A DNA stretch of 63,298 nt, the filler included, from Guillardia theta CCMP2712 (taxonomy: Eukaryota; Protista; Cryptophyta): NCBI RefSeq assembly GCF_000315625.1. It is 7 parts of 7 records of this genome, joined end to end, with 100 filler letters (N's around TTAATTAATTAA, not from the genome) between each part and the next. Parts side by side here need not be neighbours in the genome. Positions count along the whole stretch, not along the records: positions 59,167 to 63,298 come from NW_005434146.1; 6 more parts are not named here. One strand, written 5' to 3'. The stretch's first letter is position 1; each line of letters opens with the position of its first letter. Of the stretch, positions 1 through 63,298 are shown piece by piece. The translations under genes were made by a program, and so were the position numbers. A model generated the notes under the pieces. The model did not search any database and was not told the origin of the DNA. It was given only the letters and a program-made list of their open reading frames with translations.

Positions 1-158
1 GTTTATTAGAATGCTAGAATGTTGCTCGGCCTCGTTGTGGGCTTATGCAATTTGATCCTAGTCTAAAGAGGCGCTCGAGCACTGGGAGTACACGGCCTAC
101 AATGCGAACCCTGCTTCTGAGGCGTCTTTCTACTCTCTACTTCTGCTGTCTTCTCTTG

Positions 159-305
159 GCTTCCTCAGCCTCAGTCAGGAGAGTTGCCTCTCCTCACCTT
201 GGCCTTCGGGCACCACCTACTCTACCTCCATTCAGCTTCCTCAGCCTCAGTCAGAAGAGTTGCCTCTCCTCACCTTGGCTTTCGGTCGCCTCCTACCTTC
301 TCTCC
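159..305. repeat. Two-copy imperfect direct repeat (period 76 nt) in the 3' UTR of element A
   Basis: gcttcctcagcctcagtcag(g/a)agagttgcctctcctcaccttggc(c/t)ttcgg occurs at 159 and 235. Confidence 0.9.
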
Positions 306-321
306 TTACCTTGAGCTCAGC

Positions 322-2469
322 TCAAGCTCGGTACGGGCTCGCCCCGTCTTCTTCCTCGCCCTCGCCTTGCTCTTCCTCCATGTCTTCCTCTTCTTCGTCA
401 TCCTCCCTCATCTCCACTCGCAGTCGGTCCTTCTTGTCCACCTTCAGCGAGCAGGCCAGCACATGCATCTCTGCGAATTTACTCAGTGCTATGAACAGGA
501 GGCTAAGAGATCGACGCTCTATGTCGTCGCTCTCCGCCTCCTGCTCAAGCTCAGCAGCTGCCGTTGCCCGTGGCGAGAACGCGCTGCCCCTCCTTGCCTT
601 CTTGCTCTCTCCTTGCACGCGAGTCCAGCGCTTGCTCTGCAGCCACTTCCCCAGCCTCTCCTTGAGCGCGTTGCGTCCCACTCCCTGCTCCTCTGGCATC
701 TTCGCCCACTCTCCCAGCGCCATGAACTCCAGGCTCCCCGGAGAGTAGAACGTGTCGTGGAGGTTGCCAACGGCCTTGTCCAGGACCAGCTTGATCGGCT
801 CGCTCGTCCCTGCCTCGTTCAAAGAAGCTGCATCTTCGATGACTGCTGACAGCTCGCTGACGAGCTGCATGTCCTCTTGGCTTGACGGAGATGCTGCCTC
901 CATTGTGATCCTCTCCAGGTCTGTAAACTCCAGCCACTCTCCCTCGCTCTCCTCCTGTCGCTGCGCTGCGTCGCTGGTGCCCCGCTGACCAGCCGCCTCA
1001 GAGTCAGGCTCCTTGTCGAAGCCGACTGCTTCGAGCTTGGTTGCTGCGCCTTCGAGATAGAAGGGCAGCTCCTTCATCATGCGTCGAGCATCCTCCGTGG
1101 AGCCGAGGAGGATGCATAGCTTGGACCCGTTCCAGGACTTGGTGTTCAAATCCTCCTCCATGTCGATGCCTTCAACGTTGATCTCGAGCCTGTTAGCGAT
1201 CTCCAACAAGACTCTCTTGACTCTTGCGATAGACGTGTTGCCGCCGTTGCACAGCCCCTCCATCTCCTTCCTCGTGAAGCGACCAGATGCCGCCGTCGAC
1301 TTGATGATGATCTTGATCTCCTTGCCGTCCTTGCCGCCTGCCTTCTTCTGCATCCTTGATGCCTTCTTCAACTTATTTCTGGACACAAAGCGATCAGCTG
1401 TCAACTCGACTGCGAGCGCCTCTCTGATCTTCGGGTCCTCGCTGAACAGAGTCAGGTGTACTCCCTCCATCGCTTCGCTCTCTCGGAAAGCTCGAAATGC
1501 TGTATCATTCGCCTCTGGGCAGCTCGAGGAGACGATCCACTCCACCTCCCTCTGTCTCCAGATGACGTTGGCCCCTACAGCGATGAAGCCTTTCTGACCT
1601 AAGCCTTTGTGGACTTGCTGTCCTGGCGCCCCAGCGACTAGCATGCCTGCCAGCGGCTGGAGTTGGACCGCTGCAAGGGACTGGCGCAGCAGCTGATAGC
1701 GATAGACGGCAGCTATCTCAGCCGTTGTCATGCCGCCCAAGGTTAGCAGGTGAGTCAGCTCTGCCAAGCTGCCCCCTTTGCCCCAGGGTCCTCTCTTGGC
1801 TCGAATCTTGAAAGATCGATCGTGCACGATGCTCACATGTACAGCTGTGAACTTGCGACCATCGATCGCGAAGTCCTCTCTTCCCTGCCAGAGCTTCTCC
1901 GCTTGTGCATTGCGGAGGAAGGAAACAGTCACCGGGATCTCCTCAGCACTCGCTATCTCGGGTCTATACGGAGCCTTCCACATGATTGCTTTACTCTCTT
2001 GCACTGAGTCTACGATCAGTCCGATCTCTTCAAATTTCTTCTTCAGCTTTTCTTCATGGTTGACATACACCGAGGAGATGCCCAGGAGAGTCATGGAGAT
2101 GAAGGAAGTCACCTCGTTGCCTGCTGAGGCGGTGTATGTCTCGACCTTCTCCTTCTTGGCTTCTTCAATCTGCTGCATAAACCACTCTCTGGATGCGTCA
2201 CTCCATCCAGTCATCGCTTCTTGCAGAAGCTCACGTCGTGCCTGCTGACATGTCGAGCGGATGGCTTCTGCGATAGCGTCGGGGGTGCATCCCTCCACAG
2301 CCTTGCAAGCCTGGGCTGTCCTGCTGTTCGGATAACGCTTCGCGAAGCTCTTCACCCTCTCGACGAGATCAGCTTCGAGGACAGAGGCATCCACAAGTCC
2401 GCTCTGCGTGTATTGGCATGATCTCCGATACAGCAGGTTGCGAACATTTTCATCATACTGAAGAACCAT
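322..2469 (-). CDS. ORF1p-like protein (~715 aa) with putative RRM-like segments and an acidic C-terminus; no RT or endonuclease motifs seen
   Basis: Intronless ORF. The ATG at 2469 (MVLQYDE) matches the ATG of copy B at 5282. The pattern ISMTLLGIS..EEKLKKKFEEIG..VTVSFLRNAQAEKL..IDGRKF resembles an RRM. No YxDD RT core or CCHC knuckle found by eye. Confidence 0.7.
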   Translation of the reverse strand: MVLQYDENVRNLLYRRSCQYTQSGLVDASVLEADLVERVKSFAKRYPNSRTAQACKAVEGCTPDAIAEAIRSTCQQARRELLQEAMTGWSDASREWFMQQIEEAKKEKVETYTASAGNEVTSFISMTLLGISSVYVNHEEKLKKKFEEIGLIVDSVQESKAIMWKAPYRPEIASAEEIPVTVSFLRNAQAEKLWQGREDFAIDGRKFTAVHVSIVHDRSFKIRAKRGPWGKGGSLAELTHLLTLGGMTTAEIAAVYRYQLLRQSLAAVQLQPLAGMLVAGAPGQQVHKGLGQKGFIAVGANVIWRQREVEWIVSSSCPEANDTAFRAFRESEAMEGVHLTLFSEDPKIREALAVELTADRFVSRNKLKKASRMQKKAGGKDGKEIKIIIKSTAASGRFTRKEMEGLCNGGNTSIARVKRVLLEIANRLEINVEGIDMEEDLNTKSWNGSKLCILLGSTEDARRMMKELPFYLEGAATKLEAVGFDKEPDSEAAGQRGTSDAAQRQEESEGEWLEFTDLERITMEAASPSSQEDMQLVSELSAVIEDAASLNEAGTSEPIKLVLDKAVGNLHDTFYSPGSLEFMALGEWAKMPEEQGVGRNALKERLGKWLQSKRWTRVQGESKKARRGSAFSPRATAAAELEQEAESDDIERRSLSLLFIALSKFAEMHVLACSLKVDKKDRLRVEMREDDEEEEDMEEEQGEGEEEDGASPYRA

Positions 2470-2571
2470 ACTTAGAAAGCTATTTGAAGTATACAAACCT
2501 CTCGCTTGCAGCTTCCTTGGCGCCCTGGCGGCTTCCCCTACACCTGGCAGGGAGCCATGCTGCCGAAAATA

Positions 2572-2702
2572 CCCTAAACCCTAAACCCTAAACCCTAAAC
2601 CCTAAACCCTAAACCCTAAACCCTAAACCCTAAACCCTAAACCCTAAACCCTAAACCCTAAACCCTAAACCCTAAACCCTAAACCCTAAACCCTAAACCC
2701 TA
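2572..2702. repeat. Perfect telomeric repeat (CCCTAAA)~18-19 (Arabidopsis-type TTTAGGG)
   Basis: Directly visible. The C-rich strand on + implies the chromosome end lies toward coordinate 1. Confidence 0.98.
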
Positions 2703-3232
2703 GTAGTAGTAGTAGTTGAGTTTATTCTAACAGGGATCTCGTGACCTGGCAGTTCGGCCCGACTTGGCTGGCCCTTATGGCAGCCGTGCTTCTGCTCTGC
2801 TCCCTCCTCTGATATACTTCAGTGGTCTTCCCCGGCCTCAGCCAGTGGAGTTTCCTCCGCCGGCCTTGGCCTGGGTCGTCCGTGCTTTCAACTTGTGTTG
2901 CTTCCTCGGCTCCGACACACCTTGGCGGTCTCGGCCGGCCTTCGGCCAGTGAGTGAATGAGGGATAAGGTGGTAGGTGGAATGCGTATGGGTCCCTGGGA
3001 CTCACGTCCCTTCCGAGTTCCCCCGGGCCTCGGTCCGGACCGGGCCCGAGAGCCCGGCCGGCCTCCGCCCGGCCTCCTCCTCCCGGCCCCCCTCCCCCCT
3101 CCCCCACCGGCTTACCTGCCCTTACCTTCGTTGCTTGCCCCATGTCCACCTCATTTATTTCTTCCTCCTTCCCCCCTTGGGGCCCACAGCTCCGCTCCGC
3201 CTCTTGTCCACCTCTAAGACTTGACTCGAGCC

Positions 3233-5282
3233 TCAAGCGCGCGAGGGGCCTGCACCGGCCTCCTCCTCCACGGCCTCGTCCTCCTCAGCCTCCATGTCGA
3301 CTTCCTCCCTCATCATCAGCCGCAGTCGGTCTTGCTTGTCGACCTTGCCCGTGCAGCTCAACCCATGGTGCTCAGCAAATTTACTGATCGCAAGAAACAA
3401 GAGGCTTACAGATCGACTCTCGATGTCATCGCTCTCAGCCTCCTGCTCGAGCGCATCAGTCGCTGCTGCCCTTGGAGAGAAGGCGCTGCCCCTCCTCGCT
3501 GCCTTGTTCCCTTGCACCCGTGTCCAGCGCTGCTCGCCGAGGTACGCTCTGAGCTTTTCTTTCAAAATGTTTCGCTTCGATCCCAGCGTCGGCGTGGCTG
3601 CCCAAGCTCCGAGCGTCATGAACTCCACGTTGCCCGGCGAGCAGAAGGTGTCATGCAGCTTGCCAACACTCTTGTCTAGCTCCAGCGAGATCGGCTTGCC
3701 AGCTAGCAGCTCCTCCTCTGATGTCTCCAAGAGCATCGTCGAGAGGTCGAGCAAGACCTGTTGGTCGACTGGCCCTGACGGCGACGCTGCTTCCATAGTA
3801 ATCCTGTCGATGTCGCTGAGCTCCAGCCATCCAGCGCCTTGCTGCTGCCCTTGGGGCTCTTGGGCTTGCTCCTCGCTGCTCGGGCTCCTCTCCTCCTCAT
3901 GCTGAGGGTTGAGCTTAAAACCCATAGCTTCCAGCTTGACTTCCAGGATCCCTTCCAAGTAGAAGGGCATGTCTTCCATCAAGCGTCGAGCCTCTGCCTT
4001 GGTCGCCAGGGAGAGAGCTATCAGGCTCCCATCCCAGCTGAGCGTGTCACGATCCTCCTCGACCTCGACGCTGACCAGCTTGAGGTTCATTCTTCTTGCT
4101 AACTCCAACATGGCTCGCTTGACTCTCGTGATCGATGTGTTACCTCCTCCGCACAGCGCTTCCATCTCCTTCCTCGAGAAGCGGCCTGTGCTCATGCTTG
4201 ACCTCGACTTGATCTGTACTCTGAAGTTGCTGCGCCCCGCATGATCTCTCTCGCGAAGTGCCTTCCTCTGCTTGGCAATCTTTCCCCTCGGCACGAAGGT
4301 GTCGGCTGTGAGCTCGACTGCGAGCTTGGCGTCGTCGCTGATGAGAGTGAGATGCACCCCCTCCATCGCCTCGCTCTCTCTGAACGAGGCCAAGGTCTGC
4401 TCGCAACTTGCCGTCGAAGGCGAGCTGAGCACCCACTCCAGCTCTTTTTGCTGGAGAGTGCCCGTACTTGCCCCAACAGCGACATACGTCTTCGGGCTCG
4501 GCCCCTTGCGACCTCTCTGCCCAGGACCCTGCACGAGCATGCCTGCAAGCGGTTGTACCTCTGCGGCTGCAAGAGATTGCGAGAGCAGCTGAAATCGATA
4601 AATCTGAGCGATCTCGGCCGTCGACATTCCTCCGAGAGCTAAGAGCTGCGATAGCTCGGCAAGGCTCCCTCCCTTGCCCCAAGGTCCTCGCTTGGCTCGA
4701 AGCTTGAACGACCGGTCGTGTGCAATGCTCACCTCTGTGGCTCGGAAGGCTCTCCCTTCTATGCAGTATTCTCTCCTGCCTTCCCATAGCTCCATGGCTG
4801 CTTCATTCCGAAGGAAGGAGACGGTGACTGAGATGTCGTCTGCTCGTGCTATCTCAGGTCTGTAAGGTGCTTTCCACATGATGGCCTTGTCGACTCCATC
4901 GACTGAGTCTACCATGAGACCTAGCTCCATAAGCTTCGTTTTCAACTTTTCTTCTTGTCGAACAAACATCGAGGAAATCCCTAGGAGAGTCATGGAGATG
5001 AAGGAGGTCCCCTCGGTGCCTTCGGTGCCGATGTACTCCATTCACTCAGAGAGTCTTCAAACAGGTCGCGTCTCGCCTGCCGACAGCGTCGGGAGTGCAT
5101 CCCCCCTCAGCTCTGCAAGCCTGAGCTGTCCTACTACCAGGATACCGCTTCGCGAAGTTCTTCACCCTCTCGACGAGGTCGGCGGCCTCCTCGACGTGGC
5201 CTCCAGAGCGCTCGCCCTGCGTGTATTGGCATGATCTCCGATACAGCAGGTTGCGAACGCTCTCATCATACTGTAGTACCAT
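3233..5282 (-). pseudogene. ORF1p-like gene of element B, broken by two deletions near the N-terminus (ORFs 5046-5282 and 3233-5041)
   Basis: Long shared blocks with A (KAIMWKAPYRPEIA, RAKRGPWGKGGSLAEL, ESEAMEGVHLTL, RRGSAFSPRA). The peptide QARRDLFEDSLSEWS lies out of frame between the two ORFs. Confidence 0.8.
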
Positions 5283-5370
5283 GCTTAGAAGCTGTTTGAA
5301 CTATACCAAGAACTTGCTCGCAGCTTCCTCCGGTCCCCTTGCGCTCTCCCTACGCGCCGCGGATGTGCAT

Positions 5371-5577
5371 GCCTCGGGAAGGGGCGGCCTGCCTCGGGAA
5401 GGGGCGGCCTGCCTCGGGACTTGAAGGGGCGGCCTGCCTCGGGAAGGGGCGGCCTTGCCTCGGGAAGGGGCGGCCTGCCTCGGGAAGGGGCGGCCTGCCT
5501 CGGGAAGGGGCGGCCTGCCTCGGGAAGGGGCGGCCTGCCTCGGGAAGGGGCGGCCTGCCTCGGGAAGGGGCGGCCTC
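5371..5577. repeat. 10 tandem copies of 20-bp GCCTCGGGAAGGGGCGGCCT at the 5' end of element B
   Basis: Directly visible. One unit has a 5-nt insertion and one a 1-nt insertion. Confidence 0.95.
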
Positions 5578-5634
5578 CTGAACCCTAAACCCTAAACCCT
5601 GAACCCTAAACCCTAAACCTTGAACCCTAAACCC

Positions 5635-5636
<2 letters not shown>
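5578..5636. repeat. Telomeric tract with variant units (CCCTGAA, CCTTGAA)
   Basis: Directly visible. Confidence 0.95.
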
Positions 5637-5670
<34 letters not shown>

Positions 5671-5796
5671 GTGAGTTTATTAGAATGCTAGAATGTTGCT
5701 CGGCCTCGTGGTGGGCTTTTGCAATTTGATCCTAGTCTAAAGAGGCGCGCGAGCACTGGGAGTACACGGCCTACAATGCGAACCCTGCTTCTGAGG
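5635..5796 (-). mobile_element. 5'-truncated family A copy (126 nt plus an (ATA)12 tail) inserted in telomeric repeats
   Basis: 5675-5796 matches window 1-122 with 3 mismatches and no indels. The minus strand ends AATAAACTCAC(ATA)12GGGTTT, and telomeric repeats resume at ~5799. Confidence 0.9.
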
Positions 5797-5798
5797 TC

Positions 5799-5829
5799 TC
5801 TAAACCCTAAACCCTAAACCCTAAACCCT
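5799..5829. repeat. Short telomeric tract
   Basis: (CCCTAAA)~4. Confidence 0.95.
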
Positions 5830-5956
5830 TCTTCGTGATCCTCCTTCGTCGTCCCTATTGTAGCTGTTGCTGTCCTTTCAGTGCGCTTGTGCACAGAGCC
5901 ACATCGACTGCTTGACATGACCTGAGGTGAGGCTTGCTCTGATCAGTTGCCTCAAC
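5828..5956 (-). mobile_element. Coding-like fragment trapped between telomeric tracts; homologous to the relic at 29871-30021
   Basis: Its reverse complement aligns with 29871-30021 (shared aggacagcaacagctacaata.ggacgacg.agg), with many synonymous differences in one frame. Confidence 0.65.
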
Positions 5957-6172
5957 ACTAAACTCTAAACCCTGAACTTAACCCTAAACCTTGAACTGGG
6001 TTCTAAACCCTGAAAGCCTTCCGAGTTCTAAACCCTAAACCCTGTCCTCCGGGTCCCATTCCAGTCCGTCGGAGCCTGGTTTAGGGTTCCAATCCGAGCC
6101 CAGTCCGAGCCCGGTTTAGGGTTCCAGTCCGAGCCTGGTTCCAGTCCGAGCCCGGTTCTCCTTCCTAAACCC
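5957..6172. repeat. Degenerate telomere/subtelomere transition with CCAGTCCGAGCC repeats and inverted GGTTTAGGGTT motifs
   Basis: Directly visible. Confidence 0.8.
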
Positions 6173-6216
6173 CTTCCCGCATGGAGATGGCTTGAGCGTG
6201 CGCAGCGTCTGCCGCC

Positions 6217-9200
6217 ATGGAGCTAGGTATTCCCTCCTCCCTAAACCCTAAGTCAGGATTTTTGCATGCACTGTCATTGCATGCAAAAATGGTGGCTTTT
6301 TGCTTCATCAGACGTCACACCGAGGACGGAGATTACTGGCATCGGCATGATAAGCCTTGAAAATTTCGCCTCCAAACATGCTTTCACATGATGACTTGGG
6401 TGCGTCACAAGAGAATTTTGGAGCTTTGATGATCGAATTACTTTCAGAGCTAAACAACATCAGTTCATCGCATATTCAATGCTTAGCCTTGTTAAGTCTG
6501 GTTCAAGATATTATTTCTTTTCGAAGAGAAAACAGCATTAACAAAGCAACCAAATTTAGTTCCTCTCGTGGACTTCAAGCGATCAAGGTGGCCAGTTCAA
6601 TTCTTGATTGCCACATCGAAAAAGAACTATCTGGCACATGTCAGCTTGTCGCTATTGAATTGCGTTCATGGCTCAGATCCTTGTATGATCATCAATCAGC
6701 ACCCCCATTTCGAGTGGCCTCACTATCTCAGCTCGAGATGTCCCCTTGTGAGGATTCCAGGAATGAAATGAATACCACAGTTGCTTATCCAAGGATAGAG
6801 AAAGTCTTGGAATCAAAACGAAAAAAGAAACTCTATCAGAGAGCGGTGCCAACAGAAGGAAAGCATAGTTTCCAGGTTAACAACCCCAATCGCCAAAATA
6901 AGAATGAAAGAGCTGAAAGAAATACTCTCAAGTCAACGAACTTACAAAGCATGCATCAGACAATAAATCAAGCCGATATGTGCTCAAACGAAAGACGACA
7001 CACACATGTAAAATTTGTTTGCTATGCGAAAAATAGGTGAAATTGACAACTGAAAGAATTTCACAGTCTTTGGCGATGATAGAGGATAAACCTACCTCTT
7101 TCCAAACCCGCCTGCTCTTCGCTGCAACGTCTTGCAAAGCTGTCATGTTATCACTAGGATTAGAAGAGGCCTCAAGGGTTTTACGCTTGATTGAGGAGAG
7201 CCTTCGTTCTACTGTTGGTTCGAATTGATTGTTGCCGAGTTACTCGATCTGCTAATGTTTTTGCTCCACCTCGTCTCAACAGATGAGGAAGCTTTACTGC
7301 GAGCAGCTGGTTTCCTGTCCCACTGCGACTTTCGTGTTAGACAGCGTGCCACTAGCGCCTTAGCCTTGGTGGGTATGTGTTTGGACCGCCAGGCACTGGA
7401 GCATGGCGATAGCTTGGATATGACGGTAAACTTGAAGCTAATGTTCGACGAGCCTGTGGTAAATCCGAAGGAGCCAATTCGAGTTGACGGTGAAAAGTTT
7501 CTGGAAGGATTTTCCCTTGCTAATGCTTCTAGTTCTAGCACTATTGGCTATGAAGCATTTTTTGCTTGGACGACAATCCTATGCTTTTTGGAACCTCAGG
7601 GTCCAAGCGTTAAGCTTCCTGCTTCAGTTAATCTGCAATGAAGTGATTTCAACCTTTTGATTCATGACTCTGACTTACAACTAGATTGAAACGATCTGCA
7701 TCTTGGTTGGAAAGGTGATGCTAATCGTGGTTTCTGGAGTTATGACTCATCATGTAGGGTTCTCCTTCAGCTTGTCAAAAGGTCCGACGCAGAGGGTGTA
7801 AGTAGCATGAATTCTTGCCTATGCATGCAGACCGATAATTTCGCAGGTTCCTTCATCGCAACACTTCGGAACCACTGTGGTTTGAGCCGGTAGTAAAATG
7901 ATTGCGTATTTCTAGAACCTGAAAAGCTATCAGGACGATGAACGAATGTTTCAGCAAGAGAATGACAAGTTTCTAATCAAATTTCAATTCCTGTTCCGGC
8001 GTTGCGTCGGAGAATTGGAGGTTGGAAAGCGATATGCTTATCTTGTCCAAACTAATATGTGCAGTTGGACAAGCTTTGCTCCAAATATGATCAGACAAAG
8101 CAAAAAGTAGCTTCCTTTTTATTTTCCGCTTGACTGACTGATGTTGGAGGGCTCTCCGTTTCCTTGCTGGCTGCTTCTCGCAAGTGGGGGATATTGGTTG
8201 CCTCCCTCAAATCTGCTCGTCAAGACAGCGTTGGGTGCTGTGTGAAATTTGTTTTCAGTTTTTAGCTCACAAGTGCGTAGAGGTCTTCATGCATATTTCT
8301 GCAGATTCAAATGAAGGAAAGTCGGAATGTTTTTTGCATCCTGATTTGTTTCAATTTCAGATCTGATTGTTCGTGGTATTGACGAGATTTGCAGGTATGG
8401 ATATTGCTCTAGATGAAATACGCAATTTGACAAGGATATCAAGCGTAAGAAGATATGTGGGAAAGAGACTCTGCATCGAGTCACGTGCCTGGCAGGAGAC
8501 TCGCTCGCTCTTCTCGGCTCTCATCATGGAAGTGAAAGGTGTGAGTGAAAGTTACCTCAGGCAAGCTGCTGCTACCATGTTGCATCCAGACCACGGTCAG
8601 CGAGCGAACTCAATTGAGCCTATTCCAGAGGAGGAGAATAGTGCCGTTGTTATCGACGAAAGCTGCTGCTGGTTAGATATCGAGGTCTGTGTTGTCATCG
8701 GGACTGTTGCTGGAATGGGCAGAGGAGAAGCTGAAGATGGCGTTTCATCAATGGTGTGGGAATACAATGAGATATCTGCAGAAGAAGAAGCTCTCTATCA
8801 CGAGATCGCAAGCTTTCGTGAAAGATTATCTATCGCCTCGTTGCATTCAGGCGATCAAGACATTGAGCAACTACGAAGAAGATATTTGGAGTTGCAGGCA
8901 TTGCTTGCTCGAAGTAAGTTTTCTCGGCATGTTCAAAGCTTCGAAGTGGCCAGACGAAGTGGCAAACTGTGGGAACTTGCTTTTGCGAACGCACCAAGAA
9001 TAGGAAGAGACAAGTCGGTCAAAGCCTCCTTTTCTGTGTGCATTCCCTGTGGGACCTATCATGGAGCAGGAGAGCTGGGAGAAGCTATTCATGAGCAGCT
9101 AATCAGGACTCAACCATTCCTCCCCTTCCAGTGGCGCTTGTGCAGCAAGGGAACGGGACAGCAGGTCATCATATACTCAGATGGCCCATTTGCACGCTCG

Positions 9201-9509
9201 TTCGTGGACAGGAGGAGAGAACTGAGGTTAGAGCAGGCGGGGATAAGAGTCAGCTCTTCGAGTATTCGTTGCTTGCTGCGAATCCTGGGTCACACCGGCA
9301 CCCATGCTCATTCAGCTGCGAACTCCTTGCTTGGGTTCCCATCAGAGGACGGCGGATGGGCAGAATGGGCAAAGGTACGCACTTGAGGGTAGACAAGAGG
9401 AGAGTTGTGACGCTGTGCACAGGGTACCTTGCTGAAGAATCGTGCTCACCTGCACATGGAAGACGTTATTGGAAGAACAGGGAAGTGCTTCAAAGTGTAT
9501 CAGATGTAA
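6217..9509 (+). CDS. Multi-exon hypothetical protein (first gene inside the telomere)
   Basis: GCCGCCATGG start and a chain of + ORFs (6357-7040, 7037-7228, 7225-7641, 8367-9386) separated by short GT-AG introns. No family recognised; the model is approximate. Confidence 0.5.
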
Positions 9510-10440
9510 ACGATTTGTTCTCGTGGTCGAGAAAGAAATTGTTTCACGCTCCCCACTTCACTCAATCTCACCCTTCGTCTCCCTCCCTCCCTTGTCCCCC
9601 CCCCTCCAGGTCTCCCCCCCTCCCTCCATGTCTCCCTCCCTGTCTCCCTCCCTGGTCTCCCTCCCTGTCTCCCCCCTCCCTCCCTGTCTCCCTCCCTCCC
9701 TCCCTCCCATCAGGCTACTCAGGCGAGTCATTAGATGGCATGGTGACTGAGGACCAAGCTCAAGACTGTAAGAGACGACGACATCAAACAACCCGCGCAT
9801 GCCACTTGCATGCCACAAACTTTTACTGCATGACCAAGACGATAAGCTCGCCTCAGTGTTAAGAAAAAGAAAAGAAAAGAAATCTCGAAAAGACATGATA
9901 TCGAGATAAAGTAACGCCCCCTGATGTAGTGAGTGGTCGTAGGTTCACCACCCCTCTGAGTATCACCCCTACCCCCTAGTTATCTTTTATAACGTTCATC
10001 CGGTATCGTCGAATGACCACCCTGTGGGCTCAAATGACTACCCCACCCCAACTACCCCTTTCCCTCCCCCTTTCCTGCCTCTTCTCCCCCGTATCTTTTG
10101 GAACGGCTATGCAGTACCCAGTCCATTGTTTACCCTACCAGGCCCCACCCCCTTTTTTCACTCGAAATACCCGGTCCTTTAGTATCCCCACAAGCTACCA
10201 CCACTGATGGTTGTATTCAAAAGATTGTATTCAGTCGTATCTTGCAGACCCCTCCCATCTCCCTGAGTGCTACCCCAGGAGTAACCCCCATCCCTATGAC
10301 CAACCACCCCTGTTGTATGGATCATGATCATCACCCCTACTCTGACAAAAGATACCACCCCTCTTAATTCCCCAACCCCGCCCCCAACCTGCTTTATCTT
10401 TTCGATCCTCCGCGACCGGATCACGCATCCGAGGTACAAC

Positions 10441-10920
10441 ATGCAAAACCCAGTGTTCGCCATCGCAGAAGCCAGGCATGATGCACTGCTCCATCAGCTA
10501 CCCCATCCGAACACAAGTGGCAACATCTCCTCGTGGCAAGTCCCTCTTCAGGCCAGACTTGCTACCGTGAATGCAGTCACGCATCCTGGTGCTTTCATTC
10601 CTCCTCATCATGTGCCGCAGGCATCGCTTCCTGTACAGCATGTCGCAACGATGCCCCAGGGATTTGTTTATCCTGTCCAGCAGACGGCTCCAGGCGTGAT
10701 GTATCATGTCCCTCCGCAAGTCGTGCAGCATCCTGCTATGCATCAATATGTTGAAGTTGCGAAGACCGAAGCTTTCCATGACATCATGCAGCATCAGCTC
10801 CACAACCGTCTGGTGACTCATCATCCCCACCCCTTCACAACCCAACAGAAATTAGCCTTGAGGCACGAAGAGCTTACTATCGGGATATCTTCCATGTTTG
10901 AGATTGACGCTGGAAACTGA
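10441..10920 (+). CDS. Hypothetical H/Q/P-rich protein
   Basis: Open frame from ATG 10441, downstream of a C-rich tract. No known motif. Confidence 0.35.
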   Translation: MQNPVFAIAEARHDALLHQLPHPNTSGNISSWQVPLQARLATVNAVTHPGAFIPPHHVPQASLPVQHVATMPQGFVYPVQQTAPGVMYHVPPQVVQHPAMHQYVEVAKTEAFHDIMQHQLHNRLVTHHPHPFTTQQKLALRHEELTIGISSMFEIDAGN

Positions 10921-11219
10921 ACAAAAAACCCTCTTCTTGTCAAGCACGGTATGTTTGCTGAAGTGGATATATCATTTGCATATATTGAAGTATGAAGTAT
11001 AATTTGCATTGAGAGGAAAAAATCTTAAATATTTTCTAGTTGGACATCCCGGCCACTGCTACCTATTTCCTCTTGCCAGTATTTCTAAACACAGATGGCA
11101 CGGCGCCGTTTCTCATTTGACCGGACTGACTGTCAGTGTCGTACCCAACTACATCACACTTGACCTTGGCACCCGCATACTGCGGCAAGGCGGCAATACT
11201 GGTAGTACAGACGTATAGC

Positions 11220-11790
11220 ACTGCAGGTCATACGCCCCGCGACCACCGTGATCGGACCCGTCACGCGTAATTCTCAGTGGTACTACGGTACGGTACCACC
11301 GCCGGGATAATCGCCGGACTCGATCACTGAGCCTGCCTACCGTATGGCCGCGTCAACCGAGGCAGCAGCCCGGCAGCCAGCCATTCCATGAAAGTTGTCA
11401 TGCTGCCAGGTATCGTATATCCGGGTACTGAGTACCGCCCTGCGCCGTACGGTACTATGTAGGATCACAGTACGGTATCAGGCTGAGCCTCAGGCTTGAC
11501 TCAGGCCGGGCTGCCGCCCGCGAGTCCGACGGCGACTCGCCTGACGGTGACTCAGTCAGGTACAGTACGGCGGTCAGTGCACTGAGGAGGGGGTAGGGTT
11601 CCCATCAAGGATGTCAAGGAAGAGACATGTACTTCACTATCAATATGTGGATGGTCTCGGAGAAAACCAGAGCGGCCCGGCCGGGCTTCCGGCCCGCGGC
11701 GGCTCCGGCGCCGCGGCCGCGGCCCGGCGGCCGCCTGCCGGGGCCCGGCGTCTGTGAACTTAACTTGATCCGTTACGGCCGTTGAGTTCA
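11220..11790. other. GC-rich palindrome-dense intergenic island
   Basis: Dense GTAC, CCGG, GACTC/GAGTC and GGCC words, with no credible ORF. Same texture as the islands at 29.5, 30.5, 33.6, 50.4 and 58.5 kb. Confidence 0.6.
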
Positions 11791-11874
11791 ACTGAAGCAC
11801 TTGTCGGAATGAAAGTACATGGTGGAACAGAGAAGATCATGAAGGAGGAGACGAAAGAAAATTCATGAGAGGTC

Positions 11875-14353
11875 ATGGAAAGACGAGACCACTCGCAGCA
11901 GCATAACTCGGATGATGAGAGCGAAGATGCACAATTGATGTTATCACTCACGATGTCTGAAGCTGCCTCTCCCATGCTGTAGTTTTGGGACGAGATCGAA
12001 AAATCAACTCGCTGCATTAAAGGGGATGGCTCGTTTGAAAACGAACGCTCTCCTGGAAGGATTGAGTTTGGAGATGTTCAAGCTGTTTTATCAGCTGTCA
12101 GAGTCTAACAACTTTGAGGCTCTAATCGTTCTTCTGGAAGGTGAGGCTGTGAGCCTACGTCTTTGACTCAACTGATGCCTTTGAAGCTCTGACCTCGGGT
12201 ACGATGCTTGCAAGCCTTGTGGTACAAGACTTGAGCAACGCCGTGTGGTTTGCGGGAGCAAACGAGGAGGACCAAGTCCAGCAAGTGCTGTCGTCATGTT
12301 CAGACTCTCCAACGGAATCCCTCCGGAGCCTTTTTCTCACCCTGATGGTTGAAGAGAATTATCAGCTCGAAGAAGACATCAAATCCCTGGTGGACGAGGC
12401 GCGGACCATGTCCTCCCTCTTACCTGCAGAACTGATGAGGTGCGAGGTCGCGAGGTCTACTCGTAGTCTTACCTTGTCTTCAGGGATGTGATCGTAAGTC
12501 TGTCGACAAGTACTTCTCCGATAGCTCGACTCTTGCAGAGGTCCCACTTTCAACGCTTTGATGACTCCAAGTGTTGGGCCCAAGACGGCGAGCCGACGAG
12601 CTTGGGGAATGATATGAATGCAGGAGCAGCGGCACCAAGACATTCAACTTTCGATGAGCTGCGGAGAAGTATCGAGAGAGAGAAACTGTTGCTGGGAACG
12701 CAAGGCAGCACCGACCTGCAATCATCTGCCTCACTTAAGGTAATGCCTTCACAATTGGCGAGGGAAGAAGGGAAAGAAAGCTTCATCAGATTCGAAGACA
12801 TGCAGAAGACTTTGGCTTTCGAGTTGTGGGGCATCGGCGAGGGGTCAACTCGACTCCTCGAAGTTCTTCAGGCTTCACATGTGAGCAACAATGCTGCAGT
12901 GAGCGACAGCCCAAGCAGTTGCGACGTCTCCTTGGATGCGTCATCACGCCTTGACTCCTTGTCCTTCATCTCTCGATCGAACCTCTTGCCCTCGAGTCAG
13001 GAGCAGCCGCCTCGAACAGGTGGTCGCGCGAGTGATCTAGAGGGGGAGGACGTGGAGGGAATGCTGCTCCAGACGCAAGGAGAGGGAAGAGACTCGCAGC
13101 AAGAAGCTTTCCATGCGCATGTGAAGCGAATTGGCGAGGCAGTGAAGCCAAAGCATCACGTGCAGACGCGAGTGAGAGCCTTGTCAAACGGAGGAAACAA
13201 GATGATGCCGGAGTACCTGAGTAGAAGGTCGACATCTCGTGCCCATGGCCTGTCCCAGCTCCATCGCAGCTGCAGCCCGACGTCTGATGCAGAGAAAGAG
13301 AACAGAAAGCAATTAGAGGCTGCCCGCACAGTGACTTCCTCCTCGTCTCACAGTAAGAGTCCGTCGCGATTGCCAAAAAAGCTGCAAAAGGCTCAGTCAA
13401 TCGCGAACAAGAGCGAAGCCTCTGCATCTCGTCAACGACTGGAGGACAAGAAAGCGCAGGGGAGCAGGCGACCTCAGTCGTCGTCGGCGAACACAAGGGA
13501 CATGAAGACTGGGTCTCGTCACCCAGCAAAAGATAACTCGAAGAAGAGCAAGACAGAGAACTCGTCGCCTTGGATTCTCATGCAGCTGCAGGAAGGAGGC
13601 AGCGCTGCTTCCATCGACGCTGTTGAGGACGTTGACGGGCTGCCAGCGGGTCCCCCGCCTGGCTTGTCGTCCACAAGTCGGAGGACGTCAAAGAGGAGTA
13701 TCGTGGAGAGGTGCGAATGGCTGCAGCAAGAGTGGGCCATCCTCATCCTCCAAGCCTCGATTCGCAGAGCCCTTGCCAACAACGCCGCGAGGGCGGAGCA
13801 ACAGAGGGCGCATGGTAGAGCAGCGCGGTGGACGTCTAACCGAGGCAAAAGGGGAGAGCAGGAGGTACCTGCAGAAGTCAAAGTGTCGGCTGGGCGAGAG
13901 AAGAAGTTGCCTCTGCGTGCTGTTCCGTTTGAAGATGTGAATAGACGCAGAGCTGCGAGAGAAAAAGTCGCGGTGAAGCGACAGGGCAAGGCAGCGAGCA
14001 AATCTCCTGCTCTGTGGGTTCCATTCAATCTCGGGGACAGGCCCTCTGCGAGGAGAGAGAACTTGGCAGAGGAGAGTGGCGCGCTCTCTTTCTTGTACAC
14101 AAGTCAGTCTACGTTGCTGAGTGGGTCGAGCCTGAGGTCTCTGTTGCCCCTGCAGTCGCTGGAGACGAGCAGCGAGGAGGATCTGAACTCCCTCGGGGAC
14201 CTCTCAGGATTTCGCGTTCTCATGAGCAGAGGGCGAGGCGCGGGAGGAGGAGGAGTAGTAAGAACGTGCATGCGCTTGAAGATGATGAGGAAAGCGTTCG
14301 TGTCATGGGCGGAATCGCGCAGCGTCAAAGGAGAAACTATGAGATTGTATTGA
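11875..14353 (+). CDS. Hypothetical Ser/Arg-rich protein with an IQ-like motif; main exon about 12540-14353
   Basis: 621-aa ORF containing AILILQASIRRALA (IQ-like). The 5' exons are uncertain. Confidence 0.5.
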
Positions 14354-14519
14354 TCGAGGACAAGAAATAAACAAGAGGGACAGATTCCTTGGAACGGAAA
14401 GTGAGAGTTGCGGGAGGATAAGCAAAAAATGGAGGACGAGGAGGAGGAGGGCGAAAAGGAGAAACCAATATGAGGAGGAGGACGAAAAGGAGAAACCGAT
14501 GGCCTGAGCCTGGGATCGG

Positions 14520-15686
14520 CAGTTGATCAGGTCAGTTAATCTTCAAGGTCGTCGGGCTCATCAAAACTGTCGCTTGACCATCGACGTTATGCCAGACAGC
14601 ATGCCTCCTCCTACCGAGATCACGCCTGCCACCCCTCAGCCTCCAACATGCCACAGACTCGCTCACCTGACACCAAGCCTCCTCCTACCTCTACAGCTGT
14701 CGACCCGGTGTTGAGCAGCCTGCATAGAACGAGTCAGAGGAGAGAGGGAGCGAGTGAGAAGAGAGAGAGAGCGGGCTAGGAGGGGAAAGCAGCGGTAACG
14801 CAGAGGAAAGTGATCGAGAGAAACAGAGCTGGCGGAGGGAGGGAGGGAGGGAGGGAGGGAGGGAGGGAGGGAGGGAGGGAGGGAGGGAGGGGAGGGGAGG
14901 GGAGGGGAGAGAGGGAGGGGAGGGAGGGGAGGGAGGGGAGGGAGGGGAGGGAGGGGAAGGGGGGGAGAACCTATCTCGGAGGAATGTCAAGGTCTGAGAG
15001 TCGGAGGAGGCGCCTGCCGTGTGCAGCATCCCAGCCTTCTCCCCCTTTGCAAGAGAACGCGCAGCAGCGTCAAGCACATCGTCGAACACCATTTCCAAGC
15101 GCATGTCGGTGATCTGCAACGAGGATGACAAGAGAATGAGAGAGGGGTAAAGGAGACCTCCTGACGCATCGTCCTCTCCCTGAGGTTCACGCTGATCTGC
15201 TCCTCATCCCGTCACTCCATCTCCTACGCCCTCCTCTCATTCCTCAACCTCTCCGCTCAGCTTTGCTAGCGCCAGCATCGGCTCCTTCCCAACGCCAACC
15301 GTCGCCACTTTGAAATTTGTCTGCCCAAGATGAGAATCGAATTGACTGCATGCAGCACAATGGCACCTTAGCAGTGACAGTCCTAGTCTGAAGGTCCACG
15401 CGAAACAACGAGGAAGTGTTGTGTATGCTGATACAGAGCTCGATATCCTCAGGCGTACCTGCGAAAGCTCACTAACTGTCCAACAGATTGAGTATGATTT
15501 GCCAGCTAGAGATTGTTGCAGCTCATCAAGAAGTTGTGCAAGAAGTGACTGGTTTGCAACTCGCCATATCATGTCATCCTGCCATCCCATTGTCCATCAG
15601 GATTATCATCTGCATCATCAACTCGACCTCCACCTTAATTCCCTCCCTCTATCACCACCACCACCACCACCACCACATCATCATCA

Positions 15687-15749
<63 letters not shown>

Positions 15750-16410
15750 CCATCGTGATCGTGATCGTGATCGTGATCATCCACAGCCATAGCCATAGCA
15801 GCCATCAATTCTTTCCTCATCTTCATCATGAACATCAGCAAAAGCCTTTGAATCTTCACCTTGTGCTCGTGGTTTGCGTAATACTGCCGGATGCTCTCGA
15901 CGTCGCTCATCGGGTCCCCCCCCTCATCAGGCACCACCTGGTACTCCATGCGGGAGATCTCCGACTGGATGGTGTAGTTGGCAAGCTGAGGCCTCTGCTC
16001 GTAGTACTGGAAGGTGACATCTGCTTCCGAGTTCTTCTTTGCCAGCCGTCTGAGGAGAAAAGTGAGGGTAGCGAGAGGACGGGAAGCAAAGGGGAGAAGA
16101 GGAGAGGACGGGAAGCAAAGTGGAGAAGAGGAGAGGACGGGAAGCAAAGTGGAGAAGAGGAGAGGACGGGAAGCAAAGTGGAGAAGAGGAGAGGGCAGAA
16201 AGCATAGGAGAGGGGAGGAGAGGAGAGGAAGGAAAGCAAAGGGGAGGAGGAGAAGAAAAGCTAGCACCTGTTCAGATCTCGTCGTGTTGCTGGATCTGCT
16301 ACTCTCATCTGAAATCGTCGCAATCTCTTCACAAACTCCGCTGCTCGCGGCGACATCTCCGGCGTCTGTAGGGAATCACATGCTGCCAGTCTGCGCGCTA
16401 TTCGCGTCAT
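14520..16410 (-). CDS. Multi-exon hypothetical protein
   Basis: Exon-like segments (MTRIARRL.., RLAKKNSEADVTFQYYE.., DDMIWRVANQSLL.., ITDMRLEMVFDD..) between microsatellite introns. The 3' end is approximate. Confidence 0.5.
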
Positions 16411-17428
16411 ACCTCCAGCACTAGCTGACCGTTGGCATCGAACCCGTCCACCACCGCCGTCTTCTCTCCACCCCCCTGTTACATCGCCATACTCAGGCTG
16501 CAAGGTGGGTGTGCGTAATAGTGACCTTGGGAGTAGTGTCGCGCGTCCTAGAGCTCTTGGGAGAATCTGTGGGCAGCTACACGGTTTGAGAGCAGGTGAA
16601 CAATGGAACGGGAGTAAGAGTCCGAGGAGGGGGTTTGAGAAGAGTTTCAAGCATCTTATGATATCCGACGATATGTTATGACGTGAGTTTTGAAAAAGAT
16701 GTGACATTACATCACTTGTCACGACATCGGTATGTGCAACATTGGTGAAATGTGGAAATTTCAAACTAGTATACATAATGAACATGAGATGTGGTAATTT
16801 CACAAACCAGTGTACCCATGAATGCATTTCAATTCTTCTTTGCCATATTTTCTTCTTTGTTGTATGCATGTTTCTTCATTCTTGTTTCTCCTCTTCATCG
16901 GCAATTCACCTTGCTTGCCGAAAGCTCCGCCATGAGCGCGTCCAACCCGTCCATGCCAGCATCGCCTGACATCCTTGCAAGCTATCAGATCTTTGATGGG
17001 GTGGGGCAAAAAGGAGTGGGTGAGGGTAGGAGGCATTAAATAAGATATGGCCATGATACGAAAAGTATTGAGTATAGCAAAGGAAAAATGAGATAGGTAG
17101 AGATATAATTGGTTTGAAACTCTAAATCATGGGTGGTTCAAATGCTTAGTGTTCTGCCAAGTGGGTAGGGGTGGGGCAGTCCAGACAGGTCGGCGACGAG
17201 ATGCAGTGACATTGAAGCAGAAAGAGTTGCAGAAGAGAAGAAGAAGAGAAGAAGAAGAGAAGAAGAGAAGAAGAGAAGAAGTAGATCAAGACAAGACAAT
17301 ATGCATTGATGACGATGCCAAAGACATTGTTTATCGTGGTCTGATTTGACATGAAATCTGGTTGTCCTAGTAAGGAAATTGCCATAAGAGATCGTTTTGG
17401 TGGACATTACTTGTAACTCGGATTTTAT

Positions 17429-18358
17429 ATGTCTGTTCATCAACAAGTCGTCTTTCTCTTCCTGCTTGTCGGGTCTCTGCTACCTGTCGATGCCTTTCAC
17501 CCTTCGAGCTTTCCTCTCAAGCCAGCGATCAAGAGAGGAGCACTTGGATCTCTCCGGCCAGTACGCATGTCCTCGACGGCGACGATCAGCTCGCATGTGC
17601 AGCAACAAGTTGCCTTGCTGGCTTCTGCAAGTGAGGTGCAGCTGCAGGTCATGGTGTCTAAGTTTCTTGGCTATGGCATCTTGGTTGGATCTCTGTTCCT
17701 GCAGGTCCCTCAGCTCCTCCGCATCCTCCTCTCTCGCAGTGTCGTCGGGCTTTCTGCAACCGCGAGGTACAGCGAAGTTCCGATCAACAGCAGCAGCGTC
17801 ATCTACCACTTCCTCCTCGGGTATCCACTGGCTTGCTATGGAGAGAACATCGTCGTCCTCATTCAGAACTTGATCGTCGTCGCGCTTATCTGGGCATGGA
17901 GGACGCCGAGGGTTCCAGTCCGAGAGATGCTGTTTTGCACCTTGTCCTTCGTCGTGCTCTGTGCAGCTCAACTCTCGCTCCCCAAGGAGCTTCTCCCCTG
18001 GCTCATCTACGTCAACATCCCATTCATCTTCGGCTCGACGGTACCTCAGATCCTGGCGAACGCGAGGCAGGGGCACACAGGGCAGCTCTCGATCCTCACG
18101 TGCTTTCTAAAGCTGGTCGGATGCTGCGTCAGAATCTTCACCACCATAACTCAGATCGGTCTTGATCCCGGGCTGCTGCTGGGCTACTTTGCAGGCGCGA
18201 GCATGAACCTGACGCTGGTGAGATGCGAGTTCATTGATGAGGAAACAATTGAGTGACTGGATGAGCAGGTCCTGCAAGGTTTCTACTACCGCGATGCGAC
18301 AGCACAGCTGAACGAGGAGGAGAGGAGGAAGAGAGATGCAGACAAGAAGTCGATATGA
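17429..18358 (+). CDS. PQ-loop membrane protein, MPDU1/Lec35-like, with a bipartite plastid-type presequence
   Basis: Two PQ motifs (LQVPQLLRI, STVPQILAN), GHTGQLS, and a signal peptide ending VDA-FHP. Intron about 18218-18268. Confidence 0.85.
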
Positions 18359-18448
18359 TCTATCTCAACCGACTTTACATATGCGTCATAGTACAAATGA
18401 TCCCCTGCCCTCCTCCGAGCCCCCTTCACTGGAAACAGAAACTTCAGT

Positions 18449-19408
18449 TTAAAACATACTGTCATGAGTTTCCACACACATCTCTTTACTGAAGAACGCC
18501 TTCCGATTTCTCTGAGTCGCCTTGATCAGATATTCTTTGGCCGCATCTGTCATAACATCATTCTCAGTCTAGCAATCATTGCCATGTTTTCTTATCACTA
18601 TGCATGTCTCATAGCCACCTATTGACCACCACCTCCACCACCTCTTCCTCCATAGCTTCATCATCATGATTTCATCACCTAATTCTGCGTTGCAAGCGAG
18701 TGCCACATGGTCACCGATGAAGTCTCGCCAGGCCGTTCGAGGCTGCCAGGAGCTGTCGAGCTGTCTGTCGGTGTACCATCCCGTCAAGCACGATTCTATC
18801 TTCGCCATCAACTAGACTGTCGTCAGCAACTCCACCGTCGCCATCTTTTTCACCGAATCCACTTGCAAGCTCTCAAACTTGTTCTCAGTGCAGAGAGACG
18901 CGAAGTGCTCGCAGTTACATGTCGCCATGTTGTAGTGGGTCTTCCCTTCGTGCGCCATGGTGCGGGCGATCATGTCGGGAAGCTGCTGCCCTGATGCGCG
19001 TGTCGAGGCGAAGAGCTGCGGCATGGTGAGGAGGCATCGAGACTTCCGTCTTCCACCTTCTTTCCCCCGCAGAATTCCGTCAAAGGCAGCACCTTGACTA
19101 TCCCCTCGTGATTCAGCTGCGCCACACAGACATCGTCACTCCCGTCGACCCTCCCCAGCAAGACGCCGAAGTGAAAGTACTCGACGAGCTTCAGACTCTG
19201 CGGGGCAGTGCAGCGAACAAACACCTTGTGCTGACTTCAGCAGGAGGATTGAGTGCATCTATCATACCTTAGTTCCTGCTTTCACTCGACATCGAGCTTC
19301 AGCCAGCTCCATTTCAACATATCCATTCGGAATGCGCCATGGGCGAATCAGAGCCGAGTGGTCACTCTCATCGTGCTGTGCAGAGGAGCGACAAGCGCCA
19401 GCACCCAT
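18449..19408 (-). CDS. LRAT/NC-domain protein (permuted NlpC/P60, H-rev107-like)
   Basis: YFHFGV motif and YNMATCNCEHFAS (NCEHF). The MGAGAC N-terminus suggests acylation. The 3' end is approximate. Confidence 0.8.
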
Positions 19409-19550
19409 GTGAAGGAGCTTTCACGAGGCTTCTGATGCCTCTATGATACGCGGGACCTGACTTGATCTCAGGCAGATATAGATACGTCTTCCAGGTAATC
19501 TCGATGCTTTGACGCGACTGAGTCTCTGCACTATCCTTACTGTGATGATG

Positions 19551-19689
19551 CTCTATGAGTGACGTATGTTTGTGGTAGATGTATTTGTTTCTTCTCTCTA
19601 TGAGTGACGTATGTTTGTGGTAGATGTATTTGTTTCTTCTCTCTATGAGTGACGTATGTTTGTGGTAGATGTATTTGTTTCTTCTCTCT
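19551..19689. repeat. Three tandem 45-bp units
   Basis: ctctatgagtgacgtatgtttgtggtagatgtatttgtttcttct at 19551, 19596 and 19641. Confidence 0.95.
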
Positions 19690-20029
19690 GTCTTGGTTCG
19701 CTTTGTTCGCTCGCTTCCTCTACCCTCGGAATGATGTCGGTTTGATTGTAAAAGGCATCAAATCAACTAGAGGAGATAATTGGCTTTACAACAAATGCCC
19801 TCCAATATGTCCTAGGGGTAATCATGAGGCGGGCCCAGAAATATCCCGACAAGCGAATGACGGAGGTGGGATCATGCCACGAGAGGATGCTGTGGGAGGG
19901 AAGGAGGGAGGGAGGGAGGGAGGGAGGGAGGGAGGGAGGGAGGGAGAGGAGGGAGTAGGGTGAGGGAGGGAGGGAGGGCGAAGAGGAGGTGGGGGGAAGC
20001 GGCGGGAACTGAGGGAGGTAAGTAAAAGG

Positions 20030-21243
20030 CAGCTCTCTTTCATGGAGTCAGCTTCCTTGCGTGAGGAGATTTGATGACCATGTTCCCAGGGGCTCTCGGC
20101 GGGTGCTTGAGAGCCTTTGGATCCGACGATCACGACTGATCGACGAGGGATGGGGCGCCGGGCACACGTCTCTGAGGCGCGGTCGTCATGAAAGAGGCAT
20201 CGAGGAAGGACAATTCACCTTCCTCTTGAACCTCAATCTCTCAACGTCCTCCTTTGTGTTGACGTTGGTTTTCTTCTTGACGGGGCTCGCGACGCTCTTC
20301 TGATTCTGCTCTTTCCTCGTCACGTCCTGTGCGTTCATTGCCACCTTCTCCTCCTTGTCGAGCGCGATGTTTGTGTTTCTCTGCAAAACTGACGACTAGT
20401 TGTCATGGTGCGACTTGCTAAAATCAAACTCACAATCAAGCAGCTCAGCGATGAAGGAGTCTTTCTCATGCGCAGAAACGTCCTTGCACCTTCACGCACG
20501 GTCACTCTCTTCCTTCTCCATCATGCTCTCATCCGCATCAGTATCCGCATCTCCATCTCCATCTCCATCCCCATCCCCCTCTTCATTATCATTTTCATCA
20601 TCATTGTCGTCGTCATCATCATCATCTCCATCATCATCTCATCGGCATCGGCATCGGCATCGGTAGTCTTTGTTCTCACAGGTCAAAACAGATCTTCAGC
20701 GGCGCAGCTTCCGGCGGCTGGTAGACAAATGCGATCGCGAGCGAGTCCGACTGCCGGCGCCGTCAACAAGGAGCGAAGAGGAAGGAAAGTCCCACGTCTT
20801 GCGAACTGATCTCGATCTTCGGCTCGGTCACGGCGAAAGCAATGCACAAGAAGAAATCGTTCCAAGACTCGATAAAGGGGCATTCCCTGCCAGCAAGACA
20901 GCCTGTCAGCTCCACAGCTCGTCCTCCTCCTCGTCCTCGTCCTCCTCCTTCACCTCATCCTCACGCTTTTCATGTCGTTCTCTGTCAACCTGCTCACATA
21001 AAGGTCTCCCTTGCTGTTCGTTGCTCGCAAGCACCACACTTGCTCAGAGTCTTTTGCTGTCGTCATTGCGCACAACCTGCACGCTACGTCATTGTCAGCC
21101 TCCATGCTCGCGTCCTCACCTCCAGCCATCGCATGTGAGCGCAAAGGTAGCAACGCGAGAGAGCTGACATTGATGGTCAGCAAGAGAAGAACATGTGCAA
21201 GGTCTACAGCTCGCGAAAAATGCTGCGGATCCTCTTCAGACAT
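20030..21243 (-). CDS. Multi-exon hypothetical protein; possibly XRCC4/PAXX/SAS-6-like (head domain plus helix)
   Basis: Spliced reading includes VWCLRATNSKGDLYVSRLTENDMK, FIESWNDFFLCIAFA, KICFDL and FIAELLD. The family guess is weak. Confidence 0.4.
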
Positions 21244-21451
21244 GGCACATGTGAAGTCGATAGAGGAGGACGGGAGGGAAGGAGGGAGGGAGGAAGGGAG
21301 GGAGGGAGGGAGAACGAGCAGATGTCGAGAGAGGCGCTAAGGGATATAGAGGGAGGGAGGGAGGGAGGGAGGGAGGGAGGAGGGAGCCGGGCTTTTAAAA
21401 AACAAATCTTGGTGAAAAAGACAATTGTAGATCCTGCTAGCTGGCTGTTCC

Positions 21452-24055
21452 ATGGCGCCGTCCTCCCTTACCGCCGCCCTTTCACGCCATGTCTATCTCT
21501 CCCTCCTCCTCCTCCTCCTCTCCTCCCTCCTCTCCTCCTGCGCTGCACCAGCATGCTCGGCGTTCGTTGTGAGTGGAGTCAGCAAGCTGAACGATCGGGG
21601 GAGGAGCGAATGTCCCCGCGCATGCCCTCGAACGGTGATGGCACCGCTCATGGCGTCGGGCACGGGAGCTCGCAGAGAGGCCATGCTCGAGGAGTGGGCG
21701 AGAGCCAACGGCATCTTCTGCATGCTCAACATCAAGCGGATGGCGGACGGAGAAAGGAAAGCTGTTGCAGCCAACGCACTGGCAGGAGGAGAGAGAGTGG
21801 TGCGAGTGCCGAGAGAAGTTTCGTTTGTGACCTTCCAAGGAGACGCCTCTCCTCTCCCGCCCTCGTTTGTCGATCAGGACACCTGGCAGCAGGTTTCTCT
21901 CCTCCTGCTTCTTTCCCTGCCTGACCTCAGCTAGCTGGACGAGCACTGGAACGCGAAGCTTGCGCTGATGCTGCTCCACGAGATGCGTCGAGGAGGTCAG
22001 GAGCCTCGAGCTGAGATGTTTGAGTGCTGAGAGCGCCATGGCAGAAGCGAGCAGGTGGTGGGAGTACTTACTCCACTTGCCCAAGAGACTTCATTCCACA
22101 AGTACGTGCAACTTCCGATCTCTTCCACCTGCTCTCGCTCATCTTCTTGCTAGTTCACTGGACGGACGAGGAGCTAGCTGAGCTTCAGAATCCTCGTCTC
22201 GTCGCAGCGGTGCGGGCTAGTCCGGTGGAGCTCATTTCTACTTCCTCTCGCTTGCTGAACATCCCCAGGCGTCGGACTCAAAGCGATCGCATGCTGGGCT
22301 GACGATCGAGGCGTCAGAGTGGCGTTACTTTGACCGAATGCAGGCAGCAGGGGAGCAAGAGACTTCCATGCTCGACCAGGAAACCTTCCAGCGCGACCTC
22401 CACCGCCTCCTCTGCGATCGCATGACTGCCCCTCCTTCCCTCGCAGAGCTGAGATGGGCCATGGACTGCGCTCAGAGTCGCTCGTTCGGCGTGAGCACGA
22501 CAGAGGGAGTGAAGTGCTTCTGCCTGTGCCCTCTTGCGGACATGCTCAACCACGACCCCAGCTCTCCTGCTCTCTTCGACTTCGACCCTGCCACCTCCTG
22601 CTTCGCCATTCGAACCTCCAGGGCTTGGTCGGAAGGGGAGGAAGTGACCATCAGCTACGGGGAGCTGAGTAACGAGGATCTCCTTCAGTTCTACGGCTTT
22701 GTGCTCGACGACAATATGCATGAGTTTGAAAGTTTCGACGTGGAGGAGCTGGGGCTGCTCGTCCCTCGCAAATTGATCGGCTCGGAGGCAGACAGGCTCG
22801 ACCGTCTTTTCCTCCTCTCCTCTCTCTCCTCCGCTGGCCTTCCCGTCCTCTCCCCCGACCACTCGCGGTTGCTGCGCCTGTCTCGGCGAGGCATCTCACC
22901 TCCTCTCATGGCGGTCGCTCGTGTCCTCTCCCTCAGTCGCGAGACGCTGGCGGCGCATGAGGGGAGGCTGGAGGAGCTCGCGGGGCGTCTACTGCGAGGA
23001 AAGCACGTGTGCTTGGACAACGAGCTGGAGGCATGGCGGCTCCTCCGCAGAGCCTGCGAGCGACGGTTGGAAGCGATGCCTACGACAGAGGAGGAGGACG
23101 TCCGGAGGCTTGAGGAGACGAAGAGAGCCAAGGGAAGTGAGCAGATGAAGCTGAGCCTGAGGTATCGAATGAGCAGGAAGAGATTTCTGCGAAGGTCCAT
23201 GATGATGCTAGACGGATACATTTCAAACAGCGAGAGGATGGGAATGGTTTGCACTGTCCTCCTCCCTCCATCGCTCGACGACTTTGTCTTTGACGTCTCC
23301 TCCCATGACCTGAACCCTCCTGCCCGCGACTTGCCTCACCTCAGCGACGCGCGACGTGCAGCATGGACGGCTTCACTCGGAGACAAGGCAGCAGCTGGCG
23401 GTAGCTCCAGCTTCGTGAGCCTCGTCAGCCACGTGCTCTTCGACGCAAACGAGCAGCGCGGCAACAGCAGCTGCCAGATGGCTGAGGAGGCGAAGGAGGA
23501 GCCAGAGGGGAAGAGCGGGAGGAGCAGCTTCGAGAGCCGCATGGAGGGTAGGAAGGAGCAGGTGAGGGAGCTGCTTGCCCTATGGCTCTGACGGGTAGCA
23601 GAGGAGGCTGAGGATGAGCAGAAGTAGCCTGACGGAGGGGACAGAAGCGATGAAAGAAATGAGCGAAAACTTCTCCCTGATCGTCGACGTCTCAAACAGT
23701 CGGACAGGGGAAGGGGAGGCGGAAGGGGAGGCGGAGGCGGAGGATGTTTCTTTTGAGACACTCCTACAAGCGGTGAAGGACAGCAGAAAGGGGTGAGAGA
23801 AGAGAGGAGGAGGAGGAGGAGGAAGGAGGAGGAGGAGGAGGAGGAGGAGGAGGAGGAGGAAGGCAGTGACGCTCCTGTGATCTAGACCATTGCGAAAACT
23901 ACCAACGCAACGAGAAAAGGCTCAAGCAACAGGTGATTCGATTCCGACCCTCCTTTTCTTCGCTCTTTCCCCCTCCTCTGTCTCCTCACTCATGACCAGA
24001 ATGCGATGGGACGAGGATCAGTTCGAGCTGTTCTTTTAAGCTCAATGCTCCATGA
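21452..24055 (+). CDS. SET-domain lysine methyltransferase, Rubisco-LSMT/SETD3 class, with signal plus transit presequence
   Basis: LCPLADMLNHDP, EVTISYGELSNEDLLQFYGF and PTTEEED; N-terminal ACSA-FVV. The 3' exons are uncertain. Confidence 0.88.
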
Positions 24056-25803
24056 ACATGGACAGCGGCACGATGAGCAAATTGAGCCCCTGCGACGAGA
24101 TTAGCCGATACCATGCTGCTGATGGGCTGGGGGAGGGGAAGGAGAGGAGGAGAGGGACGGAGAGGAAAGTTTGGGGGGGTTGAGGGGGGTTCTTACCATG
24201 ATGAAGAAAACGAACATGACGCACGGGTCCCTGTCTTGATATCAGCCAGGGGATGCGGGGACCAGCAGGTGGAGGAGAGGAGGAGGAGGAGGGAAGGAGA
24301 GAGATCAGCGAGAGGGGAGGGAAGGAGGAGGAGAGAGAGTAGGGCGACCTATTGCCAAACATGCGAGCCAACATCCCTTCAGCTCCTGCTTTCTTCTTTC
24401 TCTTGGCTTGAACCCTCTCGATCTTGGTCTGCAGCATCGCCGTCACTCTCACTCGTTTCATACCAAATCAAAATCTTCCTGAACGTCTTCGTCCTCGTCG
24501 TCCTCCTCTTCCTCCTCTTCCTCTTCCTCCTCTTCGCCAGACTCTTCATCTACGCGAGAGTCAAAGTCTTACCCTTCTCTTTTGCCCTCACCGTCGGAGT
24601 CCAAGCTCTCCTCCTCCTCTCCCTGCGTCCTGTCAGCTGCTGTAGCAGAGCATGCAGACTCGCCTCCACTTTGCCGTCGTTCTCCGGGTCCTTGATGAAG
24701 ATCTCGACAGCCTTGGGGACAATCTCGCTCTGACCGACGGTGAACCGAGCGAAAGAGGAGAGGAGAAGAGGAGAGGAAACGAAAGAGAGATGGGAGGCAC
24801 CTTAAAGATCATAGCGACTGCCAACTTCTCCTGCTCGTCGAAGAGTCCGTTGCTGGCCATGAGGTGAGCTGATGGAAGAAAGAGGCGCATGACACGAGGA
24901 TGTGAAGGTAGCCGAAGGGTAGAGGAGCGAGTGAAAGAGGGCATGGGGCGGAAAGCAAGAAGGAGTCCCGAGGAGGATAGCGATGATGAGCGGGAGGGGG
25001 AGGGAAGCGGGGCAGAGCGGTTGGGGGGCAGGAGGGAGGGAGGAAGCAGTCACCGAGTTCCGCTGGATTTGGTCGGCTCGAAAAGGAGGAAGAAACTCGA
25101 TCCTGCACAAGGTTAGGGGGAGAAGAGGAGGAGGAGGAGGAGGAGCTGACTGTATCTGGTGGGAGGGGTGCCGGGGGAAGCGATGTCTTTCTTCCTGGCT
25201 GTGAGACATTTTTCTGCTCGTGCATGTCAAGTTAGCGACGAACAACATGACGGTGAGCTTCAGGAGACAGGAAAGGATGAGGGAGATCAAGGCAAACGGA
25301 GGAGGGGAGGGGTGGGGAGGAAAGCGCGGAGGGGAGAGGAGGGGAAGGGAGGCGAGGTGAGGCGGAGAATGAATGAAGGGGAGGCGAGGCGAGGCGAGGG
25401 AATGAATGAAGGGGAGGCGAGGCGAGGCGAGGGAATGAATGAAGGGGAGGCGAGGGGAGAAAGCGGAGGGGAAGGAGGGGAGGAGGAACAGGAGAGATGA
25501 ACAATCCTGCTGCTCACCTGGCAACCATGAGATTCCACTTGACTTGGCCTGCAGACGGTCATTCCTCCAAGAGAGCTCGACCCAGAGCTTTTCGTCGCTG
25601 AAGTAATGATTCTTGTCGAACAGAAACTCAACCTGATACAATGTCGTCAATTCCAAAACGACAACGACAACATTGACAACAACAGTAACAACAACAGTAA
25701 CAACAACAGTAACAACAACAGTAACAACAACAGTAACAACAACAGTAACATTAACAACAACAACAACATTAACAACAACAGTAACAACAACAACAACAAC
25801 AAT

Positions 25804-25865
<62 letters not shown>

Positions 25866-26888
25866 CCACTACCACGACACCATTCCTTTGTTGGCTCCCC
25901 TCCCCCTCCCTCCCTCCGCCCTTCCGCCATCTTCAGCTTGCGTTCCCCCTCCTCACTCACCCTGAAGCCTCGCTTGTCCGGCGAAATGAGAAAGTCAGTG
26001 TCGCGGGGCTCGCACATGCCCTGCCGCTTGTCGTTGTAGCTGTAGCTCACGTCCCTCAAGTGCTCCAGCGCTCGCTCGTCCCTGTCCGTCACAACCTCCC
26101 ACAGCGCCGGTGAGTTTCGTAGGACAGTCAGCCAGAAGCGCGGAAGCCCTTCTCCTGCACCGAGGCGTGACGAGAGGGAGAAAGAAGAGGAGAAGGTGGA
26201 GAGGGAAGAAGGAGATGGAGAAGTAAGAAGAAGGAGAAGTAAGAAAAAGGAGAAGGAGAGAGAAGAGAAAGTGTCAGGGGGGCACGTAGAAGAAGAGGAA
26301 ACAATGAAGAGCATGGAATGGGACGATGAATTCGAGGAGGAGGATTAAAGCAGAGATGGGATTTCATGCGCAGCTTACCAGCCATAGGCTGGATAACGCC
26401 TCTTCTCTTCGCGCAGGCGTCTTGGAATTGAGTGAAGCACTCAGTTCGGATCTTTCGCAGATGCTCCGCAAACTCTCCCCTCCTCTCGTCCAGTTGCTGC
26501 TGCACCGCCAGCACCTTCTGCACCCGATCTTCTACCTGGCGTGAAACTCGATGAGGACGAGCAGGGATAGAGCAGGAGGAGAGACAGTCAAGCAGGACCA
26601 GGACCAGGGACACAAAAGCAGGAAAAGTAGCAGCAGCAACAGGACGAGGGAGGAGGAGAAGGAGATCGCAAAGAAAAGCAGGATGAGGAAGGGAGCAGTA
26701 GGAGCAGCAGCAGAAAAAGAAGGAGCGAGATCAGGAGCAGGTGCAGCAAGAGGAAGAAGAAGGGATCAATACCTCCTGTCTGAGACCGAGACCGAGAGGA
26801 CAAGTGTAGGTGGGAGGATCGACACAAGCGATGAAGTGAAGGCCAGCTCTGAGATGTCGTGAGCAGAGCAGAAGAGAAATATAGGCGA
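24042..26888 (-). CDS. Nucleosome assembly protein (NAP family), 5' end in a gap
   Basis: GLPRFWLTVLRN..DERALEHLRDV, EFLFDKNHYFSDEKL, GISWLPG, EIVPKAVEIF, followed by an acidic stretch. Confidence 0.85.
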
Positions 26889-26988
26889 NNNNNNNNNNNN
26901 NNNNNNNNNNNNNNNNNNNNNNNNNNNNNNNNTTAATTAATTAANNNNNNNNNNNNNNNNNNNNNNNNNNNNNNNNNNNNNNNNNNNN

Positions 26989-27734
26989 TGAGTTGCTGAA
27001 GATGAAAGCTCCAACTGGGAACGCTATGCCGTTGCACTAGCGCTGAATGATAAGGATGCGGAGAAGGAGCTGCAGCTGCAGAAGAAGGATGCGGAGAAGC
27101 AGCTGCAGCTGCAGCTGCAGCTCCTGGAGAAAGATCATCAGATTATTGTCAACTACTACAAACGGCGAGTGGCATACATCACTCAGAGGTGTAGAGTTTG
27201 TTTGCCACCATGGTGTGGCCTCTACCCTCTACTGAATGACTGTTGCACAAACACAGGTATCTGGTTGAGGATCTTTTCAGGAAAGCTATGGATATTATTG
27301 CCAACAGCAAGGACGAGGAGATCAACTCTGTACAGAGAGACTTGCCGCGGAAGGACTTGGGGCTGATGATGAAAAGAGAGCTTTCTATGAGTGCGATGAA
27401 TAGGCACTTGCAGACGAATAATAGCTTACGACTGGCCGTATGGAAACGGATGGGGTTACCAGAGGACCTTTTGATACCTAGGTTATCAGAAGAGAAGATG
27501 TTGTATGGGTACCTGTCGGAACACATCCATGGACCGACGGGGCTGTTTGTGTTTTTATCTTCACGTGCAGCTAAAGAGGAGATCAGATTTTTCAGCGATG
27601 TTGCACACGTTTTCAAGAAGGAGGTGGACTTTTTCGACGACGCGTCAGCAGAAGAGGGAGAGCTGATGGAAACTAAATCTATCCTGGAAAAATATAGGCG
27701 AAAATCTGAGGACGACAGCGAGCCAAAGCCATGA
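26989..27734 (+). CDS. Coiled-coil hypothetical protein, 5'-partial, two exons visible
   Basis: KDAEKELQLQ repeats followed by NYYKRRVAYITQR, an intron at about 27189-27257, then YLVEDLF. Confidence 0.55.
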
Positions 27735-27744
27735 CTTGAATAGG

Positions 27745-28706
27745 ATCAAGGCACTTTTCGATATATGCTTGCTGATTACTGATCATAGTATGTTGCCTGC
27801 AGAGTCTTTCTGATATGCGACGCCGAGATAGAAGCTTAGATCATTGTCTGTTGTCGTGTTGTACCCTTTTGTGTTAGTCATGAATTCGTCGAATGACGCA
27901 AACAAAACTGTACTGTTGCTTGCTTGAATGATGTGGCCGCATCCACAACTAAGGCTATCAACATCTCCCCCTCCTGTTTGTCACGATCACCGATAATGGA
28001 AGAAGCAGTGATCTGATGTGCATGGTTGAAAGCAGCCGAAGTCCCGTAAGTCTTGACATAGTTTTTTCCAGAAGTTTCTGCCACTGCTAGGTAAACCGTA
28101 GACTGATTTGTTGCGGATTTTGAGGTATGGTGACTTGATATTGCAGAGCTCACGGAACTGTGGAGGTGTCTTGATCAGGATGTACACCGCCGTAGGTACG
28201 GATGCAGTCAAGTATGCCGTCGAGATGTCCTGGCATCGCATTAGGGCCATTGTTTGGCTCGAGCTATGGCAAGGAGTCATCGGATGGTGGCAGGATTTGC
28301 AGTCGCAGAGAACGAGTCTAGGTCATCAATGCCCTGTACTGCGTTATACCCTCGGATGATTGCCCTTGCTTTATACTAGAGCCTTGTCCCTTGCTGATCT
28401 GATTGCTGAAATCAATGATGCGGTTCTAGGTTGTTGTCGTTGAGGGCTTCATTGATCGAAGGGTCATCATTCTCGCTCGGGCCTCCCCTCCCAGTGTGCC
28501 ACGGTTGAATGTGTCTATCATTACTCCACAGAGCTGGGCCTCTTTGTGAAGGCCTGCTCCTGATATGGGATGCCCCAGTTGATATAATGATCGAATGCAG
28601 CGCCCTAAGATGGTGTAGCAATGTGGCATTGACGAATCTCTGGTGATAGAAGGAGGCAGTGGCGAGCAAGGTTTTCGATGGGACCAGGGCCAACAAATGC
28701 CTCAAC
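27745..28706 (-). mobile_element. Ty1/copia LTR-retrotransposon reverse transcriptase relic
   Basis: YKARAIIRGY..GID..SFSATA..TIR*LLAIA, DISTAYL, KSVYGL..SGRNFW, SDHCFF, VVD[ins]DII, DLSFYLG and QQAYIEKCL occur in canonical order, with stops and frameshifts. Confidence 0.92.
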
Positions 28707-29459
28707 GNNNNNNNNNNNNNNNNNNNNNNNNNNNNNNNNNNNNNNNNNNNNTTAATTAATTAANNNNNNNNNNNNNNNNNNNNNNNNNNNNNNNNNNNNN
28801 NNNNNNNCATCGTCAGCCTGCGGGTTGTTGAAGCATCAGCCAGCATGCAGCCATCACGAGCGAACCTCACGAGAGCTCGCCGAGATGTTGAGGAGCCTAC
28901 AAACCAAGTTGGTCTGGCTGGACGCGTCCTGCACCTTATTTCTCAGCTCATCAACACAAAGAATGTCATCGTGCTCGTCGTGCACAACATAGAGACGTGA
29001 AAAATTGCAGGGAATCTTCATTCTGCTCATCAGAAACCAGCCTCAATGAAATCCTGAACCTAATTAGCATCTGATACCTTTTCATGCTTTTCGCCATCGT
29101 CTGCCATGGTCGGCCATCATCTACTATCTCCTCCTCCCCTCTCACTTCAACTCTCTCCATCTGTTCTCGTCTACTTCTCTCCCATGCTCGGCTCCCTCCT
29201 GACTCGTTTGACCCTCTCCTAGCCTTCCTTCCATGTCGCTGTCATTTCCACACATGCGACTCAACCCCACCCTAGTCCATCCCCCATTTCACCCTGTCCC
29301 TCTTCCTCCATCAAATTTAACCCTACCCTACATATACATATAACTATTTTGTGTAAAACTAACCGGTGTCAATAAGAAATTTCATGTACCCTACCATGGG
29401 ATTATATTGTTTGTCACCCACCCACCCCAGCAGCCAGGAGCTCTCTGCTATAAGCCTCA

Positions 29460-29870
29460 TCACGTCCCGGCCCGCCGCGCCGCCGCCGGGCCGGACCGAG
29501 CCTGAGTCCGGGCCGGGATGATGCCGGGCGGCCGGGGTCCGGGCGTCGGCGAGTCCGACCGGACGGTCGGAACTCGCACGGCGGCCCGCCGCCGGGCGGG
29601 CGCCGTCCCGGATCCGCCGCCCGGCGACCCCGGGCCCACGGTACTACGTTCAAGTAGTAGTACCGTACGCGCCGTAGTACGATCATCGGATGGTGACCGT
29701 GCCACGGTGTGACCGTAGTACCGCCGCGTAGTAGTCACGGTTCCGAACCGTGAACTTCGCGGAAGTTCGACCGTATCACCCGGTGACCGGGACTCGGCCC
29801 CCGTGCCACCCGCGGGCCGTCGGACCGTAGTACGGCCGGGCCCGGTACTACCTGGCCCGGGTCACGGGGT
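29460..29870. other. GC-rich palindrome-dense island
   Basis: Saturated with CCGG, GTAC and GGCC; not credibly coding. Confidence 0.65.
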
Positions 29871-30460
29871 GTTGAAGCACCTCGGATAGGAGCAAGCTTC
29901 ACCTCAGACAATGCCAAGCAATCGACGTGGCTCAAGTGCACAGATGCTTAGCCTCGGAATGCACCCCTGGAGAGGACAGCAACAGCTACAATAAGGACGA
30001 CGTAGGAGAATCATGAAGAAGACCGTCCGACCGTCAAGAACCTAGGACTCGCCGTGGATGGCAGCAGGAGAGAGTCAGCTTATATCAGTCCACGACGGGA
30101 CAGCAGATGACACGATGGCAGGATATGGCTACGCTCAAGGGAAGATTGGAAGTATCACCCCTGAAGTCATAGACATGGGAGAACAAGGCCCTGAGGGGTC
30201 TGATCAAAGAAGATCGGACAGTACTATCATGATCATCTTAGCGGAGGACTTACAATTCGGAATGCACGCGGCACGAGACTACCTCCAAGCATGACTCTAG
30301 CGGAGACACAGGTCCGGGCCGTTCAACGGGCGTTCAACTTGGTTTGACGCTAACCGTATGTTGAACCCGGTGCCAGTGGACATTGAAGGGGAGAGTACGG
30401 ACTTACCTCTACTCAAAGTTACTAGTTAAGTTAAAGAGTCGAGGAGGCTTGGTCCTGACA
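29871..30460 (+). mobile_element. Degenerate retroelement-like coding relic with a possible RNase H first motif
   Basis: Homologous to telomeric fragment 5828-5956. The downstream LISVHDGTADDTMAGYGYA resembles the RNase H DG(S/T)..AGYG motif. Confidence 0.45.
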
Positions 30461-30652
30461 GTGACCGTCGTCACCCGCAGTGTCGCACAGGGCCCGCCAA
30501 TCTTACCTCGGTCAGTGTGTGCCGGTTTGTGCCCGGCGTTGAATTTGCGGCCATAAAGTTTCAATCTCTTATCATACCGTACGGCAGTGAACTTTCAGGG
30601 CCGCCGGCACTGCCCGGCCACTGCCGGTACTGCGGAGGCTTTGCTCGGAACT

Positions 30653-30942
30653 CGAGATAGCAGGGGCGGAGCAGGACCTGGCCCAGGCGAGGCTTGATGC
30701 AGCCAGGGCCAGGGGGAACCCGGTCGAGATAGCAGGGGCGGAGCAGGACCTGGCCCAGGCAAAAGCCGCGACAGTAGAAGGAATGGCCCAGGCGAGGCTT
30801 GATGCAGCCAGGGCCAGGGGGAACCCGGTCGAGATAGCAGGGGCGGAGCAGGACCTGGCCCAGGCGAGGCTTGATGCAGCCAGGGCCAAGGGGGAACGCG
30901 GTCGAGATAGCAGGGGGCGGAGCAGGGCCCTGGCCCAGGCGA
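30653..30942 (+). repeat. 72-bp coding tandem repeat (EIAGAEQDLAQARLDAARARGNPV), running into a gap
   Basis: Units start at 30653, 30725 (interrupted), ~30830 and ~30903. Confidence 0.85.
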
Positions 30943-33273
30943 NNNNNNNNNNNNNNNNNNNNNNNNNNNNNNNNNNNNNNNNNNNNNNNNNNNNNNNNNN
31001 NNNNNNNNNNNNNNNNNNNNNNNNNNNNNNNNNNNNNNNNNNNNNNNNNNNNNNNNNNNNNNNNNNNNNNNNNNNNNNNNNNNNNNNNNNNNNNNNNNNN
31101 NNNNNNNNNNCTCAAGCACAAGATCGAAGCCGAATTCTCCGGGCAAGCATTTCTCCTATATTTGCTTTTGAAGGCAATTACTTGGATGGAGTGTAGATGC
31201 ACGGCTGATGGCTGTTTACAGGTTTACGTGCTCTTGCCAAGAAAAGTATGAAGGACCGTGCAGTTACAAATCTGAAGGAGTTCCTGCGCTATCGGCTGAG
31301 CGCAGAACAACATTTGGAGTCCCGGCAATCGAACACCGACCGAGGTTTTCAGCTCATTGAATCCGATTGACAGAGTGGTGAGTATGAGTAAGACCAAGGA
31401 TGAGGGTCCTTACACCTGCCTGTTGGAGGCGTGTTCAGGAAGTGGAAAATCCATGTGTGCTGTGGATTATTTTGTTCGCAACCCTGATACATGTTTGTAC
31501 TTCTTGTTTGGCCACAAACATACACAGCTCATCTACCAGGAGGTGTCCGAGATAACAAATCTTATCAACCGTGCTTTGGACATTGACTTGTGGAATTGTA
31601 TTGGGGAGTATACCTCGAACCAGGGGGAGGCTGCCGCGCTTGTTGCTATCAACATCAGTATGAAGCGAAGTCAAGGGTGGCATGTACTCGGAGTGCTGGG
31701 GTTTCTTCTGAATCAGACAGAGGAGGTCAACCTGTCACTGTCGAACAAGCGAAGAGCTGGCAGCGGAATCTGTGGGTTTTATTAGACGAGGCCATCCCCT
31801 CACATAGAGAAGAGTGTCACATCCTATATCCAATCGGCAGGTTGGTACTGTTGAAGCGAATCTTGCGGAATGCCAGGATACATTGTATGATGCTGGGAAC
31901 GAATACTCTAATCATGAACTTTAACGACGCAGCTCAAAGATCGGCGCCAGACAGTCGGGATGGTGAAGAGAAGCTACTCTGCGTCACACATCGAGCTCTT
32001 CCTCCTTTCATTCCTCCATCGCATGATCACTTGGCATGCCTCGAAAGGATCTTTGGGGTGAAAGAAGCCTCTGTTTTGCTGGATAATGTGAATCCATGGC
32101 TTATGGTTGAAGCCATGGCAAAAGCAACTGAAAGCTATGAACCTGCCCATGCTCTACGTAAGTTTGCTTCTCCAATATTGGAGACGGTCAAGGCGGTAAA
32201 AAGTAGCTTCAGCAAAGCTTCTTTATACTGTATGTTTCAGATTGCAGCCCACGAATCTTTATCTCAGGTGCACCTGTCGACGAGCTTTGCCTTGCTAAAT
32301 GTTTGGCCGGCCGGGCAACCCACCAACAAGAGGGGATGATAGCTGCATAGTAACACTGGCAAGAGAAGCATCAAACCCAGACAAGATTACTTTGAAATCT
32401 ACATCACTTTATGAGATAACGACCAGATTTGCACCAGCTCATGTTGACCCATTGACTCCGGCCATATGTGCAGGCAATGGACGGCCGTTTGGAGAGGACA
32501 AATCTGCACTGTCAGTCTTACAGGAGATCTATCAGCAGAAGTCTTTTAAGAATGACCCAACAGCTGTGGATGCGTACAAGCGAGATGGTGGGACGTTGGA
32601 GTCTTTTGGAGGAGTGGTCATGATGATCAGCAGTTGGTCTGAGCCTCAAGACATTCTCAAGAACATTGCTTTTCATTGTGGCAGCGAAATGGAGACGAGA
32701 AGTGTGAATGAAATCCTTGAGACGGTTGCGGTCGGGAATCAATTCGAAGATTTCTTTGAGATTTTAACGTCCTGCATCCAAAATCTGCTTCCGTTTTCAG
32801 CTACAAGTCCAGGAAAAGGAAGAGCGGCTTATGGGTACTATACGCGTGTGAGAGACCAGAACCAGGTTGATGCAAAGTTTCAAGGACCTGCTCATGAGAC
32901 GAGAAAGAGAATGATTGGAAGGGCAGAATTCAAGAATAGGAGCACTGCTATACCTACATCGGAGTGCCGTAACTTTGTTGGCAAGCTGCTTACCCCTGAG
33001 GTCGATCTTGCTTTGTTCATGATGTCCGAGATGAAGCAAGGGAGCATTGAACAGATCGTGCAGGAGTGTAATACCGGGACAGAGGTGTTGATTTTACATC
33101 TCAGAGAGAATAGTCACTGGCGAGCTTGTATTGTTGACCAGCGCAAGGATGAAAGAGAGGCCGAAATCAGGGGTCATAGGAAAGTTTTGATGATGGTGGA
33201 AGTAGGCCTGAAGACCGAACCGTTTTGCAGTCCTTTAGCAAAGACTCGTTGGACACAGGAGGAGAGTGACTGA
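30653..33273 (+). pseudogene. Crinkler/RHS-like gene: helical repeats, P-loop NTPase and PD-(D/E)xK nuclease; three frameshifts
   Basis: Walker A ACSGSGKS, Walker B WVLLDEA, then LGTNT, GGTLESF and NQVDAKF...RAEFKNRS, spread over overlapping ORFs 31357-31785, 31590-32339 and 32299-33273. Confidence 0.72.
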
Positions 33274-33731
33274 CATGGTACATTGATTAAAACTGATATG
33301 ACATGTTAGTAGCATGTTGGGGTTTACGAACAAGAGAGCATTTGTGGGTGTCTGATGATACAATGATACTATGATACTCTGAGATGTAATGGAGGGAGGG
33401 GAGAAGAGGGGAGGGAGGAGGGATGTGAAATAGGGTTTCAAGTTACCTGCTCTTCTATCAGGTCGTGTGTGGAGGTAGCAGACTGGAGAAGTCTTGGCGA
33501 AGCCTGTGTCTAGCCTGGCTGTGACGGCTGGGAGGCCGCACCCGGGGCCTCGGAGGCCCGGGCCGCACAGAGGCTGGCCGGCGACTCGGAGTCGGCCCCG
33601 GGAATTGAAGAGCCTGCCGGGACCGGACTCTGAGGGGGACATGATTGAAATTTTACTCTGAGTCTTGCTTCAGGCTAAACCAGCGGCGCCGGGCGGGCGC
33701 CGCGCGGGCCAGGCTTCGAGGCGGCCTCATG

Positions 33732-33841
33732 ATTATTATTTGTGAGACTAGTTTTATTAGCCTGAATGTCAGAATGTTGGCCCGTCACCGTGGCAACTTG
33801 GCCTTCGGTCGCCACCTACCGTACCGTGCCAGGCTTCCTCA
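33732..33841 (-). mobile_element. Degenerate 3' end of a family A-related element inside a GC-rich island (33530-33900)
   Basis: attattatttgtgag[acta]gttttattag[cct]gaatgtcagaatgttg resembles 5662-5698. cttggccttcggtcgccacctac resembles 198-220 and 274-297. Confidence 0.65.
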
Positions 33842-33964
33842 TGATTCCGAGTTCAGTCACCTTCCCGGGGGCGGGCCCGCCCCGGCGGCACGACCGTTTC
33901 ACTCTACGGTTATTCGCCGTTTCAATATTGCGAAGTTGGTAACGTATCAGCGTCGTCTGCCGCT

Positions 33965-34532
33965 ATGGTCGCTCCTCGGCTAGGGAGCGTTGCAGCTGCA
34001 GCTGCTCGTCATGCGCGTAGCTCAATGGCAGGAAGCTTCTCTTCCATCTCCTCAACTTCGCTTCCAGTCTCGCGCGCAGTGTTGTCGTCAGCTCCTCGTG
34101 CTGTCCAGGCTCGGAGCATCTCGTCTACTACCCCTGCCCGAGGCTCATCGTCCGAAGGCGAGCATTATGTTAGGAACGAGCCGAATGGCTGGCTCTTCGG
34201 CGTCAAGGTAATGGAGAATATGCTGCGACTACAGCGCGAGAGTGATAGTTCTAGCGACTTTGCTCTAACTTTGTTTCATGGCAGCCGGGTGAGACCCCAA
34301 AGGACGAGGGGTGGGAGACCATCTACTTCGGCATCATGGGCGGGATCACCCTGCTGATGATCGCAGGAGCTTACAGACCAAAGACAAGCATCAAGGTGAG
34401 ACAGGCTTCTTCTGCCTTGAGATAGGCATCTTCTGTCTTGCAAGCTTGCATACCCCAGTATGCGAGATGGATTAACACCTATTCAAGGTTTGGGCCATGG
34501 ACAAGATTAAGGAGAAGTACGGAGATGCTTGA
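33965..34532 (+). CDS. NDUFB11: Mitochondrial complex I ESSS subunit (exons 33965-34207, 34285-34395, 34488-34532)
   Basis: Presequence followed by EPNGWLFGVKPGETPKDEGWETIYF, a TM segment and RPKTSIKVWA. Confidence 0.88.
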
Positions 34533-34599
34533 ACAGAGAGACAGCTCTCTCTGCTGTTTGGACAGGGGTTGATTTACTCTGTCTGCAAGAGTTTCTTCA

Positions 34600-37199
34600 T
34601 CAAACCATTAGACATTTGCTGAATCCCTCCCGATCAGCACGTCTCGTTGCCGCAAACATGTCCTTGCCATACCGTCCGATGGCACTGCAGTTGTGGTGGG
34701 TAAGAACTGCACCGATGCCGAGCATGAGTCTCTCCTTACCTTCTCCGAGTTCTTCTTGATGGTGATGGGCATCGTTGTGTTGAACAGCGACCTTGATCGC
34801 CATGAGCGTGAACCTCGCACACCCTGTCTCCCCTAACCTGGCTGTTGCCGAGTACCCGAACGAGGACATGTCCGTTAGGACCGCGTCTTGTGCTCTGCCG
34901 AGCATCCACCAGTCGAGCATGGCAGTTTCTACCTGCAGGAGAGTGAGGAGAAGGAGAAAGGAGGATCCTGGGCGAGGAGGTGAACTTACCCCGTCCTCCC
35001 CACGAGGTCTCCCCTGCGCGTCTACTGCACTTGCTCCCCTTGCAGCATGCTGCTCGCCAGTGTGGGCAACGGGGCCCTCCTGCTCTGCCGTGAGCCGTGA
35101 GCTGGTGAAGAGGAGCGGACCTGCTGGACGACCCTCTCGCCGTATTTGCTGCGAGCAAGCACCCGAACCTGCGACTACCGGGTGAGGAGGAGGAGACATT
35201 GAGTGCAAGTAGGACTGAGCAGCAAAGGAGAATTGATGAGAGGAAGACCGAGGGAGTAGAGTAGAGTTGGTAAGAGAGGAGGGAAGGGGGAGGAGGAGAG
35301 TTCGGCAGGAGAGGGGAGAAAGGAGAAGCAGAGTTGGCAAAAGGTGTGGACGATGAGAGGAGCTGGAAAGGAGAGGGCAAATCAAGTGGCTCTGGAGCTG
35401 TTTCAACCTGTTCAAGGTCCGTGGCAAGATAAAGCACCGTCCCATCCCTCGTTGCAAGCAACTGATGGGAGGGAAGAGGAGGAGAAGCGGCAAGAGCGTC
35501 AGGCTTCTCCCCGGGAACGAATGGGGAACACCTCATCGATACAGCCCCATGCTGTATGTAGATCCTTGTCTTGGAACAAGTGTCAATGCGAGCAAGTTGG
35601 CAGCTCTCAAAGATTCGCTTCACCCGTCATCATCACGTAGTTGCTAGTATGAAGGGGCCCTACCCTGAGATGCGCGGCGACAACATGCCGAGCGCCTGCT
35701 ATGGCATTCTGCAGGAGAGAAGAATCAGGTTTTTGTTGAACTGAGACAAAGGAGTACCAACGAAGAGTAACGAGATTTCACAAGAACAGTTAAGAGATAT
35801 GTAAGGAACATTCACACGATGTCATAGGAACAGTCAAGGGAGATCATAGGAACAGAAGTCATACAGAGATCATGGAGGGGTCGAAGAGAGATTAAAGAGA
35901 CTACCATCATTCGCTCCTCTATCAGGCGAGTCGGGCTCAAGAGAGCCTGCCGGGCCTCTCAGAATGCCAACAAGCGCATCTTCTACTCCGGAAGCCCCAC
36001 CCTCATCATGCAGCCCATCAGTCGGTACTCCCGATGTCCCAGTACTCGGCTCGCCTGCTCCCAGCTCAGCACCGCATCGCAACGCAAGGAGCTCGCGGCT
36101 ACATGGTCGTCGGCTACATCGCACAGACGCCCGAGAGGGTACGTCGCATCTCTTGCATCGGAGCATCAGCCACAGGCAAGACCCGCTCCTCTCGTCACCT
36201 CCTGCTGATCAGACCCCAGAAGGAGGAGTAGGAGGAGTAGAGCATGACGGCTGCTGGGTGTGGTGTACCATGCCGCAGCTGCTTTGGGTCAGTCACGAGC
36301 GCTCTTGGCAGGTCAGCCAGCTCAGGATGTCTCCGACGGAACTCGCCAGCATCGCACTGAAAAGGAAGTCTGACGTATCTTGCTCGGGAGGAGGACATTC
36401 ATCAGGGGTGAAGATGGTAGGTGCTCATGTCAGCCATGGCGCGACACACACGCAGCTCCTGCTACCTGGTGAGGTCCCACGATGAGGTCCAGTCCAGGAG
36501 GAATACCCTACCAGTCGCCATGGCCATGGTCATGGCAGCTGTCAGAGCGATGACTCGGTTGCCCCATCCTTCTCCGTGGAAGCTCGGACGGTAGATAAGA
36601 TACCTGACCAGCCTTCACCATCTATTCTCCTCCTCACTGCTCTCCTCTCGCTCCCCGCTCAACTCCCCTCGCCCCTACTCTCCTCTCCTCTCTCTCTTCG
36701 CTCCTCAACCCCACCTTGTATCGTCGGGGGGTCTGTCAGCGAAGTAGACTGAGCGGTGAAATTCAGCATATCGCGCCAGTGCCTCCTCAAGTGTTGTGCC
36801 GGTCTGCAGGAAGTTGACGTTTTGAGCGGGGGGACGCATGCAGCTGCAGAGAACTGGAGGGTGCGATGCTGTCGGATCGATGGAGTAGGAAGCGACCCAT
36901 CCATAGGAGCTGTAGAAGACGGAAGGACAGCGATACGCGTCCTTCCTCATGCGCGCTATCATCGACAGGACGCGCCATGACAGGTCCTCTCGGCCGATCT
37001 GCAAGCATGCCGACGCCACTCCCTCCCAGTCCGTCCCCTCCAACTTCTTCGCTTCCTCGAGCCTCCTCTTCACGTCGGCTGGCAGCTTCCGGATCACCAT
37101 GTTGTCGCGATACTCGTGAGCATCTTCGCCCCTGCCCGCATCTCCTGCTCCGCCATGGAGCGCTAACAGCACAAGCAGGGCCAGCAGCTTGCGCTGCAT
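34600..37199 (-). CDS. Secretory fucosyltransferase-like glycosyltransferase (GT37/GT23-type)
   Basis: Signal peptide, GWGNRVIAL..A..TGR, VLYLATD and AMLDWWML...TDMSSFGYSA; multi-exon. Confidence 0.8.
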
Positions 37200-37619
37200 C
37201 GCGACCGGATTCTACTCAGTTTGGGGGTGGGGGTACTTACCTCCAACTGATATGGTGGGTCCATTGAGTTCATGTCAGGGGTATTTGAATTGGTCATATG
37301 ACCGGTGCCATTTTAGATACGAGGGGTAGAGAAGTTTTTTTGATATTTCGGAAGGGTGGTACCTTTGAGTCCGCGGAGGAAGGGAAGTGGTTGGTGTGGT
37401 AGGAGTGGCAGGAAAGGGAGAAGGACGACGACGACGACGAGGAGGAGGAGGAGGAGGAGGAGGAGGAGGAGGAGGAGGACATGGTAAAAGTGGAGGTGCA
37501 CGGAAAGGAGAAGATATCGATGGAATGGGAGGGAGGGAGGCGAGGAAAAAGCACAGGATAAGAAAAGAGGACAGAGAAAGGGCAGGGCGCTAAGCTGAAA
37601 GGATCATTCGCCATAGTTT

Positions 37620-40130
37620 CTCATGATCGCAACGTGATACGTCATCTTCAGTTTGACCGACTGGCCGCTCGCCGGGATGGCTTTGGGATATCGAAGATGT
37701 GAGGACGCTGCTACGGCAACAGACTCTTCCCCTTCCTCTCCTCTTTTCTTGTCCTAATCCTTTCTCCTCCTTCTCCTCCCTTACACTGTTCTCTCCTCCT
37801 CCCTGACCCGTGTACTCTTGATTTCTGTTTCCTTGTATCTACTCCATCTTCTCCCTTCATGTTCACTTGCTTTTCCTTGCCAGGCTCTCAAATTTTTGTC
37901 CTCCGAACCGTCCGCGCGACAGCGAATCGACGGACCCTGACAAAGTGGCTCCTCTGCCCCTACCTGCAAATGATCCTCTCCTCTTCCTTTCTTCCTCTTC
38001 CTTCCTCTCATACCTCCTCCTCCTCCCTCTCCCTCCTCTCCTTTCCTCCTCCTCCTCCTCCTTCTCTTCCTTCTCTTCCTACTTCTCCTGCTCCTCCTGC
38101 TCCTCCTGCTCCTCCTGCTCCTCCTGCTCCTCCTGCTCCTCCTGCTCCTCCTGCTCCTCCTGCTCCTCCTGCTCCTGCTCTGCTTCTGCCTCCGCCTCTG
38201 CCTCTGCCTCCTTCGCCTCCTCCTCCTGCTCCTGCTCCTCCCTCCTCCACCCCCTTCTCGCCTTCCCTTGTCGCTCAAGTTCTTCGACCTTTTACAGGTT
38301 GCTTTTCTCAAGACCCATGCGCTCAGTCACTGGCTCGAGTCGACCGGAATGTGAGAGATCAGGAGCATTGATGCATCTTGTACATCTCGATGAGGATGTC
38401 GTGTTGGTTGTGATCATACCCTGTTGCACATCTCGATGAAAGTTTTACAATTTGCAATGATCGTCTCCTCTTGTACATTTGATGAAAGTTTCCTCCACTT
38501 TAATCAGATCGTGCCAACTTGTACATCTTGATGAAATTTCTCCTCCGTTGTGGTCCTTCCCCGTTTCAGATCGAAAAGTCCTCGGTGGCTATCGAGCTTG
38601 CACGCGGTATGAAACCCAAGTTCGTTGAGTGTGTGGTTGCTGCCTGTTTGCTCGTTGTGATGTAGACACCTTCCCTCTTCATCATTCCTCAACACAAGTG
38701 CGCCATCCCCCCATGCTCATTTCTTGCAAGCAGGATTGCAGACGCGTACTCATCTCGAGAGAAATCCGTCCGGCACCTCGTCAACTTCTTACAAGCCGAC
38801 TCGGATTATCTCCTGCCGGTCTGCTGGGGTGCTGCTGGCAGCAGAGACGTTGACAGTCGTCAGGTGCTGAGGCAGTTCCTTCGCCATCTCTTCGTGCTAG
38901 CGACCAAGGTGAGAAGAGCTTCTTCTCACCCCCCCTCGACTCTCTCTCTCCCTTCCTGCCTGCCTGCCTGCCTGCCTTCCTTCGTTGCTGTCCCTCTCCC
39001 TCCCTCCCTCCCTCCCTCCCTCCCTCCCTCCCTCCCTCCCTCCCTCCCTCCCTCACTCCCTCCCTCCCTCCCTCCCTCCCTCCCTCACTCCCTCCCTCCC
39101 TTCCTCACAGTCATGGTGCAGGCAGACAAGACGAGGAAAAAAGAGTGAGGCGATTGTTTGCTGCCTCCTCCTCACCCTCTGTTGGAATCGCTCAGCTGAC
39201 GTGGCATGATCAGCTCCGAGGAGACCTTTACAATGAAGTGCAACAAATTCCTGTCGCAACTTTGGCCAAACATTGTCAATGACGATGAGAGGAATTATGC
39301 TTGCATCCCACTCTACATCGTTGGATGGAAGGTTGTGTGGCGTTGGTGGTGGTGGTGATGATGATGATCGTGAAAAATTGGAGACTGCTGCTGATAACGA
39401 TGATGATAAACAAGATGATTTTTGAATTGTGATGGTGGAGGTGGTGATAGTGATGGCAAACATGTTGAGTTTGGTAACATGGCAACTTTCTAGACAACTC
39501 ACTTGCCTGTCTTTCAGTGTGCTCATCATCTCAATGCGACGACGGTTGTGTCCCGCTGGCGTCTTCCATCAGTGACGATGCAGTTGTCGGATGAAGTTGT
39601 GTACAGGTGAAGTTTATCGAGCTCGATGCTGATTCTACGCTGTCTTGTTCGTCTTCTATCATTTCGTGTCTTACTCGATTGCTCTCTCTTTCTCTCATGC
39701 TTCGTTACTTTGCATCTTTTAGCCTCTTGCTCTGACATTTCCCATCGATCGTTTCTCCTTCTCCTTATCTTTTCTGTTCTTAGTTGTATTCACGTTGAGA
39801 TAATCATTCACTCTTGCTCTTTGCATCTCCTTCCTATTGTCCTCCTTTCGGTCGCTCAATTTCATTTGCAGATACTGGCAAGGCCTTGTAGAGTTCAAAT
39901 CTGTGAGGATATTTTCATCACCGCCATTACCTACTCTTCTTCCTTCTTTTCATCCTTATCTTTTCATCGACTCCATCGCTTTCCTCCTCGTCCTCGTCCT
40001 CGTCCTCTCGTCCTCCTCGTCCTCCTCTTCCCTGCCTCACTTTCCTCCTCTCCTCCTCCTCCTCCTCCTCCTCCTCCTCCTCCTCCTCTTTGTTGTCCTT
40101 TCTCAAAACCATCGTCATCGTTTATCTTGA
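37620..40130 (+). CDS. Probable gene of small exons among microsatellite introns; product unknown
   Basis: Short AG/GT-bounded segments (37884-37943, 38298-38350, 38734-38778) between CT-rich tracts. Confidence 0.3.
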
Positions 40131-40906
40131 TCTGAATCNNNNNNNNNNNNNNNNNNNNNNNNNNNNNNNNNNNNNNNNNNNNTTAATTAATTAANNNNNN
40201 NNNNNNNNNNNNNNNNNNNNNNNNNNNNNNNNNNNNNNTCGTTGAGTAAGATCTGCGAAGGTGAGACTGTGATCAGAACGAGCAAGAAGGGAAGAAAAGC
40301 CAGAGGGCGAAAAAGAGAGGAAGAGAGAGGAGGAGAGAGGAGGAGAGAGGAGGAGAGAGGAGGAGAGAGGAGGAGAGAGGAGGAGACGAGGAGAGAGGAG
40401 GAGACGAGGAGGAGAGGAGGAGAGACGAGGAGAGACGAGGAGACGACGAGGAGACGAGGAGGAGACGAGGAGGAGACGAGGAGACGAGGAGACGAGGAGA
40501 CGAGGAGACGAGGAGAGGAGGAGAGGAGGCAGTGCGGACAGGATGATTAGAGACGATATGGTGGGTATAGGAGGAGAGGGAGAGAGAGAAGAGAGAGGAG
40601 GGGGACAAGGTTGGTGGAGGAGTGGAGGATGGAGTTTTACTTGCTCGACTTGTTTGCTGTCCATGACAACGCCCTTTGCGCCTTCGGACTTAATCTGTCA
40701 ACCATGTCAAGAGAACTTCCGTATCGCGGTCAAACTCACCTTTTTGAGCGCCGGGCCTTCGTCTGCTGACATCCTGTCCATCACTCGTTCAGGTCTCAGA
40801 AGAGTGAAGAATGAACAGAAACAGTATCATTTAAAAGTAAGGAGAAGAGGGGTGCGAAGGGGTTGGCTGAGACAGTGGGCAGGGGGAAATGAGCAGGAGA
40901 CAGTGG

Positions 40907-41068
<162 letters not shown>

Positions 41069-41931
41069 TTTGTTAGGCGGAAACAGCATGAGGGACAGGA
41101 AGAAGGTCCAATTGGAGGGGGTGGTGGTACCATCTTTTTAACCTAGAGAAATGAACTTGGAGCGAGGGGGTGGGGTGGTTAGGTGGTCCACCATCATCCC
41201 CCGCCTGCTTCACGTGCGATCATGGCAGGAGGGAAACGGAAGCGAGAGGAGGTAAGCGAGGAGGAGGGGGAGGGAAAAGGGGAAGGGAGATGGGGGAGGG
41301 AGAGGGAAGAGGGGAGGGAGGGAGGGAGGGAGAGGGAGAGGGGAGAGGGAGAGGGAGAGGGAGAGGGAGAGGGAGAGGGGAGAGGGAGGGAGAGGGAGAG
41401 GGAGAGGGAGAGGGAGAGGGAGAGGGGGGTGGCGGATTGCAGAGGAGGAGGAATGCAGCAGCAGGAGGAAGGGATGATTGAAGGAAGCAGGTTATCCCGC
41501 AGGAAGCTGCTGCGAGCTCTTCTAGGCCCCTGTGAGGCTTCAGGAGCGGGATGGAGATGCGCGAAGGAGGGAGGGCGGGAGGTGCTGAACGAGGCCTGGT
41601 GGAAGCCGTTGGAGGGGATGGAGAGCGGCAGGCAGGAGGGAGCGGTGAGGGAGACGGTTGAGGACGCGAGCTGACTGATGGCAGTTGAGGATCGAGAGGA
41701 ACGAGGTGAAGGTGACGGACGGGGCCAAGGAGATCGAAGTAGCTCGTCTCTTCTCCTCTCCTCCTCTCACTTCTCCTCAGATTCTCTTCCCCGAGATACT
41801 CGCTGACGCCGTCTGCCTTACTGTGCTTGACGCTGATAGTGTTACGAAGAATGCTGGTAAGACTGAATCATGCTGGAGATCGTGATGATGAAGATGAAGA
41901 TGAAGATGATGTCGTTTGCTGCTTCTGCTTC

Positions 41932-42009
<78 letters not shown>

Positions 42010-43426
42010 TGGTGCTAGTGCTGGTGATGGTGATGGTGATGGTGATGGTGATGGTGATGGTGATGGTGATGGTGATGGTGGTGATGGTGATAATGATGAT
42101 AGAAGGTCTGCATTGACATGATTGTTTCTTTGCAAGTGCTCAACGAATTTCAAGTGTTTGGGAAGCCATTGATAGAGGGCGATGGAAAAGTTGCATCCCC
42201 ATCCTCCCCTTCCTCCTCCTCCTCGTCAACGACCAACACTTCGCCGTCTTCGCCTCATGTTGAAATCATCAGTCCCGCGCATGGGACTACCGTGGAAAAG
42301 CCATTGTTGAGACTGAAACTTGAGGGTGAGGAAGAGAAGCAAGGGAAGGACGGTCGTGCATTGAGAGAAGGAGGAAAAGGAGGAGGAGGAGGACAAGGAG
42401 GAGGGCAAGGAGGGAGAGAAGGATGACGAGGAGGAGGAGGAGGAGGAGGAGGAGGAGGAGGAGGAGGAGGAGGAGGAGGAGGAGGAGGAGGAGGAACGAG
42501 GAGCAGCAGCAGCAGCAGCAGCGAGGACGTGGTGGTAGGAGGGTAAACTTCGTAACCTTCACGTTAGGGATTTTGCTCACTCCAGTCGAGCGAACGGCTG
42601 ATGATTTCTCTCGACGGTGCCCCCGGTGAGTGTGCAAGGAGAGGATGATTAAGGTTGATAGGGTTTGTGCATGGGAGGATGAGGAAGGGAACTAAGAAGT
42701 GAAGTAACAAATGAATTGCTTGCCAGGGTCGCCGTCCTCTTTGAATAATTTTCANNNNNNNNNNNNNNNNNNNNNNNNNNNNNNNNNNNNNNNNNNNNTT
42801 AATTAATTAANNNNNNNNNNNNNNNNNNNNNNNNNNNNNNNNNNNNNNNNNNNNTGCCTCCCTTGCGTCTGCTGCTTCTGGCTGTAAAGGAGGTCATGGG
42901 ATGTGAGGAAGGTGAGAGCAAGAAGGCAAGTGAGAGAGCGAGCACGAGAGGGGGAGGATGAAGATAAGACCAAGGCACAGAAGGAAGCGAGCGAAAAGAG
43001 GAGGAGGAGTAGGAGGAGGAGTAAGAAAGGAGGTAGGAGGGAGGAGGGAGGAGGGAGGAGGGAGGAGGGAGGAGGGAGGAGCACTTACTCTGGATGAGAT
43101 CATTCCTGATTGAAAGCCTAGTTTCCACGAGATTGACGATGACGCCATGATGTTCCTGCGGGAAGAAATGAGGAGAGAAGAAAGAAGGGGGGGGGGGAGA
43201 GGAGGAGGAGGAGGAGGAGGAGGAGGAGGAGGAGGAGGAGGAGGAGGAGGAGGAGGAGGAGGAGGAGGAGGAGGAGGAGGAGGAGGAGGAGGAGGAGGGG
43301 GAGGAATGAGAGAGGAGGAGGGAGGGAGGAGAGAGAGGGAAGGGGGAGGGGGAGGAATGAGAGAGGAGGAGAGAGGAGGAGTCGGGAGGGTTTTGGTTGT
43401 CAATGACGGTGAGATTTGGATGTCAG

Positions 43427-43525
43427 GCCTTCGATTCTTCTCCTTCCGCAATCTCACTGATGCGAGCGAACTCAGAATATATTCCAACTCGCGGTCAGAT
43501 ATGTCAATGCTGCTGCTGCTGCTCC

Positions 43526-43583
<58 letters not shown>

Positions 43584-43584
43584 A

Positions 43585-43626
<42 letters not shown>

Positions 43627-43762
43627 ATATCTTGATGACACAACTGGAGCAGTTTGCGCTTGGGTTGAAGACATAACCAGCAATGATTCTCAGTCGTCTC
43701 TTCTTCCACCAGGTGTTTGTGGCTGATGGAATTGTATTATACCGATTTTACCTGACTATGTC

Positions 43763-43797
<35 letters not shown>

Positions 43798-44530
43798 CTC
43801 TTCCTCCTCGTCCTCGTCCTCCTCTTCCTCTTCCTCATTGCAGAATCTGCGGACTTCGCAACTCTTGTTTTGTCTTGTCGGCTGTCCCACCGGACAAGAC
43901 GGAACTTGTTTTGAGACGAGCGTACGACATGCTCAAGATCGGCGGGTAACGTGGAGGAGGAGGAGGAGGAGCTGGGAGCTAATTGTATGAAATGATTCCA
44001 GGAAGTTACTTCTTAGGGACTACGCGCAAGGAGATCTTGCCCATCTTCGACACGGAGAAGGTGAGAGAGGAAGAGAATGAAAACAACAAGAATGACATGA
44101 ATGTTTCACTTCCTCTCTCACTCATTCTCTTCTTTCTTTCGTCTCCTTCTCTTCTTCTCGTTCGTTCTCCTTCATTTCTTTTCCTTCACTCCTCCTCTTC
44201 GTCTTTTCCTTCACTTTCTCAGCTGCTTATCTGCAATCTCACTGCTATGCTCGAGGAGATCTCACGCTAGTAAGTTGATGCTGCATCTTCAATCTCACAC
44301 ACTCTGATCTGCTTCTCCTGCTCTTCTCCTCCTCCCTCCCTCTCTCTGTCTCTCCTCAATCTTCTTCCCTCCCCTGCTCTCCTCCTCCTCCTCCTCTCCC
44401 CCACTCCAGGCGCACTACCTGAGCTCAGCTCGACTCTCTCAGCTCGTCCAGTCTGTGGGTGAGTGAGAGCGCGAGCTCGACATCTTGCCTGAGGGTCTTC
44501 AAGGGTTCAAGATTGACAAGTGCGAGGAAG
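43427..44530 (+). CDS. METTL2/6-like (tRNA m3C) methyltransferase, partial
   Basis: Spliced AFDSSPSAISLMR, FVLSAVPPDK...MLKIGG|KLLLRDYAQGDLAHLRH. The GCG motif I exon was not found, and there is an apparent 1-nt frameshift near 43868. Confidence 0.7.
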
Positions 44531-45274
44531 TAGTCAGGAAGATCTACAACAGGTGATGAGGTCATCTGACATGTACATGATAGTTGGTTATGATCGACTG
44601 TGATCATCGCCTTCATGTTTCATCTCTCCCCTTCCCCTCTCTCTTCTCTCTCTGATATCCTTCCCCCAACCTTGCTTTCTCCTGCTCCGGAAGCCTTCTC
44701 ACCCCATCTCCTTCATCTTTCTTTGCTCTCCTGTTTTTCATCCTCTCCCTCCCTCCCTTTGAGCCAGCCCGCCCCCCCCCCGCCTCCGCCTCTCATTTTT
44801 TCATTCTTCTCCTAAAACTTCACCCAGGAAGGAGAAAAAGCTCATGACACGACGATGGCTGCAAGGAAGCTTTGTCAAGGGCGGGTGAATCGAACATCTC
44901 ATGTTGAGATAAGAAATCAGATCAAAAGTGTAAGAAAACAACGACTTGTCATGTCAAGGAAGAACATCAACAATCTCCTTCAGTATGGCTCTGCTTCAAT
45001 GTCAGAGCTGCAACCTTGTATGAACTTCACCTCTCACCTCTCAAACCCATCGCGAGATGTTGTCTCTTGTCATGACAGAAATTAACATCATCTTTCCTCA
45101 GCTTCAACTGCAGAGAGGAGACACAACATGTCACCAAACAACATGTTCTTCATTGACATCTTCACTCACAATCCCTCGCGTGTCCCTCTCGCCCTCGACT
45201 TCTGGCTTGATATACTGCAAAAACACATGGTTTAGACAACAGACGGATCCACCATCATCACAAGAAGCGGCTCA

Positions 45275-46633
45275 TCAGATCGTCATCAACATGCCTCTTG
45301 TTCCTTCACCTGCTTCGAGTATGCAGTCTGCCATGTGCTCTCTTTCGCAGCTTTCCACTGCGATCACAAAAGAAGTTAGAGATGAGGGGAGGGAGGAAGA
45401 GGGAGGGAGGGAGGGAGGGAGGGAGGGAGGGAGGGGGAGTGGGTTAAGGGCCCGTTCGTTAGCATCTCCTTCCTCTCCATCTCGTTTCGCTTCTCCTCTC
45501 TTCCTCACCTCCGCCTTCTTCTTCTCGAGCAGGCTGCTTCTCTCATGCACCCCCTGCGGGATGTTCCTGTCCACCTGACACATCTCAAGGATCAGGACCT
45601 GCGGGCACATAGAAAGAAGGGAAGGGGAGGGAAGGGAAGGGAAGGGAGGGGAAGGGAAGGGAGGGGAAGGGAAGGGAGGGGAAGGAAAAGGAAGCGAGGG
45701 GAAGGAAAAGGAAGGGAAGGAGAAGGTAGGGATACAGCACAGCACAGCACAGCACAGCACAGCACAGCACAGCACAGCACAGCACAGCACAGCACAGCAC
45801 AAATACAAGAACAATCATCTTCTGTCTCTTCTTTCACCTCCTAGCATCGCTCATCGACACCATCTCACCTTCGTCACGCCGCTCCATAGGACGGTATCAA
45901 CTCTCTTGGGCCCCTGGACTTGAGAGATGGACAGGTCGTAGGTCGATATCATCTGCCTAGTCTCCTCCTCTCCCTCCCGCTGCTGCCCCTGCCTCTTCCC
46001 GTCAGCGCACACGTGCTCCTGCTCTTGTTCAGACGACGTCTTCTCACCATCTGCACGTTGGACACGTTGCCGATCGTGGTCGGCTTCTTGTTCGCGTCAG
46101 GGTCAGCAGTTCTCGCGATGAAGTCGGCTTGAGTTGTTGTCCTCATATCCAAGGGTTGCCGCCCGTGATTCGTCTCCTGCCCAGTTCCGTCAAGGTAGGG
46201 AGGAGGAGCGGGGAGATTGAACGATAGCGCAGTGGCAAACAGGAGGGAAGGAGGGGAAGGGACGGGAGGAGGGGAGGACGAGGAAGGTGAGGATGGAGCC
46301 ATGAAATCCAGAGGGACGAGAACAACAATCAGAACTGGAGGGAGTATATGATATGGATACCATACAGCACTTGAAATTTGAGTCTGATAGATACAACACA
46401 TAGCACTTCACATTTGATCCCTCCCTCCTTTGTATCCTCCCTCCCTCCCTCCCATCCCTCCCTCCTTGCTTCTCTTCAATTTTTAAGTTCTTTCTCACCT
46501 TAAGAGCATCTCCATACTGATTCTCCACCCAGTTTCCGACCTTAACGCCATTGCTGTAATGGTTCTGGTGGTCGGAGATGCCGATGCCGTTTGTTCCGAA
46601 CCTCACCCACGTCTCTTGATGCACATACGCCAT
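45275..46633 (-). CDS. Probable ciliary microtubule inner protein (CFAP107/CFAP68-like GNW motif)
   Basis: YSNGVKVGNWVE, TTTQADF and MISTYDLS. The 3' end is approximate. Confidence 0.55.
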
Positions 46634-47486
46634 GTCGGTCGTCGAAGAGCTGAGAAGGAAAGAAAAAGTCAAATGTCAGTGACAATGAGGTTACATCTTC
46701 TTGTGGGTTTCCTGCATGAATACCTCATACAGTCAAATGATGCTTGTCCTGTTCCCTTCTCCCGCATTGCCTGGCTGCCACTCTCCAGCTGTTCGCTGAT
46801 ATGCCCTGCTCTCTCCACTCCTTTCCTTTCCTTCTCCCCTCCCCTCCCCCTCCCCTCCTCCTCCTCCTTCCCTTCTTCTTTCTCTCTTCTTCTCTCTTCT
46901 TCTCTCTTCTTATCTCTTCTTCTCTCCTCCTCTCCCTTCTTCTCTCTTCTTCTCTCTCTGTCTCTCTCTTCTCTCTCTTCTTCTCTTTCTTCTCTCTCTT
47001 CTCTTCCTTCTCTTGCCATTCTCGTCCATTCCATTCTTCTGCATCACACAACTGACAACGTTCGAACTACCCCACCCCCCTTAAATTGTCATATATGAAT
47101 ATACCCGTCCTTTCTATAGTCTTTGTGCTCTAAATCTATGGGTAAGAGTACACCCCTACCCCCATCATTTTGGACCCTATGACCTCCAGACCTCCTCGCC
47201 CTGAGTGATACGTGAAGGAGAAAGAGATGGAGGCGATGGCGATGGCGACGAGAAGAAGATAAGAAGAGAAGACGAGAGAAGATCAAGAACATTCTGATGA
47301 ACATCCTCTGATGGGATCGACAGCTGCAAGCTAGGTTCGATCCCTGGTCACCCTCGCACACATACACCTAGGGCGGCAGGAGAGCGTCCCGAGGAAGGCG
47401 CAGTCTTAGGACCTGCTGAACGACCTGTCGTGTCACTCTACCGTCATCTTGTCTCAAACATCGAGCTGATAGCTCAGAATATCAGC

Positions 47487-48438
47487 ATGTCCATCCCCTT
47501 CAACTTCTCGTCCTCCTCCCTCTTCAAGGCGCCCGGCGGAAGTGCGGATAAATCCAGCATGCCCGTCTCAAACTTGTTCAGTGCACCAACCAATGCTCCT
47601 CTCTTCTCCGCAGCTACGTTTCTGCTGCAGCACCTACGACAGCAACCACAACCCCCCCTGCCCCTGCCCCTGTCCCTGTCTCTGCTCCTGCTCCTGCTCC
47701 TGCCCCTGCTCCTGCTCCTGCTCCTGCTCCTGCTTCGGCGGCTGCCCCTGGTCTTGCTCCTGCTCCGCCTCCTGACTTTACAGCGGCGAACGCTCAGATG
47801 ATTCAGGCGATTCAGGAGTGCTGCAACAACATCGCCAAGAAGCTGGAGCAAGCCGCTGAGAAGATCAGAACCCACGACCAAGGCGTGAAGAGCGATTCAT
47901 ACAACGTGAGCATGGAGAAGTAGATGGAGTGAGGTAGAGGAACGTGTGCATCAAGAGAGTATGAAAGCGAAGTTGGAGGGGATGGGGAAGTGGAGGCTGG
48001 AATGAAGAGAGATGGTGAGACGATTCTAAAATGGGCATGCAGATTGAGAAGCTTGAGAAGGAGGTTGTGGAGCTGAACAGAAAGCATGATCACCTTTCTA
48101 CACTTGTTGAACAGGTTTGTTTTCCCTCCTTCTTCCTTCCAGACTGACATGGACGTGTGTGTCTGGTGACGATAGCTCGAGTACGATCACGCGAATGTAA
48201 GGACGAATTCGTTTCCCGGACATGCATACGAGTCGTGACAGTTGACAGGCTGTGACTCGGATTCAGTGTCTGCTGCAAAACGCTCAGGAGCGAGTGGAGG
48301 CGTCTCATCCCCTGCAGCTGCATGACCGAGTGAAGGTGTGATCATGTGATGACAACATGATGAACTCCTGATATTCTTGTGCAGGCTAACTTCCTATCCG
48401 AGATCCGTAGCTTGCAGCAGGCAATTGAGTTCAAATGA
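47487..48438 (+). CDS. Possible Nup62/Nsp1-like protein (FxF/S-rich N-terminus plus coiled coil)
   Basis: MSIPFNFSSSSLF..NLFS..PLFS, then IQECCNNIAKKLEQ..IEKLEKEVVEL. Family assignment is tentative. Confidence 0.4.
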
Positions 48439-48610
48439 ACGTATTGAACTTGTTTCATATGTATCCAGTATGTCAACCCAGCATTTGATAGGCAGATGAT
48501 CCCTTTGCAGTTCAGCGATGTTGAGCAAATATTTTATTTTCTAGTTTTTTTGAAGTTTTGAGAGATTTTTTTTGGTTTGGGGTGCATCAGCACAAGAATA
48601 CATGGAGCGT

Positions 48611-49559
48611 TTAGAGGCCGACGGAAGCGAGCCACTGGGAGAAGGTGACCTCGGTGGCGGCACGGAGCTTGAACGCAAGAGCTCCGTCCTTCTTAGCGAG
48701 GGCGAAGTCGGTGGCCTCGAGCTGGCGCTTGAACTTGGCGAACAAATCCTTAGCCTCCTGCAAAGAGCGTGAGCAAGAGAGTTAGGAGACAGCAGCGGGA
48801 GCCTGACCTGGGATCCAGAGGCCTCGTTGATGCGGATCATGGCCTTGCGGGTCTCGTACATTCCGAGGCGGAGGGCGGTGCGAGAGCGATCCCACTCGTT
48901 GTTGTTGATGTAGTCCTCGACGGACTGGAGGCGCTTCTTGCTGTCTCCGAGGATGCGCTCGTAGATTCCACGCTCAGTGTCGTTCATCTTGGACCAGATG
49001 CCGGGGCCGGTGAGGCCGTAGACGTCACCGAAGGGAGCGGACATGGCGCCAGCACCGAAGTAGCTCTGCTTGGGAGAGTCTCCGATGGAAGCAAAGGCAG
49101 CAGCGGGGGCGGCAACAACCGCGGCAGCAACTCCCTTGACCATGGCGCGACGGTCCATCTGCATGGTCACATCGCACGATCGGGTCCTGAGTCCCTGGAA
49201 GAGAAAGGTCAGAATCTTCTGGAAGCGTGACGAACGGCACATGGATATGGAACATCAGAAACCTAGAAGTCTGAACAGAACACACAAACAAGAATCATCA
49301 TGTAGCCACTGTCACTCCAACTTATCATCATTCCAGCAAGCGTTTTCACATATCATCTCCGCGCACAACATCACAAAACCCCGGGTCATGATCCCAGGAT
49401 CCGACCAACTTGCAGACTGCAGTGGAAAGCGCGGGAGCATCGAGTACGACAGGGGATCGCAGCTCGGATCCTGCTTACCTTGCCAGTGACGACGGGAGCA
49501 GGGGAGAACGCGGAGGCAGAGGCAGCGAGAGCAGCAACGATCGAGACGCGAGTGAACAT
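48611..49559 (-). CDS. psbQ: PsbQ-like (PsbQ') thylakoid lumen extrinsic PSII protein
   Basis: Signal ASASA-FSP, twin-arginine DRRAMV..AAAFA, and helix bundle YINNNEWDRSRTALRL...LFAKFKRQLEATDFA. Confidence 0.78.
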
Positions 49560-50269
49560 GGCGAGGCCGATCCGCAGGCGAGCTCAGGCTCTTCTTTATT
49601 AACCCGTCACAAGGCCCCCCACCCCCACCCAGCAGACTCCCCATACCCACCCCTCGCTGATAACCCCCTCCAGCAACCCCACCCCACCACTGAAATTCGA
49701 TTGTAATCCTGCTTACTACCCCTTGTTACCCCTCTCGGCACACAAAGTTTGCCTACCCTACCCTATTGACGATCGCACCCGTGGAAGATGCACCGGTACC
49801 GTTCTTCTTGATCCCTACCCACCCACCTCCCAATCTCTCTTTTGGCTTTGCAAAGAGTACCCCACCAATGGAGGCAGCGGCTGCGTCAACTTCTACCCTC
49901 TAGTGAGGAAGTTTTATATCAAAGGGACTAACACAAACCCCCCATGCCCTTTGCTGTCGCCCCGCTGTCAATTTTCCAGATTTTACTCAATATCAGGGGG
50001 TAAGAGATCACTTAGCTAATAATTTTGATTAATAAAATTAAGTGAAATTGAGAACCCACCCCTCCACCCACCCTCCCTACGACCAAACACCAACTCCAAA
50101 TCCTCACACTACCCCCTAAATCATCACAAAAATGCATAGACCCTAGGAGGGTCATCACCTCTCCCTGTTCTTCCGACTACCCCCACCTCCCCTACTCCAT
50201 CGGGTCTCTTCTACCCCCCACCCCCTTCCCCGCGTCATATAAATCTGAAACCTGTACCAACGCGACCCT

Positions 50270-50680
50270 CGAACCTCGTAACGTATGTAACGCTTTCAGC
50301 CTCAGGCGCCGTGTTGCAGTACGTTAGGGTCAGTAACCGTGCCGCCGGGCCCGAGTCCGTTCAGTGACTAAGTTACAGTGCGGCCTCTTCAGCGGCTCCG
50401 CGGCCGGGCCGGGCTCGCCGCCACATCAACAGCCATCAGTGAGTCAATGAGGGCTCCGACTCGGCCGGGCCCGGGGCTCAGTAACTGAGCCGGCCCCGGC
50501 ATCGGGGAGTCCGACGAGCGGCGGCCGCCGGGCCGGCGCCGCAGTGGCCCCGGAGTGCCGCAGTGCGGCACCGTCGGTGGGCCCGGATGCCCCCCGGATG
50601 ACCATCCGGGACAGTAGTAAGGCCGCCCCGGCCCGGCTGCCGGGCCCGCGGCAGCTGCGTGACTCAGGCCCAACCGACAC
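50270..50680. other. GC-rich palindrome-dense island between divergent genes
   Basis: Same word composition as the other islands; flanked by C-rich TACCC tracts. Confidence 0.65.
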
Positions 50681-52134
50681 AACTTTTGCTCAGCAGTGTT
50701 GAGAGATAGTACCCCTCCATTTGACCACTATAAGAGGGGTGATATGTCTCAGTGCAACCCCTTCCTATTATGCACACCTCAGTTCATGTACTCCACCCCC
50801 CTCCATAGACTACCCTACCTACAATTATCCATGAATTAATGAGTCAAAGAACCCCTACTTGAAGTACCCACCCAGGAACGTACCTCTGGATTATCCACCC
50901 CCTTTGTACTTTCTTTTTGTCCCCCACCCCTTCGCCTAACCACCCCTGACTGAGCAACCAAAATCTGCAGACCACCCCAGCAAAACCACCCCCACCCACC
51001 AAATCCATCAAAGTAAGGCAAAAGTATGACCCACCCCTTTTTGGACTACCCTCATCACCCCTGTCTGACAACCCACCCCTTCACTTAAAAATGTATCCCA
51101 CCCCATCCCATCCTGGCAGGTATATTTTTCCCAGACACCCTACCTTTCGACCTGAAGACTGCTCTGCACAATACCGGTACACACATAACCGGTGGTAAGC
51201 TAGTACTACCGGTACTCTTCCTAAACTTGTTTGCTGAGGACCCGTCTTCTCCTCTAATTGAGTACCCCACCTCTAGAATGTACCTTACTACCCAAGACTC
51301 ACATCAGACCCGCACCCCACTTTGACTACCCCCTACCCCCTGCAATTGTGTGGGGGGCCATCATGCCGGTGAGCGCGGAGGAGACTGGGATGGGCGGGGA
51401 GCGAGGGAGGGGAGGAGAGGAACATGGGGAAGAGGAGGAGGAGAGGGGATCATAGGAACGAGGAGGAGACGAGAAAGAGCGTGGCACTAAGAGGATCAGG
51501 GGACGAGAAAGTTGCGAAGAGGCATGTAGGGAACAGTGAAATGTGGAAGTCTCAAGGGCGAAGAGGGAGGATCGGATGAAAGTTGGGAAGCAGGATGGCA
51601 GATAGGCTGTGACCCCACAGACTGCAATGGAAAGGACAGGTCAGGCAGAGAGATAAGTGCAGAGAGAAAGGAAGGACACTTGTAAGGGAGATTGATGTAG
51701 GCGAGTTGCTGACTACGATGCTGACGAAGACGAGTGGGAGGAGGAGTTCAAGGAGGATGAGGTTGAAAGGATGTAGAGTACAAAGGCAATCGACATAGTT
51801 GGGAAGGGTGACAGACTAAAAGATGAGATGGATCAACAAACAGGTCAGGGATAGTATGTCCAGACAAGAGGGAGGGAGGTAGGGAGGGAGGGAGAGGTAT
51901 GGCATTACGGGTAAAGCGAATGCATCTGTATAGATACTTGAGATGACATGACATGACATGACATGACATGAGATATGGTGGTGGTGGTGATGATGATGAG
52001 GATGAGGATGAGGATGAGGATGATGATGAGGATGATGATGATGATGATGATGATGCGGCAACAATGTGAGATGCTGGGACGTGTGTGGCGTGCAGAAGGC
52101 AAACAAGCCTCAACCCCTCTCTGAACCTTCACCA

Positions 52135-52913
52135 GCAGCAGAACGAGGAAGATGAGAAGGGCTCAGGCTACATCCCTACGGTGATGCTAGGACCTGCTTC
52201 CATGGCGGCTGGGAGTGGCTGACATGGCGCGGCAGATCAAGGACATCACGCTGTTCGGGAGGAGAGTGTCGGGCGGGAGGACGATGGGGAGGGAGCAGAC
52301 ATTGCCTGCAAGGCTGTGATCGAGAAGCTCAAGGCCTGCCGGGAGAGGAACCCGACCAACCCCTCTGCCTGTGCTGAGGATGCGGACAATGTGATGGAGT
52401 GCCGAGGAAGCTTCTTGTGCCCGGGTCTGTCTCTCCTCCTCTTCGCCCACTCCTCCTTGTCCTTGTCCTCGTCGTCGGCCTCCCCCCTCCCCCCTCCTCC
52501 TCCTCCTCCTCGTTCGTCTCTTCCTCCTCGCCTGTCTCTCCTCCTCTGTTCCTCATAGGTGTCCTCCTCTTCCTCCTCCTAATTTTGCTGCCTGCCTCTT
52601 CGCCCCTTCAACACTCATTGCTCCCCCGCCTATGCCTCCCCGCGGTTTCTCCCTCCCCTCTCCTCCTCATTCGTTTCTCCTTCAGCTGTGGCAGCCGCTT
52701 GGGTGAAGTGCATGGAAGCCAAGGCCAATGGTTTTGTGTCCGAGTGCGACAGACAACGGGTAAGATGGGGCGACTGCATGTGCTCTTGGCGGGAGTGATG
52801 GAGGGAGAGTGAAGATGAAGTTGAGTGTTGACTTCAAGTGCATGGTTTGATTGTGATGGGATGGGTAGCATGCTCGGATTATGCTGCTCCTGCTCTTGCT
52901 CCTGCCCCTGTCT

Positions 52914-52973
<60 letters not shown>

Positions 52974-53090
52974 TTCTCTATCTCCTCCTCGTCATCCTCT
53001 CATTCTCCAGCTTCCTTCGAGTTCTCCTACTCATCTCAATGACCGCAGGAAGCTCTGAGCCACTGCATGGACTGCAACTCGACAGAGTGA
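52135..53090 (+). CDS. Protein with four CX9C motifs (CHCHD5/Mix14- or NDUFA8-like intermembrane-space protein); 5' exon uncertain, possibly 51362
   Basis: Spliced CKAVIEKLKAC, CAEDADNVMEC, CPAVAAAWVKC and CDRQREALSHC. Confidence 0.75.
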
Positions 53091-53374
53091 TACTCTAGCG
53101 ACAACCCACCCGCTCGAGGTCTTGTGATCGCAATAAATTTTTACTCAGAAACAGTTGACAAGGGTCGTTGTCGAATTTCCTTCCCCTACACTGTCCTCCT
53201 CCTCTTCCTCCCCTACCACCTCGTTGCAACGGCTCTTTCTTCATCGTCAATTTTTCTATCTCAGCAATATTTGAAACATGCAGCTTCTCCTTCCACTCTT
53301 CTTCTACTTCTCTCCTCCTCCTCCTCCTCCTCCTCCTCCTCCTTCTTCCATACTTCGGCGTCATCGAGCTTCCT

Positions 53375-54720
53375 CACACAAACGAGTCCTCGAGTCGCAC
53401 CTGACAGGAAACAGAGCAACCTGAAACCCTCGACGCTGCTCGTCGCATCCCATAGGAAGGGGTCACTGATTGTCATAAATTACATTGTTTGCCATGAATA
53501 AACATTAAAGTTCTGCTGCGAAGCCCAGACGCCTCCCTGCTAAGTCCAGACGAGCTCAACGGCTGAGAACGACTTGCGCTTTTCTCCTACATGTGCTGCT
53601 GTTGGCCATCACCCGCGGCCTGTCAGCAGCCCATGTCAGCCACCACCCACCGCGTCCTCAGCGTCACCCTCACCTGCTGCTCGTGCATGCGCTGGAGCCC
53701 CTGCAGCTGACGGAGGCTCTCGAGCTGCTCAAGGGGTCAGTCGCCATGAAGGAGGAGGAGGAAGAGGTCCTAGCCTGTTGGAGGGGAGGGAGCTCCGGCA
53801 TCAGCAGGCTCCGCGCCTGACCGTCCTGCTGAGTTCCGACTGGCGGGACTTTCATCCCAGGGAAACTCGCTGCTCCTTGCTGGAGAGCGAAGGCAGGGAC
53901 CTGCATGCCACCAGCCACATGCGGAAGGGCGTGCGCTGACCCGTTGGAAAAGGACGAGGAGACGTCGGCCTGCGGCATCATCCTCGCCATCTGCTCCTGC
54001 ACTGCCCCATGGTTGTGGAGGGAGAAGCCGGGGAGCTGCGCCGCTTGGAAGGAGCTCAGCTCGAAGCCTCCGCCAGCCCTCACATGCGAGTCCAGCATGC
54101 CAGGCTGCCCCTTCACCTCCATGTAGCTGCTGTTGCCCGCAAACTGAGCGCCCATCACCTGGGTCAACGGGAGGCCGCCCGGGGCCTGGGGGACGAAGTA
54201 CTGGCCCTGAGCATGAGGGACTTGAGGCGATCCCTTGACCTTGTGCTGCCCCCCTGAACTCTTGGAAGTTGAAGCCTTCTTGGGCTTGGGCTCCTTGGGC
54301 TCCTTGGGCTCCTTGGGCTCGTGCCCTGACTTGTCCGCCTTCGTCTTCGGGGAGGGCTTCGCTCCGGTGGAAGTTCGTTTCTTGGCTGGGGGCGCCTGAG
54401 TCTCCTCAGGAAGGTTGGCAGGAGGATCCATGCCAAGATGCTGCCACTTCTGCTTCTTCTCAGGGAGGCTGGAAGGGAGCACAGCAGAGTCAGAGCCATC
54501 CCGCCAGGTCGCACAGAACATGCATGGCTTACAGGTCGGTACAGAACTCAAGTTGGTCAGGGTACTCGGAGACACAGTGAGGAAAGTCGTTGTACTCGAG
54601 AACTCTCCTCTTGTCTCTGGCCTCCCGCAGAGCAAACGCCTTAGACGTGACCCAGCCGATGAAAGTCTCCGTGGCCTTGGTCATGAGGAACGCTGCGTCG
54701 TTGGACAAGGCGGCGACCCT
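53375..54720 (-). CDS. H2A-like histone-fold protein (DPB3/CHRAC1/NF-YC class) with a long low-complexity tail; 5' end in a gap
   Basis: LSNDAAFLMTKATETFIGW..DKRRVLEYNDF..VSEYPDQLEFCTDL. Confidence 0.8.
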
Positions 54721-54953
54721 GGGAGGAGACGTCAGACATAAGAGAGGGGGGAGGAGAGGGGAGACCAGATAGAATGGGAGAGAGAGAAACAAGAAGAAGG
54801 GGAGTCAGGGAGGGAGGGAGGGAGGGAGGGAGGGAGGGAGGGAGGGAGGGAGGNNNNNNNNNNNNNNNNNNNNNNNNNNNNNNNNNNNNNNNNNNNNTTA
54901 ATTAATTAANNNNNNNNNNNNNNNNNNNNNNNNNNNNNNNNNNNNNNNNNNNN

Positions 54954-57529
54954 GCGATCGAAGTCCTCGGGACGTACTTAATCAGGGGGACGACGTTGAC
55001 TGCGATATCAGCCTGGTCGGGAAGCCATAAGCGTACGATTTGAGCACACACACATCCCCATCCGTTTCACCATCTTGAAGTGCTCTGTCGACCGAGTTCT
55101 GCACCATCTGCACGTTCTGCGTGAACTGATTGTCTCCTGGACCGAGAGCTGACAAACTCAATGAGACAGTCTGACATGGATTAGCCGACACAGCATTTTT
55201 CAATACGATCGCAAACTTGATGTCCTGCTGTTGAGGGATGGAATAGAACATGTTGTTGGCTGTGTCATCCTGATTCACCGTCAAGACAGTTGTGCCTGCA
55301 GACCAGCTGGTAGTTCTGTGCAACGTTCCACCATTGATGACATCAATGAAGTGGGATGTGGGAGGATTCGATGGCGCTTCGAGTGTCATGGTGTCCCAGT
55401 TGAATGACGGGCAGGCTGTGATGATTGGCTGTGTGACAGTCTGTGAGCCTTGCAACCCTGACAGAGTGATTTGCGCCAAGTTGTTTTGTCCTGCACTGTT
55501 GGATTGCGTGGAGACCCTGTAGTTACTCCGGAGGGTGATGCAAATGTAGTTTGTGACATCAGGGCGAGTGGTTGTTTGTCCGATCTTGTACTTGATAAAG
55601 CCAGGTGCGGCGACGTATCCAACAGTGTTGCCCATGTTCTCCACGCTTTCTGCATTCACAACAGTAGAGCCCTTCGAAACTGTCACTGTCACAGGACATG
55701 CAGCATTGCCACTGTTAGAATTCTGCCAGTCCCACGACAAGACATACGTGTTGCGTGCAGTCATAATCGTTGACACAGTGATCTTCAGCGCTCCACCAAG
55801 CGACCAGTCCATTTTGGGACTTACGGCCTGCAAGGTCGGGTCACCAATATCAATCTCCGTAGGATTGCCAGCAGAAGAGCACATGTCCGTCAAAGGGATG
55901 CCACCGTTCAGTCGATTGCTCATCACAGTTATCTTTGGACTGTTGGTCTGGGTTCCACAGAGGCCTTGAAGACTGATCACAGACCCAGAATCGACATTGA
56001 AGTTTGGTGTCATAGTAACAAACACGTGCGTAAGCGATCCGGGATCACTGGAACTCTGAAAGATCGACGTCCTCAGCTTGTTGCCGACCACCTCGATGAT
56101 CTTGGAAGACGGTGAGACATCATTGCTCATCTGAGCAGACACGGAAGTTGAAGATGTGCAGAGGTCGTTGTTTTGGCAAATCTGTCCAGACAAGACAGCT
56201 TTGAGACTCTGGGAAGCTTGAGTATTGGATCCAGTCTTGAGTTTGAACGTGAAGGTTACCACCTCTCCAGCCTGAATGTAGTTGCCAGGTACAAGCTCGA
56301 ATGACATGGTTCCAGCAGAGTCGAAATAAGCTTGATTCAAAACCTTGTTGGTCCCTGTTGATCGGAACTTGGCAGTACGAATGCGTTCGGTGTGCCAGCC
56401 TCGCACTGGCATTTGGACTGGTAGAGGTCAATGTTGCCACTCGTGTTGCTGAGCCCGACAGTCCCGGTGAGTGAAACTGAGTTGGGTTCACGGAAACAGA
56501 GTAGATTGTCGCCGAGCTGATCAATGTCACTGTGATGCAGACATCTTGACTGGGCCCGTCGTTGTTTCCAGCAGCGGCCGCATATACAAACGCCGGCGCT
56601 GCTACTGTGCCGACTCCACCTGCTCCTTTCTGCACAGGCATGGGAGGATGGTCGGTCCCAAACCTCACAGATCGGTACTGGTCGAAGGGAACTTGGTACA
56701 CCAGGTATTCACTTGTGCATGGAGTAGAAGGGAAGCTCGTGAGGTCTGATACAGCACACCCAAGAGAATTTCCCTCCGCTTGGTAAAAAGCAACGTTGGC
56801 GAGCTGATACCATTTCTCATCAATGCCACCTATCGGTGGCAATGGTCCAAGCCCGTTCTGCTTCCCGTTCACGTCGTAGTTCTGGTACATAGACACCTTG
56901 TTGATGTACACGCCGGTGATTTGAAGAGCTGTCGGCATGTAAAGTCGCAACGTTTCTCGCTGAGAGTCCCAGTAGCACATGGAGAACGCGTTTGCCTTGA
57001 TCTGCTTGAGATCAAAGGCATTGGAAGAAAGGTCTTGCACGATCCCATAGCATCCGGCTATCCCAGGCCCTGTGGCCGCCTGTTGTGATGAAACAGATGC
57101 CGAGGCAGCCCATGGCTTGTTGATCACCTCCGAGATGCTCACAGATGCAGATGGATTGTTGAGCCATTGTACAGTGCTCTCAGTGGTATCCGATCTGTAT
57201 GCTCCAAAGAGGTTGGAGCTTCCAGAGAACCTGGGGAGGAAGATCTCGATCACCGTGTTGGCTGACAGGATGTCCGAGCCCGACTTCCATGATCCCAAGG
57301 AACCCCAGTAGATCTTCATGTCGGTCGCCTTTAGATCAGTGACACCTCCTTCCAGCTGCAACTGAGCCATCTCGGCGACCGTGTACTTCACGCCTCCCGA
57401 TGTCACCACGGCTGCCAACGTCCTCCCAGCGAACAAGCTCAAAAGAAGCAAGGCTGCCTGCTCAAAAGTCTGTGAGAAGAAAAGGAAACGCAAGAAAACA
57501 ACTATCTCACCCCCCATTGGAGACAACAT
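54954..57529 (-). CDS. Large secreted or surface beta-rich repeat protein; frameshift near 56410-56480; 3' part in a gap
   Basis: Hydrophobic N-terminus and a recurring unit (I.QS...P...N.I.ITL..N....I.L.GL.G.QT...F...L.N) across ORFs 56120-57529 and 54982-56412. Confidence 0.7.
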
Positions 57530-58299
57530 GCCCGCGCACGCTGCATGCTCGCAAGCGTGGAGCTACCCCTGGCAACACCCTCACGTGTCCGAGGGACTTT
57601 ATCAAGCCCTCGCGGAGGGGAGAGGGTCGCAGGTCCACTTTGTACCACAAATATTTGCTCAAATCGAATTCTGGTACCACCTGAAGCGGGGCAACAATCA
57701 TGCCGATGCCGTTACATTGCTGGTGGTGGTGGGGTACTTCAAAAAACTAGCCGTTATGCAGCGAGTAGGTCCGTTCGTTCTGCGGTACCTCACTTCCCCC
57801 TGGTACCCCCTTTGCCGTCGGTGATTACCTGCACCTTACCATACCTGCATCACAGGTGGTGGGTGGTAACCCACCCAACTCAATCCCTTTTATGAGAGGA
57901 AGGGTTTTTTATCAGGTTTGCGTGATTTTCAAACAATGGTCTCTTAATGTTGAAATCATTAGCAAAATATGATTTGCACCATCCAATAAATTGCATTGGT
58001 CATGAAATTTGAATTTGCGTATCAAACGTTTAGTCAACACTTTTCAATACAACACCTCGCAGATATCTCAAAGTGTCTGACAGATGCAGGACAAGAGCAT
58101 AAGGTTTTGCCCAGCAGGGTGGACACGCGCGGCCCTTCTCATCATGATGCACACTGAGATGCAAGCGGCCTGAAACACTCATTGACTATCATCCTTGCGC
58201 GAATGAATATGTTGAATCGGAGGCCTACGACTGAAGTCATCTGGAAGGATCTCTAATCTGTACAATAACACGATCGAGACACCTGTCCTCGCCCGTCCG

Positions 58300-58770
58300 A
58301 GGCTTTTATCAGGCTTCGCACTGACTTACAGTGATGTCACTGAGCGTACTGAGCCTAGTCCCGGAACCACTGCCAAATAAGTCCGGGAGTAAATCCTGTA
58401 CTTGTCTGTACCCAGTACGGTACAACATGTCACACCCCGAAGCTGTACGGGTTGCAGATGTCTACAGCAAATGGCAGACAGCCTGGCAGTACGGTCTCAT
58501 GAATGATGATCCCGGGCTCTCCGCCGGCGGCGGGCCGGGGGGCCGGCGGCGGCCGGCCGGCGGGGGGACCCGGTATCGGACGACGGATCGCATGCCAGCC
58601 GTGCCAGTCAGATAGCGCCGAGTCAACCGGCCGTAAACCAACACGACTGGGCCATTACGTGTTTATCGAACTGGGGCGGCAATCATGGCATAGTACGCCG
58701 GTTTGACGAACTTCCGCCGGAAGCCTGAGGAGACGGTCTGGGCCTACTAAGCCGTCTTGCTAAGGTCCCG
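58300..58770. other. GC-rich palindrome-dense island
   Basis: Rich in GTAC, CCGG and GGCC; not credibly coding. Confidence 0.6.
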
Positions 58771-59166
58771 GCTCATTTCTGGATGCTTGGGTTTCACATC
58801 CTTGCATACAGTCTATCTCTCATGTGAAAGCTCCTCAATTCTGGTTCAATCGTGTGCATTAAACTTGGTCTTGACTCAGCAAAACCTGTCTTGTTGCACT
58901 GAGCCGCTGAGGTCGATCCAAGTAATGCGGCATTACTTTGGCATAGTACAAGTCTAACAAACTTGTGCTCCGTCATCACACCGCGGTTGAACGGTTTATC
59001 AGAGCCTGAAGCCTAGTAGAGAGACGGTCGGAGAGTTCGCCCCCCCCGGCGGGCCCGGGGCGGCCCNNNNNNNNNNNNNNNNNNNNNNNNNNNNNNNNNN
59101 NNNNNNNNNNTTAATTAATTAANNNNNNNNNNNNNNNNNNNNNNNNNNNNNNNNNNNNNNNNNNNN

Positions 59167-60005
59167 GGACGTTGGTCCTGGACTCCTGAAACGGCACTGG
59201 CCCACCGCGACGAGCAGAAACAGAAACGAAGGTGTCCCAAGCATCGTCTTGTGGTAATCGCCCCGTACCTCCAGCCGAAGGAATATCAGCATGTTGCAGG
59301 CCGCGTCGAGCGCTCCGAAGAAAACAAAGATCTGCAGCCCCCCCAAGCCTCATGTCAGCTCCTTGCTCCACCCCGACCTCCCGCCTGACTCACCTTGTTC
59401 ACCCACCGCACTCTGTTAAAGGCTGCTCCGATCCCCGCCATCAGCAGAGCAAGCGGAGGGAAGAACCAGCTCCGCAGCTCCAGACGCGCATCCCAGCCGC
59501 ACGACACGTTGCTGGGTATGGCGTGCGGCTCTAGGATGACATGCATCGAGCTGATTGATGGGAAGAAGAAGTCTTGCTGCCGGAGAGCTGCGACCTCGTA
59601 TATCCTCACCACCAGCCAAGGCACGGCCACGAGCAGAGCGATGAGCTGACCGGCTCTCGAGGACATGAAGGCGGTGATGGGCTCCCATGAGAAGACAGAC
59701 AGGAGAGGATCGTGACGGTAGACGTGCCTGTCCTTCAAGGCAAGGTCCATGAAGTTACCGGGCTGCTGGGTGTAGTTGCGCACAAACGCATCTAGGAAAG
59801 ACGCGTGGTTGACCTCGATGATGCTTGATTCTCTTCGACTGTTCGGCTGATTTTCTGCTTCTTGCGTTATGTCTATTGGCATTGGATGCTCGCGAGGTTC
59901 CTCTCGCGTCGAGGAAGTCACTTCGACGTAGGCATGCGGTCGCAGGACGTCCTCAGGGGAGAAGATAGTTTCCATCTCTTGCATTCCTAGGGCGCTGGGT
60001 TGCAA
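59167..60005 (-). CDS. Multi-TM protein, possible paralogue of the neighbouring TM-RelA gene; 3' part lost in a gap
   Basis: TM1, a loop, then FFPPLALLMAGIGAAFNRVRWVNK|IFVFFGALDA, resembling FVQPLVCVLAVVTARLGYRRVPK..FHVIGVFE. Intron 59332-59393. Confidence 0.5.
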
Positions 60006-61200
60006 GGGATCAGGAGGGATCAGCTAGAGGAAGGAGGTAACATGATCTAGGGAAAGGAGGTCGCGCCATTTTGGTTCTCGGTGCTGCCTGGGTACACTCA
60101 GGTTCTGACGCGAGCTGGCAGCCCGTCTCTGAGAGTGTCACTGGACGAGCAGCGCCGTCCTCTGCTCCGCCATGGTGCAAAAAATCGATTTTTGGGTGGC
60201 TACTAACCCCCTTGTTGAAGGGTTGCTGAGGTACCCCAATTAAAGTTTTTCACCCCTGGTTTAATCGTGTTTATGACCGGTATGCTAATGTATTGCACCG
60301 GTGGTCCATGTAGGCCCGTTTCAGGGAACTAGTTTTAAATACTAATAAATGGTTGTGGTACTACTGGAATCACTATGTAAATTACAATTTAAATCACTTT
60401 TAACATTGGTCCACAACACATGGATTGAATTCAAAAATGCAACCGCACCGACCTGTCTGACGGTTTACTATATCAATGCGTCATTGCGAGTAGTTCTTTC
60501 GTCATCTTTCGTCATTCATTAGTCGCAGAATAGATTCTTGTCTCATCAAGACGACTTCAGGACCAGGAGGAGGAGGAGGAGGAGGAGGAGAATTGAAAAT
60601 TGTCGAGTAAATCGAGAGTAATCAGATGCCCCGAGAACAATATCACTGATTTACAGAAAAGAAACGTGTGTTTCTCATCCAATTCATAGAGACTATGATT
60701 CGTTTTTTCACAGATGACAGCCTGGTATTTCTCAATAAAAAAACAAACAATCTTGTGTTCATCCTTGTATGTAACAATCAATCATTCAGTTTCACTGCAG
60801 ACCTTCTGACGGCACTCTCATGACGACTTACACGACATGATCTGTGATTTACCTTAAGTCTCCCATGCTCAAGTCATAGATGTTGATTAATGACGAGCAG
60901 ACAGAAAACCTGCTCTAACGTCTTCGAAAATGTCGAAGCCCGTCGGACATCACGTGAAAAATCGATCTCGTGTCTCATTTTGTGAAATGTGACTATGATG
61001 TTGATATAATCGGCTGCTTTTGATGAACCATTTAGATCTAGGCAATGAGATTGAAAGATGAGCATACTGCATTAAAAAATGGCTAGCGTTTGCGAAAGTT
61101 GGAACAAAATCAAACATCATACGAGAAAAAGTACCAATTACTGAAAAAAGTGGAACAAACCAATCGTGCATTCATTTGCAAATAAAAAATAGCACCTAAC

Positions 61201-63288
61201 TTACTCACATCTCAGGTTCCTATACGCTACATACCTCTTGTGCCCCTCCGTCGTCCTCAGATCCATAAACCCCTTCACCAGAAGCTGCAGCTCGCACACG
61301 TGCCCCGCTACCCCCAGCTCCCTCGTCCTCTCCGTCACCACCCGTAGGTTCAAAAGTACGTCCCTGTACCCCCCCGTCGTCCGCGCGTCGAAGCTCGGGT
61401 CCAGCCTGTTCTTGATCCTCATCACCACGATCTCGGGGTCTCCCAGGATCCGCTCCAGACACTCGCACAGGTCCTCGAGCTGCTCGAAGACGATGCACTG
61501 CCGCACCACGTCCAGCAGCCTCGACACGTCGTTGTTGTAGGATCGCACGAGCTTCTCCACCGCCCGGTCCACGCTCTTCATCGGCGCCCATCGGATCCGC
61601 TGCTGAAGCTCCTCGTCCTCCTTCGCCTCCCTCCACCCGATACACTCCACCGACCCGTTAAATCCATGGGGCAGAGCCGGGAACAAGCCCCTCGACTCCT
61701 CCGCCAGCTCCTGTACCTTCTTCCGGAAGATCGGGTCGGCAAACACCGCCTGCGCGTACAGCTGGTCTAGCGACACCACCCGCGGGTCCTTGCTCAGCGG
61801 CCACACGCTCTTGCTCGGCACACGCAGCGAGGAGGACCCGCCCTGGCTCCTCCTCAGCATCCACTCCAGCGGGCTCGACGACGACTCTAGCGGGCTGTCG
61901 GGGTCATGCACGCGGCTCTGAACCAGCGTGGTCGGGACTTGGACCTGCGAGACCAGCTGGCCGATGCGCTCCAGGGTCAGGCGGCTGGTTTGGGAGGAAG
62001 AGAGAGACTGCCAGAGGTCGTTGTACTTGAGAAGCTCCGACTTGACGTTGTTGAAGGCCCTGTGAAGCAGAAATTGTCTTCCGATGGTCAAATAAAGCCA
62101 ATAGGCAAGTAGCAAGTAGTTACTGTACCCAAAGGTGTCGACGGTTGGAGGTGACCTAAACCATTGGGTGTAAAGTGCCACACCACCGCACGATGTGAAG
62201 ATGCAGTAGAAGGGCAAGACTGTCATCATGTACTGCTCTCGAAACTCGATCACCATCCCGAAAGAAAAGTCCCCAATGCCCCAAAAAAGATAAGGAGCAA
62301 GAACATCTGTATCTAGAAAGGCATGGCTTATTTCAAAAACACCTATGACGTGAAACATGGACGCGAACATCGTCTTCGGTACCCGTCGATACCCTAGCCT
62401 TGCCGTCACTACCGCCAAGACGCATACAAGAGGCTGAACAAAGGAGAAGATCGCTGCAATTATCTTCGGTAGTAGAAACTGAACGCTGAAACTCATCCGA
62501 GCCCCCCTGTAAGCCTCGCCCTCCTTGCACACTCCCATCCCCGGCCTCTCTCTGCACGAGAAGCTCGTCCAGTCCTTCCACGCCTTCCCCGACACACTCC
62601 CTACTTCCTCCCCGCTCCCCACCGGCTGCTCCAGTATCGAGAGGTTGAAGGCGATCGGGTCGTAGCCCGCCAGCTGCTTGTCAGGGTTGAGGCTGAAGTG
62701 CCAGCCGTTGGCCTCCGCCGGCGGAGCGAAGAAGAAGTAGAGCGTGTTGTTCACCGTCTTGGTGGACGCCGGAGATCGCTGGTTGCAGCTGTCAAGCATG
62801 AGAGAGAAGTTGGAGACGGAGGCGCTGGGAACGGAGGCGCGAGGAGCTTGATCGCGGTATTCTTGTATGTGCAATCTTGCGACATAGACGGAAGTAGCTT
62901 TGTTTTGCAGGAATCCGCTGAGATCAGAAGATTGGGAGTACATGTACGTCAGGAACGCTGCGACGGCAAGAAGCACGACCTGCGTTGTAAGCTTCTGCAA
63001 CGCATTGCTCACAGGGTTGGAAGAAAACATGACGCTCGAGGTCATGGTATTCTGTATCCCGGTGACGATGTTTCGTAGCTTCTCGTCCATGATGCCTGCA
63101 GGATACTTGCCCTTGTACTTCATGAAAGATCTTTGCGAGAATTCAACCGAATCCCTTTTAACAAAACTGATTGATTGAGATCTCCAAAAACTGTCAATTC
63201 TTGAATCGATTGCCTCTGACATTTGACTCATGCTGACTTGGATTGACACATCTTCCACCTTCGAAAAAACATTTCCCTGGCAAACCAT
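61201..63288 (-). CDS. Intronless ~6-TM membrane protein with an extracytoplasmic domain and a C-terminal RelA/SpoT-like nucleotidyltransferase (synthetase) domain
   Basis: PMKSVDRAVEKL, LLDVVR, RIKNR, GGYRDVLLN, CELQL and GHKRY appear in RelA/SpoT synthetase order, with hydrophobic helices upstream. The frame is open to the window edge. Confidence 0.88.
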   Translation of the reverse strand: MVCQGNVFSKVEDVSIQVSMSQMSEAIDSRIDSFWRSQSISFVKRDSVEFSQRSFMKYKGKYPAGIMDEKLRNIVTGIQNTMTSSVMFSSNPVSNALQKLTTQVVLLAVAAFLTYMYSQSSDLSGFLQNKATSVYVARLHIQEYRDQAPRASVPSASVSNFSLMLDSCNQRSPASTKTVNNTLYFFFAPPAEANGWHFSLNPDKQLAGYDPIAFNLSILEQPVGSGEEVGSVSGKAWKDWTSFSCRERPGMGVCKEGEAYRGARMSFSVQFLLPKIIAAIFSFVQPLVCVLAVVTARLGYRRVPKTMFASMFHVIGVFEISHAFLDTDVLAPYLFWGIGDFSFGMVIEFREQYMMTVLPFYCIFTSCGGVALYTQWFRSPPTVDTFGYSNYLLLAYWLYLTIGRQFLLHRAFNNVKSELLKYNDLWQSLSSSQTSRLTLERIGQLVSQVQVPTTLVQSRVHDPDSPLESSSSPLEWMLRRSQGGSSSLRVPSKSVWPLSKDPRVVSLDQLYAQAVFADPIFRKKVQELAEESRGLFPALPHGFNGSVECIGWREAKEDEELQQRIRWAPMKSVDRAVEKLVRSYNNDVSRLLDVVRQCIVFEQLEDLCECLERILGDPEIVVMRIKNRLDPSFDARTTGGYRDVLLNLRVVTERTRELGVAGHVCELQLLVKGFMDLRTTEGHKRYVAYRNLRCE

Positions 63289-63298
63289 GCCCTCTCGT

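Follow-up and report, generated by a model that had tools for sequence, protein, structure and literature searches.

The window analysed here is a stretch of 63,298 nucleotides from Guillardia theta CCMP2712 (GCF_000315625.1), made of seven parts joined through filler, and the locus considered below occupies its last piece (positions 59,167 to 63,298, from NW_005434146.1). On the minus strand of this piece, a single-exon open reading frame (ORF) at 61201..63288 encodes 695 amino acids followed by a stop codon and contains no introns. A 1.2-kb spacer separates it from the start of a downstream member of the same family, which is of the A type and has a complete N-terminus that is acidic, hydrophilic and without a signal-peptide-like segment (Table 1). 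An Rfam scan of the piece gave no match, and no relative was found in the metagenome contigs searched for related loci. Against its JGI orthologue (80% identical), the ORF has an overall dN/dS of 0.26.

Where the protein begins needs some care. The frame remains open for three codons more, as far as the piece edge at 63298, and thus the ORF may be only the second module of a longer protein, or a leader may lie upstream of the piece. Translation may truly begin at M1 (63288), at M56 (63123), where the gene caller product (P0001) starts, or at a codon upstream of the piece. GC3 is low in codons 1-47 and amounts to 0.32-0.52 across the aa 1-55 segment compared to 0.6-0.96 further on. This segment aligned, loosely and only so, with the linkers that join the modules in homologues from Guillardia and Hanusia; it could be the N-terminal tail of the protein, a leader on the 5' side or, if the protein has two modules, the linker between them. 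We consider it probable, by a modest measure, that the ORF encodes the second of two such modules. DNA read runs span the whole piece. Coverage by a run guessed to be RNA is confined to the coding parts, and in one run that is certainly RNA-seq most matches were partial ones of 60 nt that fell on the conserved domain and on the spacer; these reads being ambiguous, we rejected them as proof of transcription or of the 5' end of this locus.

Table 1. Features of the ORF and of the downstream paralogue; positions count along the window, residues along the ORF product.
Feature	Position	Strand	Basis
Start of second, A-type family member	59167..59984	-	Exons align contiguously with Guillardia P0002
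Paralogue exon 2, interrupted by piece edge	59167-59331	-	Matches P0002 aa 131-165
Paralogue intron, 62 nt, GT..AG	59332-59393	-	
Paralogue exon 1, ATG at 59982-59984	59394-59984	-	Matches P0002 aa 4-130
Stop codon TAA of the ORF	61201-61203	-	ORF 61201..63288
RelA/SpoT-homologue (RSH) synthetase-fold domain, SAS-sized, aa 504-695	61204..61779	-	Profile and AF2/Foldseek
H683-K-R-Y686 (H..Y) motif	61231..61242	-	Alignments
E666-L-Q668, aligned to catalytic E-x-Q of EIQIRT	61285..61293	-	HMM alignments
G640-Y641-R642, aligned to GYRS of RelP and followed by D (G640-Y-R642-D)	61363..61371	-	HMM alignments
D593-V-V-R596, predicted metal-binding Asp, then Arg	61501..61512	-	HMM alignments
K571-S-x-x-R575-A-x-x-K579, predicted donor ATP phosphate binding	61552..61578	-	Alignments
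TM6 helical extension and Ser/Pro-rich linker, aa 411-503	61780..62058	-	AF2 and composition
TM2-TM6 bundle, five helices, aa ~266-410	62059..62493	-	Hydropathy and AF2
Predicted extracytosolic beta-sandwich loop, aa 121-265 (145 aa)	62494..62928	-	AF2 strands 77-213, pLDDT about 80-89
TM1, aa ~99-120	62929..62994	-	Hydropathy; AF2 helix 45-65 of P0001
Pre-TM motif, YPAGIMDEKL...SVMFSSNPVSNAL, predicted cytosolic, aa 56-98	62995..63123	-	Alignment A2
Poorly conserved segment of low GC3, aa 1-55	63124..63288	-	GC3 and loose alignment

From N- to C-terminus, the protein comprises a conserved pre-TM motif, a first transmembrane helix (TM1), a loop of ~145 residues, five more TM helices, a helix with a Ser-rich linker, and a C-terminal domain of ~190 residues. 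This layout, derived from hydropathy and the AF2 model, upholds the architecture of TM1, loop, five further TMs and C-terminal domain given in a preliminary description of the locus. The pre-TM motif is common to the A-type and B-type modules, and its PGxF/LMD...FSxEP form recurs in the downstream paralogue. The loop bears ANGW (here ANGWHF), DPIAF and an invariant W237, together with three N-x-S/T sequons and the cysteines C168, C245 and C254. Among the 16 homologues examined, the loop contains conserved Cys residues and its sequons are ~4-6 times denser than elsewhere (36 vs 9); for this subfamily the alignments establish a membrane module with a variable, predicted beta-sandwich loop rich in glycosylation sequons. 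The predicted cytosolic ends of the TM helices are flanked by basic residues (positive-inside). Because of these charges and the loop sequons, the N-terminus and the catalytic domain likely face the cytosol, as had been thought earlier of the latter, with the sandwich facing the outside or a lumen. Neither the ORF nor the neighbouring paralogue has a visible signal peptide at its N-terminus, in line with the plastid presequence having been reported as not visible. The connection to the C-terminal domain had been called a helical linker, which holds in part: TM6 runs on as a long helix to about residue 431, whereas residues 432-503 are rich in Ser and Pro (16 and 7 of 72 residues, respectively). 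Conserved L-E-W-M and VPSK..W motifs lie within the whole segment aa 411-503, for which dN/dS against the JGI orthologue is 0.24.

AlphaFold and Foldseek comparisons of both parts of the protein, suggested in the preliminary description, gave RSH synthetases for the C-terminal domain, but for the membrane/ectodomain module no PDB match at E<=1e-3. A word-based homologue search and an ESM Atlas feature search with this module returned cryptophyte kin alone or nothing. An Atlas shape search with the ectodomain listed discoidin and Big_2-type sandwiches at TM<0.45; the ectodomain weakly resembles discoidin or CBM-type sandwiches, with no identifiable ligand-binding relative. The top Foldseek row for the membrane module was polycystin, which was non-significant (E 0.13), and the polycystin and PAC channel rows were rejected on TM-scores of about 0.1-0.2.

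In the AF2 model (pLDDT 94), the C-terminal domain clearly adopts the alpha/beta nucleotidyltransferase fold of RSH synthetases, and the best 50 Foldseek matches to it were all RSH synthetases. In sequence, the homology is visible with a family profile only, single-sequence searches being blind to it: the ORF protein gave no Pfam match at E<=1, did not reach the curated score of PF04607, matched nothing at threshold in NCBIfam, and yielded one sub-threshold Tas1 match by phmmer against the PDB. A profile of 125 homologous domains (A1) matched Tas1 (6ox6), a (p)ppApp synthetase toxin that Pseudomonas aeruginosa delivers by type VI secretion, at E 6.9e-5 with a significant match of 42 residues only, and YwaC/RelP (6fgk) at E 3.3e-3 over the whole core (profile positions 72-192). 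Conversely, with the Pfam RelA_SpoT profile, proposed earlier as a means of sizing the family, 47 of the 125 relatives show weak matches (E<=1, best 1.7e-6), P0102 scoring 21.6 bits against PF04607 where the cut-off is 27; two homologues from a separate search (P0188 and P0190) bear precomputed PF04607 annotation, and some relatives are auto-labelled "RelA/SpoT domain-containing". The catalytic core lies within the range first assigned to the domain (61204-61590), while the folded domain begins earlier, at residue 504 (61779). Pfam and NCBIfam detect no HD, TGS, ACT or EF-hand domain in the protein, which agrees with the preliminary description as regards the HD hydrolase domain.

All the motifs listed in that description (K..R..K, D.VR, GY.D, ExQ and H..Y) are present and near-invariant family-wide. 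K571, K579, D593, R596 and E666 are invariant in the 125 aligned homologues and are kept in at least 99% of ungapped residues among 380 domain copies; with the profile and Foldseek matches, these intact catalytic residues bear out the designation as synthetase-like. The first motif has the form AP[IM]KSxxRAxxK in Tas1 likewise, and the Asp-Arg spacing D-x-x-R is also that of Tas1, RelP having D-x-x-x-x-R. At the same time, the Arg of the canonical R-x-K is Pro here, L-V stands where canonical enzymes have R-T after E-x-Q (ELQLLV for EIQIRT), a beta-hairpin is inserted at residues ~535-551, and the C-terminus lies 9 residues past H..Y. Because canonical features are altered, the acceptor site would not be that of the known (p)ppGpp synthetases, and it could take something unexpected.

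The family comprises 2103 representative clusters; those members that carry a name come almost exclusively from cryptophytes, and at least 12 of the family's genes lie in Guillardia. In nearly every long member, the RSH domain is preceded by several hydrophobic helices. The two-module arrangement [TM+RSH][TM+RSH] is found in 41 of 151 members, about a quarter, as one continuous ORF in Guillardia theta and also in transcriptome-derived proteins; in two-domain proteins both copies keep the KKDRE residues (41/43 and 43/43). Family members are expressed, being present in the MMETSP and EukProt transcriptomes, and one is expressed by Cryptomonas paramecium, a non-photosynthetic species. Relatives include fusions with LRR and ADP-ribosyltransferase (P0144) and with LRR (P0244). 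Scanned with PADLOC and NCBIfam, the family showed weak rows only, among them 13 members matching the phage-defence candidate PDC-S33. A literature search on this cryptophyte family found no paper. The very large size of the family, the possibility that the ORF is half of a two-module protein, and the recorded non-plastid eukaryotic RelA_SpoT domains were all absent from the preliminary description.

We hold, with about even confidence, that the ORF product is a multi-pass membrane protein of a cryptophyte nuclear gene with a C-terminal SAS-type (RSH) pyrophosphokinase domain. With ATP as the donor, the domain would place pyrophosphate on the 3'-OH of an acceptor nucleotide, generating an alarmone-like product. 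The candidates are (p)ppApp, (p)ppGpp or pyrophosphorylated RNA, which sequence does not tell apart; since Tas1, a (p)ppApp synthetase, has the most similar sequence motifs, an adenine-type product would be our leading guess, ahead of (p)ppGpp. A receptor or defence role would be plausible. A model of direct ligand gating is weakened because the link between membrane and enzyme is ~70 residues long, Ser-rich and probably flexible. Activity would be under the control of the membrane/ecto module, more probably by way of oligomerisation, or of a modified flexible Ser-rich linker, than by way of a rigid helix. The two-module form would read [6TM+RSH][TM+ecto+5TM+RSH]. More speculatively, and here we are doubtful while considering the idea worth stating, cryptophytes and perhaps some dinoflagellates might possess a receptor-coupled, non-plastid alarmone system, in which dozens of plasma-membrane proteins per genome each use a variable ectodomain to drive one or two cytosolic Tas1/SAS-like pyrophosphokinases, the resulting (p)ppApp or (p)ppGpp serving in the cytosol as a second messenger or an immune signal, in a plan convergent with the 2x(6TM+catalytic) adenylyl cyclases.

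Somewhat unlikely, in our estimate, is that the protein works like the toxSAS/CapRel effectors, in defence or self-intoxication: upon a viral or biotic cue it would pyrophosphorylate the 3' end of tRNA or another RNA, or drain ATP by runaway (p)ppApp synthesis in the manner of Tas1, and so shut down the infected cell. That Tas1 is the best sequence match would fit, as would the huge expansion of the family with its fast-evolving, immune-receptor-like ectodomain, the LRR and ADP-ribosyltransferase fusions, the weak PDC-S33 matches, and the service of RelA_SpoT as an effector domain in fungal NLRs (PMC4986451). However, the short C-terminus past H..Y leaves no antitoxin-like or pseudo-zinc-finger extension, the 4-kb piece holds no immunity or hydrolase partner, and neither the structural nor the sequence scores tell small-nucleotide acceptors from RNA acceptors. 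Improbable is a (p)ppGpp synthetase in the plastid-envelope, periplastidal or ER-derived outer membrane that feeds the plastid ppGpp pathway: the neighbouring A-type paralogue starts with an acidic, hydrophilic N-terminus rather than a signal-peptide-like segment, HD, TGS, ACT and EF-hand domains are missing, and the non-photosynthetic Cryptomonas paramecium expresses a member. In its favour, the reading frame runs on to the piece edge, beyond which an upstream leader could lie, and the characterised algal and plant RSH synthetases all act in plastids (PMC10107265, PMC3153485). Least probable of all is a channel or transporter module joined to a non-catalytic, nucleotide-binding regulatory RSH-like domain, for although the six-TM layout with its large TM1-TM2 loop is like that of polycystin/TRP-type channels (polycystin being the top, non-significant row) and the canonical acceptor-site motifs are altered, TM-scores to channels are very low and the catalytic residues (Asp, Glu, Lys and Arg) are invariant, in each copy of two-module proteins too, which is not expected of a pseudoenzyme.

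If the reading as a membrane-tethered pyrophosphokinase is right, the consequences reach beyond this locus. To our knowledge, eukaryotic alarmone synthesis is established in plastids only, cytosolic roles being contested. The family is large, conserved and expressed, belongs to a major algal lineage, and tethers to the membrane RSH synthetase domains whose predicted active sites are intact; beyond bacteria and plastids, it would give receptor-linked (p)ppNpp signalling, or immunity based on nucleotides, a candidate that can be put to the test. It also adds to the architectures known in the RSH superfamily and connects eukaryotic proteins, through sequence, with the lineage of the Tas1 toxin. 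In the literature searched we found no description of a membrane receptor-like or tandem two-module RSH, and the word 'transmembrane' is absent from PMC3153485.

Lastly, we compare the protein with known systems. To the bacterial RelQ (SAS1) and RelP/YwaC (SAS2), the cryptophyte domain is only 16-17% identical; unlike them it lacks the R-x-K Arg, has the shorter Asp-Arg spacing and ELQLLV, carries the extra beta-hairpin, and belongs to a membrane-tethered, eukaryotic protein. In contrast to Tas1, with which the significant match is short, the protein has no secretion-system delivery domain or immunity protein. CapRel and FaRel2 are tRNA pyrophosphokinases of the toxSAS group, which also includes FaRel; compared to these, the eukaryotic membrane protein lacks an antitoxin, whether fused to it or next to it, as well as a C-terminal pseudo-zinc-finger extension, and no cognate antitoxin gene was found, the downstream neighbour being another family member. 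With the plant and algal long RSHs (RSH1-4, CRSH) it shares the synthetase superfamily, but a TM module, rather than the N-terminal HD domain of Rel/RelA/SpoT and RSH1-4, precedes its domain. Among eukaryotes, fungi, Dictyostelium and diatoms have the divRel SASs (PMC3153485), and fungal NLRs have RelA_SpoT effector domains (PMC4986451), which are likewise non-plastid, synthetase-only RSH domains and biochemically uncharacterised. Those forms are soluble or fused to NOD/STAND, whereas in the cryptophyte family the domain is tied to a 6-TM module that bears an ectodomain, and one chain often holds the arrangement twice. By analogy, not homology, the plan resembles that of membrane adenylyl and receptor guanylyl cyclases, in which a membrane module or ectodomain is followed by a cytosolic nucleotide-converting domain. 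The RSH fold is unrelated to the class III cyclase, both RSH copies keep the full set of active-site residues, and the linker is long and Ser-rich, not a rigid helix. Nevertheless, membrane adenylyl cyclases follow the plan 6TM-C1-6TM-C2, and the two-module form of the cryptophyte family similarly repeats a TM bundle with its catalytic domain in one chain.

The C-terminal domain of the ORF belongs to the RelA/SpoT homologue (RSH) synthetase fold, as profile matches and comparison scores together establish. Searches of Pfam and NCBIfam with the single protein sequence returned zero matches, the curated Pfam threshold being missed, and single-sequence phmmer reached Tas1 only below threshold, over the K-S-x-x-R-A-x-x-K...D-x-x-R stretch. 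Exhaustive phmmer collected 2103 representative proteins at E ≤ 1e-3, of which 909 reach E ≤ 1e-10; the majority resemble the ORF solely across aa ~500-695. A profile built from an alignment of 125 homologous C-terminal domains matched Tas1 (E 6.9e-5) and, over the entire catalytic core, B. subtilis YwaC/RelP (E 3.3e-3), and 47 of the 125 members touched Pfam RelA_SpoT at E ≤ 1 (best E 1.7e-6). Comparison scores for the domain were 13.4 for RelQ, 13.3 for RelP, 11.8 for CapRel, 11.5 for Tas1 (highest identity, 23%), 11.4 for both a Streptomyces exported SAS and the long RSH B. subtilis Rel (8acu), 10.4-8.4 for other long Rel/SpoT/RelA proteins and about 7 for polymerase-beta-type nucleotidyltransferases. 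Some Guillardia paralogues are labelled 'RelA/SpoT domain-containing protein' in UniProt, and one member 'ppGpp synthetase/RelA/SpoT-type nucleotidyltransferase' at JGI; thus the domain is recognised automatically in places.

Five core residues, K571, K579, D593, R596 and E666, are invariant in the 125-domain alignment, are kept in at least 99% of 380 domain instances, and are retained in both copies of the two-domain proteins (n = 43). HMM alignment to RelP equates K571 and K579 with the conserved lysines, D593 with the Asp of DIAGVR, GYR with GYRS, E666-x-Q668 with the EIQ of EIQIRT, and H683..Y686 with H..Y; the roles we give these residues are presumably those of RSH enzymes in general. 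Unlike canonical (p)ppGpp synthetases, the domain has Pro for the Arg of R-x-K, places its Arg at +3 rather than +5 from the Asp, and has L-V where EIQIRT has R-T. The Pro substitution and the +3 spacing are common to Tas1 (AP[IM]KSxxRAxxK, D-x-x-R-x-x-I). Relative to a JGI orthologue of 80% identity, dN/dS comes to 0.26 overall, with 0.15 for the TM part, 0.24 for the linker and 0.34 for the domain. We take the domain to be, very probably, an active pyrophosphokinase; as its acceptor we would guess first an adenine nucleotide, second a guanine nucleotide and last an RNA 3' end.

Hydropathy gives the membrane module the same layout as an AF2 model (pLDDT 78, built from 16 sequences): a conserved pre-TM motif precedes TM1, which is followed by a 145-aa beta-sandwich and five helices, the last extending into the cytosol. 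The preliminary description had seen a TM module joined to an RSH synthetase-like domain, and this layout, the profile matches and the conserved motifs confirm it. Basic residues gather ahead of TM1, in the loop joining TM2 and TM3 (RLGYRRVPK) and behind TM6, the loop between TM3 and TM4 is acidic, and N-x-S/T sequons in 16 homologues are concentrated in the sandwich loops (36 vs 9 elsewhere); this distribution supports an N-in, C-in topology, which would place the sandwich outside or in a lumen. C168 and C245 of the sandwich are largely conserved. No convincing match for the module was found among solved or predicted structures, the modelled sandwich being only vaguely discoidin/CBM-like. Ser and Pro abound in aa 432-503, which also hold two short conserved motifs, so the connection to the enzyme, a helical linker in the preliminary description, is probably flexible rather than a rigid helical transducer.

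Every testable point agrees with a receptor-like protein that lies outside the plastid and carries a cytosolic RSH synthetase domain; its gating, product and role we infer. We favour, at roughly even confidence, a membrane-controlled pyrophosphokinase, which would make an alarmone-like nucleotide at the cytosolic face. The main rival, a defence effector of toxSAS type that would act on RNA or drain ATP, is possible but distinctly less probable. The partner domains of some relatives hint at immune-receptor-like use of the RSH-like domain. One metagenome protein at JGI (P0144, 1959 aa) combines an NAD:arginine ADP-ribosyltransferase, LRR, several TM helices and a C-terminal RSH-like domain; LRR occurs in P0244 and CAP-Gly in P0217. 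RelA_SpoT is also an effector domain in fungal NLRs (PMC4986451). Plastid-associated ppGpp synthesis is improbable, and a pseudoenzyme on a channel, set beside the invariant core, is slightly less probable still.

Our literature search found no paper on this protein family. A 2011 RSH survey lists only soluble 'divRel' SASs for fungi, Dictyostelium and diatoms (PMC3153485), and a 2022 review has (p)ppApp unreported in plants or algae (PMC10107265). Named cryptophyte members come from Guillardia theta (at least 12 genes), Hanusia phi, Cryptomonas paramecium, Rhodomonas abbreviata, Hemiselmis virescens and Teleaulax amphioxeia, and several TM helices precede each catalytic domain in nearly all long members. 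Members in two dinoflagellate transcriptomes (P0224, Dinoflagellata sp. TGD; P0237, Polykrikos kofoidii) may mean that the family is more widely spread, or may stem from RNA of cryptophyte prey or contaminants.

Features of the last part of the window, 59167-63298
Feature	Position	Strand	Remarks
ORF, single exon	61201-63288	-	695 codons, stop TAA
Spacer 3' of ORF		-	1.2 kb, AT-richer, GC 0.42; order on - strand: ORF, spacer, second gene
Second family member, A type	59167-59984	-	start only; truncated by piece edge
Intron of second member	59332-59393	-	62 nt, GT..AG

The N-terminus of the ORF is only putative, because the frame stays open for the 3 codons left before the piece ends, the public gene call (P0001) begins at M56, and GC3 of codons 1-47 is near intergenic values. 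The same DNA is also found in freshwater and lake metagenomes and in runs of two organisms. Three runs from two organisms have contigs in which one nucleotide is lost at 61657, one is gained after 61669 and several others are substituted, a compensated frameshift (61655-61669) rewriting ~4 residues of the variable hairpin insertion (aa ~540-545); this is either allele, strain or paralogue variation or a mistake in the contig of the window. DNA runs span all of the piece, another run, guessed to be RNA, is confined to the coding parts, where its contigs are near-identical, and the sole certain RNA-seq run gives mostly partial matches. These indicate expression of this locus weakly; transcriptome sources show that family members are expressed. 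In the spacer, at 60409-60822, around the trinucleotide repeat (AGG)8.7 at 60565-60590, the certain RNA-seq run piles up to 18x, again mostly as partial matches; a UTR, a transcript missing from the annotation and a dispersed repeat are all possible sources.

The closest named relative is Guillardia theta GUITHDRAFT_104927 (P0002, 1213 aa), at about 50% identity, which marks the piece as cryptophyte DNA. P0002 has two modules: the downstream gene fragment is orthologous to its first half and the ORF to its second. That fragment has the ORF's pre-TM motif and a TM1-TM2 loop of just ~45 aa, and its exons align to P0002 aa 4-130 and 131-165, which validates the intron. One unbroken ORF in the Guillardia genome (JH992982.1, locus L001, 6619-9744) spans both modules, as do transcriptome-derived proteins of Hanusia phi and one MMETSP strain; two catalytic domains occur in 41 of the 151 retrieved relatives, and a single-module form exists in Hanusia (P0019). 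An A-type start (short loop, first module) next to the ORF, both matching halves of one Guillardia gene, suggests tandem A-B genes. The order B-type module (beta-sandwich loop, second module), stop, spacer, A-type start favours, somewhat better than evenly, the ORF being the second module of an A-B gene whose start lies upstream of the piece, with a tandem copy next. Within the Guillardia gene, the two catalytic domains share 233 nt at 100% DNA identity (L001 7321-7553 and 9424-9656); gene conversion from one module to the other could explain this, as could assembly collapse. The dS separating the window gene from its JGI orthologue is 0.20 in the catalytic domain vs 1.55 in the TM region, consistent with homogenisation. 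In its architecture the two-module plan is analogous to the membrane adenylyl cyclases.
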